Positions 1 through 48,305 of a stretch of DNA of 48,305 nt are shown here, piece after piece. The DNA is taken from contig JANNDT010000502.1 of assembly GCA_031387905.1 (NCBI GenBank), forward strand, positions 1-48,305, given 5' to 3'. How positions within the stretch are numbered: position 1 is the stretch's first letter; the number at the start of each line of letters is the position of its first letter. The stretch comes from Deltaproteobacteria bacterium. Its GTDB lineage: Bacteria; Myxococcota_A; UBA9160; UBA6930. Both the position numbers and the translations under genes were made by a program. The notes under the pieces were generated by a model that worked only from the letters and a program-made list of their open reading frames with translations, ran no database searches and was not told the origin of the DNA.

Positions 1-7
1 TCGGCGC

Positions 8-670
8 CTACCCGGGGCGCGACGCGCTTCTAACCCCCCCGGGACGTTCCACGACTAAAACCCGGCGGGTGTTTCGTCGTGGAACGTCCCGTGTGCTTTC
101 GAAGCGTTCGTCGTGGAACGTCCCTCTCGAGACTCGGTAGAGCACGTGTGGGCGGAGGGGATCGCTGGGCGCGAGCGATGGGTGCTCGAAGTCGTCGCGC
201 GGGTCGCGCTGCATGCCGAGGCGCTCCATCACGGCGCGTGAGGCTTGGTTCTCGCGCGTGGTGAAGGAGACGATCTCGGCGAGCGCGTGGTGCTCGAAGC
301 CGGAGTGCAGCGCGGCGCGGGCGGCTTCGGTGGCGAAGCCGCGGCCCTGATGCGCCACCGCGAGCCTCCAGCCGATTTCGACGCAGGGCGTGAAGTGCGC
401 CTCGAAGCGCGGCACGGCGAGGCCGACGAAGCCGATGAACTCGGCGACGCTCGGCGCTTCGACGGCCCAGAGCCCGAAGCCGCGCTCGCTGAAGTGTGCG
501 TCGATGCGATCGGCGAGCGCGTCACTTTCCGCACGCGTGTGAAGTGGCCCGAGGAAGCGCATCACGCGCGGGTCGGCGTTCCTCGCAGCGAAGGGCGCGC
601 GATCGCTCGCACGCCAGCGGCGCAGGATCAGGCGCTCGGTTGTCAGGGATTCGGGCGCGGGCACGCGCAT
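8..670 (-). CDS. GNAT family N-acetyltransferase (RimJ/RimL-like); C-terminus runs through a repeat cluster
   Basis: LTTERLILRRW, FIGFVGL, VEIGWRL..HQGRGFATEAA, NQASRAVMERLGM are typical RimJ/L motifs. Confidence 0.9.
   Translation of the reverse strand: MRVPAPESLTTERLILRRWRASDRAPFAARNADPRVMRFLGPLHTRAESDALADRIDAHFSERGFGLWAVEAPSVAEFIGFVGLAVPRFEAHFTPCVEIGWRLAVAHQGRGFATEAARAALHSGFEHHALAEIVSFTTRENQASRAVMERLGMQRDPRDDFEHPSLAPSDPLRPHVLYRVSRGTFHDERFESTRDVPRRNTRRVLVVERPGGVRSASRPG
41..124. repeat. Three copies of a 15-nt REP-like motif GGGACGTTCCACGAC (one + at 41-55, two inverted at 76-90 and 110-124)
   Basis: Exact copies read directly from the sequence. Confidence 0.8.
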
Positions 671-717
671 AGCGTTGCGCGTGGCGAGCGCACGCGCGAG
701 CTGTCTACGCTGCGCGC

Positions 718-1938
718 ATGTTCTCCGCCCGCGCGCCCCGGGATCTCACACCGAGCCCGCTCGCCGAGCGGGTCGCGAAGGCGCGGACCTCGGGCCGCGA
801 GCTGTTCGATCTCACCGACGCGAACCCCGCGAGCCTCGCACTGCCTGGCGCGGCGCTCGCGGAGGCGCTCGCCGAGGTCGCGCGCTCGCCCTCGGCGCGC
901 AGTTATCAGGCCGACGCCCGCGGAGACCCCGCGGCGCGCGAAGCGATTGCCGCTCATCACCGCGCGGGCGGCGCGCAGCTCGAGGCGGAGCACGTCGTGC
1001 TCACCGCGGGCACGAGCGATGCCTACGCGCACTTGTTTCGCGTGCTCGCCGACCCGGGCGATCTCGTGCACCTGCCGACGCCCGGCTACCCACTCTTCGA
1101 GCATCTCGCCGAACTCGAGGGCCTGCGTTGTGCCCGTTACCAGCTGCACGCGCCGCCGCTCACTCAGGCGCGCTGGCGGCTCGAGCTCGACGGCCTCGCG
1201 AGCTCGCTCGCGCCTAACAGCCGCGCGCTGGTCGCGATTCACCCGCACAACCCGACGGGTTCGTTCGTTGCACCCGAGGATCTCGCGAGCCTCCGCGCGG
1301 TCTGCGCCGAGCGCGAGATCGCGCTGCTCTCGGATGAGGTGTTCGCGGATTCCGCGGCAGACGGCGCGGGCGCGCCGAGCTTTCTGGTTGGCGCCGAGGA
1401 AGGCCCGCTCTGTTGCGTGCTCTCGGGCGCGTCGAAGCTGCTCGGCGTTCCGCAACTGAAGGTGGGCTGGATCGTGGTGAGCGGGCCGCCCGCGCTGCGA
1501 GATGCGGCGCTTGCCCGCCTCGAGTTCGCTGCGGACGCTTTCCTCTCGGTGTCGCCGCTGGTTGCGCGCACGTTGCCCGCGCTGTTTGCGCGGCGCGCCG
1601 AGATTCGCGCCTCGCTGAACGCGCGCGTCGGCGCCAACCGCGCTGCACTCGGGCGCGAGCTGCAGCGCGTCGCGGGCGTGAGCGTGCTGCCAGCCGAAGC
1701 AGGCTGGGCGGCGATCGTGCGAATCGAGCGCGAGCGCGCTGGCGCAGAGGGTGAAGAGTCGCTCGCGCTCGCGGCTCTCGAGGAGGCGAGCGTGTTGATT
1801 CACCCAGGCGCGCTGTTCGAGCTCGACGCCGGCCCGCGGGCGGCTCTGCTCGTCGCGAACCTGCTCGCGCCGCCAGCTGAGTTCGCCGCCGGCGCTCGCT
1901 CGCTCGCTCAGTTCCTCGCCGCGAAGCTCGCAGCGTGA
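718..1938 (+). CDS. PLP-dependent aminotransferase class I/II
   Basis: PHNPTG, SDEVF and SGASK (PLP lysine) motifs. Confidence 0.9.
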   Translation: MFSARAPRDLTPSPLAERVAKARTSGRELFDLTDANPASLALPGAALAEALAEVARSPSARSYQADARGDPAAREAIAAHHRAGGAQLEAEHVVLTAGTSDAYAHLFRVLADPGDLVHLPTPGYPLFEHLAELEGLRCARYQLHAPPLTQARWRLELDGLASSLAPNSRALVAIHPHNPTGSFVAPEDLASLRAVCAEREIALLSDEVFADSAADGAGAPSFLVGAEEGPLCCVLSGASKLLGVPQLKVGWIVVSGPPALRDAALARLEFAADAFLSVSPLVARTLPALFARRAEIRASLNARVGANRAALGRELQRVAGVSVLPAEAGWAAIVRIERERAGAEGEESLALAALEEASVLIHPGALFELDAGPRAALLVANLLAPPAEFAAGARSLAQFLAAKLAA

Positions 1939-2939
1939 AGACGCTCGTCACTGGCGCGACCGGCTTCGTGGGCATGCACATCGCGCGCAGCCTAATTGCT
2001 CGCGGCCACGCGCTGCGCGTACTCGCGCGCTCGCCCGATAAGGCCGCGCGCGTGTTTCCCGCCGGCAATGTCGAGATTCATGCGGGCGACATGACCGACG
2101 CAGCCGCCGTTCGCGCTGCGCTGACCGGCTGCGACGCGCTCGTGCACGCGGCCGCGGCGGTCTCGCTCGACCCGCGTGACGCCGCGCGGATGCTCGAAGC
2201 GAATGTCCTCGGCACGCGCACCGTAATCACCAGCGCCTGCGACGCGGGCGTCTTGCGCATCCTTTACGTCTCGAGCCTCTCGACGATTCTGGCGCTGCCG
2301 GGCCCCGACCCCGGCCGCGACAGCCCGGTGCGTGAGAGCGCGAACGCATACGCGCGCGCCAAAGCGCAGGCCGAACGCGAAGTGCGTGCACGGCAAGCAG
2401 CCGGCGCGCCGATCGCAATCGTCTACCCGAACGGAGTGATTGGGCCGGACGACCCCGGCAAAAGCGAAGCCGTGCGCGCCTTTCGCGGATTCCTGACGAC
2501 CACGCTCGCGACGAGCGGCGGCCTCGCCTCCGTCGATGCGCGCGATCTCGGCCTCTTGTGCACGCGCCTCCTCGAAGAGGGAAAACGCGGGCGCTTCGTC
2601 GTGGGCGGGCAGTTCCAAACCTGGGACGAACTCGTTGCAACGCTCGAGCCGCTGCTCGGCCGCGCGATCCCGCGTCTGCGCGCGCCCGCGTGGCTGCTCC
2701 GCGGCGCGGGCTCGGCGCTCGATCTCGCCCGCCGCGCGCGGCCAATCTCGTCGCTCATCTCGCGCGAGGCGATGGAGTACGCGACGGGCATGCGCGCCAT
2801 TCCGAACGATCCGGTGCTCGTCGAGCTTGGCGTGACGCTACGGCCGCTAACAGAGACCTATCGCGACACGCTCGTCTGGCTCGAAGCCTCCCGTCGCACG
2901 CGCCGCGGGGAATCTTTACCGCCGGCTCGTAGCAGGTGA
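1935..2939 (+). CDS. NAD-dependent epimerase/dehydratase (extended SDR)
   Basis: VTGATGFVG Rossmann motif, YARAK catalytic motif; GTGA overlap with upstream stop. Confidence 0.9.
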   Translation: MKTLVTGATGFVGMHIARSLIARGHALRVLARSPDKAARVFPAGNVEIHAGDMTDAAAVRAALTGCDALVHAAAAVSLDPRDAARMLEANVLGTRTVITSACDAGVLRILYVSSLSTILALPGPDPGRDSPVRESANAYARAKAQAEREVRARQAAGAPIAIVYPNGVIGPDDPGKSEAVRAFRGFLTTTLATSGGLASVDARDLGLLCTRLLEEGKRGRFVVGGQFQTWDELVATLEPLLGRAIPRLRAPAWLLRGAGSALDLARRARPISSLISREAMEYATGMRAIPNDPVLVELGVTLRPLTETYRDTLVWLEASRRTRRGESLPPARSR

Positions 2940-2945
2940 CACAAT

Positions 2946-2961
2946 TGCGATGCGCATCACA
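2946..2961. promoter_or_regulatory. Putative CRP/FNR-family binding site
   Basis: TGCGA-N6-TCACA, one mismatch to TGTGA-N6-TCACA, in an AT-richer intergenic upstream of the FG-GAP gene. Confidence 0.4.
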
Positions 2962-3078
2962 TCGGCAAATGAGCCTCAAAACCCCGAAAAGCCCTGAGGA
3001 AGCGCAAACGCCGTGAGGCCGATCACGGGCGGATCTCCATTCGAATCCGAAAGTGCAAAGGACCTCGGGGGGTTCCAG

Positions 3079-4446
3079 ATGTTCACCGCTTCGAGATTCT
3101 CAGCCGCACCCGCGCTGCTCGCGCTCGTCCTCGCGGCGAGCGCCTCGGCCGTGAACGTGACCGGCACCTCCGCCGGCTTGTCGTGGAGCGCCGCTACCGG
3201 CCCCCTCAGCGGCTACGCCATTCAGGTCTCGCGGAACAGCAGCGCCTATTTGGAGGAAGCGCGGGTCTCGGGGACAACGACGCGCGTATCCGGGCAGATC
3301 GGTGAGACGGTGCGCGTGCGCGTCGCCGCGTTCGACAACACCGGCCGCGTAGGTGCTCCCTCGACAGCGTCCGACGCGATGACCTTCACGTCCGCGTCTC
3401 CGCCGCCTCCGCCGCCTCCTCCTCCGCCTCCGCCTCCGCCGCCTCCGCCGCCTCCGCCTCCGCCGCCGCCGCCGCCTCCGCCGCCTCCGCCTCCGCCCGG
3501 CAACGGCGGCAACCCAATCGCCGATGTAGACGGCGACGGCATTTCCGATGCTCTCGCTTACAACGCAACGACAGGCGAGCTTTCCGTCCTGCTCGTGCAA
3601 AGCAGCGGCATGCGTACTTGGCAAGTGATCGGCACGCCCAGCGATAGCGGGATGCGTCCGGCCGGTTACGCCGATGTCGACGGCGACGGGCAGGGCGACG
3701 TGTTGTGGCGCAACCCCGCTCTTGGCACGAACGAACTCTGGCTAATGAGCGGCGCCAATCATTCGGTCGTGACGTTGCCGAGTCAAATCTCGAGCTGGCG
3801 AGTGGCGGCCTTCCGCGACTTCTCGGGTGACGACAGCGCAGATCTATTGTTTTACGGCGCCAGCGGAGGCACCAGCGAGATCTGGACGCTCACGGGCGTG
3901 GGCCGCACGGGCGTGCTCGCAGTCGATCCGGCGCCGGCGGGCATGCAGCTCGCAGCAGTCGCGGACATCGACGGCGACGCTGCGCCCGATCTCGTGTGGC
4001 ACGACCTCGCGAGCGGAGCGCTCGAAGCCTGGCAGATGAACGGCGCGATTCCGACCGCCGTGTTCTCGCTGCCGAATGCGCCGACCGATGGAAGCATTGC
4101 AGGCGTCGGCGACTTCGACGCGGATGGGCAGGAAGACCTCGCCTGGCTCGTCTCCACCAAGAAGAAGCGCAGCGCACACGTGTGGTTCATGAACGGCATG
4201 CAGGCGCCGCAGCAAGGCGTCGCCGTGCCGCTCAAGAAGAAGAAAACTCTGGTGCGCGGCGTCGTCGACGTGAACTCCGATGGACACGACGACCTGGTGT
4301 TCGTGAGTAAGCACGGCTTCACCGCCTACTCGGTCGCGCCGACGGGCGCGTTGGACGCGAACGGCGTGATGGGTTGGAGCGCGCAGGCGATCCCATTGCC
4401 TGAAGTGCCGAAGTCGAAGCTCTGGTATTTCCTGGTGCTCGAATGA
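3079..4446 (+). CDS. Secreted protein: FN3-like domain, 33-Pro linker, FG-GAP/VCBS repeat propeller
   Basis: Signal peptide after ATG 3079; repeated DxDGDGxxD motifs; start uncertain (ORF open from 3013). Confidence 0.8.
   Translation: MFTASRFSAAPALLALVLAASASAVNVTGTSAGLSWSAATGPLSGYAIQVSRNSSAYLEEARVSGTTTRVSGQIGETVRVRVAAFDNTGRVGAPSTASDAMTFTSASPPPPPPPPPPPPPPPPPPPPPPPPPPPPPPPPPGNGGNPIADVDGDGISDALAYNATTGELSVLLVQSSGMRTWQVIGTPSDSGMRPAGYADVDGDGQGDVLWRNPALGTNELWLMSGANHSVVTLPSQISSWRVAAFRDFSGDDSADLLFYGASGGTSEIWTLTGVGRTGVLAVDPAPAGMQLAAVADIDGDAAPDLVWHDLASGALEAWQMNGAIPTAVFSLPNAPTDGSIAGVGDFDADGQEDLAWLVSTKKKRSAHVWFMNGMQAPQQGVAVPLKKKKTLVRGVVDVNSDGHDDLVFVSKHGFTAYSVAPTGALDANGVMGWSAQAIPLPEVPKSKLWYFLVLE
3400..3498 (+). 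repeat. (CCG/CCT)n tract encoding 33 consecutive prolines
   Basis: 99 nt of CCN codons in frame. Confidence 0.95.
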
Positions 4447-4787
4447 ACAAGGATGCCGCGATGCGGAAGACTCTCAACCGAATGATGCGCGCCGCCGGGC
4501 TCTGCGCATTGCTGTTACTGCTCGCCGGCGCGGCCAGCGCGCGCACCGAGTTGTTGCGCTTCCAGCACCCGGATCCGGCGTCCGTGGCGGGCTTCAAGGT
4601 CTACGTCGGCAACGCGGCCGGCGTCTATCAGACGACGCTCGACATCGGGATGCCCACGGCTTCGGGCGGCGTGTTCAGCTACTCGCTGCAAGTGCCGGAC
4701 GCGACCAGCGTCTACCTCACGGTCAGCGCGTATGGCTCGACCGGCCTCGAGGGCGTGAAGAGCAATGAGCAGCTGCGGCTCGGGTAG
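4443..4787 (+). CDS. Small secreted FN3/Ig-like protein
   Basis: Signal peptide ending ASA; GFKVYVG..GVY and VSAYGSTGLEG are FN3-like strands; ATGA coupling to upstream gene. Confidence 0.7.
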   Translation: MNKDAAMRKTLNRMMRAAGLCALLLLLAGAASARTELLRFQHPDPASVAGFKVYVGNAAGVYQTTLDIGMPTASGGVFSYSLQVPDATSVYLTVSAYGSTGLEGVKSNEQLRLG

Positions 4788-4911
4788 CTCGGCACTCCAG
4801 GCAAGCCGCAGATTCAGCCGTAGCTAGCGGCTTCGAGTTTTGGCGCCGCGCGCTCGACCCGGGCGTTCGCCGTCTCGTAGGGCACGTCGAGCGCGTGCTA
4901 ACTCCGCGCGC

Positions 4912-5382
4912 GTGGCCGTGCGTCGATTCTCTCACCTCGGGCTCTGCGTGCGCGATCTCGCGCGAGCGCGCGAGTTCTACGTGGCCGGGCTCGGCTTCCG
5001 CGAGCTCTCGCGCTTCGTGACGCGCGGTGCGGAGACGTCGCGGCTGCTCGGCCTCTCGCGCGTCGAACTCGAAGCCGTCTACCTCGAGCGCGACGGCTTC
5101 TGCCTCGAGCTGCTGCACTACCGCAGCCCCGGCGCGCTGAATAGCGACGTGCCGCGGCCGATGAATCAAGCCGGCCTCACGCATCTCTCGCTGCTCGTGG
5201 CCGATCTCGACGCCACGCTCGCAGCACTCGAAGCGCTCGGCGCGCAGCCGCTGCCGGAGTCGCGCATCGAGAGCCGCGTGTTCGCGGCGCGCGTGATATT
5301 CGTGCTCGACCCCGACGGCACGCGCATCGAGCTGGTCGAGGGTGAGTTCGATCCCGCAAATCTGACAGGGGCGACCGAATGA
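4912..5382 (+). CDS. VOC/glyoxalase family protein
   Basis: FSHLGLCVRDL..AREFY, GLTHLSL, DPDGTRIELVE; start inferred. Confidence 0.88.
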   Translation: MAVRRFSHLGLCVRDLARAREFYVAGLGFRELSRFVTRGAETSRLLGLSRVELEAVYLERDGFCLELLHYRSPGALNSDVPRPMNQAGLTHLSLLVADLDATLAALEALGAQPLPESRIESRVFAARVIFVLDPDGTRIELVEGEFDPANLTGATE

Positions 5383-6356
5383 GCTGGACCGGCCTCGGGC
5401 TTCCGCGCTTCCGCTACGCGAAGGGCCTCCACGAAATCGGGCGCGGGCTCTATGGGTACCTGCAGCCGGATGGCTCGTGGGGCTGGAGCAACGCCGGGCT
5501 GATCGTGGACGGGGATCAGTCGTTGCTCGTCGACACGCTCTTCGACCTGCGGCTCACGCGCGAGATGCTGGACGCGATGAAGCGCGCCGAGCCGCGCGCG
5601 GCGACGCGCATCGGCACGCTCGTGAACACGCACGCGAACGGCGATCACTGTTATGGAAACGCGTTGGCGGCGGGCGCCGAGATCATCGCTTCGCAGAGCA
5701 CGGCGGAGGAGATGAAGCAATTGCCCGCCGCGGTGCTCGGCGGGCTCGTGAAATCGCTGGCGGGCGACGAGAGCGCGCTCGGACGCTTCGTGCGCCGCGC
5801 GTTCGGTCCGTTCGCGTTCGACGAAGTCGGCGAAACCGTGCTGCCGACGCGCACCTTCGAGCGCGCGCTCTCGCTGCACGTCGGCGCCCGCGCTGTCGAG
5901 CTGATCGAAGTCGGCCCCGCGCACACCCGCGGCGACGTGATCGTGCACGTGCCCGCTGCGCGCACCGTCTTCACGGGCGACATCGTGTTCGTCGAGGGCA
6001 CTCCGATCGCATGGGAGGGCCCGATCGCGAACTGGATCGCCGCGTGCGACCGCATCCTCGCACTCGGCGCCGAGCTGATCGTGCCGGGCCACGGCCCGAT
6101 CACCGATCGCCGCGGCGTCGAGGCGGTGCGCGCGTACTTCACGTACGTGTCGCGTGAGGCGCGCGCACGCTTCGACGCGGGCATGGACGCGACCACGGCG
6201 GCGCGCGACATCCCGCTCGGCGAGTTCGCGGGCTGGAGCGATCGCGAGCGCATCGTCGTCAACGTCGACACGCTCTACCGCGAGTTCGGCGCCCACGCGC
6301 CCGCTGGCGACCCGCGGCGATTGCTGCGCGCCATGGGCGAATACGCGGGCGGTTGA
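5379..6356 (+). CDS. MBL-fold metallo-hydrolase (cyclase-like)
   Basis: NTHANGDHCYGN, AHTRGD, FTGD, VPGHG motifs. Confidence 0.9.
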   Translation: MSWTGLGLPRFRYAKGLHEIGRGLYGYLQPDGSWGWSNAGLIVDGDQSLLVDTLFDLRLTREMLDAMKRAEPRAATRIGTLVNTHANGDHCYGNALAAGAEIIASQSTAEEMKQLPAAVLGGLVKSLAGDESALGRFVRRAFGPFAFDEVGETVLPTRTFERALSLHVGARAVELIEVGPAHTRGDVIVHVPAARTVFTGDIVFVEGTPIAWEGPIANWIAACDRILALGAELIVPGHGPITDRRGVEAVRAYFTYVSREARARFDAGMDATTAARDIPLGEFAGWSDRERIVVNVDTLYREFGAHAPAGDPRRLLRAMGEYAGG

Positions 6357-6460
6357 ATCGCTGGCTTTGCGTCGCGCGCCTTTCGCAGCGCTGCGAGCCG
6401 CGCCAGAATGCGCCCCTTCGAGCGCCCACTTTCGGGCGCCGCCAGAGAGAGGAACCCGCG

Positions 6461-7552
6461 ATGCGCATGAAGGCCGCCGTCTACCAGAAGCCGAACCAAC
6501 CGCTGACGATCGAGGACGTCGAGATTCGCAAGCCCGGCGCGGGCGAGGTGCTCGTGCGCACCGTCTGCAGCGGCGTCTGCCACTCCGACATGCACTTCGT
6601 CGACGGCCTCTGGGCGCTGCCGATTCCCACTGTGCTCGGCCACGAAGCCGCGGGCGTCGTCGAAGAAATCGGCGAAGGCGTCACGTACGTGAAGAAGGGC
6701 GATCGCGTGATCATGTCCTTCAGGCCCTTCTGTGGCGTTTGTTATTACTGTCTGCGCGGCGAGCCGCACCTGTGCAACGACCCAGGCATCGCAGCCTCCG
6801 CGATCGGCCGCATGACCTGGAACGGCGGGCCGCTGCTGCAGTTCGCCAACGTCGGTTCGTTCGCCGAGTACATGATCACCTCGCAGAACGGCCTCGTGAA
6901 GATTCCGAGCGAGATGCCGATGGCCGAAGCCGCATTGATCGGCTGCGGCGTAATGACCGGGATCGGCGCGGCGCTCTACACCGCAAAGGTCCCCGGCGGC
7001 GCGATTACCGCGGTAATCGGTTGCGGCGGGATCGGCCTCAACGTGATCCAGGGCTGCAAGTTGGCCGGCGCGAGCCAGATCGTCGCGATCGACGTGGTGC
7101 CCGAGAAGCTCGAACTCGCCAAAAAGTTCGGCGCGACGCACACCATCAACGCGAAGACGGACGATCCGGTGGCGGCCGTGAAGGAGCTGACGGGCGGCCT
7201 CGGCGCGGAGTATGCGTTCGAAGCGATCGGTAACCCGAACGCCGCTTCGCAGGCCTTCGCGATGATCCGCAACGGCGGCACTGCGGTGATCGTCGGCATG
7301 ATGCCGCAGGGCTCCGAGATCAAGCTCAGCGGCCCGGACTTCCTGATGGAGAAGAAGGCGATCGGCTGCATGTACGGCTCGACGCGCTTCCGCGACCACA
7401 TGCCGAAACTCGTGGACCTGTTTCTTCAGGGCCGCATCGACCTCACAGGACTCGTGAGCCAGCGGCTCAAGCTCTCCGAAGTGAACAAGGGCTTCGACCT
7501 GATGCGCAGCGGCAAGGTCGCGCGCTCGGTGCTCGACATCAGCGCTGCTTAG
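6461..7552 (+). CDS. Zn-dependent alcohol dehydrogenase
   Basis: GVCHSD, GHEAAG, CGVCYYC..C structural Zn, GCGGIG; GAGG RBS before 6461. Confidence 0.93.
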   Translation: MRMKAAVYQKPNQPLTIEDVEIRKPGAGEVLVRTVCSGVCHSDMHFVDGLWALPIPTVLGHEAAGVVEEIGEGVTYVKKGDRVIMSFRPFCGVCYYCLRGEPHLCNDPGIAASAIGRMTWNGGPLLQFANVGSFAEYMITSQNGLVKIPSEMPMAEAALIGCGVMTGIGAALYTAKVPGGAITAVIGCGGIGLNVIQGCKLAGASQIVAIDVVPEKLELAKKFGATHTINAKTDDPVAAVKELTGGLGAEYAFEAIGNPNAASQAFAMIRNGGTAVIVGMMPQGSEIKLSGPDFLMEKKAIGCMYGSTRFRDHMPKLVDLFLQGRIDLTGLVSQRLKLSEVNKGFDLMRSGKVARSVLDISAA

Positions 7553-7596
7553 GGACCGGCGAGGAATACGGTTCCACGATCACGGGAGGAACAGCA

Positions 7597-9132
7597 ATGG
7601 CCTACGGACCGAAAGAGATCGAGGAGAAGTATCACAAGTTGCTCGCGGAGGATTCGCGGCCGGTTCCTGATTCCTACCGGCGCGATTCGCGGCTGGCAGG
7701 CACGACCATCGTTCCGGTCGAGCAGTTCACGTCTCGCGCCTTTCACGACCTCGAAGTCGAGAAGGTCTGGAAGCGCGTCTGGCAGATGGCGTGCCACGAG
7801 GACGACATTCCCGAGGTCGGCGACTCGCTGCCCTACGACATCGCTGGCATGTCTTTCCTCGTCGTTCGCACGGCGCCGGACGAGTTCAAGGCGTACTACA
7901 ACGCGTGCCTTCACCGCGGTCGCAAGCTCAAAGAGGTCCGTGGCAAGAAGGCGACCGAGCTGCGCTGCCCCTTTCACGGCTGGGCCTGGCAGCTCGATGG
8001 GCGGCTGAAGGAGATCCCGTGCGAATGGGATTTCTCGTACCTTGATAAGTCGAAGCAGAGCCTTCCGGAGGTGAGAGTCGGGCGCTGGGGCCGCTTCGTG
8101 TTCATCAACCCCGACCCGGACTGCGAGCCGCTCGAGAAGTTCGTCGGCGACCTCTCGAGCCATTTCACCGTGCTGCCTTATGAGAAGCGCTTCAAGGACG
8201 CGCACGTTGCCAAAATCATGCGCGCCAATTGGAAGGTGGTGATGCAGGCCTTCATGGAGGCCTACCACGTCATCATGACGCACCCGCAGATCGTCACGGG
8301 CCACACCCAAGATGGGAACACGAAGTACGACGTGTTCGGCAACTACTCGCGGGCGATTACCGTCGCGGGCATGGAAGAGTACGGGCTGCCGAATTGGGGC
8401 CCGGTCCCGCCGCCGCCGAGCCAGCGCGACGTGCGCTCGGGCATCGTCTACACGCCGCGTGCGGACGGGAACGTCGACGCGGCGGCGCCGGACGGCAAGC
8501 GTGGCGTGTTCAAGCCGAACGCCGACTGGGTGGCGGGTGAGCTCGGAGAGGCCAACCCGCACATGTGCAATCTGGTTGGCGGACGCCAGCTCCCGCCCGG
8601 GGCGATGGACGTGCGTGGCCGGTCGCGAGTCTCGGCGTCGGCAGCCATCGACCCGCTCGACGTGGTCGGTCAGCACCGCGCGATGGCGGCGTTCCAGCGC
8701 GAGAGCTACCGCGCGGTGATTGGGGACCTCGCAGACGAGGCCGCGGACATCGAGTTCGCGCCGGTCTACTTCACGCTGTTCCCGAACTTCCATCCATGGG
8801 GCTCGTTCAACCGGATCGTCTACCGCTTCCGGCCGAACGGAAACAACCCGGACGAAAGCATCATGGAGTGCATGTACCTGGCGCCGATTCCTGCGGACGG
8901 GAACTACCCGAAGGGGCTCCCGATCCACTGGCTCGGTGCGGACGACGACTGGGTGGACGCGCCAGAGCTGGGAATGCTCTCGAAGGTCTTCAATCAGGAT
9001 TCGCGCAATTTGCCGTTTGTGCAGCAGGGCCTACACGCCACGAAACGGCCCGCGCTCCAGCTCGCCTCCTACAACGAGACCAAGCTGCGCCACTTCCATA
9101 AGCTGCTCGACGAGTGGATCCAGAAGCCGTGA
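7597..9132 (+). CDS. Rieske non-heme iron oxygenase alpha subunit
   Basis: NACLHRG...CPFHGW Rieske cluster; NWK..EAYH..TH mononuclear Fe site; C-terminal QD..VQQG. Confidence 0.92.
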   Translation: MAYGPKEIEEKYHKLLAEDSRPVPDSYRRDSRLAGTTIVPVEQFTSRAFHDLEVEKVWKRVWQMACHEDDIPEVGDSLPYDIAGMSFLVVRTAPDEFKAYYNACLHRGRKLKEVRGKKATELRCPFHGWAWQLDGRLKEIPCEWDFSYLDKSKQSLPEVRVGRWGRFVFINPDPDCEPLEKFVGDLSSHFTVLPYEKRFKDAHVAKIMRANWKVVMQAFMEAYHVIMTHPQIVTGHTQDGNTKYDVFGNYSRAITVAGMEEYGLPNWGPVPPPPSQRDVRSGIVYTPRADGNVDAAAPDGKRGVFKPNADWVAGELGEANPHMCNLVGGRQLPPGAMDVRGRSRVSASAAIDPLDVVGQHRAMAAFQRESYRAVIGDLADEAADIEFAPVYFTLFPNFHPWGSFNRIVYRFRPNGNNPDESIMECMYLAPIPADGNYPKGLPIHWLGADDDWVDAPELGMLSKVFNQDSRNLPFVQQGLHATKRPALQLASYNETKLRHFHKLLDEWIQKP

Positions 9133-9174
9133 ACGCCGGCGGGTAGCGCTCGCGCGGAAGCCTATCGGCGGGCG

Positions 9175-10452
9175 TCAGCTGACCGGCTCTCTTCTCTGCA
9201 CGTGCGCCTCGCGCATCGCGAGCGTCGCGCGGCGCTGCGCGGGGGTGACGCGCGGCGTGTCCGAAGGCAGGTGCTCGGCGAGTTCCGCGAACGGCACGCT
9301 GCGCACGCTCGGCAGCGGGTTCGTGCGCGTCCAGATCCAGCGGTACTGGAGCATGCCTTCGCGATTGCCGGTGGTGTCGAGCCAGTTCTGAATGCCCGGG
9401 TCGCGGTGCGCGATCACGCAGCGGAAGCGGCCGTCGCTCGAGATCTGCGACTGCAAGTGATTCAGGCTCGTCTGCCGTGAGGCGAACTCGAGCGTCTTGA
9501 ACCACGGATCGCACAGTTCGATCTGCCAGTAGCGCGCGTCGGGCAGCTCGCTCTCGAAGATCAGCGCCTCCTCGGCGCCTAGCTTGTACCAGTCGTTGCC
9601 GTAATAAATGTCCGGCGCACCGCCCACGAAGCGCCGCGCGGGAGCCAGCGCGCCGGGCTGCCACGCGCGTCGCAGGCTCTCCACCCACTCCATCCAGAAG
9701 CGCGTCGTCGTGTGCGTCCACTCGCCCGCGAGATCGAGGCGATCGGCCATCGCCGCAGCGCTCGGCGGCTTGGGCGCTTCACCGCCGATGCGCTCGATCG
9801 CGAAGCTCGCGGGTGACTCGCGCTCCCAGTCGAGCAGGTACTGCCGCACTTGCAGATAGTGCGCTTCCGCGTGGAGTGGCAGGAAGTCGCCCGCGTAGCC
9901 CGGAGGTCTCTCTGCTGCGAGCAACACGGAGAAGCGCCCGTGCGCGTCGAAGTGCAGATCTCTCGCGGTGACGGCCACGAACACGCGGTCGTCGCCGAAC
10001 TGCATGTGGCCTTCCTTCACTTCGAGCAGGAAGTCGTAAACGTTTCGGCGCTCGCCGAAGACGCGATACGCGCCGGTCGGTTCGATGCGCGCCCACAGGT
10101 ACTGGTTATCAGGGTTCTCGGCGCCCCATTTGGCTTGCGAATCGGGGTTGCGAATCCAACGCGGCGCCGCGGGCTCGGCGAGTTCGAGCGCGTTGTAGAG
10201 CCCCGAGCGCACGAGCCCGAGCAAGTACTTGAAGCCCTCGGCGCGGAGCTGTTCGCTCTCGGCGCTCTCGAGCGGGAAATCGAGCACGAGTTTGCCTGCC
10301 GCGGCGAGATCGCGGCAGAAATCTTGCCACGCGCGGCCGTCGAGCAGGCGTGCGCGCTGCTCCGCTTCGGGCCGCTGCGGGCGCCGCAGCTTCTTGAGCG
10401 CCTCACCGCGCAGCCCGCTGCCGCCGCTCACAACCGCGTCGTCGTTCGTCAT
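9175..10452 (-). CDS. DUF1214 domain-containing protein
   Basis: ENPDNQY..ARI..GAY, DGRFRCVIAHRDPGIQNWLDTTG motifs; follows a sulfotransferase, a common pairing. Confidence 0.8.
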   Translation of the reverse strand: MTNDDAVVSGGSGLRGEALKKLRRPQRPEAEQRARLLDGRAWQDFCRDLAAAGKLVLDFPLESAESEQLRAEGFKYLLGLVRSGLYNALELAEPAAPRWIRNPDSQAKWGAENPDNQYLWARIEPTGAYRVFGERRNVYDFLLEVKEGHMQFGDDRVFVAVTARDLHFDAHGRFSVLLAAERPPGYAGDFLPLHAEAHYLQVRQYLLDWERESPASFAIERIGGEAPKPPSAAAMADRLDLAGEWTHTTTRFWMEWVESLRRAWQPGALAPARRFVGGAPDIYYGNDWYKLGAEEALIFESELPDARYWQIELCDPWFKTLEFASRQTSLNHLQSQISSDGRFRCVIAHRDPGIQNWLDTTGNREGMLQYRWIWTRTNPLPSVRSVPFAELAEHLPSDTPRVTPAQRRATLAMREAHVQRREPVS

Positions 10453-10494
10453 GTCGGCTCCTCGCTTCGCACGTGCGGGGACGGCGGGCTTGCA

Positions 10495-11733
10495 TCAACC
10501 CTCGGAGAGAACGCCAAAGCGTTCCTGATAACTGCGGAAGCGCTCGCGCTCTTCGCCGGCATCGCGGCCGAGCGTCTCGAACGCGTAGCGATGTGCGCCG
10601 TGCTTGCCGCGGGGCTTGCCCGCGACGTAGGCGCGAATGCGCTCCGCGAGCTCGGGCGCGAACGCGAGGCCGAAGCGCTCGTAGACGCGCTGCACCGCGC
10701 CCGCCGGGTCGCGCATTACGTCGGCGTAAAGCACGTCACAGAATTGCGCTCCGGGCACGTGGCCCGAATCGCGGAACGCGCTCATGCCATCCAGCAATGC
10801 GCGGCACGTTTCGGGCGAGAACCAGCCCTTGAACATTTCCGCGTCCACGGCGTCGGAGCGCACGAACGCGGTCGAGTAGAGAATGCTCACCACCGAAGGC
10901 AGCACTTTCAGTGGATCGCGGTGAGTGATTACGACGCGCGCGTCCGGGTACTCGCCGAACAGCACCGGCAAAAGCCCGAGCCACGACGGCGACTTCAGCA
11001 CCCAGCGCTTGCCCGCGTGGCGCGCTTGCAGGTGCTGCAGGAAGCGGCGATGAAAAGCGAAGCCGATGCGCTTGTCCGCGCTCGCGAACCACGCGGCATA
11101 GCTCGGCACCATGTGCCGGCCCATCAGCTCGTCGCTCACGAAGGTGTGCGCGGTGATCTGGATGTCTTCGACCGGGATGCGCGCACCGAGCTCGTGCATC
11201 GCGGAGTACTCGGGCACGATCTGGTTCCAGAGCTGCAGCTCGTCCTCGGCATGCGCGATGCGCGGATCGGTCGCGTAGCTCGCGGTCTCCGGCGCGGGGC
11301 AGGGGAAGCGCACCTCCCAGTGCTGCGGCACACGGTTATCAGGGTCTTGCGCGAACAGCTCGTGCAGAATCGTGGTGCCAGTGCGCGGCAAGCCGGTAAT
11401 GAAGACTGGCGCGTCGATGCGCTGCGCCGCGATCGCCGGCTCGCGCTTGCGGGCGTCCGCCAGGCGCAACCGGTTCTCCAGCCAGTTCAGCACGTCGCCG
11501 CGCACGAGTAGGCGGCCGAGCGCGTGCAGTCTCGCCTCGCTCTCGCAGGCGCGAACGAAGATTCGATACGGCAGGAGAAACTCGTCGCCGCCGAAATCCG
11601 CGAGCCCGGTGTTGCGCTGCGCAACTTCGAGCAACTCGTCGGCGTCGAGTCTCACCCACGCAGGGTCGACTGCCGCGTGCAGCGATCGCACCCACGCGGG
11701 ACGCGGCCCCGGCCGCCAGACATCTTCACTCAT
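10495..11733 (-). CDS. Sulfotransferase (Sulfotransfer_3-like)
   Basis: FITGLPRTGTT PAPS loop, WVLKSP, THRDP; start at ATG 11733 inferred. Confidence 0.9.
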   Translation of the reverse strand: MSEDVWRPGPRPAWVRSLHAAVDPAWVRLDADELLEVAQRNTGLADFGGDEFLLPYRIFVRACESEARLHALGRLLVRGDVLNWLENRLRLADARKREPAIAAQRIDAPVFITGLPRTGTTILHELFAQDPDNRVPQHWEVRFPCPAPETASYATDPRIAHAEDELQLWNQIVPEYSAMHELGARIPVEDIQITAHTFVSDELMGRHMVPSYAAWFASADKRIGFAFHRRFLQHLQARHAGKRWVLKSPSWLGLLPVLFGEYPDARVVITHRDPLKVLPSVVSILYSTAFVRSDAVDAEMFKGWFSPETCRALLDGMSAFRDSGHVPGAQFCDVLYADVMRDPAGAVQRVYERFGLAFAPELAERIRAYVAGKPRGKHGAHRYAFETLGRDAGEERERFRSYQERFGVLSEG

Positions 11734-11813
11734 CCATTCCTCCGCCGCGGTCGCGCAGTGTATGCGGGCTGCGCCACGCTGCGCTGCGCGAAGTCGCAAA
11801 GCGAGGAGGCGCG

Positions 11814-12590
11814 ATGACGGGACGCATCGATGGAAAAGTGGCAGTCGTTACGGGCGCCGGTTCCGGAATCGGGCGCGCGATCGCGACGCGCTTCGCGGCC
11901 GAGGGGGCTGCGGTCGTCGCGAACGACATCGCCGCGAGCGGCCTCGCGACGCTCGCGAGCGAATTGCGCGCGCGCGCTGCGCGAATTGAGTTGCACGTCG
12001 GCGACATGAGCGTTGCTGCCAACGCCGACGCAGCTGCACAGCTCGCCGTCGCGCGCTTCGGGCGCCTCGACATCTGGGTGAACAACGCGGGCGGCGGCAT
12101 GCCGACCGCGTTCGCCGCGACCGACGAGGCGCACTACCGCGCGGCCCTCGCGATGAATCTCGACACCGCGTGGTTCGGTTGCCAGGCCGCCCTGCGCGTG
12201 ATGGCGGAGCAGCGCAGCGGCGCGATCGTGAACCTCTCCTCGGGCGGCGCGCTGCTCGCCTCCGATGGCCTACACGCATACTCGGCCGCCAAGGCCGCGA
12301 TCCTTTCGCTCACGCGCAATCTCGCGCTCGAATACGGCTCGCGCGGCGTTCGCGTCAACGCGATCGCGCCGGGGCCGATCCTCACGCCAGTGTTCGCGGA
12401 GTACCTGAAGACGTTCCCCGATGGCGGCGCGAGTCAAGGCAGCCACGTGCCGCTCGGCAGGCTCGGCAAGCCCGAGGAGATCGCGGCTGCGGCGCTGTTC
12501 CTCGTCTCGGACGACGCGAGCTACGTCAGCGGCGCGACGCTGGCGGTGGACGGAGCGATTACGGCGGTGCTGACGACGCCGCGGAGCTGA
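11814..12590 (+). CDS. SDR family oxidoreductase
   Basis: TGAGSGIG, NNAG, YSAAK; GGAGG RBS. Confidence 0.93.
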   Translation: MTGRIDGKVAVVTGAGSGIGRAIATRFAAEGAAVVANDIAASGLATLASELRARAARIELHVGDMSVAANADAAAQLAVARFGRLDIWVNNAGGGMPTAFAATDEAHYRAALAMNLDTAWFGCQAALRVMAEQRSGAIVNLSSGGALLASDGLHAYSAAKAAILSLTRNLALEYGSRGVRVNAIAPGPILTPVFAEYLKTFPDGGASQGSHVPLGRLGKPEEIAAAALFLVSDDASYVSGATLAVDGAITAVLTTPRS

Positions 12591-12616
12591 GCGCGTCTTC
12601 GCGGCGCTGCGCCGTG

Positions 12617-14728
12617 TTAGAGCGAATGCTCGAGTACGTAGTCCCCGGCGTCATCCATGCGCGCGCTCCAGCCCGGATGCACGACGATCGTGGTGAAGCG
12701 CTCCTCGATCACGGCAGGCGCGTTCACGAAGTTCCCGGGCGTGAGCGCCGCGCCGTCCACGATCGCGACGTCCTCGAAGCCGCGGCCGAGATTCGCGTGG
12801 CGACGCCTCGCAACTGGCGCTTCGAGTGCGGGCGCGCTCGCGGCACTACTGGCGGTCGTCAGCGCCGGCTTCGCAACCTCACCCCAAGCGATCAGCCGCA
12901 CGCCCGTGAGCTCGGGCTCCTCGCTTTCGCGCCGATGCCCGTACTCCCCCTCGTGGCGCGCATGGAATTGCTCGCGCAGCGCAGGCAGAAGGGCCGCGGT
13001 CGCGAACTCGCGAGTTCCCAACAACCCAGCCGGCGTGGCGTCGATCGCGAGCGACCAGTTCTGGCCCGGGTAGCGCAGGCTTGCGCAGTAGCGGGCGTGA
13101 ATTCGAGCGGGCGCGAAGCCCGCAGCGCCGAGGTAACGCTCCGCGCGCGCTGCGAGTTCGCCCCAGAGTCGCGCGAGTTCGCGTACATCCGCCGCGCTAA
13201 GACTTCTCAGGTACGCGCGCTCCTCATCGAGCGCGGGCTGCGCTGCGAGCGCACCGAGCGCCGAGAACGCCGGCGAAGCCTTGGGCACGAGCACGCGCGC
13301 GATGCTCAACTCCTGAGCCTGGATCGCTGCGAACGCCGGGCCGTTACCGCCGTACGCGAGCAACGTGAGTTCGCGCGGATCGATGCCGCGAGCGGCGGTC
13401 GCCCGGCGCACCGCCTGGGTCATGTTGGCGTTGACCACGCGCCAGCAGTCGAAGGCGGCCTGCTCGATCGTGATGCCGAGGGGGCTCGCGACGTGCTTCG
13501 CGAACGCCTCGTCGACGCCGCGGCGCGTGAGGCGCATGCGTCCGTCCGCAAACGCGCGCTCCTCGGACAAGATGCCGAGCACGAGCAGGGCGTCGGTGAT
13601 GGTGGGCCGCTCGCCGCCGCGCCCGTAACAAACTGGTCCCGGTTCGGCGCCCGCGCTCTCGGGGCCGACGCGCAGCACGCCGTGCGCAGCCTGGCAGAGC
13701 GAGCCACCGCCCGCGCCCAGCGTTTCGACGCGAATCATCGGCAGGCCGATCACGGCGCGGTGGTGCCAGCTCCAGCCGGTGTCTGCGGGCGCGACGCCAC
13801 CGCGCACCACCGAAACGTCGTAGCTCGTGCCGCCCATGTCCACGCACAACAAGTCCGGCTCGCGCTTCGTGAGTGCGAGCTGCGCTGCCCCGACTACGCC
13901 GGCAGCGGGTCCCGACGCGAGCACGCGCACCGGCGCGGCTCTCAGGTACTCGCGCGTCATTACGCCGCCGCTCGCCTGCATCACGAGCAGCTCGCGCGCG
14001 TAGCCTGCTTCGCGGAGGCGCTCGGCGAGCCGATCGAGGTACGCGCTCACGCGCGGGCCGATGTATGCGTTCACCACAGTCGTGCTGGTGCGCTCGTACT
14101 CGGGCGACTTCGGCATCACCTCATGCGAGAGCGAGAGCGGTACGCCCGGCAGTTCCTCGCGCGCGAGTTCAGCGAGGCGCAGCTCATGCCCAGGGTTCAC
14201 GAATGAGAACAGCGTCGCGATCGCGAGCGATTCGACGCCCTGCGCGCGCAGCCGCCGCAGCGCACCGCGCGCGGCTTCCTCGTCGAGCGGAGTGTGCACG
14301 CTGCCGTCGAAGCGAATGCGTTCGGGCACGCTCAGCCGGCGACGGCGCGGGACGAGCGGACGGGGCGCGGGCAGGCGCACATCCCAAATGTCCTCCTTGA
14401 AACCGCGCCGCAGCTCGAGTTCGTCGCGAAAACCGGCGGTCGTAATCAGTCCTGTGACCGCACCGTTGCCTTCGATCAGCGTGTTGTCCGCCACCGTGGT
14501 GCCGTGGACGATCGCGTCGACGCGTGCAAGGAAGTCTGCGAGCGCGAGAGCCTCCCGCGCCGCGAGGCGTTCGAGGCCGTCCATTACGCCGAGCGAGTGA
14601 TCTGCGGGCGTCGAGAGAGTCTTCTCGACGATCAGTGGCGCTCCGGCGCCGCGGTCGAACGCGAAGTCCGTGAAGGTGCCGCCGATGTCCACGCCAATGC
14701 GCCAGCCGCGCGCGCGCTCGGCGCTCAT
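12617..14728 (-). CDS. Hydantoinase A/oxoprolinase family protein
   Basis: GVDIGGTFTD, HGTTVADN, EYERTSTT, DMGGTSYDV, SAGAEPGPVCYGRGG. Confidence 0.93.
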   Translation of the reverse strand: MSAERARGWRIGVDIGGTFTDFAFDRGAGAPLIVEKTLSTPADHSLGVMDGLERLAAREALALADFLARVDAIVHGTTVADNTLIEGNGAVTGLITTAGFRDELELRRGFKEDIWDVRLPAPRPLVPRRRRLSVPERIRFDGSVHTPLDEEAARGALRRLRAQGVESLAIATLFSFVNPGHELRLAELAREELPGVPLSLSHEVMPKSPEYERTSTTVVNAYIGPRVSAYLDRLAERLREAGYARELLVMQASGGVMTREYLRAAPVRVLASGPAAGVVGAAQLALTKREPDLLCVDMGGTSYDVSVVRGGVAPADTGWSWHHRAVIGLPMIRVETLGAGGGSLCQAAHGVLRVGPESAGAEPGPVCYGRGGERPTITDALLVLGILSEERAFADGRMRLTRRGVDEAFAKHVASPLGITIEQAAFDCWRVVNANMTQAVRRATAARGIDPRELTLLAYGGNGPAFAAIQAQELSIARVLVPKASPAFSALGALAAQPALDEERAYLRSLSAADVRELARLWGELAARAERYLGAAGFAPARIHARYCASLRYPGQNWSLAIDATPAGLLGTREFATAALLPALREQFHARHEGEYGHRRESEEPELTGVRLIAWGEVAKPALTTASSAASAPALEAPVARRRHANLGRGFEDVAIVDGAALTPGNFVNAPAVIEERFTTIVVHPGWSARMDDAGDYVLEHSL

Positions 14729-16554
14729 GCGCGCACTCGTTTCGTGCGCCGTTTCGCACGGAGCGAGGCTCGCGCCGCGCGCGTGGCGCTCTCGTCGACG
14801 GCGAGATCGTTCACTTGTGCGCTGCCGGAGAGCACGACGCCATAGCGTTCGTACGCCGCGGCCACGCTCACGTACTCGTCGAGCACGTCCTCGCGCACCG
14901 CCTCGGGCTCGCGCAGCAGCGGATCGCCGAAGCCCGCGCCGCCGCCGTATTGGTAGGCCGTAACAGCTCCCGCCGGGAGCTGCGCCTGCACGGCGTTCTC
15001 GATCTCGTACTCAGCCGGCGTGCCCACGCGAAAGCGATTCCGGTACGGGCCCGCGTCGTCGCCGCCAGCCAGGCCGCGCAGCGGGTGGCGCTTCGACACC
15101 ATCCACGACACCGCGGTGACGGGCGCGAGCACCTGCTTCACGTTCTCCGTGCCGAGTTGACCGCGCCATTGGCCTGCGCCGCCTGTGTCGCGAGTCAGCT
15201 CGCGCGACAAGTTCAGCACGGGGAAGCGGCTCTCGGCCTCCTCGGCGCTCGCGAGTATTAGGTTCCCGAGCCCCGCGCACAGCGCACCCCAACCATCGAG
15301 CCCTCGAGTCGCGCTCGCATCGGAGGCGCGCACGTCGACGCCTTGGTCCATCCACATCGCCCCGTTCGCGTCGAAGCCCACCACCGCGTTCGGCATGCCG
15401 AGCTTGTAGACCTGCGGCGCGGCTCGTTCGGGCAGAATGGGTGCGAGCGCGACGCAGATCGCTTCGCCCACTTCGACGGCGGGGTGGAAGGCGCCGAGCG
15501 CGGCGGGCTTACCCGGCGGCGGCTGCAAGATCGAGCCTTCTGGGAAGCGCATCTCGACCGCGTCGAACAGCCCCTCGTTCTTGGGGATGCTCGGATCGAC
15601 CATCGAAGCGAGCTGCGCGATCGCGTAGCTGCGGGAGTTACCGAAGGTGTTCCAGACGCAGACGAGCTCGGGGCGCGCGTCGGTCCCTGCGAAGTCGAGC
15701 GAGAGCTGGTCGCCGCGCACGTCGCAGGCGAGCTGTACGCGCACATCGCGATTGCCGACCGTGTCGTGGTCGATCAGCACGACGGCCTCGTAGCGGCCGT
15801 CCGGCCAGCGCGAGACCTCCTCGCGAAACCGGCGCTCGGTCTCCGCGATGTTCCAGTCGATCGTTCTGCGCACCACGTCTGCGCCGTAGCGAATGGCCAG
15901 CTCGCCGATCGAGCGCACGCCGAGCTCGACTGCCGAGATCATCGCGGCGAGATCGCCCGCAAACGACGGCAGCCGGTTGTTACGCGTGAGCAGCTCGATG
16001 GCGTCGCGCCGGCGCCTGCCGCGCTGCGCGAGCTTTAGGCACGGCACGATCAGCCCCTCGGCTTGCAGCTCGCGCGCGTCCACCGAGAACCCGCCTGCGT
16101 CTTTACCGCCGGTGTCGCCCTGGTGCGTTTGCAGCGCCTGAATCGCGAGCAGTTCCCCCCGCGCATCGAAGACGGGCGCGTAGACGTTGTAGTCGGGCAG
16201 GTGGCCGCCGCCGTGCTCGGGGTCGTTGCCCACGAACACGTCGCCGGGTCCCCAGTCGTCGGCGACGAACTGCTCGAGCCCGTAGCGCACGGGCATTGGC
16301 GAGATGAAGAGCAGCTGCGGGATGCCGACCGAGATGGCCGCGAGCCGCCCGTGCGCGTCGATCACGCTCGCGTTGCGCTCGTTCGACTGATTGATGATCG
16401 CCGAAGAGGCGCAGCGCCCGAGTTGGGTCGCCACTTCGTAACAAATCGTCTCGAGCGCGCCGCGGATGATCTCGGCGCTGACGGCATCGACGCGCGCGCC
16501 GCTCGCGAGCGGGGGCCTGCGCGCGGCGAGCCGGCGATTCGTCTCGTAGGACAA
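14725..16554 (-). CDS. Hydantoinase B/oxoprolinase family protein
   Basis: GDVFVGNDP..GGGHLPD, HQGDTGG, GGAGQWRG, GGGAGFGDPLLR; TTG start with GGAGG RBS. Confidence 0.92.
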   Translation of the reverse strand: MSYETNRRLAARRPPLASGARVDAVSAEIIRGALETICYEVATQLGRCASSAIINQSNERNASVIDAHGRLAAISVGIPQLLFISPMPVRYGLEQFVADDWGPGDVFVGNDPEHGGGHLPDYNVYAPVFDARGELLAIQALQTHQGDTGGKDAGGFSVDARELQAEGLIVPCLKLAQRGRRRRDAIELLTRNNRLPSFAGDLAAMISAVELGVRSIGELAIRYGADVVRRTIDWNIAETERRFREEVSRWPDGRYEAVVLIDHDTVGNRDVRVQLACDVRGDQLSLDFAGTDARPELVCVWNTFGNSRSYAIAQLASMVDPSIPKNEGLFDAVEMRFPEGSILQPPPGKPAALGAFHPAVEVGEAICVALAPILPERAAPQVYKLGMPNAVVGFDANGAMWMDQGVDVRASDASATRGLDGWGALCAGLGNLILASAEEAESRFPVLNLSRELTRDTGGAGQWRGQLGTENVKQVLAPVTAVSWMVSKRHPLRGLAGGDDAGPYRNRFRVGTPAEYEIENAVQAQLPAGAVTAYQYGGGAGFGDPLLREPEAVREDVLDEYVSVAAAYERYGVVLSGSAQVNDLAVDESATRAARASLRAKRRTKRVRA

Positions 16555-16719
16555 CAGCAGCCTCCGCGTCAGCGGCGCCAGCTTATTCGCGCGCCGGGGA
16601 GCCGGTCAATGCGCGAACGCTGAACACGGCGTGAATCCGACTGGACCGCGACACCCGCCGAGCCGGTGAAGCAACCCGCCCGCGGCGGCGGCGAGTACTC
16701 GTTCTGCCGCGCGCTGCGC

Positions 16720-18462
16720 TCAGCGGGCTGCGCGGAGCCGCGCGAGGGCGTCGCGTGCAGGCGTGAGTTCTGGATCGAGGGCGAGGGCGCGCGTTAGGTG
16801 GCGCTCGGCGCCCGCGCGGTCGCCGCTTGCCGCGAGTAGGTCGCCCAGGTTTGCGTGCGCGTCCGCGAAGTTCGGCGCGATCTCGAGCGCCAACTCGAAG
16901 CGCTCCCGGGCGCCAGCGCTGTCGCCGCGTGCGCGCAGCGCCAAGCCCAGGTTGTTGTGCGCAGACGCGAGCCGCGGGCGCAGCGCGAGGGCGCGCTCGT
17001 AATTCTCGATCGCGCCCGCGAGGTCGCCGCGGCGAGCGCGGATGCCACCGAGGTTGCTCCAGCTCTCCGCGTCGCGCGGATCGAGCGCGAGCGCGCGGCG
17101 GGCGTGCCGTTCTGCCGGCGCGAGTTGGCCTTGCTTCGCGAGCGCGACGGCGAGCGAGGCGTGCGCCAGCGCGGTGTCGGGATGGAACGCGAGCACGCGG
17201 CGGTAAGCGCGCACCGCCTCGCCATAATCACCGCGGCGTTCGTGCGCCTCGCCGAGGCTGATCCAAGGCTGCGCCGCGCTGGGGTCGCTGCGCAGCCACT
17301 GCGCGAGGAAGGCTTCGTTGTCGCGGTAGCTGGCGCCGCGAGTCACTGCGAGCCACGAGAATGCGATCAGCGGGATCAGGCTCGCGAGTCTCCAGCGCGA
17401 ACCGATCCGGCCGCGGGCTTCGGCGGACGTGATCACGACGCCTGCGAGGCCGGCCCAACCGGCGAGCGCAGCAAAGCCCCAGCGCTCCGCGAAACGCGTT
17501 TCCTGAACAAGCACGTTCGCCGTAGGAGCCAGCGCGAGCACGATCATCGCCGCGAACCAGAGGCTGCGCCGCGCATCGATTCGCGTGGCGGCCACGAACA
17601 GCGCGCTCGCGCTCAGCGCCGCAAGCGCGACGCGCGGCCACGACCACCAGATTTCGAGGCGCGGCTCGTACACGACTTCCGAGAACGGAGCGAAGCTCGT
17701 TTGCAGGTCGTACAGGAACGAGAGCAGGGGGCCATCCGGCGCCGCGAAGAGCGCGAGGCCCGCGCCCATGCCGCTCGGGATCACGGCGGCGCGCAGTGCG
17801 GCGTATGCCGCGATCACGGCCGCGTATGGCGCATAGCGGAGCGCCCAGGTCCGCACGCTCCGCGGAGCCTCCGGTGCGATGCGCATCGCGTCGGCGAACC
17901 CGAGCAACGCGGGCGTCACGATGGCCTGTTCCTTCGAGAGCAGGCCGAGCGTGAAGCAAACGACCGCGGTTGCGCGGCCGCCCACGCTCCCCCGCAAGTA
18001 CGCACCAAGCGCGAGCAGCGTGAAGAGCGTCGGCAGCATCGTCTCGCGGCCTGACGTGACTGGGTAAATGCACTCCGAGGCGATCGGGTGGAGCGCGAAC
18101 AGCAGCGCTGCGTACGCGGCGGCGCTCGCGGAGGCGCCGATCGCGCGCGTCAATAACAGTCCGCGCAGCGCCCAGGCGCAGGCGAAGGCGAGCGCGAGGT
18201 TCAGCAGATGAAACGGCAGCGGCGACGCGCCGTGCAGCCACTTCTGCCCGACATTCAGCAGCCGCGCGAGCGGCCGGTAGTACGGCACCAGCGGTGACAT
18301 CGGCTCCGCGAAGATCTGCGCGAACTGCGCGAAGTTCTCGGGCACCGGCTCGTCGACGACGTGCAGCAGGTCGTCGTAGACGAAGCCGTTGCCGAGCGAG
18401 CGCGCGTAGACGAGCAACAGCAACGCCGCGATCGCGAGAGCGGCGCGCGACGGCTGACTCAC
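16720..18462 (-). CDS. TMTC-like membrane glycosyltransferase (GT-C fold) with C-terminal TPRs
   Basis: NGFVYDD, YYRPL, LFALHPI.SE, LLSKEQA, AER motifs plus about 6 TPRs; GTGA overlap with P450 stop. Confidence 0.85.
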   Translation of the reverse strand: MSQPSRAALAIAALLLLVYARSLGNGFVYDDLLHVVDEPVPENFAQFAQIFAEPMSPLVPYYRPLARLLNVGQKWLHGASPLPFHLLNLALAFACAWALRGLLLTRAIGASASAAAYAALLFALHPIASECIYPVTSGRETMLPTLFTLLALGAYLRGSVGGRATAVVCFTLGLLSKEQAIVTPALLGFADAMRIAPEAPRSVRTWALRYAPYAAVIAAYAALRAAVIPSGMGAGLALFAAPDGPLLSFLYDLQTSFAPFSEVVYEPRLEIWWSWPRVALAALSASALFVAATRIDARRSLWFAAMIVLALAPTANVLVQETRFAERWGFAALAGWAGLAGVVITSAEARGRIGSRWRLASLIPLIAFSWLAVTRGASYRDNEAFLAQWLRSDPSAAQPWISLGEAHERRGDYGEAVRAYRRVLAFHPDTALAHASLAVALAKQGQLAPAERHARRALALDPRDAESWSNLGGIRARRGDLAGAIENYERALALRPRLASAHNNLGLALRARGDSAGARERFELALEIAPNFADAHANLGDLLAASGDRAGAERHLTRALALDPELTPARDALARLRAAR

Positions 18463-19661
18463 ACGCTCGCCGCGCGGAAGCGCACCGGCATGCGCCGCGG
18501 GCCATTGATGAACCACGAATGCAGGCGTTCCACCGGGCCGTTCGGCGCGAGCCCGTGAACGCGATCGAGCAACTCGTCGAACATGCAGCGGATCTCGAGG
18601 CGCGCGAGGCTCGCGCCGAGGCAGAAGTGCGAGCCGCCGCCGCCGAACGCGACGTGCGGGTTCGGGTCGCGGCGAATCTCGAACTTGTCAGGCTCGACGA
18701 AGACTTCCTCATCGCGGTTCGCGGATGGGTAGAAGACCACCACGGGTTCACCGGCGCGAATCGCGACGCCGCTGAGTTCGGTATCGCGCACCGCCGTGCG
18801 CTGGAATTGCACGACCGGCGTGGTGAAGCGCAGCATCTCTTCGATCGCGCTGCCGAGCAGCGAGCGATCCTTGCGCAGCGCAGCGAACTGCTCGGGGTGA
18901 TCCATTAGGGCCTGCGTGCCGGCGGCGACGAGATTGCGCGTGGTGTCGCCGCCGGCGTTGATCAGCAGCAAGAAAAACAAGTCGAACTCGAGGTCGCTGA
19001 GGCGCTCGCCATCGAGCTCGGCGCCGAGCAGCACGCTCGCGAGGTCTTCGCCCGGATGCGCGCGTTTGTCGCGACGAACGCCGGCGGAGTACGCAAACAT
19101 TTCCGCGAACGCTCGCTGCGCAGCCTGCGGCTGGTCGGCGCTGTGCATCGCCTCGGTCAGCGCGTAGAGCTTGCGGCCGTCCGCGAGCGGGATGCCGACC
19201 AGCTCGGCAATTAGGTACGACGGGAGTTCGCCGGCCACGTCTGTCACGAAGTCGCATTCGCCGCGCGGCAGCACGTTGTCCACGATCAGTTTGCAGAGTT
19301 CGCGGATGCGCGGCTCTAGCCGCGTCACACGGCGCGGCGTGAAGCCCTTGTTCACGAGGCCGCGCAGGCGAGTGTGCGCGGGCGGGTCCATGCCGAGCAG
19401 CATCCGGCGCGCGAGTTCGAGCCCGCCCAGGTCGGCGGTCGGCGATGGCATGTAGCCGTTCAGCGTTGAAGAGAAGAGGCCCGAGTCGCGCGATACCGCG
19501 AGTACGTCGGCGTGCTTCGTAATTGCCCAGAAGCCGCCGCCGCTCGCGTAGGGATGCCAGGCCACCGGCGCCTCGCGGCGCAGCGCGCGGAAGACCTCGT
19601 AGGGCGGGCCTGCCGAGAAGTTCGCGGCATCGAGCAAGTTCGGGATTTCCATCCCGCGCAT
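18459..19661 (-). CDS. Cytochrome P450 (CYP124/125/142-like appearance)
   Basis: AGGDTT I-helix, EEMLR, FGGGGSHFCLG heme ligand. Confidence 0.93.
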   Translation of the reverse strand: MRGMEIPNLLDAANFSAGPPYEVFRALRREAPVAWHPYASGGGFWAITKHADVLAVSRDSGLFSSTLNGYMPSPTADLGGLELARRMLLGMDPPAHTRLRGLVNKGFTPRRVTRLEPRIRELCKLIVDNVLPRGECDFVTDVAGELPSYLIAELVGIPLADGRKLYALTEAMHSADQPQAAQRAFAEMFAYSAGVRRDKRAHPGEDLASVLLGAELDGERLSDLEFDLFFLLLINAGGDTTRNLVAAGTQALMDHPEQFAALRKDRSLLGSAIEEMLRFTTPVVQFQRTAVRDTELSGVAIRAGEPVVVFYPSANRDEEVFVEPDKFEIRRDPNPHVAFGGGGSHFCLGASLARLEIRCMFDELLDRVHGLAPNGPVERLHSWFINGPRRMPVRFRAASV

Positions 19662-19700
19662 CCTACGAAATCGCACCCGCGGCCGACCCGCCGATCGCGC

Positions 19701-19766
19701 AAAAAGGCAACAACGTCCCCGATTGCCTTTTTCTGAAAAGGCAATCGGGGACGTTGTTGCCTTTTT
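19701..19766. repeat. Perfect 31-bp-arm palindrome (REP-doublet-like; possible bidirectional terminator)
   Basis: AAAAAGGCAACAACGTCCCCGATTGCCTTTT-tctg-AAAAGGCAATCGGGGACGTTGTTGCCTTTTT. Confidence 0.85.
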
Positions 19767-21717
19767 AGGGGAGCGCGTAGGCGAGGAGGTAGTCGCCGCG
19801 CTCGCTCGGGAGGCTGGTGTGACCGCCGGCGGCGATCACCACGAACTGCCGGCCACCCGCGCGAATGCGGTAGGTCATCGGGTTTGCGTGCGCGCCGGCG
19901 GGCAGGTGATCCCGCCAGAGTTCGGCGCCGTTCGTGGCGTCGTACGCGCGCAAGTAGCCGTCCATCGCGGCGCCGATGAACACGAGCCCGCCCTTCGTCG
20001 CGAGCGCGCCGCCCATGCTCGGCGTGCCGAGTTCGAGCCAGAACGGCCAGGGCGCTTGGCCGCGCGTCGAGCCAAACGGCACGCGCCACGCGACCCGGCG
20101 CTTGCCGAGGTCGATCGCGATCAACTCGCTCCATGGCGGCTTGGTGCAGGGCACGCCGAGTGGCGAGACGAACACGCGCTGCTCGATCGCGTACGGCGCG
20201 CCTTCCATCGGCACGAGCCACTGCTCGCGCGAACGCGGCCCCGCGCGGGCGGCCTCGGCGCGCGGCACGAGCCGCTCGATCATCGCGAGCCGCGCCTGCG
20301 TCACGAATAACAAGCCGCGCTCTGGGTCGAGCGCGGCGCCGCCCCAGTTCACGCCGCCCGCGACGCCGGGGTATTGCACGGAACCCGCGAGGCTCGGCGG
20401 CGTGAAGGCGCCCTCGTTGCGCAGCGTGGCGAGCTGCTCGGCGCACGCGCCGCGGTCCCACGGTGTGAAGCCGAATAGGTCCGCCGCGCGCAGGCCGTGT
20501 GGATGTAGCGGCGGCGGGAAGCTCGGGATCGGCTGCGTCGGAGCCGCGAGCTCGCCCGGCGCGTCGCTGGGCGGAGCGGCGCGCTCCTCGACCGGGAACA
20601 GCGGTACGCCTGTTTCGCGGTTGAGCAGAAAGATGTGCCCGACCTTGGTGGAGACGGCGAGGACGGGGACGCGCGCGCCGGCCAGCTCGAGCTCGAACAA
20701 CGTCGGCTGCGCGCCGACGTCGTAGTCCCACAGATCGTGGTGCACGGTCTGAAAGCGCCAGACCACTTCGCCCGTCGCGCCGCGCAGCGCGACGACCGAG
20801 CTGCCGTAATAATCGATCTCACCGCGCTCGGTGCCGCGATAGAAGTCGTTGCTCGGGTTCCCGGTCGGAACGAACAGCAGGTCGCGCGTGGGATCGGCGG
20901 AGAAGACTCCCCAGGCGTTCGGGGTGCCCCGATGGAATTGCGGCGAGCCGTCGGCCGCAGGCGGCAGCGGCGGCGTGCCGGGCGGCACCGGATCGAAGGC
21001 CCAACGCAGTGCGCCGGTGCGCGCGTCGAAGCCGCGCACCACGCCGCCGGGCATGTCGATTCGGCGGTTGTCGGAGATCAGCGCGCCCGTGGCGACGACG
21101 TCACCGATCACGGTGGGTGGCGAGGTGACGCGCACATCGCCCGGCTCCACGGTCCCGAGGCCGCGCTCGAGGTCGACCTCACCGTTCGCGCCGAAGTCTG
21201 CGCAGGGCCTGCCGTTTTCCGCGTCGACGGCCAGCAGGCGCGCGTCGTTGGTGGCGCTGAACACGCGCGCGGCGCACGCACCGCCCACTGGCGCGAGCGG
21301 GTCTTCCCAAAGCGCCACGCCGCGGCAGACGAGCCCGTGCTCCGTCTTCTCGATCTTCGGGTCGAACACCCAGCGCTCCGCGCCGGATTCCGCGTCGAGA
21401 GCGAACACGCGGTTGAACGGTGAGCAGAAGTAAAGCGTGTCGCCGCGCAGCACGGGCGTCGCTTGAAAGGCCGTGCGAACGGCGCCGCTCGGGTCCCAGT
21501 CGCCGGTGCGAAACGTCCAGGCGACCCCGAGTTCGCCGACGTTCGCGGGCGTGAGTTCGTCGAGCGGCGAGAAGCGCGTGCCCGCGGCGTCGCCGCCCCA
21601 ATGACTCCAGCCCGCGGCCGGCGCTCCGGGTGCGCGCGCTGGCGCCGAGTCGCCGCAGCCCAGCGCCAGCGCGGCGAGCGCCAGCATCCCCCAACAACTC
21701 GCACGCGCGGCGCTCAC
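19765..21717 (-). CDS. PQQ-dependent dehydrogenase (glucose/quinate/shikimate family), putative lipoprotein
   Basis: RFSPLDELTPANV, CRGVALW, QTVHHDLWDYD, ANPMTY..GRQFVVIAAGGH; LALGC lipobox; GTGA overlap start. Confidence 0.92.
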   Translation of the reverse strand: MSAARASCWGMLALAALALGCGDSAPARAPGAPAAGWSHWGGDAAGTRFSPLDELTPANVGELGVAWTFRTGDWDPSGAVRTAFQATPVLRGDTLYFCSPFNRVFALDAESGAERWVFDPKIEKTEHGLVCRGVALWEDPLAPVGGACAARVFSATNDARLLAVDAENGRPCADFGANGEVDLERGLGTVEPGDVRVTSPPTVIGDVVATGALISDNRRIDMPGGVVRGFDARTGALRWAFDPVPPGTPPLPPAADGSPQFHRGTPNAWGVFSADPTRDLLFVPTGNPSNDFYRGTERGEIDYYGSSVVALRGATGEVVWRFQTVHHDLWDYDVGAQPTLFELELAGARVPVLAVSTKVGHIFLLNRETGVPLFPVEERAAPPSDAPGELAAPTQPIPSFPPPLHPHGLRAADLFGFTPWDRGACAEQLATLRNEGAFTPPSLAGSVQYPGVAGGVNWGGAALDPERGLLFVTQARLAMIERLVPRAEAARAGPRSREQWLVPMEGAPYAIEQRVFVSPLGVPCTKPPWSELIAIDLGKRRVAWRVPFGSTRGQAPWPFWLELGTPSMGGALATKGGLVFIGAAMDGYLRAYDATNGAELWRDHLPAGAHANPMTYRIRAGGRQFVVIAAGGHTSLPSERGDYLLAYALP

Positions 21718-23522
21718 TTCGCGGCGAGGCCCGCAGCGCGCGCGTTCGGATCCGGGTCGAGGCGCAGCACGATCGGCTGGCCGCGCTCGATCTGCCACGC
21801 GGGCGAGTTCGAGTCGCTCGTCCAGACGCGGCCCTCGGCGTCGAAGTCGAGCTCGCGCGTGTACGTCACGCGGGTCGGCAGCGGGTACACCGTAAAGCGT
21901 CGCGCCTCGGGCTCGTAGCGCATCAACGTGTCGCTGTTCGTTCCGCACACCCAGACCTGTTGGGTGCGCGGCTCCACCGCGAGCGCGTAAGGCGTTTCGC
22001 CCGCGAGCGGCACGATCGGCAGCGCGATGTCGTCGATGAACGCGCGCGTCTTCACGTCGAACAGCGCGATGTGGCCGGTCGTGAAGCTCGGGATCCAGAG
22101 CCTGCCGCGCGCGTCGAAGCGCAGCCGGCGCGGCGCGGGGAAGGGCGTATCGATTAGGTCGACCGCGAACGTCTCCGGATCGATGCGCCCAATGCGGTTC
22201 TCGTTCAGCTGGCTGAACCAGACGCCGCCGTCCGGCGCGATGTCGATGCCGTAGGGCACCGGCATGTTGAAGCCGTCGCTCGATTCGGCGGCGCCCCCGC
22301 GCAGGTCGAAATAATCATCGAGCCAGAAGAACACCGGCATGAAGCGCAGTGCGAACTCCTGCGCCCAAGTGCGCGCAGGCAGGCGAATGTGCGTTTGCTT
22401 ACCGGTCGCGGGATCGAAGCGGCCCACGTGGTTCGAGGCCGACATCGTGTACCAGAGCACGCCCTTGCGATCGAAGCGCAGCGTGTGCGGATAGAAGCCG
22501 GCGGCAACCTCGTGGATTTGGAACGTCTCGGTTGTTGGGTCGAAGCGGGCGAGGCGGTTGCCGATCGCGAGTGTGATCCAAACTGCGCCGTCCGGCGCGA
22601 CTTGCAGCGAGTGCGGCCCGACGTGCGCGCTCGACGCCTGAGACTGCGGCCGGTCCTCGCCCGCGAAGATGCCGCCCGCGGGCACGCCCGGAACTTCGAT
22701 CTGCCAGGATTTGCGCGCGCCGCCCGGCACGCGCGGATCGAGGCGGAAGAGCGCGTCCTGCGCGCCGTCCACCGAGTAGAGCCTGCCGTCGGGGTGCACG
22801 ACCACGTCGTGCTGCATCGAAGCGCGCCCGCCGAGATCCCACTCCTCGATGATGGCGCGCCTCACTTCGGCGCTCGGCGGCGGCGCGAATGCCTCTGCGT
22901 TCTCCCAGCCGGCCGTCAGTCTCGGCACCGCGGCTCGCGGGTCGTATGCGCGATTGAAGAGCTCTGGCAGCCGCGCGCGCAGCGCCATCGGCAACATCGC
23001 TCCGCGGCGACCCATTAAGGCGAGGATCTTCTCCCAGTCTTCTGCCGTGCGAACGCGCCGCGTCCAGGGCGCGCCTTGCTGGTGGCAGTAGGTGCACTCG
23101 CGCTTGAGCATGTGCGCATCCGCGGGTGCGAGGCCGTCCATGACGAGCGCATACCAATGATTCGCCGGCAGCTGCGCAGCGACTTCCGCGGGATCCGTGT
23201 GGCGGCGCGCGCGCAGCTCGAGCGGCGTCGAGGCATCGACGCCGTCGACGCGCACATCTCCCCAGCCGATGCGCCGCGCGCGTACGATCCAAACGCCAGC
23301 GCCGGCACTTAGTGGCAGCCGGAAGCTGCCATCGTCCGCGCTGAACGCCGTCACGCGATAGGCAGGCTCGCCGCGCTCGGCCGTAATACGTGCGCCCACG
23401 AGCGGCGCGCCGCTCGCGGCATCGAGAACGCGGCCCGCGAGCGTGCCCTCCGCACGCGCAGCGAGCGGCATGGCGATGCAGAGCGCGAACAGCGCGGCGA
23501 ATGAGCGTCTCACGCCGCGCAT
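21714..23522 (-). CDS. Secreted carboxypeptidase-regulatory-like + c-type heme (CTYCH) + Vgb-like beta-propeller protein
   Basis: Signal peptide, GRVLDAASGAPLVGA, CTYCHQ, repeated PH/PY.L...DG.VW propeller blades. Confidence 0.78.
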   Translation of the reverse strand: MRGVRRSFAALFALCIAMPLAARAEGTLAGRVLDAASGAPLVGARITAERGEPAYRVTAFSADDGSFRLPLSAGAGVWIVRARRIGWGDVRVDGVDASTPLELRARRHTDPAEVAAQLPANHWYALVMDGLAPADAHMLKRECTYCHQQGAPWTRRVRTAEDWEKILALMGRRGAMLPMALRARLPELFNRAYDPRAAVPRLTAGWENAEAFAPPPSAEVRRAIIEEWDLGGRASMQHDVVVHPDGRLYSVDGAQDALFRLDPRVPGGARKSWQIEVPGVPAGGIFAGEDRPQSQASSAHVGPHSLQVAPDGAVWITLAIGNRLARFDPTTETFQIHEVAAGFYPHTLRFDRKGVLWYTMSASNHVGRFDPATGKQTHIRLPARTWAQEFALRFMPVFFWLDDYFDLRGGAAESSDGFNMPVPYGIDIAPDGGVWFSQLNENRIGRIDPETFAVDLIDTPFPAPRRLRFDARGRLWIPSFTTGHIALFDVKTRAFIDDIALPIVPLAGETPYALAVEPRTQQVWVCGTNSDTLMRYEPEARRFTVYPLPTRVTYTRELDFDAEGRVWTSDSNSPAWQIERGQPIVLRLDPDPNARAAGLAAK

Positions 23523-23605
23523 GCTACCGCCGTGCGCGCACGACCCGAGGACTGATTGCACCGCGAACGATACGCTGCGGCGCTGCCTGAGGAGTCTTCA
23601 GCCGA

Positions 23606-24913
23606 GTGAGTGACGCCGCGCCGCCGATCCCAGACGACGAGCGCGTCCAAGCGCCTCGCTGGGCGCGCTTCGTGCCGCGCGCCGCACGCATGCCGAAGCT
23701 GCCCGCGAAGCACTGGAAGCTGCTCGGGCTGCTCGGCGCCGCGGAGTTCGTCGACCATTACGACGTCGGCTTGCTCTCGAACTTGCTCATCTACATCCAA
23801 GCCGGCCTCGGCGTCGCAGAAGGCGAGATCGGATTTTTCTCGGCGGCGATTCGCGCCGGAGTGTTTCTCTCATTCGTTGCCGGTTTTCTTGCGGATCGCT
23901 TCGGACGCAGGCGGCTCTTGCTCGCGACCGTGATCGGCTACACGACCGCCACCTTCCTGACTGCCTTCGCGCGCACACCGATCGAGTTCGCGATTCTGCA
24001 ATGCCTCGGGCGCGGCTTCCTCTACGCCGAGACCGCGATCGCGATCGTGGTGATTACGGAAGAGCTCGCCGCGAAAGACCGCGGCTTCGGTCTCGGCCTG
24101 CTCGGAGCGCTTGGCGCCTGCGGCCACGGCGTATCCGCGCTCGCGCTGCCACTCGTCGCACACGCGCCGTTCGGCTGGCGCGCGTTCTACGCGCTCGGCG
24201 CGCTGCCCTTGCTCTGGCTTGCCGTGCTGCGGCGCAGCCTGCCGGAAACCTCTCGCTTCAGCTCGGCAAACGTCGTGCGCACGCCGTGGTGGCATCCCGC
24301 GCACGCGCTCTTCACCGCGTATCCGCGGCGTCTCATCTCTTTGTTGGCGGTGGTATTCGCGATCGACTTCGCCGCGAGCGCCGCGGGCGGCTTCATGGTG
24401 AAGACGCTGCTCGAGGAGCACGCTTATCGGCCAGGGCAAGTGACGCTGCTTTACTTCGTCGGCGGCGCGATCGCGGTCGTCGGGAATCAGCTCAGCGGGC
24501 AGCTGAGCGACCGCGTCGGGCGCCGGCCGATCCTCGTCGCGCTGCTCGGCTTGATGGGACTCGCCTTCGCAGGCTTCTACGGCCTCAGCGGTTTCATCAT
24601 CGCGCCGCTCTGGGTCGTGCAAGTTTTCGCGATTCAAGGGGTCTCGGTGCTCGTGCGTGCGCTGGGCAGCGAGCTGTTCCCGACGTCCTATCGAAGCACG
24701 GCGTCTTCGCTGCGCATGGTGTTCGCGACGCTCGGCGGCTCGGCGGGCCTCGTGCTCGAATCCGTGATGTATCGCGAGCTCGGTTCGCACGGCGCTGCGA
24801 TCACGGCGCTGTTGCCTGCGCTGCTCGTCGCGCTCGCGCTGGTTTGGTTCGCGTTGCCAGAATCCGCCGCACGCGAACTCGAAGAGGTTTCGCCCGAGCG
24901 CGCGAGTTCGTAG
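23606..24913 (+). CDS. MFS transporter
   Basis: GFLADRFGRR and SDRVGRR motif A, ELFPTSYR, about 12 TM segments. Confidence 0.92.
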   Translation: MSDAAPPIPDDERVQAPRWARFVPRAARMPKLPAKHWKLLGLLGAAEFVDHYDVGLLSNLLIYIQAGLGVAEGEIGFFSAAIRAGVFLSFVAGFLADRFGRRRLLLATVIGYTTATFLTAFARTPIEFAILQCLGRGFLYAETAIAIVVITEELAAKDRGFGLGLLGALGACGHGVSALALPLVAHAPFGWRAFYALGALPLLWLAVLRRSLPETSRFSSANVVRTPWWHPAHALFTAYPRRLISLLAVVFAIDFAASAAGGFMVKTLLEEHAYRPGQVTLLYFVGGAIAVVGNQLSGQLSDRVGRRPILVALLGLMGLAFAGFYGLSGFIIAPLWVVQVFAIQGVSVLVRALGSELFPTSYRSTASSLRMVFATLGGSAGLVLESVMYRELGSHGAAITALLPALLVALALVWFALPESAARELEEVSPERASS

Positions 24914-24939
24914 AGTGCGCGCCGTTTCGGGGGAGCCGC

Positions 24940-25611
24940 GTGACTGAGAGCGTGCGCGCGAGAGAAGAGGACCGCTTCGCCGGCGCGCGCCGCCGGCTCA
25001 GCGAACGCCTCGCGAAGGACGGCATTCGCGACGCGCGCGTGCTCGCGGCCATCGCGAGCGTCCCGCGCCACGCGCTGGTTGCCGACGCGCTGAGTCATCA
25101 GGCTTACGAAGACGCCCCGCTGCCGATCGGCGAGGGCCAGACGATCTCGGCGCCGGGCATCGTGGCCGCGATGAGCGAAGCGCTCGAACTCACGGGTTCC
25201 GAGCGCGTGCTCGAAATCGGGACGGGCTCGGCTTATCAGGCCGCCGTGCTTTCGCGGCTCGCCGAGCGCGTGATCTCGATCGAACGCATTCCCGCACTCG
25301 CCTCGCGCGCACGCAGCGCGCTCGACCGGCTAGGCGTCACCAACGTGGTCGTCTACCTCGGCGACGGCACGCGCGGCTGGCCAAGCGAAGCCCCCTTCGA
25401 CGCGATCGTCGTGACCGCGGGCGGGCCCGACGTGCCCGCGCCGCTGCTCGAGCAGTTAGCGCCCGGCGGGCGGCTGGTCGGCCCATTCGGCAAGCGCGGC
25501 GCCCAACGGCTTCTGCGTGTGCGCAGAACTGCGGACGGGCAGTTCTTGCGCGAGACGCTCGGGCAGTGCCGCTTCGTGGACCTGATCGGCGAGCACGGAT
25601 ACTCGGCGTGA
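24940..25611 (+). CDS. pcm: Protein-L-isoaspartate O-methyltransferase
   Basis: VPRH, AYED.PLPIGEGQTIS.P, VLEIGTGSAYQAA, APFDAIVVTA, QLAPGGRLV; GGGAG RBS before GTG 24940. Confidence 0.95.
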   Translation: MTESVRAREEDRFAGARRRLSERLAKDGIRDARVLAAIASVPRHALVADALSHQAYEDAPLPIGEGQTISAPGIVAAMSEALELTGSERVLEIGTGSAYQAAVLSRLAERVISIERIPALASRARSALDRLGVTNVVVYLGDGTRGWPSEAPFDAIVVTAGGPDVPAPLLEQLAPGGRLVGPFGKRGAQRLLRVRRTADGQFLRETLGQCRFVDLIGEHGYSA

Positions 25612-26270
25612 CGGGCGCGTGTCGCCCACGCGCCGCACGCCTCGTCGCTCTCGCCGCCGCGCTGCTGATCGCGTGCGCCACCCAGAGCCGCGAGAGCACC
25701 ACGCACGTCGTGCAGCGCGGCGAGAACCTCTATCGCATCGCGCTGCACTACGGCGTGAGCGTCGATGCACTGATGGACGCGAACGGCATCCGCGACCCGC
25801 GCGCGCTCGAAGTGGGCGCGCGGCTCCTAATCCCTGGCTCGCGGCGCAGCGCGCCCACGCTGCCGCTCGAGCGTGAACTCGACGCCGATGCGGCGCGGCT
25901 CGCGCTCGGTTGGCCCGTGCACGGAGTGCTCACCTCGCGCTTCGGTGCGCGCGACGGCCGCCCGCACGAGGGCATCGACATCAGCGCCCACGTCGGCGCG
26001 CCGATTTGGGCGGCGGCCCCCGGAGTGGTGGCGTTCTCGGGCCGCCTCGGCGATTACGGCAACCTGATCGTGATTGCGCACGACGAGCGCTATTCGACCG
26101 CCTACGCGCATAACAAGACGAACTACGTTCGGAAGGGCGAACGCGTCGAACGCGGCGAGCACATCGCGGACGTGGGCAAGAGCGGTAATGCGCGCGGCAA
26201 TCACCCGCACCTGCACTTCGAGGTGCGCCGCGGCGAGACGCCGCGCGACCCGCTGCGCTACCTGCCGTAA
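25608..26270 (+). CDS. LysM + M23 peptidase lipoprotein (NlpD-like)
   Basis: LLIAC lipobox, LysM HVVQRGENLYRIA, HEGID and PHLHFEVR M23 motifs; follows pcm. Confidence 0.9.
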   Translation: MTGACRPRAARLVALAAALLIACATQSRESTTHVVQRGENLYRIALHYGVSVDALMDANGIRDPRALEVGARLLIPGSRRSAPTLPLERELDADAARLALGWPVHGVLTSRFGARDGRPHEGIDISAHVGAPIWAAAPGVVAFSGRLGDYGNLIVIAHDERYSTAYAHNKTNYVRKGERVERGEHIADVGKSGNARGNHPHLHFEVRRGETPRDPLRYLP

Positions 26271-26286
26271 TCGAAGCGAGGGCGCC

Positions 26287-26805
26287 GTGACTGCCGACGA
26301 GTTGAAAAGCCTGGTGCGCGACATCCCCGATTTCCCGAAGCGGGGCATCTTGTTTCGCGACGTCACGCCGCTCTTGCTGAACCCGAGCGCACTGCGCGCG
26401 GCAGTCGACGCGATCGCAGCGCCGTTCCGCGGCGCCGGCATCGAGCGCGTGCTCGGCATCGAGTCGCGCGGCTTCATCTTCGGCGCGCCCGTCGCGCTCG
26501 CACTCGGCGCGGGCTTCGCGCTCGTGCGCAAAGCGGGCAAGCTGCCGTTCGAAACTTTCGCCGCGAGCTATGCGCTCGAGTACGGCGAGGACCGCGTCGA
26601 GATGCACGTCGACGCCGTCGCGCGCGGCCAACGCGTGCTCGTGGTGGACGACCTGATCGCGACCGGCGGCACCGCCGCCGCCGCCGTGAGGCTCGCACGC
26701 ATGGCGGGCGGCGAAGTGGCGGGCGTGAGCTGCCTGATCGAACTCAGCGCGCTCGCCGGGGCGCATGCGCTCGACGTGCCGTGCCACGCGGTGCTGCGGT
26801 ACTGA
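26287..26805 (+). CDS. apt: Adenine phosphoribosyltransferase
   Basis: IPDFPKRGILFRDVTPLL, IESRGF, RKAGKLP, YALEYG, VDDLIATGGT. Confidence 0.96.
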   Translation: MTADELKSLVRDIPDFPKRGILFRDVTPLLLNPSALRAAVDAIAAPFRGAGIERVLGIESRGFIFGAPVALALGAGFALVRKAGKLPFETFAASYALEYGEDRVEMHVDAVARGQRVLVVDDLIATGGTAAAAVRLARMAGGEVAGVSCLIELSALAGAHALDVPCHAVLRY

Positions 26806-26841
26806 GCCGCGCGCGCATTCCTGTTGGCTTCGCCCGCTCGC

Positions 26842-26880
26842 GCGCCCGTAGCTCAGGCGGATAGAGCAGCGGTTACCTAA
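26842..26880 (+). tRNA. 5' half of a tRNA-Arg(CCT)-like gene, interrupted right after the anticodon loop (probably non-functional as encoded)
   Basis: GCGCCCG-TA-GCTC-AGGCGGATA-GAGC-A-GCGGT-TACCTAA; canonical D arm; A rather than T at position 33; no cognate 3' half seen. Confidence 0.8.
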
Positions 26881-27213
26881 TGAGATCGGGCGAGTCGGGC
26901 TTTAGCCTGCGATCTCGCGAACTTGTGAAGTGACGCGGCGTTAGGCTCCCACCAGCGTGGGCGCGGATGGTGCGCGATGGCGGGCTTCGGACAGATAGGG
27001 ATGTTGCGGGACGGGCACTTACCGATGCCTGTCTCGCGGTGACCGCGGCGCACGCTGTGCGTCAAAACGCTGCGGGTGGTGTGATTCCGTGGGCGGCGTA
27101 AAGCCAGAACGCCGAGCCCGCCAACGGATGTCGTGACAACTTCAGGTCCTCTCGACCGATGCCGCACGCGCTAGGGCAGAAGATGCGCCGATTGGCCGGC
27201 GAGGATCTCATAA
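26881..27213 (+). ncRNA. Putative large structured RNA inserted in the tRNA anticodon loop
   Basis: No credible ORF; terminal pairing ATGAGATC/GATCTCAT plus GGCGAGTCGG/CCGATTGGCC; internal hairpins at 27008-27035, 27049-27061, 27086-27128; flanked by TAA on both sides. Confidence 0.65.
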
Positions 27214-27247
27214 TCCCTCGGTCCCCGGTTCGATTCCGGGTGCCGTC
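27207..27247 (+). tRNA. tRNA 3'-half fragment of CAT-anticodon (Ile2/Met-like) type
   Basis: CTCATAA loop, TCCCT, variable CGGTC, perfect T arm CCCGG-TTCGATT-CCGGG; no CCA. Confidence 0.7.
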
Positions 27248-27437
27248 GCTCAATTTCCCCATCCCGTAGCCGACTGGCCCGACGGCCCGCGCCGCCGTCT
27301 ACGCGGTCTGCACTGGTGGCACTTGGCCCCCAGGCTGAGCCGCCGGACCGCGTCGAGTTGGTGCTGTGGGTTGAGATGCGCCGACCACCATCCGGGAATT
27401 ATTACTCCCGGCAGCGAGTTTGGTTGAGCAGGCGAAA

Positions 27438-29510
27438 ATGGCAGCAGAACTCTGGGCAGTTAGGCGTCGTGTTTTCGTGGTTATGCCCTTCGGCGATAAG
27501 CAGGTGCCTCGGAAGCCCCGCGTGGATCATTCCGTCGAGCCGGGCACGCAGGACGAGCCGCTCGAGGTCGATTTCAACGGCGTCTATCAACTCCTCTTCA
27601 AGCCCGCCCTCGAGGCCGCGGGCCTGCAGCCCTTTCGGGCCGACGACGAGGAAGCCGCCGGGGACATTCTCAAGGACATGTTCGCGGAGTTGGTCACCGC
27701 CGACTTCGTCCTCGCCGACATTTCGATTCTGAACGCGAACGTCTTTTATGAACTCGGTATCCGCCACACCGTCGGGCCGCGCGGCGTCATCTGCGTCCAC
27801 GCCGGCTGGGCCGATCGACCCTTCGACGTCGCGCCGGGCCGCGCCTTCAAATACGACGGCCAACTCTTCCAAGTCGGGGTCGCGCGTGACGACGCGTGGA
27901 AAGTGTTGGTCGAAGCCGAGGCCAAACGCCTCGGGGAAACGCTGCGCAAGGCGGTCTCCGCCGATCGGACCAATGAAGCCAGCCCCGTCTATGGCAATCT
28001 GCCTAAGCTCGTGCCGCCCGATGCCAGCCGTATCGAAACCGCACGCTTCAAACACTACCAGGCGCAGGCCGACGAGTGGAACCAACGGGTCATCATCGCG
28101 GGAAGGGACGGACGGGCCGAGGACATCTTGACTCTCGCCGGCGACGCGCCTTTGCCCTACTACCGCCGCAAGCTCCTGCGACAGTGCGGCGACGCGCTGC
28201 TCGCGCTCGGTCGCTTCGCGCAGTCGGAGCAGGTCTTCGGGGAATTAGCCAGCGACCTCGATGGCAGCGGTTCGGTCGAGGAGTTTCGCGTCAAATGCCA
28301 ACTCGCCCTGCTCGCGAACCGGCTCGGGCGCACACGGGAAGCGGAGCAAAAGCTCAGCGATCTCGCGAGGCAAATGCCCGGCGACACCGAGGCGCAGGGT
28401 CTCCTCGGTCGGGTTTACAAAGACATGTGGCGCACCGCTTGGGCGTCCGGCGCGACGCTCGAAGAACGTCTCGCACTCGCCTGGCGAAATGCGGCCGTGG
28501 CGCGCAAGTCCGTCGCTGCCTACGAGGTCGCCGTGCGACACAATCTCGCCAGCTATTTCAATGGCATCAACGTGATCACCCTCACCGCGTTGCTCGACCA
28601 CGCCGCGCGTGCGGCCAAGCGCATCGCGAAGCCTGACGTCGTCGACGTAGATGACATCAAGACAGTCGTGCGCGTCGCCGCGACCGCGAAGCTGGAAGAC
28701 AAAGAAGAAGGAGTCTGGGCCCGCGCCACGCTGGGCGAGTGGCACCTCGTCGGAGGGCATGCGCAGGAAGCGTTCGACGATTACGAACAGGCCACCGCGG
28801 ACCCGAGCCTGACCCAGTTCAATATCCGCTCGATGCTTGAACAGGTGCAGCTTTTCCAACTTCTCGGCCTCCACGCGAATTCGGTCGAACCGGTCGCCGC
28901 GTTGCTCATGCAAAAAACAAGCGAGATGCCCCAGCCGGGCGCGCGCTTCAACCGGATTGCGATTTGCAGCGGGCATATGATCGACGCGCCCGATCGCGAG
29001 ATGCCGCGCTTCCCCGCGGCGAAAGAGGAAGCCATTCGCTCCGAGATGGCGCAGCGCCTCGCGCATTGGAGCATCGGCCCCGGCGACGTTGCCATCTGCG
29101 GCGGCGCCTGCGGAGCGGACATCCTTTTCGCCGAAGAGTGCCTGCGCTGCGGCGCGCACCTCCGGCTGCTGCTCGCGCAGGATGTGGGGAGCTTCATCCG
29201 CGACTCCGTGCAGCACGGCGGGAACGACTGGGTGCAGCGCTTTCACGCGCTTCGCGAAAAGGCAGAAGTGGCAACCCAGCCCGATCGCCTCGGCAAAGCT
29301 CCGAACGATGTATCGATCTACGCGCGCACCAATCTCTGGATGAGCAACGCGACCCGCGTCGAAGCCGCCGACAGCTCCAAGATCCACGCGCTCCTCGTCT
29401 GGGACGAGAAGCCGACCGGCGACGGCCCCGGTGGCACCTCGGATTTTGAATCCAGAGTCCGCGGCCTGGGCGGCCTCATCGAAATCATCAACCCCACCAC
29501 CCTGCCGTGA
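27438..29510 (+). CDS. DRHyd-like (nucleoside deoxyribosyltransferase fold) + DUF4071/TRAF-binding TPR region + SLOG-like C-terminal domain
   Basis: VFVVMPFG..RAD..G.I..DMF.EL..AD.VLADISILNANVFYELGIRH; EAQGLLGRVYKD.W and YFNGIN; SGHMID..RFP..GGACGADILFAE..WD..GDGPGGT. Confidence 0.78.
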   Translation: MAAELWAVRRRVFVVMPFGDKQVPRKPRVDHSVEPGTQDEPLEVDFNGVYQLLFKPALEAAGLQPFRADDEEAAGDILKDMFAELVTADFVLADISILNANVFYELGIRHTVGPRGVICVHAGWADRPFDVAPGRAFKYDGQLFQVGVARDDAWKVLVEAEAKRLGETLRKAVSADRTNEASPVYGNLPKLVPPDASRIETARFKHYQAQADEWNQRVIIAGRDGRAEDILTLAGDAPLPYYRRKLLRQCGDALLALGRFAQSEQVFGELASDLDGSGSVEEFRVKCQLALLANRLGRTREAEQKLSDLARQMPGDTEAQGLLGRVYKDMWRTAWASGATLEERLALAWRNAAVARKSVAAYEVAVRHNLASYFNGINVITLTALLDHAARAAKRIAKPDVVDVDDIKTVVRVAATAKLEDKEEGVWARATLGEWHLVGGHAQEAFDDYEQATADPSLTQFNIRSMLEQVQLFQLLGLHANSVEPVAALLMQKTSEMPQPGARFNRIAICSGHMIDAPDREMPRFPAAKEEAIRSEMAQRLAHWSIGPGDVAICGGACGADILFAEECLRCGAHLRLLLAQDVGSFIRDSVQHGGNDWVQRFHALREKAEVATQPDRLGKAPNDVSIYARTNLWMSNATRVEAADSSKIHALLVWDEKPTGDGPGGTSDFESRVRGLGGLIEIINPTTLP

Positions 29511-29980
29511 CCATGTCCGAACCCGACTACCTCACCCGCCGACTCGACGCGCAAAAGGCGTGGCACTCGAAAAAGGCGATATCGAACAAGCTTTGGTATC
29601 TCGCGTTGGAGATCACCACCATGACTGCGGGCGCGTGCATCCCGATCATCAACGTGCTCCCGGCGGATGCCGGAGCGACCTGGCAGCGCGTCGGCTCCGC
29701 CATGCTTGCCGCAGTCGTGGTCTTCGCCGCGGGCATCAGCAAGCTCGACAAGCTCCAGGAAACCTGGCTGCGGTATCGCGCCATCGCTGAGAACCTCGAA
29801 CGCGAACGCGAGCTTTTCGTCGCGGGCCTCGGCGACTACAGCAACGCCGATGCGCAAAAGCGCCTCGCCGCGTTGGTCGATCGCGTCGAGTTACTCCTCG
29901 CCGATCAGACCGCACGGTTCCTCGCCAGCCAGCGCATCGCCCGCGAAGCGCCAGGCACGGCGGGCACGGAAACAGAGTAG
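29507..29980 (+). CDS. SLATT (DUF4231) two-TM effector
   Basis: YLTRRLDAQKAWH.KKA..NK, two TM helices, ETWLRYRAIAENLERE; GTGA coupling to upstream gene. Confidence 0.85.
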   Translation: MTMSEPDYLTRRLDAQKAWHSKKAISNKLWYLALEITTMTAGACIPIINVLPADAGATWQRVGSAMLAAVVVFAAGISKLDKLQETWLRYRAIAENLERERELFVAGLGDYSNADAQKRLAALVDRVELLLADQTARFLASQRIAREAPGTAGTETE

Positions 29981-30057
29981 GCCGCGCGATCGGGGTGGCG
30001 ACGTCTCTGGCTTATTCAATTCCTGCCGTTGCACTCAGCGGATGGAATCGGCCTCGT

Positions 30058-30348
30058 TCACCCGATTACCTGCAGGCGCTGAATCTGCGGCGCGCCTGCC
30101 ATCAACCCTTTGAAGGAACGGCCGGACGCCTTGAAGTGTTCGCTCTGTCCGTGCGCGGCCAGCGCGGCGTCGTCCTGATACAACTCGAGCATCAGGTACT
30201 TGCCGTCGGCGTCCTTGCAGAGGGTGTACATCTCGTTGCCGGGCTCATTGGCGCGAACTTGGCTGGCAAGGGCCAGCATCGCTTTCTCGAACTCTGGGCC
30301 CTTGCCTTCGGCGACATTCAGTTTTGCGATGACTGCGATCATCTTCAT
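30058..30348 (-). CDS. Antibiotic biosynthesis monooxygenase (ABM/YgiN-like)
   Basis: VIAKL.V.EGK..EFE, ANEPG..Y.L, ELYQDDAALAAH.QSEHF; GGGAGG RBS (true start may be 30342). Confidence 0.88.
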   Translation of the reverse strand: MKMIAVIAKLNVAEGKGPEFEKAMLALASQVRANEPGNEMYTLCKDADGKYLMLELYQDDAALAAHGQSEHFKASGRSFKGLMAGAPQIQRLQVIG

Positions 30349-30448
30349 CCTCCCGTGGTGTTTGATAAAGCGAGTCTGCCCAAGCGCATGCACCGGACTC
30401 TATCACTCGATGAGAGCCGCTCTTTGTTCTGGCTCCATGCCCAGTGCC

Positions 30449-30570
30449 TCCGGTCGCGAACAGAAGGCCTAGAACGGGCGCAAATCGCGGCTCCGTCTTC
30501 CGCGCGATGGCGAGGAGCGTCTCGACCTCGCAGCGCGTCCAGAACTCAACCTCCTGCGTCTCGGTGGCCC
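30449..30570 (-). pseudogene. Tyrosine recombinase/integrase fragment
   Basis: Manual translation ATETQEVEFWTRCEVETLLAIARKTEPRFAPVLGLLFATG resembles the start of an integrase catalytic domain, breaking just before the TGxR arginine. Confidence 0.6.
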
Positions 30571-30765
30571 GCCGCGGCCGCCGTGGGCGAACTGCGGCGT
30601 AGGCGCAAAGCTCGCGGAGTTCGCCGCGCGAGCGGACCGCGAGCGCCGGTACTCAACGGGTGCGGCCCGCATGAGATGCGAGAGTCCGCTACAGATCGCA
30701 TTCTGCTGCCGTGCCGGCATATGCTTTGCCGTCACCGCTCCGGCCGCGCCGGGAAGGGATCAGTC

Positions 30766-31281
30766 ATGAGGACCGTATTGCGCACCCTCGGAGCCGTGCT
30801 CGCCGTGCTGTTGATCGCGATCGCTGGCCTGGGGGTAGGGGCCCGCTTCCATGATGGGCCCGTCGCCATCGTCGCCGGCGGGCCGTTCGAGAGCGGCCAG
30901 CTCGTCACCGGGCCCGAGCCCGACTGGACCTTCGTCCGGGAGATCCAGGAGGTGGAGTTCCAGCTACTCGAGCCGCCCCGCTCGCGCACCACCTGGATCC
31001 TCGACCACGAGGGCAAGGCCTATATCCCCTGCGGCTACATGACTACCTGGTGGGGCCGGATCTGGAAGCGTTGGCCCCACGAAGCCGCAAAGGATCCGCG
31101 CATCCTTCTGCGCATCGGCGGGAAGGTCTACGAGCGCCAGTTAGTGCGGATCCAGGAGGGCCCCGTGTTGGAGCCGCTGCTGGCAGAGCTGAGTCGCAAG
31201 TACGCCGGCGGGAAGGAGATCCCGATGGACGCCGTGACGTCCGGCTACCTCTGGCTGTACGAATTGGCGCCGCGGCGCTGA
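30766..31281 (+). CDS. Hypothetical membrane-anchored protein (possibly split-barrel/DUF2255-like)
   Basis: N-terminal TM, DGPVAIVAGG, PPRSRTTW, DPRILLRIGGKVY; clean codon bias from ATG 30766. Confidence 0.7.
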   Translation: MRTVLRTLGAVLAVLLIAIAGLGVGARFHDGPVAIVAGGPFESGQLVTGPEPDWTFVREIQEVEFQLLEPPRSRTTWILDHEGKAYIPCGYMTTWWGRIWKRWPHEAAKDPRILLRIGGKVYERQLVRIQEGPVLEPLLAELSRKYAGGKEIPMDAVTSGYLWLYELAPRR

Positions 31282-31363
31282 CGCGGCCGGGCGGCAGCGC
31301 CGGCTCTGGTCGTTCTTTCGACCTGGGCACTATACGAACGTTCGCTGGCTCTGCTGGTTCGGA

Positions 31364-31456
31364 TATTAGGGACCCGGTGCGGGTGCCCCAGGGCATGGCG
31401 GGGGTGGTTGGGCAGAATCCCCCTACGCGGACGCACATCAGGAACTCTCTCTCATA
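31364..31456. repeat. About 92-bp MITE-like repeat, copy A
   Basis: Aligns with 34809-34899 (shared GTGGTTGGGCAG..ATCCCCCT); starts with TATTAGGGACCC. Confidence 0.5.
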
Positions 31457-31503
31457 CGCAGGGGCTGGGAACTGCGCCACCATCCCCATCAGGTAATCAG
31501 GCC

Positions 31504-32316
31504 GTGAGCACGCTGCAAACGACCACCGCCGCCACGCTGCTGCAGGCCTACGACGAAGCCCACTGCGTGCCGCTGCCTTCCGCCCGCGACGGCGGCCTCA
31601 CCCTGGCCCAGGCCTTCGAGGTGGGCGAGCAGCTGCGCCAACTGCGCCTGGCGCGCGGCGAGCGGCAGTTAGGTTGGAAGATCGGCTTCACCAACCGCAG
31701 CATCTGGCCGCGCTACGGCGTCTTCGCGCCCATCTGGGGCCCGGTGTACGACACCACCACTACGCTATTGGATGGTGCCAAGGCCACCGTGAGCCTGGCC
31801 GGCCTGAGCCAGCCGCGCTTGGAGCCGGAGGTGGCCTTCGGCTTTGCCCAGGCGCCGCGCGCCGGCATGAGCCTGGACGAATTACGGGGCTGCCTGCAGT
31901 GGGTGGCGCATTCGTTCGAGATCGTTCACACGCACTACGCCGACTGGAAGTTCACCGCCCCCGATTGCGAGGCGGACTTTGCGTTGCACGGGCGCCTCTA
32001 CATCGGCCGGAGGCGGCCGGTGAGCGACTGGCCGACGCTGGCCGCGGACCTGGCTGCAATGCGCGTGGAACTACACCGCGACGGCGTGTGCCAAGACATT
32101 GGTGTGGGTGCGGCGGTGCTCGACGGCCCCCTCTCGGCACTCAAGACCTGGATCGACGCGATGCCTGCGAACAGCCCGTTCTGGAAAGTGCAATCGGGCG
32201 ACGTGGTGACCACCGGCACCATCACCGACGCCCAGCCCATGGCGCCGGGGCAGACCTGGCACAGCTTGCTGTCCGACGCCCGCCTGGCCTCGCTGACACT
32301 GCGCACCACAACCTAA
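31504..32316 (+). CDS. Fumarylacetoacetate hydrolase family (2-keto-4-pentenoate hydratase-like)
   Basis: GWKIGFTN, PRLEPEVAF, FEIV, ADFALHG, GDVVTTGT. Confidence 0.9.
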   Translation: MSTLQTTTAATLLQAYDEAHCVPLPSARDGGLTLAQAFEVGEQLRQLRLARGERQLGWKIGFTNRSIWPRYGVFAPIWGPVYDTTTTLLDGAKATVSLAGLSQPRLEPEVAFGFAQAPRAGMSLDELRGCLQWVAHSFEIVHTHYADWKFTAPDCEADFALHGRLYIGRRRPVSDWPTLAADLAAMRVELHRDGVCQDIGVGAAVLDGPLSALKTWIDAMPANSPFWKVQSGDVVTTGTITDAQPMAPGQTWHSLLSDARLASLTLRTTT

Positions 32317-32368
32317 CCGGCGCTGCCCGTTACCCCGGCGGCGTGACGCTACGCGCAACTGCCTGAAC

Positions 32369-32427
32369 GTGGACACGCTCCAGCGGACCGCGGAGCGGCT
32401 TTCGCGCCGCAGCGTGAGCATGGCGAC
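32369..32427 (+). repeat. 59-nt repeat, copy 1 (inverted copy at 36552-36610)
   Basis: 51/59 ungapped identity by manual alignment, 25-nt identical core AGCGGACCGCGGAGCGGCTTTCGCG. Confidence 0.85.
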
Positions 32428-32537
32428 AGATGGTGCGGGTAGCCGCGCAAAAGAAGCGTGTGTCTGCGCGATCGTCAGGGCCGCGCCTCAGCCGGCCTCG
32501 TGATTCCCTAATTGCCCTTCGGTTGTGCCCTTGGAGC

Positions 32538-32957
32538 TCAGCCTTCGGGGCTCGCATTCCAAGTGTGTTTCCACACCGCCCAGCCACCATCCGCACGCCT
32601 CCGCAGAACATCGAAGTAGCGCGCGGCCGTGCGGGATGCAGTGAGGGCGCCGGGCTCGGTGACTGCCTGTCCCGGATTCTTCAACTTCAGGTGGATGACG
32701 TACTCGTAGCGAGCCACGGCGATGTCGCCGAGCACTTCCACCGCGGGCGGCGAGACGACCTCGATGCGATAGGTCGCGCTATCGAACACCGGCCCGAGAA
32801 ATCCGGCGTAGTGGGCGGCGCCCTTGATGTCCGCGGCACCTGGGGGCAACAAGGTCACGTCCGCATGCAGCGCGCGCACGTAGCCGGGGATATCGGCGGA
32901 TTCCACGGCCTTGCGCCAATCCGCGTAGAGCTGCGCGATGCGATCGATGTCGCTCAT
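32538..32957 (-). CDS. NTF2-like (DUF4440/YybH) protein
   Basis: IAQLYADWRKAVESAD, DVTLLPPG...G, VEVLGDIAV, VLRRRADGGW.VW.HTWN. Confidence 0.85.
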   Translation of the reverse strand: MSDIDRIAQLYADWRKAVESADIPGYVRALHADVTLLPPGAADIKGAAHYAGFLGPVFDSATYRIEVVSPPAVEVLGDIAVARYEYVIHLKLKNPGQAVTEPGALTASRTAARYFDVLRRRADGGWAVWKHTWNASPEG

Positions 32958-33154
32958 GAGTGTTCCGGCAGCATGCTGGTGGTGGTCATCGTTTCTCCCA
33001 AATGATTCATGTCGTCTCTGATCGAGTGCCTGGTCGAGGCGCGGCGGAAGACTACGGGCACTGGCTGCGGCGCGGAAGCGTACGATCGGCAATTGCGTTC
33101 GGCGCCCGGATCTGACCGCGTCGCACGAGCGGGTGGGGGGGAGCAGGCCGGGGG

Positions 33155-33274
33155 CCTCGCCGCGCGCGCCCAAGCGATCAGCTCCGCCCGCAGCACCAGC
33201 GGAATCGGCTGGTTCCGCTTCGTCCGCCCCAGCGCCACCACCGCCGCCCGCAACCGCTCCGCTCTCGCGTCCAT
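33155..33274 (-). pseudogene. N-terminal fragment resembling IS66-associated accessory (TnpA-like) ORFs
   Basis: GAGGAGG RBS then MDARAERLRAAVVALGRTKRNQPIPLVLRAELIAWARAAR; degenerates afterwards; resemblance from recall only. Confidence 0.35.
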
Positions 33275-33357
33275 CCGTGCCTCCTCGTCCTCAGCAGGAC
33301 CAGTGCACGATCACGGATTCCAATGCTGTTAGGAAGACGGGGCGCGGCGAGCTTGTA

Positions 33358-33498
33358 CTCTTGAAAGAGCGCGGCATGGTCGCCTGGTCGGCGAACATGA
33401 CGCCGGCGCAGATCGAGAACATCCGGCTCTACGTCATCAAGCGCGCCAATGAGGACAAGGCGCTGGAACTGCAAGCAGCAAAGACCGCCGCCCGCTGA
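33358..33498 (+). pseudogene. C-terminal fragment of a quinohemoprotein dehydrogenase cytochrome c domain
   Basis: LKERGMVAWSANMTPAQIENIRLYVIKRANEDKALE resembles type II PQQ-ADH C-termini; no upstream coding part. Confidence 0.6.
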
Positions 33499-33532
33499 TC
33501 GCTAGACCGCCGGAGCCGCAGGAGACCGCGGA

Positions 33533-34300
33533 TCAGCCGGCCTTCGTCGCCGTGTACTCGCAGAAAGCGCCGGGCACGATGACCTGGAAGCGCGGGCGTT
33601 CGAAGCCCGCCTTCTGCATCGCCTCGAGGATCCCCTCCGGCGGCACGCACTGCTCGACCGTGTCCCAGTAGTAATCCATCAGCTCCTTCGCCCGCCGGTC
33701 GCGGGTGAAGAGCAGCGTGAGCCCAGGGATCAGCGTCTTCCACGTGAAGCGCGTCACTGCGTGGCCGAGCGCCGACTTCGGCACGTGGCCCTCGAGGATC
33801 CACACCTTGCCGCCGGGGCGGAGCACCCGGTGGTACTCGGAGAACGCGCGCACGAGGTCCGACACGTGGCGGAGCGCGATCCCCATGGTGACGAAGTCGA
33901 ACGTGTCCGAACGGAACGGGAGCGTCTGAGCCACTCCGCGCGTGAGGGGGCCGTGAAACACTCTCCGCGCCTCGCGCATCATGCCCATGCTCGGGTCGAT
34001 ACCGAAGACACGCCCGGTCGGTCCGACGAGGCGCACCGCTCCCTGCGCGACCGCAGCCGTCCCGATCGCGACGTCGAGCACGCGCATGCCAGGCCGGAGC
34101 CCCGCGCGCTTCAGCGAGAGTCTCCGATACAGGAGCCCGCCGTTCCCGAAGATCTTCTCGACGGTGTTGTAGTGCGGCGCCGTCTCGTTGAAGAGATCGA
34201 GGACGTAGCGGCTCCGCTCCGGATCCTCCGCGTAGTACGCGGTGAGCGGGGGGTGCGGCGGGACTCTCGGAGCGAGCGGCGACGGATCGGGCGCGGACAT
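33533..34300 (-). CDS. Class I SAM-dependent methyltransferase (UbiE/MenG-like)
   Basis: LFNETAPHY, VLDVAIGT, GIDPSMGM, LPF..DTFDFVTMG.ALRHV, RVLRPGG. Confidence 0.9.
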   Translation of the reverse strand: MSAPDPSPLAPRVPPHPPLTAYYAEDPERSRYVLDLFNETAPHYNTVEKIFGNGGLLYRRLSLKRAGLRPGMRVLDVAIGTAAVAQGAVRLVGPTGRVFGIDPSMGMMREARRVFHGPLTRGVAQTLPFRSDTFDFVTMGIALRHVSDLVRAFSEYHRVLRPGGKVWILEGHVPKSALGHAVTRFTWKTLIPGLTLLFTRDRRAKELMDYYWDTVEQCVPPEGILEAMQKAGFERPRFQVIVPGAFCEYTATKAG

Positions 34301-34549
34301 GCTGGCGACCTGCTCCTGGTGTTTCGGGCGCCGATCTCGGCGGTGCACTCGCTCCCGGCGGACCACCCGGGAAGTGCCTCGGCATCGGCTTTTGGGGCAA
34401 GATTGCATACGCCGGGTCCAGAGTCCCGAGGCCGCTGCGTGCGGAGGATCCCGCGGCGCGGAGCGTGGCGCGTGCATCAGCTCTCAGCTCAGGTGCCACG
34501 AGATCTCGCGGCTCGCAGCTGGCGTCCCTCGCGCCACCGGCGGACGACC

Positions 34550-34634
34550 GGCACTTACCGATAGCCGTGTGAGGGTGACCAAGACGCGACTCCGTCTCGG
34601 AACGCTTCAGGTGGACCGTTCCCGGAGCGGCGTA
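34550..34634 (+). ncRNA. Degenerate partial second copy of the tRNA-inserted element (matches 27014-27100)
   Basis: Collinear blocks GGCACTTACCGAT, GGTGACC, AACGCT, GGTGG, GCGGCGTA at offsets 7534-7536. Confidence 0.65.
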
Positions 34635-34808
34635 GTTGGACGGCACCGACGAGCGACGAGCGAGAAGCGCGCGGAAATCTACGGTGACCCGCTGAAACCC
34701 CGGCCATTGGTCGCTTGCCTCTCACCTAGGCGGCCGGGAGATCGGTCGAGCGGGAGCGCGGTCGACTCAACACCTGTTCGCGTGGCGCGCGACCCTGCCG
34801 TAGCCGGC

Positions 34809-34899
34809 TGTTGTGGAGTCGGTCCGGGAGCACGGCAGGCCTGGTGGGTGTGGTTGGGCAGCCATCCCCCTTACCGCCAGGGTCCGAGGGTCCCTAACA
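34809..34899. repeat. 91-bp MITE-like repeat, copy B
   Basis: Imperfect terminal inverted repeats TGTTGTGGAGTC...GGGTCCCTAACA; interior aligns with 31376-31426. Confidence 0.5.
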
Positions 34900-34985
34900 C
34901 CTGATGCCAGCAACGCGCGCACGTGGGTGCGCGGGACCGGCGAACAGCCAGCGGCGGTCGGTATCCATACGCTCGCCGCTGTTCC

Positions 34986-35969
34986 TCAGGGCGTGCCGCG
35001 CACGATCACCTTGCCCACCGCGCGATTGCTGCCGACGCGATCGATCGCCTCCGGCGCCTGCTCGAACGCGAACACGCGATCGATCGGCGTGCGGATCTTC
35101 CCCGCCTCCGCCATCTGGCAGAGCGTCTCGTGCTGCGCCCGCGTCTCCTCCAGCGTGCGCGCACCGGGGAACGCACCGACCAGCGAATAGCTGCGCAGCA
35201 CCGCGTTCAGCGGATCGACTCTCGCCCAGGTGCCGCTCGAGTAACCGATGAGGATCACGCGCCCGTGGCGCGCGATGCACTTCACCGCCTGATCGTAGGC
35301 GGCGCCGCCCACCGGATCGAAGATCATCTCGACGCCCTTGCGGCCGACGATCCGTTGCACGCCTTCGTGGATCGGCGTGTCGCGATAGTTGATGACATGG
35401 TCGGCGCCGAGCGCGCGACAGAACTCGACTTTCTCCTGCGAACTCACCGTGGCGATCACCGTCGCGCCGACTGCCTTGCCGAGCTGAATCGCCGCGGAGC
35501 CGGAGCTGCCGGCGCCCCCGAGCACGAGCAGGGTCTCGCCCGCCTTCAGCTGGCCGCGCTGGACCACGCCGACGTAGCCGGTGTGGAAGGGCACGAAGAA
35601 ACCCGCAGCCTCCTCGGCCGACACGCCGCGCGGGCGCCGCAGCGTCGCCGCTTCGTGAACCTGGCAGCGCTCGGCGAAGCCGCCCATGCCTTCGGCGAAG
35701 CGCGTCGAACTGATTACGGAGTCGCCCACCTCGAGCGTGCACTTCGCGCCGACGCGCACGACGGTGCCCACGATCTCCTGCCCGGGCGTGACCGGTGGCT
35801 GCCGCACCGCGGGATTGTTGCCGCGCAGCATCAGCACGTCGGGCAGGCCGACGCCGGTCGCCTCCACGCGCAACTCGACGATGCCGTCGCCGGGCTCGGG
35901 GAGTTCGCGCTGCTCGAGCCGTAACACGTCCTTCGCTTCACCGAACTCGCGCGCTCGCCAGTACTTCAT
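34986..35969 (-). CDS. NADPH:quinone oxidoreductase (MDR family)
   Basis: PVTPGQEIVG, GETLLVLGGAGSSGSAAIQL, LGADHVINY, DPVGG; GGAG RBS. Confidence 0.92.
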   Translation of the reverse strand: MKYWRAREFGEAKDVLRLEQRELPEPGDGIVELRVEATGVGLPDVLMLRGNNPAVRQPPVTPGQEIVGTVVRVGAKCTLEVGDSVISSTRFAEGMGGFAERCQVHEAATLRRPRGVSAEEAAGFFVPFHTGYVGVVQRGQLKAGETLLVLGGAGSSGSAAIQLGKAVGATVIATVSSQEKVEFCRALGADHVINYRDTPIHEGVQRIVGRKGVEMIFDPVGGAAYDQAVKCIARHGRVILIGYSSGTWARVDPLNAVLRSYSLVGAFPGARTLEETRAQHETLCQMAEAGKIRTPIDRVFAFEQAPEAIDRVGSNRAVGKVIVRGTP

Positions 35970-35985
35970 CGTCAGGTCTCCTCGG

Positions 35986-36528
35986 CTACTGCTCGCGCGC
36001 GAACTGCGCGTAGGCGGCCGCCGTGCCCGTCGCCATCTTGTCGCCATCGAAGGGAATCGACATCTCCGGCGTGAACTCGAGCACCACGCGTTCGGGCGTA
36101 TCGAGGAACTTCACGAACAGGTCGGGCGCGAGGCCCTTCGTGAAGGCATTGCCGTCATCCTTCGCGCTCGCCATGCCGTGGGCCAGCAACCCGTAGAACC
36201 ACTGCTTCGTTTTGGCGTCGTCATGGATCACGCTGTGGCCCTTGTAGGTGACGGTCTTGCCGGCGCCCATCGGTGTGCCCTTGCTCGTAATCACGACCGC
36301 CGAGCGGCCGTCGCGGGCGATCGCCTTGATGCGTACGCGCTCGCGCGTGGCGGTCATCCAGATCTTGCCGTTCACGGGCACGTAGGCGGTGATCACGCCG
36401 AGGGGATGCCCCGATTTGTTCGCCCAGCAGAACACGCACTCGCCGGCGGTCTGCACGAGCCGCTTTTCACGCTCCGGGTCGAGCCGGTACTGCTTCACGT
36501 CGTCGTAGTTCGCGGCCTGGTCCGACAT
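35986..36528 (-). CDS. Pyridoxamine 5'-phosphate oxidase-like (split-barrel, possibly F420-binding) protein
   Basis: ECVFCWANKSGHP.GV, IWMTAT..RVR.KAI.RD.R..VVI; AGGAG RBS. Confidence 0.75.
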   Translation of the reverse strand: MSDQAANYDDVKQYRLDPEREKRLVQTAGECVFCWANKSGHPLGVITAYVPVNGKIWMTATRERVRIKAIARDGRSAVVITSKGTPMGAGKTVTYKGHSVIHDDAKTKQWFYGLLAHGMASAKDDGNAFTKGLAPDLFVKFLDTPERVVLEFTPEMSIPFDGDKMATGTAAAYAQFAREQ

Positions 36529-36551
36529 CGCGGGTCTCCTGTCCTAAGTAA

Positions 36552-36610
36552 GTCGCGATGCTCGCACGGCGTCGCGAAAGCCGCTCCGCGGTCCGCTCTG
36601 GCGTGTCCAC
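36552..36610 (-). repeat. 59-nt repeat, copy 2
   Basis: Reverse complement of 32369-32427 with 8 mismatches. Confidence 0.85.
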
Positions 36611-36661
36611 GATCACAAGACGAGAAAAGCTGATTCCAATCGTGACACTTTGTCGACTGCC

Positions 36662-36720
36662 GCCTAACGAGCGGGAGGCCGCGAGACGACCACGCGAACG
36701 CTTCGCCTCATCCGTTAGGC
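36662..36720. other. attC-like 59-bp imperfect palindrome
   Basis: GCCTAAC...GTTAGGC fit RYYYAAC/GTTRRRY; inner GAGGC/GCCTC and CGCG/CGCG pairs; L-box spacing non-canonical. Confidence 0.4.
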
Positions 36721-36922
36721 GCGAGAGCGGCGAAGCGAACCTGCGGCGTGGGCGCTGCAGATTGAGCTCGAGTTCGAAGGCGCGTCGACTGGGAAGATCT
36801 AGGCCGCGAAGCCCGGATGGACGAGGAACGCGATCCCAAGGCGAATGCGAATTCGAGCCAACTCGAGATTGAGAACGAGACTGAGAAGCACTGCGGAGAC
36901 CGGCGCGCCTCGCGTGCAGGAC

Positions 36923-37540
36923 CTAGGGCCGCTGCTCCCCGCAAGTCTTCCCCGCTTGAATGGCCGCCACCGTCAGCAGCCCGCAGCGTTGCTCTGCCGG
37001 CTTGGACGCGATCACCTGGATCAGCTTGGCATCGCTCACTCTTTGGGCTCGGCCGATCGTTCGGAGCGGGAAGCCTGCTTTGACGAACGCGATGGCGATC
37101 GCGACTTGGTCGGCCTCTGAGACCTCGCTTCCATAAGCGAGCGCGCTGGGTTTGCTGTCGATCAGTGGCGAGGTCCCAAGCTCGGATGTGAGCTGCAGCT
37201 CCTTCGCGACTCCTTGGACGAGGCTGCGATCAGATTCGCGGTAGAAGCGAAGGCGGATGCCAGCGAGATCTCGGTAGCGGGCGAGGTCTTCCTGCTTGAC
37301 GGCGATCTCCCGCTCGAGCTCTTGCTTGCGTGCTTCCAGGACATCGACCGCGCTCTCCGTCTTCATCAACTCAGCGCGCGAGTTCGCGACCTCTTGTCTG
37401 GACGAGGCCACTTCTTTGCGAAGCCCGTACGTCTGCCACGAGAAAAAGAAGAATGCGGCGAGCGGAGCCATGGTCGAGGCCCAAGCGATCGTGAGTAAAA
37501 TCTTCTGTCGTCGATCCAGGCTCTCTTGTGTGCCGAACAT
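36923..37540 (-). CDS. Hypothetical protein: N-terminal TM, coiled coil, small C-terminal alpha/beta domain
   Basis: GGAG RBS before ATG 37540, 12 nt after the TIR gene stop; ILLTIAW..AAFFFFSW TM; heptad EVASSRQEVANSRAEL..LERE. Confidence 0.72.
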   Translation of the reverse strand: MFGTQESLDRRQKILLTIAWASTMAPLAAFFFFSWQTYGLRKEVASSRQEVANSRAELMKTESAVDVLEARKQELEREIAVKQEDLARYRDLAGIRLRFYRESDRSLVQGVAKELQLTSELGTSPLIDSKPSALAYGSEVSEADQVAIAIAFVKAGFPLRTIGRAQRVSDAKLIQVIASKPAEQRCGLLTVAAIQAGKTCGEQRP

Positions 37541-37551
37541 CGATCGACTCC

Positions 37552-38223
37552 CTAGCGAAGGCGCTGCGTGTCGCGCGCAAAACAGAACAGAAGGAACGCG
37601 AACGCGGTGAACAGCATGCATCCCGGTAGCACCCAAAATGTCGCCGGCAACGCCGGGTAGCGAACCGGTGCGATCGCCGAGGCGACTGTTGCGACGAAGA
37701 GCAGCCCGACGATCAACAGGAGATGGAGCAGAACTCGGCTCACTTGCGTGCCCGCCGTTCCGGTGGGAGCGCTCAGCTGATCGAGCTTCCGGCAAAGCTC
37801 GTCCGCATCGCGGTTGAAGTAATTCCCATTGATCGGGTAGCCCTGCAGCCCTCGCAGAGAACGAGCCACGGCCGGGAGGTCGCTGCCTTCGAGCGACACC
37901 GCTGCATCGAAGAACACCGGGATGATTCGCTTGTTCATCGCAATCGCGAGCTCGATCTCGCGGCGAACCCAATCAGTTGGCTGATCGAGTCGCCGGTGCC
38001 CTCTGGCATCGGCCGCATCGAGCCAAGCAGGCCCGATCAACACGAGTACCACAGCACACTCGGCGATCGCGCTTCGAATCTCGTCGGAGAAGGTGTCCCC
38101 GAGAGCGATGTCTTCTCGGTCCTGGAAGACGGACTCGAACTGAAAGGCGTTGAGGCGCTCGACAATTCTGTCGGCGTAAGCGCCGGTGTCGTTTCTGCGG
38201 TAGCTGATGAAGATCTTCGCCAC
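37552..38223 (-). CDS. TIR domain (TIR_2) protein with two C-terminal TM helices
   Basis: KIFISYRRND, VFQD...I..GD.F, VVLVLIG..W, DWVRREIELA (catalytic Glu), IIPV; hydrophobic C-terminus. Confidence 0.92.
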   Translation of the reverse strand: MAKIFISYRRNDTGAYADRIVERLNAFQFESVFQDREDIALGDTFSDEIRSAIAECAVVLVLIGPAWLDAADARGHRRLDQPTDWVRREIELAIAMNKRIIPVFFDAAVSLEGSDLPAVARSLRGLQGYPINGNYFNRDADELCRKLDQLSAPTGTAGTQVSRVLLHLLLIVGLLFVATVASAIAPVRYPALPATFWVLPGCMLFTAFAFLLFCFARDTQRLR

Positions 38224-38459
38224 TCGGCGGCCTCGTCGTGCCCGGCCGCACTATTACACATCATAAGCTTCGAATGGCCTCCGGCCCCGCTCCGCTCCGG
38301 GCATTCGCTCGAGGATCGGGAGCAATCGCACTGCGGTCTCGATCTTGCGCGGGCGCGCAACGGAGCGCGCCGCGTCGGCTAGCAACTCCTCTCCAAGCTT
38401 TTCGCGCAGCCGAATCGCCAAGAGCGCAAGACATCCGTGTCGCGCTTCGCAAAGGAACC

Positions 38460-39359
38460 TCAGACGCGGATGTAGGTTTCCGCGAACTCGGCGATGAACT
38501 CGAGGATCTGCGCGCGCGGCGCGGTCGGACGGTTCACGATCATCCAAGTGAAGCCGGCCGCTTCAAAACCAGCGAGCGCCTGGCGATGGCGATCGACCTC
38601 GCTCCGAGGATGCGTGATCGAGGGGTCCGTGTAAGCCATCGCGAAATCGAGCTTCGCGCTGCGTGCGGCCGCGCTGCGCTTGATTTCCTCGACGCTGGCT
38701 TTCAGCTCGGCCAGCGTGCCGGGCGCGGGCGTTCGGGTCGTCGCGAACATCTCGGCCGGGCCTACCAGCGGCATCCAGCCCTGGCAGCGCTCCGCAACGC
38801 GCCGCCGCGTGAGCTTGGAGTTTCCGCCGACCCAAATCGGAATCGGGTTCTGCGCAGGCCGCGGCAGCGACTGGATGTTACGGGCGCTGAAGTGCTTGCC
38901 TTGGAAATCGAAGGGCTCGCCGCTCCAGTGGAGCGGTAGCACCGCGAGCGCCTCATCGAAGAGTTCGTTCCGCTCGTCGAAGTTGACGCCGAGGGCCGCA
39001 AACTCGCCCTTCGAATAGCCGGCGCCCGCTCCCAGGATGAAGCGGCCGTTCGAGAGGCGATCGACCGTCATCGCGGCTTTCGCCAGCAACAACGGATTGC
39101 GATACGGGAGCACCGCGAGGTAGCTCAGCAAGCGCAGCCGCGTTGTTACGGTCGCGACCCCGCCGAGGGCGACGAGCGGGTCGAGCGTTTGGTGGCCGCC
39201 GCTTGCGAGCCAGCGCGCGCCTGTCGCGGGGTGCTCGGTGAACGCGAAGCCGTGCCAGCCCGCGCGTTCGGCGGCCACAGCCAACTCGGCGACCGGACCG
39301 GCGTCGAGCAAGTCCGCCGTGGAACCCTGCGCGTCCGGGTACTGAAACATGAACCGCAT
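38460..39359 (-). CDS. LLM class (F420-dependent-like) oxidoreductase
   Basis: AERAGW....TEH, LPYRNPLLLAK..TVDRLSNGRFILG.GAGY..GEF, PIWVGG. Confidence 0.9.
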   Translation of the reverse strand: MRFMFQYPDAQGSTADLLDAGPVAELAVAAERAGWHGFAFTEHPATGARWLASGGHQTLDPLVALGGVATVTTRLRLLSYLAVLPYRNPLLLAKAAMTVDRLSNGRFILGAGAGYSKGEFAALGVNFDERNELFDEALAVLPLHWSGEPFDFQGKHFSARNIQSLPRPAQNPIPIWVGGNSKLTRRRVAERCQGWMPLVGPAEMFATTRTPAPGTLAELKASVEEIKRSAAARSAKLDFAMAYTDPSITHPRSEVDRHRQALAGFEAAGFTWMIVNRPTAPRAQILEFIAEFAETYIRV

Positions 39360-39444
39360 TCGGCTTCGGCTCCCTAAGCGTTGGCTCGCCGCCCGCGCTC
39401 TGAACAGAGTAGGCTGGTGCGCGTGCGAACGAGAGGAGATTCCA

Positions 39445-40668
39445 ATGCTCGACGTGATGAAGGGCGTGCGCGTGCTCGAGGTCGCGCAGTTCTGGTTCGT
39501 GCCGTCGGCGGGCGCGGTGCTCGCGGACTGGGGTGCGGACGTAATCAAGATCGAGCATCCGGTGCGCGGTGACGGCCAGCGCGGCCTCGCATCGAGCGGC
39601 GTCGCTTCGGACGTCGGGGGCGTCGACTACCTCGTGCAGCAGCCGAACCGCGGCAAGCGCAGCGTCGGCATCGACATCGCCACCGCCGCGGGCCTCGAAC
39701 TCCTCTACAAGCTGGTCGATCAATGTGACGTGTTCCTGACGAACTTCTTGCCGGACTCGCGGCAAAGGCTGCGCATCGACGTCGAGCACATTCGCGCGCG
39801 CAATCCGCGCGCCATCTATGTGCGTGGCCACGGCCAAGGCGACCTCGGCCCCGAGCGCGAGATGGGCGGCTACGACGCCACCGCGTTCTGGAACCGCAGC
39901 GGAATTGCGGCCGCGCTCACGACGTCCGAAATGAACGAGCCGATCTCCCAGCGCGCCGCATTTGGAGATGGCATCGGCGGCATGACGATCGCGGGCGGCA
40001 TCGCTGCAGCGCTGTTTCATCGCGAGCGCACCGGCGAAGCGAAGCTGGTCGACGTCTCGCTGCTCTCGACCGCGATGTGGGTGCTCTCGCCGGACATCGT
40101 GGCGAGCAAATTGCTCGAGCCCGGCAGCCAGCAGCTTCCGTTCGCGCCGCGCACGACCCGCTTCAACCCGGTCGTGAATAATTACAAGACCAAGGATGGC
40201 CGCTGGCTGATGCTCGTTCATTTGCAACCGGATCGTTATTGGACGGATTTCTGCACGCGTCTCGGCCGAGCGGACATGATCGCCGACCCGCGCTTCAAGG
40301 ACGCGCGGGTGCGCTTCGAGCACCGCGCGGCATGCATTACGGAACTCGACGCGACGTTCGCGCAGCGCACGCTCGCGGAGTGGCGCGAGGCGTTCGATGG
40401 CATGGAGGGACCCTGGGCGCCGACGCAGACTGCGCGGGAGTTGCACGAGGATCGGCAGGCGCTGGCGAACGGCTATCTGCAAGAAGTGGACGGCGGGGCG
40501 CGCGGGCGCTTTGCCTTGGTGCAGAGCCCGGTGCAATTCGACGGTCAGCGCGCAGACCTTCGACGCGGGCCGGAGATGGGCGAGCACACGGACGAGGTGC
40601 TGACGGAGAAACTGGGACTCACGCTCGAGGAGTTGCTCGCGCACAAGGCGAGTGGCGCGATTCTCTAG
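39445..40668 (+). CDS. CaiB/BaiF class III CoA-transferase
   Basis: GVRVLE, LADWGADVIKIE, NRGKRSV, DVFLTNF, GYD, PEMGEHTDEVL; GAGGAG RBS. Confidence 0.93.
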   Translation: MLDVMKGVRVLEVAQFWFVPSAGAVLADWGADVIKIEHPVRGDGQRGLASSGVASDVGGVDYLVQQPNRGKRSVGIDIATAAGLELLYKLVDQCDVFLTNFLPDSRQRLRIDVEHIRARNPRAIYVRGHGQGDLGPEREMGGYDATAFWNRSGIAAALTTSEMNEPISQRAAFGDGIGGMTIAGGIAAALFHRERTGEAKLVDVSLLSTAMWVLSPDIVASKLLEPGSQQLPFAPRTTRFNPVVNNYKTKDGRWLMLVHLQPDRYWTDFCTRLGRADMIADPRFKDARVRFEHRAACITELDATFAQRTLAEWREAFDGMEGPWAPTQTARELHEDRQALANGYLQEVDGGARGRFALVQSPVQFDGQRADLRRGPEMGEHTDEVLTEKLGLTLEELLAHKASGAIL

Positions 40669-40836
40669 CCCTCGTCGACGCGCGCTCTTCCGGCGGCAAC
40701 ACATGAGCAGGCCTGCGCGAAGCGCGGCATGTATTCACGCGTTCACGCCCTGAGCTTGTGACGGCACGCACGCGGATCGGGCGGGGCGCCGCCGATCCAT
40801 CCCTCACGCCGCAGCCGCGGCTCGAGGGAGATTCGC

Positions 40837-42558
40837 ATGCGCGCTTTGCGTCTTGCATGGATCGGCTGCGTTCTGGCTCTCGCGCTGCCCGCGGCGGCGT
40901 TTCCCAGTTACGGGAATTATGTCGATACGACCTGTACAGCCAATGGCTGGGTGCCGGCGCGCCCGTACAACCCGAACCGGCTGAACACGACCAACCCGAG
41001 CAAGGTCAACTGCGGGCTGTGCCATGCGAATGCCGCGAGTCCCGGTAAAACGCTCAGCGTGGCGGGTAAGACGTTCAAATCCTCGGGCTTCACGAATGTG
41101 TCGCCCTTCTGCGCGCCCCCTGCGCCGATGAATCACGCACCTGTCTTTTTCGCGATCGCGCCCCAACAAGCGATGCTTGGGCGGCTCTTCCAGCTCGCGG
41201 TGGCCGCGACCGACGCGGACCGCGACGCCATCGCACTCTCGGTCTCCAACAGCCCTGCTGGCGCTTCGTTCAGCGATGCGGGAAACGGGACGGGCACGTT
41301 CCAATGGACGCCCGGAATGGCGCAGGCCGGGAATCTCACCGTGACGTTTCACGCGACGGACGGCGGCTCGCCGATGGCGAGCGCGACGCTCGACGTGGCC
41401 ATCTCGGTCGGCGCTGTCAGCAACCGGCCGCCAACCCTCGCTGCCGTGGGCGATCAGCGAGTCGAACCTGGCGTGCAGCTGACGGTGACTTTCTCCGCAA
41501 CCGATCCCGACGGGAACGCATTGACGTTCGCGGTTCAGCCGCTTCCTAGCGGCGCAACGTTATCAGGGAATCTGCTCGCCTGGATGCCCAGCGCGGGGCA
41601 GGTGGGCAGCTACCCGGTGACAGTGCGCGTCACCGATGACGGTACACCTTCCGCCAGCGACTCCGAGGCGATCGTGATTACGGTCGGGCGCGTGAATCGC
41701 CCGCCGCTGTTGTCACCCATCGGTAATCGCACGGTCGACCTCGGCCAATCCGCGCGAATCGCGATCATGGCGACGGATCCCGACCTCGACGCGCTCGTGC
41801 TCGCGTGCAGCGGGCTGCCAACCGGCGCTTCCTTCACGGACATGCGGAACGGGACCGGCGAGATCCTGTTTGCGCCGACCGTGGCGAGCGCCAATTCCGC
41901 CACCTGCAGCGCAACCGACAATGGGCTCCCGCCCGGAGCCGCGCAGGAGACGTTCATGCTCACGGCTCGCGATCCCGCGCCTCCCGCCGGCGCGCCTGTG
42001 ATCGACGAGGCTGCGTGGGACGACGCGCATGGCGGCAGCTTGAGCGTGCACGGCAATGTGCCGGCGTCTGCGCTGCCGACCAAGGGCCCGAAACTCAGGG
42101 TGGACGTGTTTGCCGTGCTCGCCGACGGCACGCTCGTGAATCTCGGCCGACGAATTGTCGGGCACGACGGCAGCTTCCAAGCGACGCTGCCGACCTTCAT
42201 CGCGCCCTGTCAGATCGCCGCTGGTGCAAATGGCGCAATCAGTTCCCCGCTCGCAGTGAGCGATGCGCCGGCGTCTTGCAACACGGAGTTGTTGATGGAC
42301 ATCCGCGTGCAAAGCAGCTGCAGCGGCTTTCAGCTCCGTGCAAAAGGCCGCCACGCAGCGCCAGGCGGCGTCGTGCTCGCGACCGAATTGGCGACAGGCG
42401 ACGCGCTGTTCCAAGAAACCGTGACGCCGCGCGGAACCTTCGCTGCCAAGACGCGAGTCGGCGCCTTCGTCCACGCGCTGGACGTGCGAGTGCAGGCTGC
42501 GGGGCATGAATGGGCGCTGCCCGCGCCGCTCGCCGTGACCAGCGCCTGCGGGAATTAG
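40837..42558 (+). CDS. Secreted protein with CxxCH heme motif and three putative Ig/cadherin-like repeats
   Basis: Signal peptide; CGLCH; three N(H/R)(A/P)P...ATD.D.D..L...P.GA repeats. Confidence 0.8.
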   Translation: MRALRLAWIGCVLALALPAAAFPSYGNYVDTTCTANGWVPARPYNPNRLNTTNPSKVNCGLCHANAASPGKTLSVAGKTFKSSGFTNVSPFCAPPAPMNHAPVFFAIAPQQAMLGRLFQLAVAATDADRDAIALSVSNSPAGASFSDAGNGTGTFQWTPGMAQAGNLTVTFHATDGGSPMASATLDVAISVGAVSNRPPTLAAVGDQRVEPGVQLTVTFSATDPDGNALTFAVQPLPSGATLSGNLLAWMPSAGQVGSYPVTVRVTDDGTPSASDSEAIVITVGRVNRPPLLSPIGNRTVDLGQSARIAIMATDPDLDALVLACSGLPTGASFTDMRNGTGEILFAPTVASANSATCSATDNGLPPGAAQETFMLTARDPAPPAGAPVIDEAAWDDAHGGSLSVHGNVPASALPTKGPKLRVDVFAVLADGTLVNLGRRIVGHDGSFQATLPTFIAPCQIAAGANGAISSPLAVSDAPASCNTELLMDIRVQSSCSGFQLRAKGRHAAPGGVVLATELATGDALFQETVTPRGTFAAKTRVGAFVHALDVRVQAAGHEWALPAPLAVTSACGN

Positions 42559-44183
42559 GGCTCGAGCCCATAGCGATCGGCGATCTCGCCATGCCGCGGA
42601 TCGCCCGGCGCGCGCGCGTAATCCCAATGCCAGCGCTGCACTTCCAGCGCCGCGATGTGCGCACCCGGCGCTGCGTTCGCGTTGTGCACCCGGGCGAAGG
42701 CGGCGAGGAACTCGAGCGCGAGCGCCTGCTGCTCCGGCTCGAAGCCTTGGCGCAGCACGCGGCGGTAGCGCGAATCTCGGAACGCCGGGATCGCGCGTTC
42801 GATCGGCGCGCGCCCCTGCTCCCCCGATTCGAAGGTTGCGACCACAGCGAGCCAATCGATCTCGCCGCTGAGATTCGGCTTCGAGTACATCTGCATCGCG
42901 CTGAACGGGTATTCCTCGATACGCAGCGCCCAACAAGTGATCAGCAGCGCGGCTAACGCGCGCAGGCGGCGCGGCCAGTTCGCCTCTCGCACGGCTGTCG
43001 CGGGGGCCGGCGCGGGCGCCGCGGAGTCGCGCGAGGGGCGCCAGTCGATGAACACGGCCTGCAGCAGAATCAGATCGAAGAACAGCACGTTCTGCAGGAA
43101 CCAGATGCCGACGTGCATGCCGAGCATGATCGCCGGTAGCACGAGGCGTGCGCGCTTCGAGAACAGCACGAGCCCGTAGCCGATCTCGCCTAACAGCGTG
43201 GCGATGCCGATCGCCCAGAACAGCGCGTCGGGTGCGCGGAGGAGATGCAGCGTCACGCCCCAGTCGAACTGCATCGGGTTCAGTGTGTCGGTCAGCAGGA
43301 TGCTCTTCAGGTTCGCGGCGTGCGCCCAATCGAAGCCGCCGCGGCGCAGCTTGCTGAGGCCAGCTTCGACGTAGGGAAGGGCGAGGGCGGTCCAGACGAG
43401 GAAGCGCGCCCAGCCGTAACGAAACGCCGGCGTGTTCGCGTCCGGCACGGGCTCGCGGCGTCGCATCCGCAGCCAACGGTCGAGCGAGAAGCCGTCGCCG
43501 CAGGGCGTGAACGCCAGCACGATCAGCAGGTAGAGCGGCACGAGGCCCGTGTGATAGAACCACGCGTATTGCCGAAGGCTGCCGCCGAGTATTAGGTACG
43601 CGCCCGCGGCGAGCGGCACCGAAACGCGCGTGCGGAAGCCGAGCGCGGCGCACGCGAGCAAGAGCGCGCAAGCGGCTTGAAACACTGCCAGGGCGGAGGC
43701 GCTTGCGACGAAACGGTCGAAGCCAATTGGCAGCGCGTAGAGCAGAGCGAGCACGGGGCCCTCGCCGTGGATCAGCCCGCGCGGAAGCAGCGCGCTGCTC
43801 GGGAGATGCTCCCAGAGAGTGCTCGCAAGCAGCGTGCCCGCGACGAGCGCACGGATCGCCCCGAGCGCGCCTGGCGTTCCGGGCGGCACGAAGCGCACGG
43901 CGAAGCTGGGTTGGCGCGTTGCGAGCGCGAACGCCTGATAAGCGAGCAGTGCAAACACCGCCCAGCGCCCGTCCTTGCTCCACGAGGCAACGTAATACTC
44001 GAGCGAGTGCCGCGTCTGAGCGCGCTCGACGACGCGCGCAAGCGGCGCCCACCAGTTTGCGGCGTCGGCAGTGTGAAGCCACGCGATCAGGGCGGGTACG
44101 AGGAACTCGCCGAGCACGAGCCAGGCGAGTGCGATCCCGGCGAGGCGGCACAGCGGGGCACGCGTGGAGGCGCGCTCGCTCAT
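42555..44183 (-). CDS. HTTM-domain membrane protein (vitamin K-dependent carboxylase-like TM region)
   Basis: ALGFRTR, DGFSLDRW, YVEAGLSKL..GGFDW, MHVGIW, C-terminal EEYPFSAMQMYS. Confidence 0.75.
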   Translation of the reverse strand: MSERASTRAPLCRLAGIALAWLVLGEFLVPALIAWLHTADAANWWAPLARVVERAQTRHSLEYYVASWSKDGRWAVFALLAYQAFALATRQPSFAVRFVPPGTPGALGAIRALVAGTLLASTLWEHLPSSALLPRGLIHGEGPVLALLYALPIGFDRFVASASALAVFQAACALLLACAALGFRTRVSVPLAAGAYLILGGSLRQYAWFYHTGLVPLYLLIVLAFTPCGDGFSLDRWLRMRRREPVPDANTPAFRYGWARFLVWTALALPYVEAGLSKLRRGGFDWAHAANLKSILLTDTLNPMQFDWGVTLHLLRAPDALFWAIGIATLLGEIGYGLVLFSKRARLVLPAIMLGMHVGIWFLQNVLFFDLILLQAVFIDWRPSRDSAAPAPAPATAVREANWPRRLRALAALLITCWALRIEEYPFSAMQMYSKPNLSGEIDWLAVVATFESGEQGRAPIERAIPAFRDSRYRRVLRQGFEPEQQALALEFLAAFARVHNANAAPGAHIAALEVQRWHWDYARAPGDPRHGEIADRYGLEP

Positions 44184-44587
44184 GCCAGAAAACGCGCGCG
44201 CAGCTCGGGCGTCGGGATCCAGCACTCTGCTTGTTTGCCGAACCAGGCGTAGCGGTTCCGTGCGACCCAGTCGTAAACGCTGTCGCGCAGCGGGCGCGGC
44301 AGGAGGCGGAACACCGAGGCGAGCGCCCAGGCGCCGCCGAGACGCCGTAACACTCCGAGCGCTGCGCCGCTCTTTTGCCAGTGTGCGTCGTCCTCTATGA
44401 GCACGACCGTGTCGAGAGCGTCCGGCGGGAGCGCGTGCGCGGCGAGCAGCGCGCGGCCGGCGTCGGACTGAAGTGACGCGAAGTGGAAGCGCGCGGCGGG
44501 ATCGTGCGCGATCACCCACTGCACCGTCCCGTGACACAGGTTGCACACGCCGTCGAACAACAAGATCGGGCCGCTGGCGGAACTCAC
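44180..44587 (-). CDS. DCC1-like thiol-disulfide oxidoreductase (DUF393)
   Basis: LFDGVCNLC, FASLQS, RDSVYDWVARNRY.WFGK..ECWIP; start approximate. Confidence 0.92.
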   Translation of the reverse strand: MSSASGPILLFDGVCNLCHGTVQWVIAHDPAARFHFASLQSDAGRALLAAHALPPDALDTVVLIEDDAHWQKSGAALGVLRRLGGAWALASVFRLLPRPLRDSVYDWVARNRYAWFGKQAECWIPTPELRARFLA

Positions 44588-44597
44588 GGCGCGCAGG

Positions 44598-45338
44598 TTA
44601 ACGCCGGAAGAACTTCTTGCGCGTCGTCGAGATCGCGCGCTCTTCGCGAAAGCCGTGGCTCGCGAGCAGCGCGACGAGTTCACGCGCGGGGCTTTCGCCG
44701 ATCTGCTGTGGGTGCAGTTCGAGGATCAGCTTGCGGATGCCGTGCCATTCGATGACGGGCAACAGTTCGGCTTCGCCGCCCTCGATGTCCATCACCAAAC
44801 AAGTCGGCGCGACGCGGCGGATCTCGTCGTTCACTGCGAACTGCGGCACGCGCACTGCGAGCGCGCTCGCGCTGGGTCGCCGCAGAGACGACGACACGAA
44901 CTCCTCGTCGACGAAGAACTCCGCGCTGCCCGCTTCGCGCGCGAGCACGCCGTGAACGAGCGCAGGGGCGACGCCGTTGGCCGCGTGCGTGGCGCGAATT
45001 CTCGCGAGCAGCGCCGGGTTCGCCTCATAGGAGGTGACGCGCTCGCCGCCAACGCGCAGCGCGCAGAGCGTGCCGATGAAGCCGGCGCCGGCGCCGATTT
45101 CGAGCACGACGTCGTCGGCTGCGAGCCGTAGCAGCACGCAGCGCGCCTCGCCGCGCTCGTAACGCTCGGCGTAAAGAGCGCGGCGCATGGCGGGCGTGGT
45201 GTCGGCGTCGAGTTCGAGCCAGACGCCGTGGAGGCGCACGCGGCCCGGGCGCGTGAGCAAACGCCACGCGTAGCGCGGATAGCGCGCGAGCGAGTCGAGC
45301 CACCAGTGGAGCCGCGCTGCGAGTTCGCGCAGGTTCAT
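44598..45338 (-). CDS. FkbM family methyltransferase
   Basis: YERGE, VLEIGAGAG, SYEANP, VMDIEGGE, LELHP. Confidence 0.85.
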   Translation of the reverse strand: MNLRELAARLHWWLDSLARYPRYAWRLLTRPGRVRLHGVWLELDADTTPAMRRALYAERYERGEARCVLLRLAADDVVLEIGAGAGFIGTLCALRVGGERVTSYEANPALLARIRATHAANGVAPALVHGVLAREAGSAEFFVDEEFVSSSLRRPSASALAVRVPQFAVNDEIRRVAPTCLVMDIEGGEAELLPVIEWHGIRKLILELHPQQIGESPARELVALLASHGFREERAISTTRKKFFRR

Positions 45339-45394
45339 GCGCGGCGAAGATCGCTTAGCGTTCTCAGCTGCGCCGCAAGCGAAGGAGCAGTGAG

Positions 45395-46168
45395 ATGGGC
45401 ATGCTCGAGGGTCGAATCGGATTGATTACGGGCGCCGCCAGCGGAATCGGGCGCGCGACAGCACTGCTCGCCGCGCGCGAGGGCTCGGCGCTCGTGCTCG
45501 GGGACATCCAAGCCGCCGCGGGCGAAGCGGTCGCCGCGGAAGTGCGGGCAGCCGGTGGGCGCGCGCTGTTCGTGCGCGCGGACGTGACCAGTGCCGCGCA
45601 GGTCGAGGCGTTGGTGGCAGCGGCGACGCGCGAGTTCGGAGCGCTGCACTGGGCCAGTAACAACGCAGCCGGCGGCGGCGGCGATTTCGCGCCGCTGATC
45701 GCGACCGACGAGCCCACCTGGGAGCGCACGCTGGCGGTGTGCCTGACGGGCGTGTTCTACGCGATGAAGTACGAGGTGCCGGCCATGCTGGCGGGGGGCG
45801 GCGGCTCGATCGTGAACATCAGCTCCGCGTCCACGCTGAAGGGCCACGCGTTCCTCGCGGCCTACACCGCGGCGAAAGGCGGCGTCGAGGCGCTCACCAG
45901 GACGGCGGCCGCGGAGCTCGCGACGCAGGGCGTGCGGGTGAATGCGATCTCGCCCGGCGGTATCGAGACGCCCGCGATCGCCCGCTACTTCAAGCGCTTT
46001 CCCGACGTGCGCGACGCCACCGTGAAAGCCCATGCGATGCGCCGCCTCGGAAAACCCGAAGAACTCGCAGAAGCCGTCGTGTGGCTCGCTTCCGAGCGTG
46101 CGTCCTACATCACCGGCGCGAACTTGTTAGTGGATGGCGGCTCCGCCGTGAACTCGCACATGCTCTGA
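45395..46168 (+). CDS. SDR family oxidoreductase
   Basis: TGAASGIG, NNA, YTAAK, RVNAISPG; AGGAG RBS. Confidence 0.93.
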   Translation: MGMLEGRIGLITGAASGIGRATALLAAREGSALVLGDIQAAAGEAVAAEVRAAGGRALFVRADVTSAAQVEALVAAATREFGALHWASNNAAGGGGDFAPLIATDEPTWERTLAVCLTGVFYAMKYEVPAMLAGGGGSIVNISSASTLKGHAFLAAYTAAKGGVEALTRTAAAELATQGVRVNAISPGGIETPAIARYFKRFPDVRDATVKAHAMRRLGKPEELAEAVVWLASERASYITGANLLVDGGSAVNSHML

Positions 46169-46186
46169 GCCGATTCGGAGCGGCGG

Positions 46187-46801
46187 CTACGCGGGAACGG
46201 CCTCGGCTTTGCGGCTCTGAGCGTGCGCGTGGCTGCTTCTGCTGACGATGCCGGTGGCGTCGTCGAGGCCCGCCAGCATGCGGCCGTAGAGCCTGATCTT
46301 CAGCGACTCGAGCACGATGAAGCCGAACAGCGCGCAGATCGATTTCGAGACGGCGCCAGCGAGGCCGACCATCGCGAGCATCTCGTCGCCGTTGCCCTTC
46401 GAGAGCACCAGCACGACCAAGCCGAACAGCGTGCCGATGAAGCCGATCGGCGGCAGGATGTTCGAGTACATCGTGACGGGCTTGGCGTAGTTCGCCTCGT
46501 ACTCGTTCGAGACGTACTGGCGCGACGCGTCGATCAGGAAGGCCAGCGGCATGCGCTCGGCGTTGTCCTTCTGCGAGCTGCGCAGCACGCGCAACACCTG
46601 AATCGCGATCGGCTCGTTGGGCGCAGGCACGTCGCGCTCGAGGCCCTTCTGGATCTCGGCGGGCGTCACGCGACGGGTCACGGCGAAGGCGCGCATGCAG
46701 GCGCGCAGCCCCCACCAGAATGGGAACCAGACCGCGATCAGAGCCATTACGGTGACAGTGAGGGCGGCGAGTGAGCCGGCGCTCCAGGTTGCTTCGGTCA
46801 T
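46187..46801 (-). CDS. MotA/TolQ/ExbB proton-channel family-like protein
   Basis: N-terminal TM then NILPPIGFIGTLFGL and GLAGAV..SI helices. Confidence 0.7.
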   Translation of the reverse strand: MTEATWSAGSLAALTVTVMALIAVWFPFWWGLRACMRAFAVTRRVTPAEIQKGLERDVPAPNEPIAIQVLRVLRSSQKDNAERMPLAFLIDASRQYVSNEYEANYAKPVTMYSNILPPIGFIGTLFGLVVLVLSKGNGDEMLAMVGLAGAVSKSICALFGFIVLESLKIRLYGRMLAGLDDATGIVSRSSHAHAQSRKAEAVPA

Positions 46802-46873
46802 TGGGGGATTCTCCTGCTACGGGATCTGTCGAGCGGCGCGCTCCAAGCGAGGCCGCTTTGTGAACATTCAGCG

Positions 46874-47401
46874 CTAGCCGCGCCAGTACTGCTCTTCGAC
46901 CATCTCGAGTGCATCGACCAAAGGCGTGCGCTTGCCGACCGGGTAGTCGACCAAAAGGTCGTCGCGGCCGCGGTATCGCAGCTTGAGATCGTCGATCAGC
47001 GCCTCGGCACGGTGCGGCGACTTCAGCTTCGAGAGGATCTCGATCGAGACGAAGCGAATGCCTGCGTCGAGGCCGCCCAGTTCGGCGTGGTGGCTCGTCC
47101 AGTCTCTGGCGAGCAGCGGTTCGACGTGATCGTCCATGTAGCCGTAGAAGAAGGTCTTGAAGAGCACGATGCCGCTGCCGTCGCCGCGCAGCGCCATCGA
47201 GTCGAGCGTCTTCAGGTGGCGCACGAGATCGTCCTGCGTGCGCTGCATTTCGCGGACCTTCTCCGCGAGCGTTTCGCCGCCGAGCGGCTTGCTGATGCGC
47301 ACCCGCTCGGAGTCTTCGAGCGGCACGGGCTCGTAGCTCGCGCAGCCGCCGAGCGCGCCCGCGAGCGCGAGCGCCAACAGCGTATTCACCTGTTTGGACA
47401 T
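46874..47401 (-). CDS. Hypothetical lipoprotein
   Basis: LGGC lipobox; GAGGAG RBS. Confidence 0.75.
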   Translation of the reverse strand: MSKQVNTLLALALAGALGGCASYEPVPLEDSERVRISKPLGGETLAEKVREMQRTQDDLVRHLKTLDSMALRGDGSGIVLFKTFFYGYMDDHVEPLLARDWTSHHAELGGLDAGIRFVSIEILSKLKSPHRAEALIDDLKLRYRGRDDLLVDYPVGKRTPLVDALEMVEEQYWRG

Positions 47402-47426
47402 AATGACTCTCCTCGAGTTCCGCGCG

Positions 47427-48305
47427 TTATTCGCTGTCGCTGTCGTACTCGGCTTCGGTCACGTCGACGTCGTGTTCGTGGTACATGCGGCGGAGTAGGG
47501 CGTGCAGCGGGTGATCGCGGCGCGCGCGCAGGTCGCTGGAGAGGCCGTCCGTATCGAGCGTCGCCTTGTAGAGCGGCAGCGTTCGGCCGCGCGCGTCGAT
47601 CTGATTCTCGAGCCGCTCGAGCAGCGCGCTGGCCTCGGAGATGTCCTTGTTGAGCTGCGTGAGCTGTGCGGCGTCGAGCCGCTCGCCGGAACCGATCGCG
47701 CCCACCGACTCGCCGTCTTCGGACATCGCCGCCGGCGCTGCGGTCTGCGATCCGCCCGCGAGCTGCGTCTGCAGCGCGGTCATCCGGCTCTTTGCTTCGT
47801 CGCGCTGCAGCTTGAGACGCGTGAGCCCCGCCTCGAGATCCTCGATGCCCTTACCCTCGGCGTAGCCGAGGTACACGAGCACCAGACTGTCTGAGAACGC
47901 GTTGAGAAGAGTCTTCAGGCGCGGGGACTCGGGCTGCTGGCTCGCGATCCAACTCGCCAGCGCGCGCGAGTGCGTGGCGCCTTCCGCCGCGGGTCGCACG
48001 AGGTCGAGATACTCGCTCTCGCGGCCCTGGCGCTGCAGCGCCGCCGTAATGCCCGGCCAGACCTGCCGATCGAACGGGAAGATCTTGAGCGCCGCGCGGT
48101 ACTGGCGGATCGCGACGTCCACTTCTTCGGCCGTCGGGTGCTTCGCGTACACGAGGTAGGCGTCGCCGACGCCGCGCGCGGCTTCATGCGCCGCGAAGTA
48201 CGCGGAGTCCGGAACGCCGTCTTTGTTTTCGGACGTGGCGTAATAGAGAAAGAGCGAGAGGTAACGCGTGTAGAGGCGCGCCGCGTTGCGCGCGTGGTCG
48301 TCGGC
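47427..48305 (-). CDS. Partial (5' end outside window) TPR/coiled-coil protein
   Basis: Frame open from the window edge (ADDHARNAARLY...GVGDAYLVY...AIRQYRAALKIFPFD) to the stop at 47427. Confidence 0.75.
   Translation of the reverse strand, partial: ADDHARNAARLYTRYLSLFLYYATSENKDGVPDSAYFAAHEAARGVGDAYLVYAKHPTAEEVDVAIRQYRAALKIFPFDRQVWPGITAALQRQGRESEYLDLVRPAAEGATHSRALASWIASQQPESPRLKTLLNAFSDSLVLVYLGYAEGKGIEDLEAGLTRLKLQRDEAKSRMTALQTQLAGGSQTAAPAAMSEDGESVGAIGSGERLDAAQLTQLNKDISEASALLERLENQIDARGRTLPLYKATLDTDGLSSDLRARRDHPLHALLRRMYHEHDVDVTEAEYDSDSE

Follow-up and report, generated by a model that had tools for sequence, protein, structure and literature searches.

A TIR-less DRHyd-TPR-SLOG and SLATT gene pair from a deltaproteobacterium is a candidate Thoeris-related defense cassette

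Results

A two-gene operon related to recently described anti-phage signaling systems

We analyzed a 48,305-nt stretch of DNA from a Deltaproteobacteria bacterium (contig JANNDT010000502.1; hereafter the window) and suggest that an operon of two genes in it, A and B, is a variant of recently described bacterial anti-phage signaling systems and, thus, a candidate defense cassette. Our preferred reading, to which we assign a probability of roughly 60%, is that A+B is a horizontally acquired, Thoeris-related abortive-infection cassette without a TIR gene of its own that would employ membrane effectors and a signal derived from NAD+. The two genes and their domains are as follows.

27438..29510, + strand: gene A, ATG start, 690 aa; predicted fusion of a DRHyd-like head, an ASK1-type TPR-S region and a YpsA-type SLOG domain
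27462..27962, + strand: predicted DRHyd (nucleoside 2-deoxyribosyltransferase/MilB-like) domain of A, aa 9–175, from VIA and Foldseek matches
28029..28946, + strand: TPR-S/ASK1-type TPR region of A, aa about 198–503, from Pfam and VIA
28947..29507, + strand: predicted SLOG domain (YpsA-like) of A, aa 504–690, from VIA, Atlas and conservation
29507..29980, + strand: gene B, GTG start, 157 aa; single-domain two-TM SLATT_1/DUF4231 protein

The junction of the two genes reads CCGTGACCATG, and the GTG start of B and the TGA stop of A therefore overlap in the four nucleotides GTGA. An in-frame ATG lies 6 nt past the GTG start of B, and an alternative TTG start at 27420 would extend A to 696 aa. The zero-offset junction recurs in 8 of 13 SLATT-bearing loci. 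ORF calling exactly reproduced the ORF coordinates and the GTGA coupling given in a preliminary description of this DNA, and its other structural claims were borne out as well: the three domain calls for A by fold matches and Pfam TPR-S, the intact YELG glutamate by the invariance of this residue in aligned sequences, and the two-TM SLATT partner by Pfam and NCBIfam matches together with two hydrophobic segments. DRHyd, SLOG and SLATT are said to have been defined by Burroughs et al. in NAR in 2015.

Domain architecture of the two proteins

The AF2 model of the gene A protein has a pLDDT of 83.7. Because whole-protein Foldseek was dominated by TPR proteins, which swamped other matches, we read the domains from VIA and from a separate model of the N-terminal domain (pLDDT 76). 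The five best VIA matches of the head (Z 10.2–9.6) are three NDTs, MilB and an uncharacterized E. faecalis protein (7m5h), and include 7o62_A (Z 10.2), 8rh3_A (9.8), 6evs_B (9.7) and MilB 4ohr_A (9.7); TIR domains (Z 9.4–8) lie within 1 Z of these top matches and count as tied, as do receiver domains (Z 8–9.4). The top Foldseek rows are an NDT (2e-4) and MilB (8.5e-4), and the nearest Atlas clusters are labeled 'nucleoside 2-deoxyribosyltransferase domain' (0.91), with a further lead (0.84) to a cluster with PF20309 DRHyd-ASK. Neither Pfam Nuc_deoxyrib_tr (PF05014) nor DRHyd-ASK (PF20309) matched the whole of A at E ≤ 1 or aa 1–175 at E ≤ 0.05, and a profile of the head found no match among PDB sequences. 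On the strength of the models, the head is predicted to have the flavodoxin-like Rossmannoid fold of the NDT/MilB/DNPH1 type. It contains a catalytic-type motif, N99-x-N101-x3-E105, within LNANVFYELG. E105 of the YELG does not vary in alignments of 38 and of 53 sequences, and N99, N101 and E105 are kept without exception both in the relatives of A and in the TIR-operon relatives. In the head model, E105 is located at the start of a helix, which fits the position of a catalytic glutamate after strand 4 and, judging from motif spacing, E105 probably corresponds to E103 of MilB and E86 of BcTpr.

The middle of A matches Pfam TPR-S (1.1e-13), and its best VIA match is the central regulatory region of ASK1 (5ulm_B; Z 18.3, rmsd 3.4 over 258 aligned residues), with a second ASK1 structure (8qgy_B) at Z 16.1. 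MAP3K_TRAF_bd (PF13281) scores 10.7 bits in A, under the Pfam cut-off of 24.1, and is present in several relatives of A. The resemblance to animal ASK1/MAP3K5 noted in the preliminary description is borne out for the TPR region, the only part of A that matched ASK1 structures; the head gave no match to the thioredoxin-binding domain beyond the Atlas lead to DRHyd-ASK. Gene A shares the TPR fold of the ASK1 N-terminal region but has no kinase domain; one relative is a Pkinase-TPR-S-SLOG protein.

The best VIA match of the C-terminal domain is YpsA (2nx2_A; Z 14.8, 159 of 178 residues aligned, rmsd 3.2, 12% identity), with DprA (3uqz and 4ljk) and ShosA (8zva) among the lower matches, and Atlas places it with YpsA SLOG clusters (0.87). 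The conserved stretches in A are SGHMxD, GGAxGAD and GxGGT(S)DF. The Pfam YpsA model did not match aa 501–690, and the SLOG profile of A retrieved nothing relevant from PDB sequences, so that no solved relative was found by sequence; the structural comparisons nevertheless predict a SLOG Rossmannoid fold. B. subtilis YpsA, with which this domain shares its predicted fold, is a stand-alone protein linked to cell division.

Gene B matches Pfam DUF4231 (9e-17) and SLATT_1 (7e-7) as well as NCBIfam SLATT_1 (5e-26, above its 41-bit cut-off), and hydropathy reveals two hydrophobic segments at about aa 32–51 and 59–83; it therefore combines a SLATT profile with two TM segments. Orthologues of B lie directly downstream of an A-type gene in 12 further loci.

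A+B resembles Thoeris effectors but its operon has no TIR gene

A recent preprint describes a type VIII Thoeris made up of the TIR protein ThsB and the effector ThsI, which has a MilB/CMP-hydrolase-like head plus TPR, and a type VII with the SLATT protein ThsH as effector, and notes rare operons with both ThsH and ThsI (Yirmiya et al., bioRxiv 10.64898/2025.12.03.692087). In this preprint, the TIR of types VII and VIII made canonical cADPR, system-expressing cells failed to grow with cADPR in the medium, the SLOG of ThsA reads TIR-made 3'cADPR, and the SLATT fold is named as one used by CBASS effectors. A second preprint reports that BcTpr of the BcTir/Tpr system is an NAD+ glycosidase yielding a cADPR isomer (10.1101/2023.05.26.542521). 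Both preprints tested TIR-operon systems as anti-phage systems, and they disagree on the signal maker, which is the TIR in one and BcTpr in the other.

Gene A carries the combination that marks the type VIII effector, a CMP-hydrolase/MilB-like domain (here predicted) plus TPR. By tblastn, aa 13–387 of A are homologous to plasmid-encoded MAP3K_TRAF_bd/TPR-S ('TRAFs-binding') proteins of 400–450 aa (26–33% identity, E down to 2e-34), which adjoin small TIR genes and sometimes DUF4231/SLATT genes too; as far as can be told from sequence, this plasmid layout of TIR and TPR-S genes, with or without SLATT, is that of type VIII, and of VII+VIII, Thoeris. The likeness of A to ThsI and BcTpr, drawn from these plasmid operons of the same layout and not from the ThsI and BcTpr sequences themselves, consists of a DRHyd head followed by TPR-S/MAP3K_TRAF_bd TPRs and the same N-x-N-x3-E motif; A differs in being about 250 aa longer through its YpsA-type SLOG and in having SLATT and/or patatin as partners. 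Like ThsA (type I Thoeris, SIR2-SLOG), A fuses SLOG to an NAD+-consuming enzyme domain, predicted in the case of A, but its head is DRHyd and not SIR2, and the TPR lies between the two domains. Gene B resembles ThsH as a SLATT/DUF4231-kind membrane protein beside a ThsI-like gene but is single-domain: the comparison, made with DUF4231 proteins of TIR operons and not with ThsH itself, sets about 290-aa SLATT_3+SLATT_1 tandems against a single 157-aa SLATT_1, and only short motifs align in BLASTP. A+B also resembles systems with CBASS membrane effectors (CapV patatin, 2TM/SLATT) in the SLATT fold and in the effector-model matches of patatin partners described below, but scans of the 39 window ORFs and of neighbor ORFs found no CD-NTase/SMODS cyclase.

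A Pfam scan of the 39 window ORFs found no TIR gene in the A+B operon, which thus lacks the defining part of Thoeris and falls outside types VII and VIII. A search with PADLOC 2.0, as the preliminary description had proposed, assigned neither gene to a system with significance (best E-values of 0.001 for A and 0.035 for B), using a library older than the naming of these two types. A match to already named systems was, therefore, found in part: the DRHyd+TPR is of the ThsI/BcTpr type and the SLATT of the ThsH type, whereas the TIR-less operon and the SLOG fusion lie outside the named systems. The literature searched contained no experimental test of the gene A family in its TIR-less, SLOG-fused form; one preprint names 'YspA-Tpr' and 'Patatin-Tpr' assemblies in passing.

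Patatin and SLATT are recurrent partners of a widespread family

Gene A has 336 homologues at E ≤ 1e-3, with the full-length architecture retained down to 45% identity. The family is large, spans several phyla with a patchy distribution, occurs mostly in soil and sediment bacteria, and has defense-type neighbors at 10 loci. Partners were counted in 54 loci for which the 3' end is complete and the downstream sequence extends over at least 500 nt: patatin is present in 30 of them, SLATT in 13, both in 9, and neither in 20, many of these 20 having short flanks. Patatin and SLATT are the only neighbor families that recur in at least 6 loci and, across the wider gene A family, the commonest partner is patatin and not SLATT. 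Two of the patatin partners were scanned, and both hit models of CBASS-type phospholipase effectors (1e-42 and 1e-45). The preliminary description had placed the pair in a nucleotide-centered conflict system, and this view is strengthened by the homology to TIR-operon proteins and by the recurrent patatin and SLATT partners.

A profile search with the SLOG subfamily of A retrieved 3590 representative proteins at E ≤ 1e-3. Forty-two other architectures were picked in an architecture scan, 41 of them with this SLOG subfamily; they include seven SLOG-patatin fusions, two proteins with SLATT_1 and a C-terminal SLOG (one of them also with TPR-S), and AAA-TIR-TPR-S-SLOG, Pkinase-TPR-S-SLOG, SLOG-TIR and lone TPR-S-SLOG proteins. 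Because of this fusion repertoire, TPR-S+SLOG appears to form a constant core whose effector heads are exchanged. A Sinorhizobium plasmid encodes a stand-alone SLOG of the same subfamily amid giant TIR proteins.

A working model and its alternatives

In the preferred reading, the head of A would be an NAD+/nucleotide N-glycosidase with E105 as catalytic glutamate, held by the ASK1-type TPR. An infection cue would turn on the TPR-SLOG core; the DRHyd head would then cut NAD+, causing NAD+ to fall and generating a cyclic ADP-ribose-type product; and this product, or a molecule of that type which a nearby TIR protein makes and SLOG reads, would drive membrane assembly of SLATT, which would depolarize or kill the cell before phage maturation. 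A CapV-like patatin would fill the role of SLATT in most relatives. We infer the ligand, the direction of signaling, the trigger and defense itself, and the flow suggested in the preliminary description, with a TPR sensor controlling signal production and a membrane effector opening in response, is a plausible inference. The cassette may be self-sufficient, or it may be fed by a TIR gene 7.6 kb from gene B.

If the preferred reading is correct, effector types of Thoeris VII and VIII would also exist as TIR-less stand-alone cassettes joined to SLOG, TPR-S+SLOG would be a common sensor core that is exchanged between patatin, SLATT, TIR and kinase partners, and the family could serve to model in bacteria the N-terminal regulatory region of ASK1, which is poorly understood. 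A TIR-less cassette would also be a natural test case for whether the TIR or the DRHyd-TPR protein makes the cADPR-type signal, on which the two preprints differ.

In its self-contained form, which we put forward only tentatively, the system would make a cADPR-type signal independently of TIR: the DRHyd head would be the synthase, TPR-SLOG would read its own product to set a threshold, and SLATT or patatin would execute. Were this so, a TPR-S+SLOG sensor core accepting DRHyd, TIR, kinase and SLATT heads would be present in thousands of representative proteins, the N-terminal region of animal ASK1 would be the relic of a nucleotide-gated module, and a direct small-molecule link from SARM1-type TIR products to ASK1 would become testable.

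An alternative, possible though on balance unlikely, is that A+B is an effector-only module fed in trans: a TIR protein would sense phage and make a cADPR-type signal, SLOG would read it and switch on the DRHyd NADase, and SLATT would act in parallel. Here, the TIR protein would be the following.

37552..38223, − strand: TIR_2 protein with two C-terminal TM helices, possible partner in trans (Pfam TIR_2 4.3e-18; PADLOC ThsB 3.9e-8; hydropathy)

This gene is one of only two TIR_2 matches in the 4.8-Mb genome, and the probability that one lies this close by chance is roughly 0.009; however, six unrelated genes on both strands separate it from A+B. TIR neighbors, identified by Pfam calls, include TIR_2 proteins within the examined flanks of 10 of 61 loci; at one locus TIR_2 lies just upstream, and at another a full TIR+ThsI-like pair lies next door. 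Feeding in trans is also in line with the reported synthesis of cADPR by the TIR of types VII and VIII, the growth block by added cADPR and the role of SLOG as signal reader in ThsA (10.64898/2025.12.03.692087), with the similarity of SLOG-patatin fusions to sensor-effector proteins, and with the Sinorhizobium SLOG among giant TIRs. Against it, the nearby TIRs occupy different positions, have different architectures (TIR-2TM, TIR-WD40, pentapeptide-TIR, small TIR) and form no recurrent family, the examined flanks of most A-patatin cassettes contain no TIR, and a mobile cassette that left its signal maker behind would in many cases be of no use. We rejected a TIR as a fixed third gene, since clustering gave no TIR family in at least 4 loci except among WD40 giants.

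It is improbable that SLOG is itself the signal maker, i.e. a LOG-like N-glycosidase replacing TIR, with DRHyd-TPR, SLATT and patatin all acting as effectors. SLOG would occupy the position that TIR has in the parallel logic of TIR+ThsI+ThsH operons, polar and glycine-rich loops of the domain (SGH, D516, R520, R524, GGAxGAD, GG) are strongly conserved, and TIR, DRHyd and SLOG are described as one Rossmannoid clade whose members serve as generators, sensors or effectors (PMC9503650; 10.64898/2026.10.19.760177). However, the neighbors among the best 50 structural matches listed are YpsA, DprA and ShosA and include no LOG enzymes, and the SLOG-patatin and SLATT-TPR-S-SLOG fusions suit a sensor role better.

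Least probable is a system without a diffusible signal, in which TPR-SLOG would bind a phage protein or nucleic acid and gate SLATT by contact, or in which A+B would be a toxin-antitoxin-like pair or a non-defense regulator of stress or nucleotide pools: the translational coupling of A and B, the nature of TPRs as protein-binding scaffolds, the regulation of ASK1, the best structural neighbor, by protein partners, the DNA or nucleotide binding of YpsA and DprA relatives and a window without a classical defense island would all agree with it, but all 53 aligned sequences keep the catalytic motif of the head, CapV- and SLATT-kind partners answer to nucleotides in characterized systems, and the family has a patchy multi-phylum distribution with defense-type neighbors at 10 loci.

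A+B lies in DNA inserted at a tRNA gene

Two features lie immediately upstream of gene A.

26841..26880, + strand: truncated tRNA-Arg(CCT) gene, of which the 5' half remains up to a break in the anticodon loop; marks the left edge of the insertion containing A+B
26881..27437, + strand: 557-nt non-coding stretch from the tRNA break to gene A, with a repeated element at 26984–27196 and a degenerate tRNA-like piece at 27187–27240

Homology to same-genus genomes stops at 26880, and the tRNA-Arg(CCT) gene is intact in four of these genomes and on another contig of the source genome; ARAGORN called no tRNA over the window. The inserted region has a GC content below that of the left flank. The closest relatives of gene A are found in Chthoniobacterales MAGs, and none of 40 relatives of the source organism, 8 of them from the same genus, has a full-length homologue. 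The patchy relatives, the closeness to Chthoniobacterales, the synteny break in tRNA-Arg and the lower GC suggest that A+B was acquired horizontally. The contig with the intact tRNA was considered as a possible far end of the island; its match to relatives is limited to the tRNA and 10–40 nt of flank.

The preliminary description had proposed a tRNA-inserted RNA of about 190 nt upstream of A and a possible link of this RNA to the operon. The insertion behind a tRNA stands, given the truncated tRNA-Arg, but the RNA found no support: Rfam over the window gave nothing at gathering score, with a sub-threshold tRNA match of 21 bits in the 557-nt stretch, and this stretch has no excess folding energy (z −0.01). 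Look-alikes of the stretch were absent upstream of all 89 related loci, leaving a link between an upstream RNA and A+B unsupported; paralogous copies of sequence from it are present on three other contigs. We rejected a group I intron in tRNA-Arg(CCU), because no Rfam intron matched at E ≤ 1 and the window contains no 3' tRNA half, and the tRNA-like piece at 27187–27240 as that 3' half, because its anticodon is CAU and it is unable to pair with the 5' half.

A promoter scan found no promoter-like site, and a terminator scan found one terminator-like site, inside the ABM gene, which is fewer than in shuffles. The other window neighbors of A+B are metabolic genes without defense hits, and none of five neighbors of unknown function matched PADLOC. 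In a comparison of four DNA runs, a contig from the possible source sample spans 26634–27842. Near-identical pieces of gene A are also present in DNA runs of a second study.

Gene A encodes a predicted DRHyd-TPR-SLOG protein coupled to a SLATT gene

ORF calling returned the two genes with the same coordinates as in the preliminary description:

27438-29510, plus strand: gene A, 690 aa, ATG start
29507-29980, plus strand: gene B, 157 aa, GTG start

The GTG start of gene B shares four bases with the TGA stop of gene A (junction CCGTGACCATG), confirming the proposed GTGA coupling; six bases past this GTG there is an ATG in the same frame. The codon-position GC of both genes follows the pattern of real genes in a 68% GC genome; the source genome comprises 4.8 Mb at ~90% completeness, and the window is one entire 48.3-kb contig of it. 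The description of B as a two-TM SLATT protein was borne out by matches to DUF4231 (9e-17) and SLATT_1 (7e-7) in Pfam and to NCBIfam SLATT_1 above cut-off (5e-26), together with two hydrophobic segments in the hydropathy profile.

The only region of A matched by Pfam is its middle, by TPR-S (PF20308; 1.1e-13); MAP3K_TRAF_bd reached 10.7 bits, under the cut-off. The comparisons that follow are by fold, made on an AlphaFold2 model built with 38 homologues as input (mean pLDDT 83.7) and a structure search not leaning on Foldseek (VIA). Residues 210-503 best matched the central regulatory region of ASK1 (5ulm_B; Z 18.3, 258 residues aligned, rmsd 3.4), with a second ASK1 entry, 8qgy_B, at Z 16.1, and in this predicted model the suggested ASK1 resemblance of the TPR region thus holds. 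Similarly, the SLOG-like C-terminus noted before (the tail, residues 504-690) matched B. subtilis YpsA (2nx2_A; Z 14.8, 159/178 residues aligned), with DprA and ShosA scoring lower; in alignments it conserves SGHMxD, GGAxGAD and GxGGT(S)DF stretches, which we take to resemble the SLOG hallmark loops. The N-terminal head was modelled separately from 53 sequences (pLDDT 76.2), and its best five VIA matches (Z 10.2-9.6) were three 2'-deoxyribosyltransferases, the CMP N-glycosidase MilB and an uncharacterised E. faecalis protein, with TIR domains at most 1 Z unit behind; Foldseek ranked NDT (2e-4) and MilB (8.5e-4) first. The model places LNANVFYELG between strand 4 and the following helix, and N99, N101, E105, G107 and R109 are invariant across the 53 aligned sequences, so that the YELG glutamate (E105) of a deoxyribosyltransferase-like head is indeed conserved. 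Because neither head nor tail was matched by any Pfam model or by PDB sequences in profile searches, both domain calls rest on fold and motif.

The pair lies at the margin of an insertion in a tRNA gene

Same-genus genomes share, in synteny, the genes for PCMT, a LysM-M23 peptidase and a phosphoribosyltransferase that lie upstream of the pair; this homology ends at 26880, inside a tRNA-Arg(CCT) gene, at its anticodon loop. The stretch leading to gene A contains the following features:

26841-26880, plus strand: 5' half of tRNA-Arg(CCT), broken in the anticodon loop
26984-27196, plus strand: ~210-nt non-coding repeat, with three diverged copies (74-79% identity) on contigs C552, C499 and C151 of the source genome
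27187-27240, plus strand: degenerate tRNA-like piece (Rfam tRNA, 21 bits, under the 29-bit threshold)

Four same-genus genomes carry an unbroken tRNA-Arg(CCT) gene, as does C177, a 1.8-kb contig of the source genome with non-syntenic flanks; ARAGORN called no tRNA in the 48-kb window. None of the 40 relatives searched, eight of them of the same genus, yielded a full-length homologue of A (weak partial matches in three). The nearest homologues, at 72-82% identity, come from Verrucomicrobiota MAGs and metagenomes. GC is 0.64-0.66 across the pair vs 0.69-0.73 to the left. Based on the homology break, the absence in relatives, the source of the nearest homologues and the lower GC, we place the pair at the edge of tRNA-inserted DNA; it was most likely acquired horizontally. 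The right-hand side of the window otherwise carries metabolic genes, and five neighbours in the window without assigned function had no PADLOC match. In 10 related loci PADLOC detected defence-type neighbours, including PDC-S05 (RhuM), PDC-S24/SoFic, a DRT-like reverse transcriptase, PDC-S03 and Avs3a-TIR.

The preliminary description had also proposed a tRNA-inserted RNA upstream of gene A. The insertion into tRNA-Arg(CCT) stands. The degenerate tRNA-like piece comprises D, T and anticodon (CAU) arms, is without an acceptor stem and may be an attachment-site remnant. The RNA itself fared less well: the 557 nt that separate gene A from the broken tRNA contain no Rfam family at gathering score, show no excess folding energy (z -0.01) and have no look-alike upstream in any of 89 related loci. 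The copies of the 26984-27196 repeat on C552, C499 and C151 share a conserved core and have no adjacent tRNA and no Rfam family. The repeat could be either a short repetitive element or an RNA not yet described; it looks like a repeat of the host or the island rather than a component of the A+B system.

Patatin and SLATT genes accompany homologues of A

Among scored candidates, 336 homologues of A were found at E<=1e-3, from named sources that include Chthoniobacterales, Gammaproteobacteria and Thermoleophilaceae, and the whole 690-aa layout is preserved down to 45% identity. We compared the window with nine genome loci and 80 metagenome loci, limiting partner counts to the 54 loci in which the A homologue is complete at its 3' end and is followed by 500 nt or more; these loci are non-independent, L003-L007 being syntenic and several metagenome contigs near-duplicates. 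Patatin was present in the available flanks of 30/54 loci and SLATT in 13/54, both together in nine and neither in 20, many of the latter with short flanks. SLATT is confined to the clade with at least 60% identity to A (13/18 loci), each time immediately 3' of the A homologue, and patatin occurs across all identity classes; among long-flank loci, only the window and L001 have SLATT without patatin. Two scanned patatin partners matched PADLOC models of CBASS-type phospholipase effectors (1e-42 and 1e-45). All-against-all clustering of neighbour ORFs revealed no further family in six or more loci.

A TPR-S and SLOG core with exchangeable partners

A profile of the tail searched against 1.84 billion proteins matched 3590 representative proteins at E<=1e-3, 2044 at 1e-10 and 275 at 1e-30. 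Pfam scans of 42 of 150 listed proteins, selected for unusual length, identified seven SLOG-patatin fusions, many headless TPR-S-SLOG proteins, and also CbiA-TPR-S-SLOG and SLOG-TIR. Individual architectures were:

P0149, P0175, P0200, P0203, P0246, P0259: SLOG-patatin, ~565-595 aa, same SLOG subfamily as A
P0208: Pkinase-TPR-S-SLOG
P0194: AAA-TIR-TPR-S-SLOG
P0244, P0220: SLATT_1 N-terminal to a C-terminal SLOG, one of the two also with TPR-S
P0169: TPR-S-SLOG-sigma54 AAA+

Because of this repertoire, we regard TPR-S plus SLOG as a constant core to which different heads and partners can be joined. By analogy with conflict systems in general, the core would sense and regulate, and the outputs would be DRHyd, TIR, kinase, SLATT and patatin.

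Relationship to Thoeris and proposed mechanism

No TIR gene is present in the A+B operon. Six genes from the pair lies:

37552-38223, minus strand: TIR_2 protein with two C-terminal TM helices (Pfam, hydropathy), 223 aa

This protein matches ThsB at 4e-8 (PADLOC) and is one of two TIR_2 matches in the entire genome; under a rough uniform model, the probability that one of two such genes falls so near the pair is 0.009. The adjoining ORF (36923-37549) had no match. Of all kilobases in the window, the one with the TIR gene has the lowest GC (0.61). Across the family, Pfam detected TIR_2 proteins in the available flanks of 10/61 loci examined (the window and nine more); L019 has a 166-aa TIR immediately upstream and L083 an adjoining complete TIR + ThsI-like pair. 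Because these TIR proteins vary in architecture, formed no cluster in all-against-all clustering and occur at 10/61 loci, we consider TIR genes enriched nearby and not a fixed component.

A tblastn search of A against 72,556 plasmids gave 92 records, none a full-length high-identity match. The majority are 400-450 aa "TRAFs-binding domain" proteins (MAP3K_TRAF_bd + TPR-S in Pfam) aligned to residues 13-387 of A at 26-33% identity. By annotation, their operons include:

Pseudomonas pA7J1: TRAFs-binding domain protein and a TIR
Acinetobacter plasmid: TIR, TIR, TRAFs-binding domain protein, TIR, in this order
E. coli IncP plasmid: TRAFs-binding domain protein, two TIRs and a DUF4231 protein
Agrobacterium plasmid: TIR genes, TRAFs-binding domain protein and a DUF4231 protein

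The DUF4231 proteins of these operons are SLATT_3+SLATT_1 tandems (Pfam), and N99, N101 and E105 are invariant in the alignment of A with the TIR-operon proteins.

According to Yirmiya et al. (bioRxiv 10.64898/2025.12.03.692087), type VII Thoeris consists of a TIR and the SLATT protein ThsH, type VIII of a TIR and ThsI (a "CMP hydrolase" with TPR), the TIR produces canonical cADPR in both, and few operons carry ThsH and ThsI together. Likened by layout and description, these types have the same gene layout as the plasmid TIR operons with homologues of the head and TPR of A. For a TIR/TPR pair of Bacillus cereus, another preprint (10.1101/2023.05.26.542521) reports that a cADPR isomer is produced by the MilB-like head of the TPR protein rather than by the TIR, and that this head also depletes NAD+; with N82A or E86A the isomer is reportedly no longer made and NAD+ degradation is attenuated. 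The N-x-N-x3-E motif has the same spacing as N99/N101/E105 in A. Because its survey of 78 assemblies lists five "YspA-Tpr" and four "Patatin-Tpr", the YpsA/patatin-TPR association had been noticed previously, though not studied. The components of A+B are already known and recently named; the literature searched held no experimental test of a TIR-less SLOG fusion with SLATT or patatin.

Our working hypothesis, to which we assign a probability of roughly 0.6, is that A and B form a Thoeris-related abortive-infection cassette acting via an NAD+-derived signal. In a self-contained version, the DRHyd head of A would make the signal and the SLATT protein B would respond, in keeping with how the cassette is built, with its CapV-like partners and with the B. 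cereus (BcTpr) data. Less probable than the hypothesis as a whole is a version in which a TIR would make the signal in trans and the SLOG domain of A would read it, in keeping with the type VII/VIII data, with the fusions of SLOG to effectors and with the TIR genes found nearby. Less likely than either are SLOG as the signal generator, which we consider doubtful, and signal-free or non-defence roles, slightly more doubtful still.

Additional neighbours

In the 43-44% identity clade (L053, L055, L057, L089), a Gb3_synth-type glycosyltransferase recurs just past patatin, as does, except in L089, an FHA-domain gene. Peptidoglycan hydrolases (GH25, GH46, glucosaminidase with PG_binding_1, DUF3380, GH108) recur near A homologues, upstream in L058, L091, L093, L094 and L095 and also in L015 (9191-12135) and L016; they may represent an additional partner of the lysis type, or reflect a prophage context. 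In the 53%-identity clade (L008, 6592-9806; L009, 7491-9808), an 871-aa and a 200-aa protein, neither matched in Pfam or PADLOC, precede the A homologue; the N-terminus of the former appears caspase-like by eye only. A convergent patatin gene follows the homologue, and farther upstream come genes of the trypsin-endonuclease, lipase and metallopeptidase kinds. Finally, L015 (Rhizobium leguminosarum plasmid CP050566.1, 33.7-41.4 kb) carries a full-length A homologue annotated as three CDS and possibly broken, with a CAP12/Pycsar-type TIR protein upstream; behind the homologue come DUF4231/SLATT, DUF3380, patatin and another DRHyd-TPR (DUF4071) gene.
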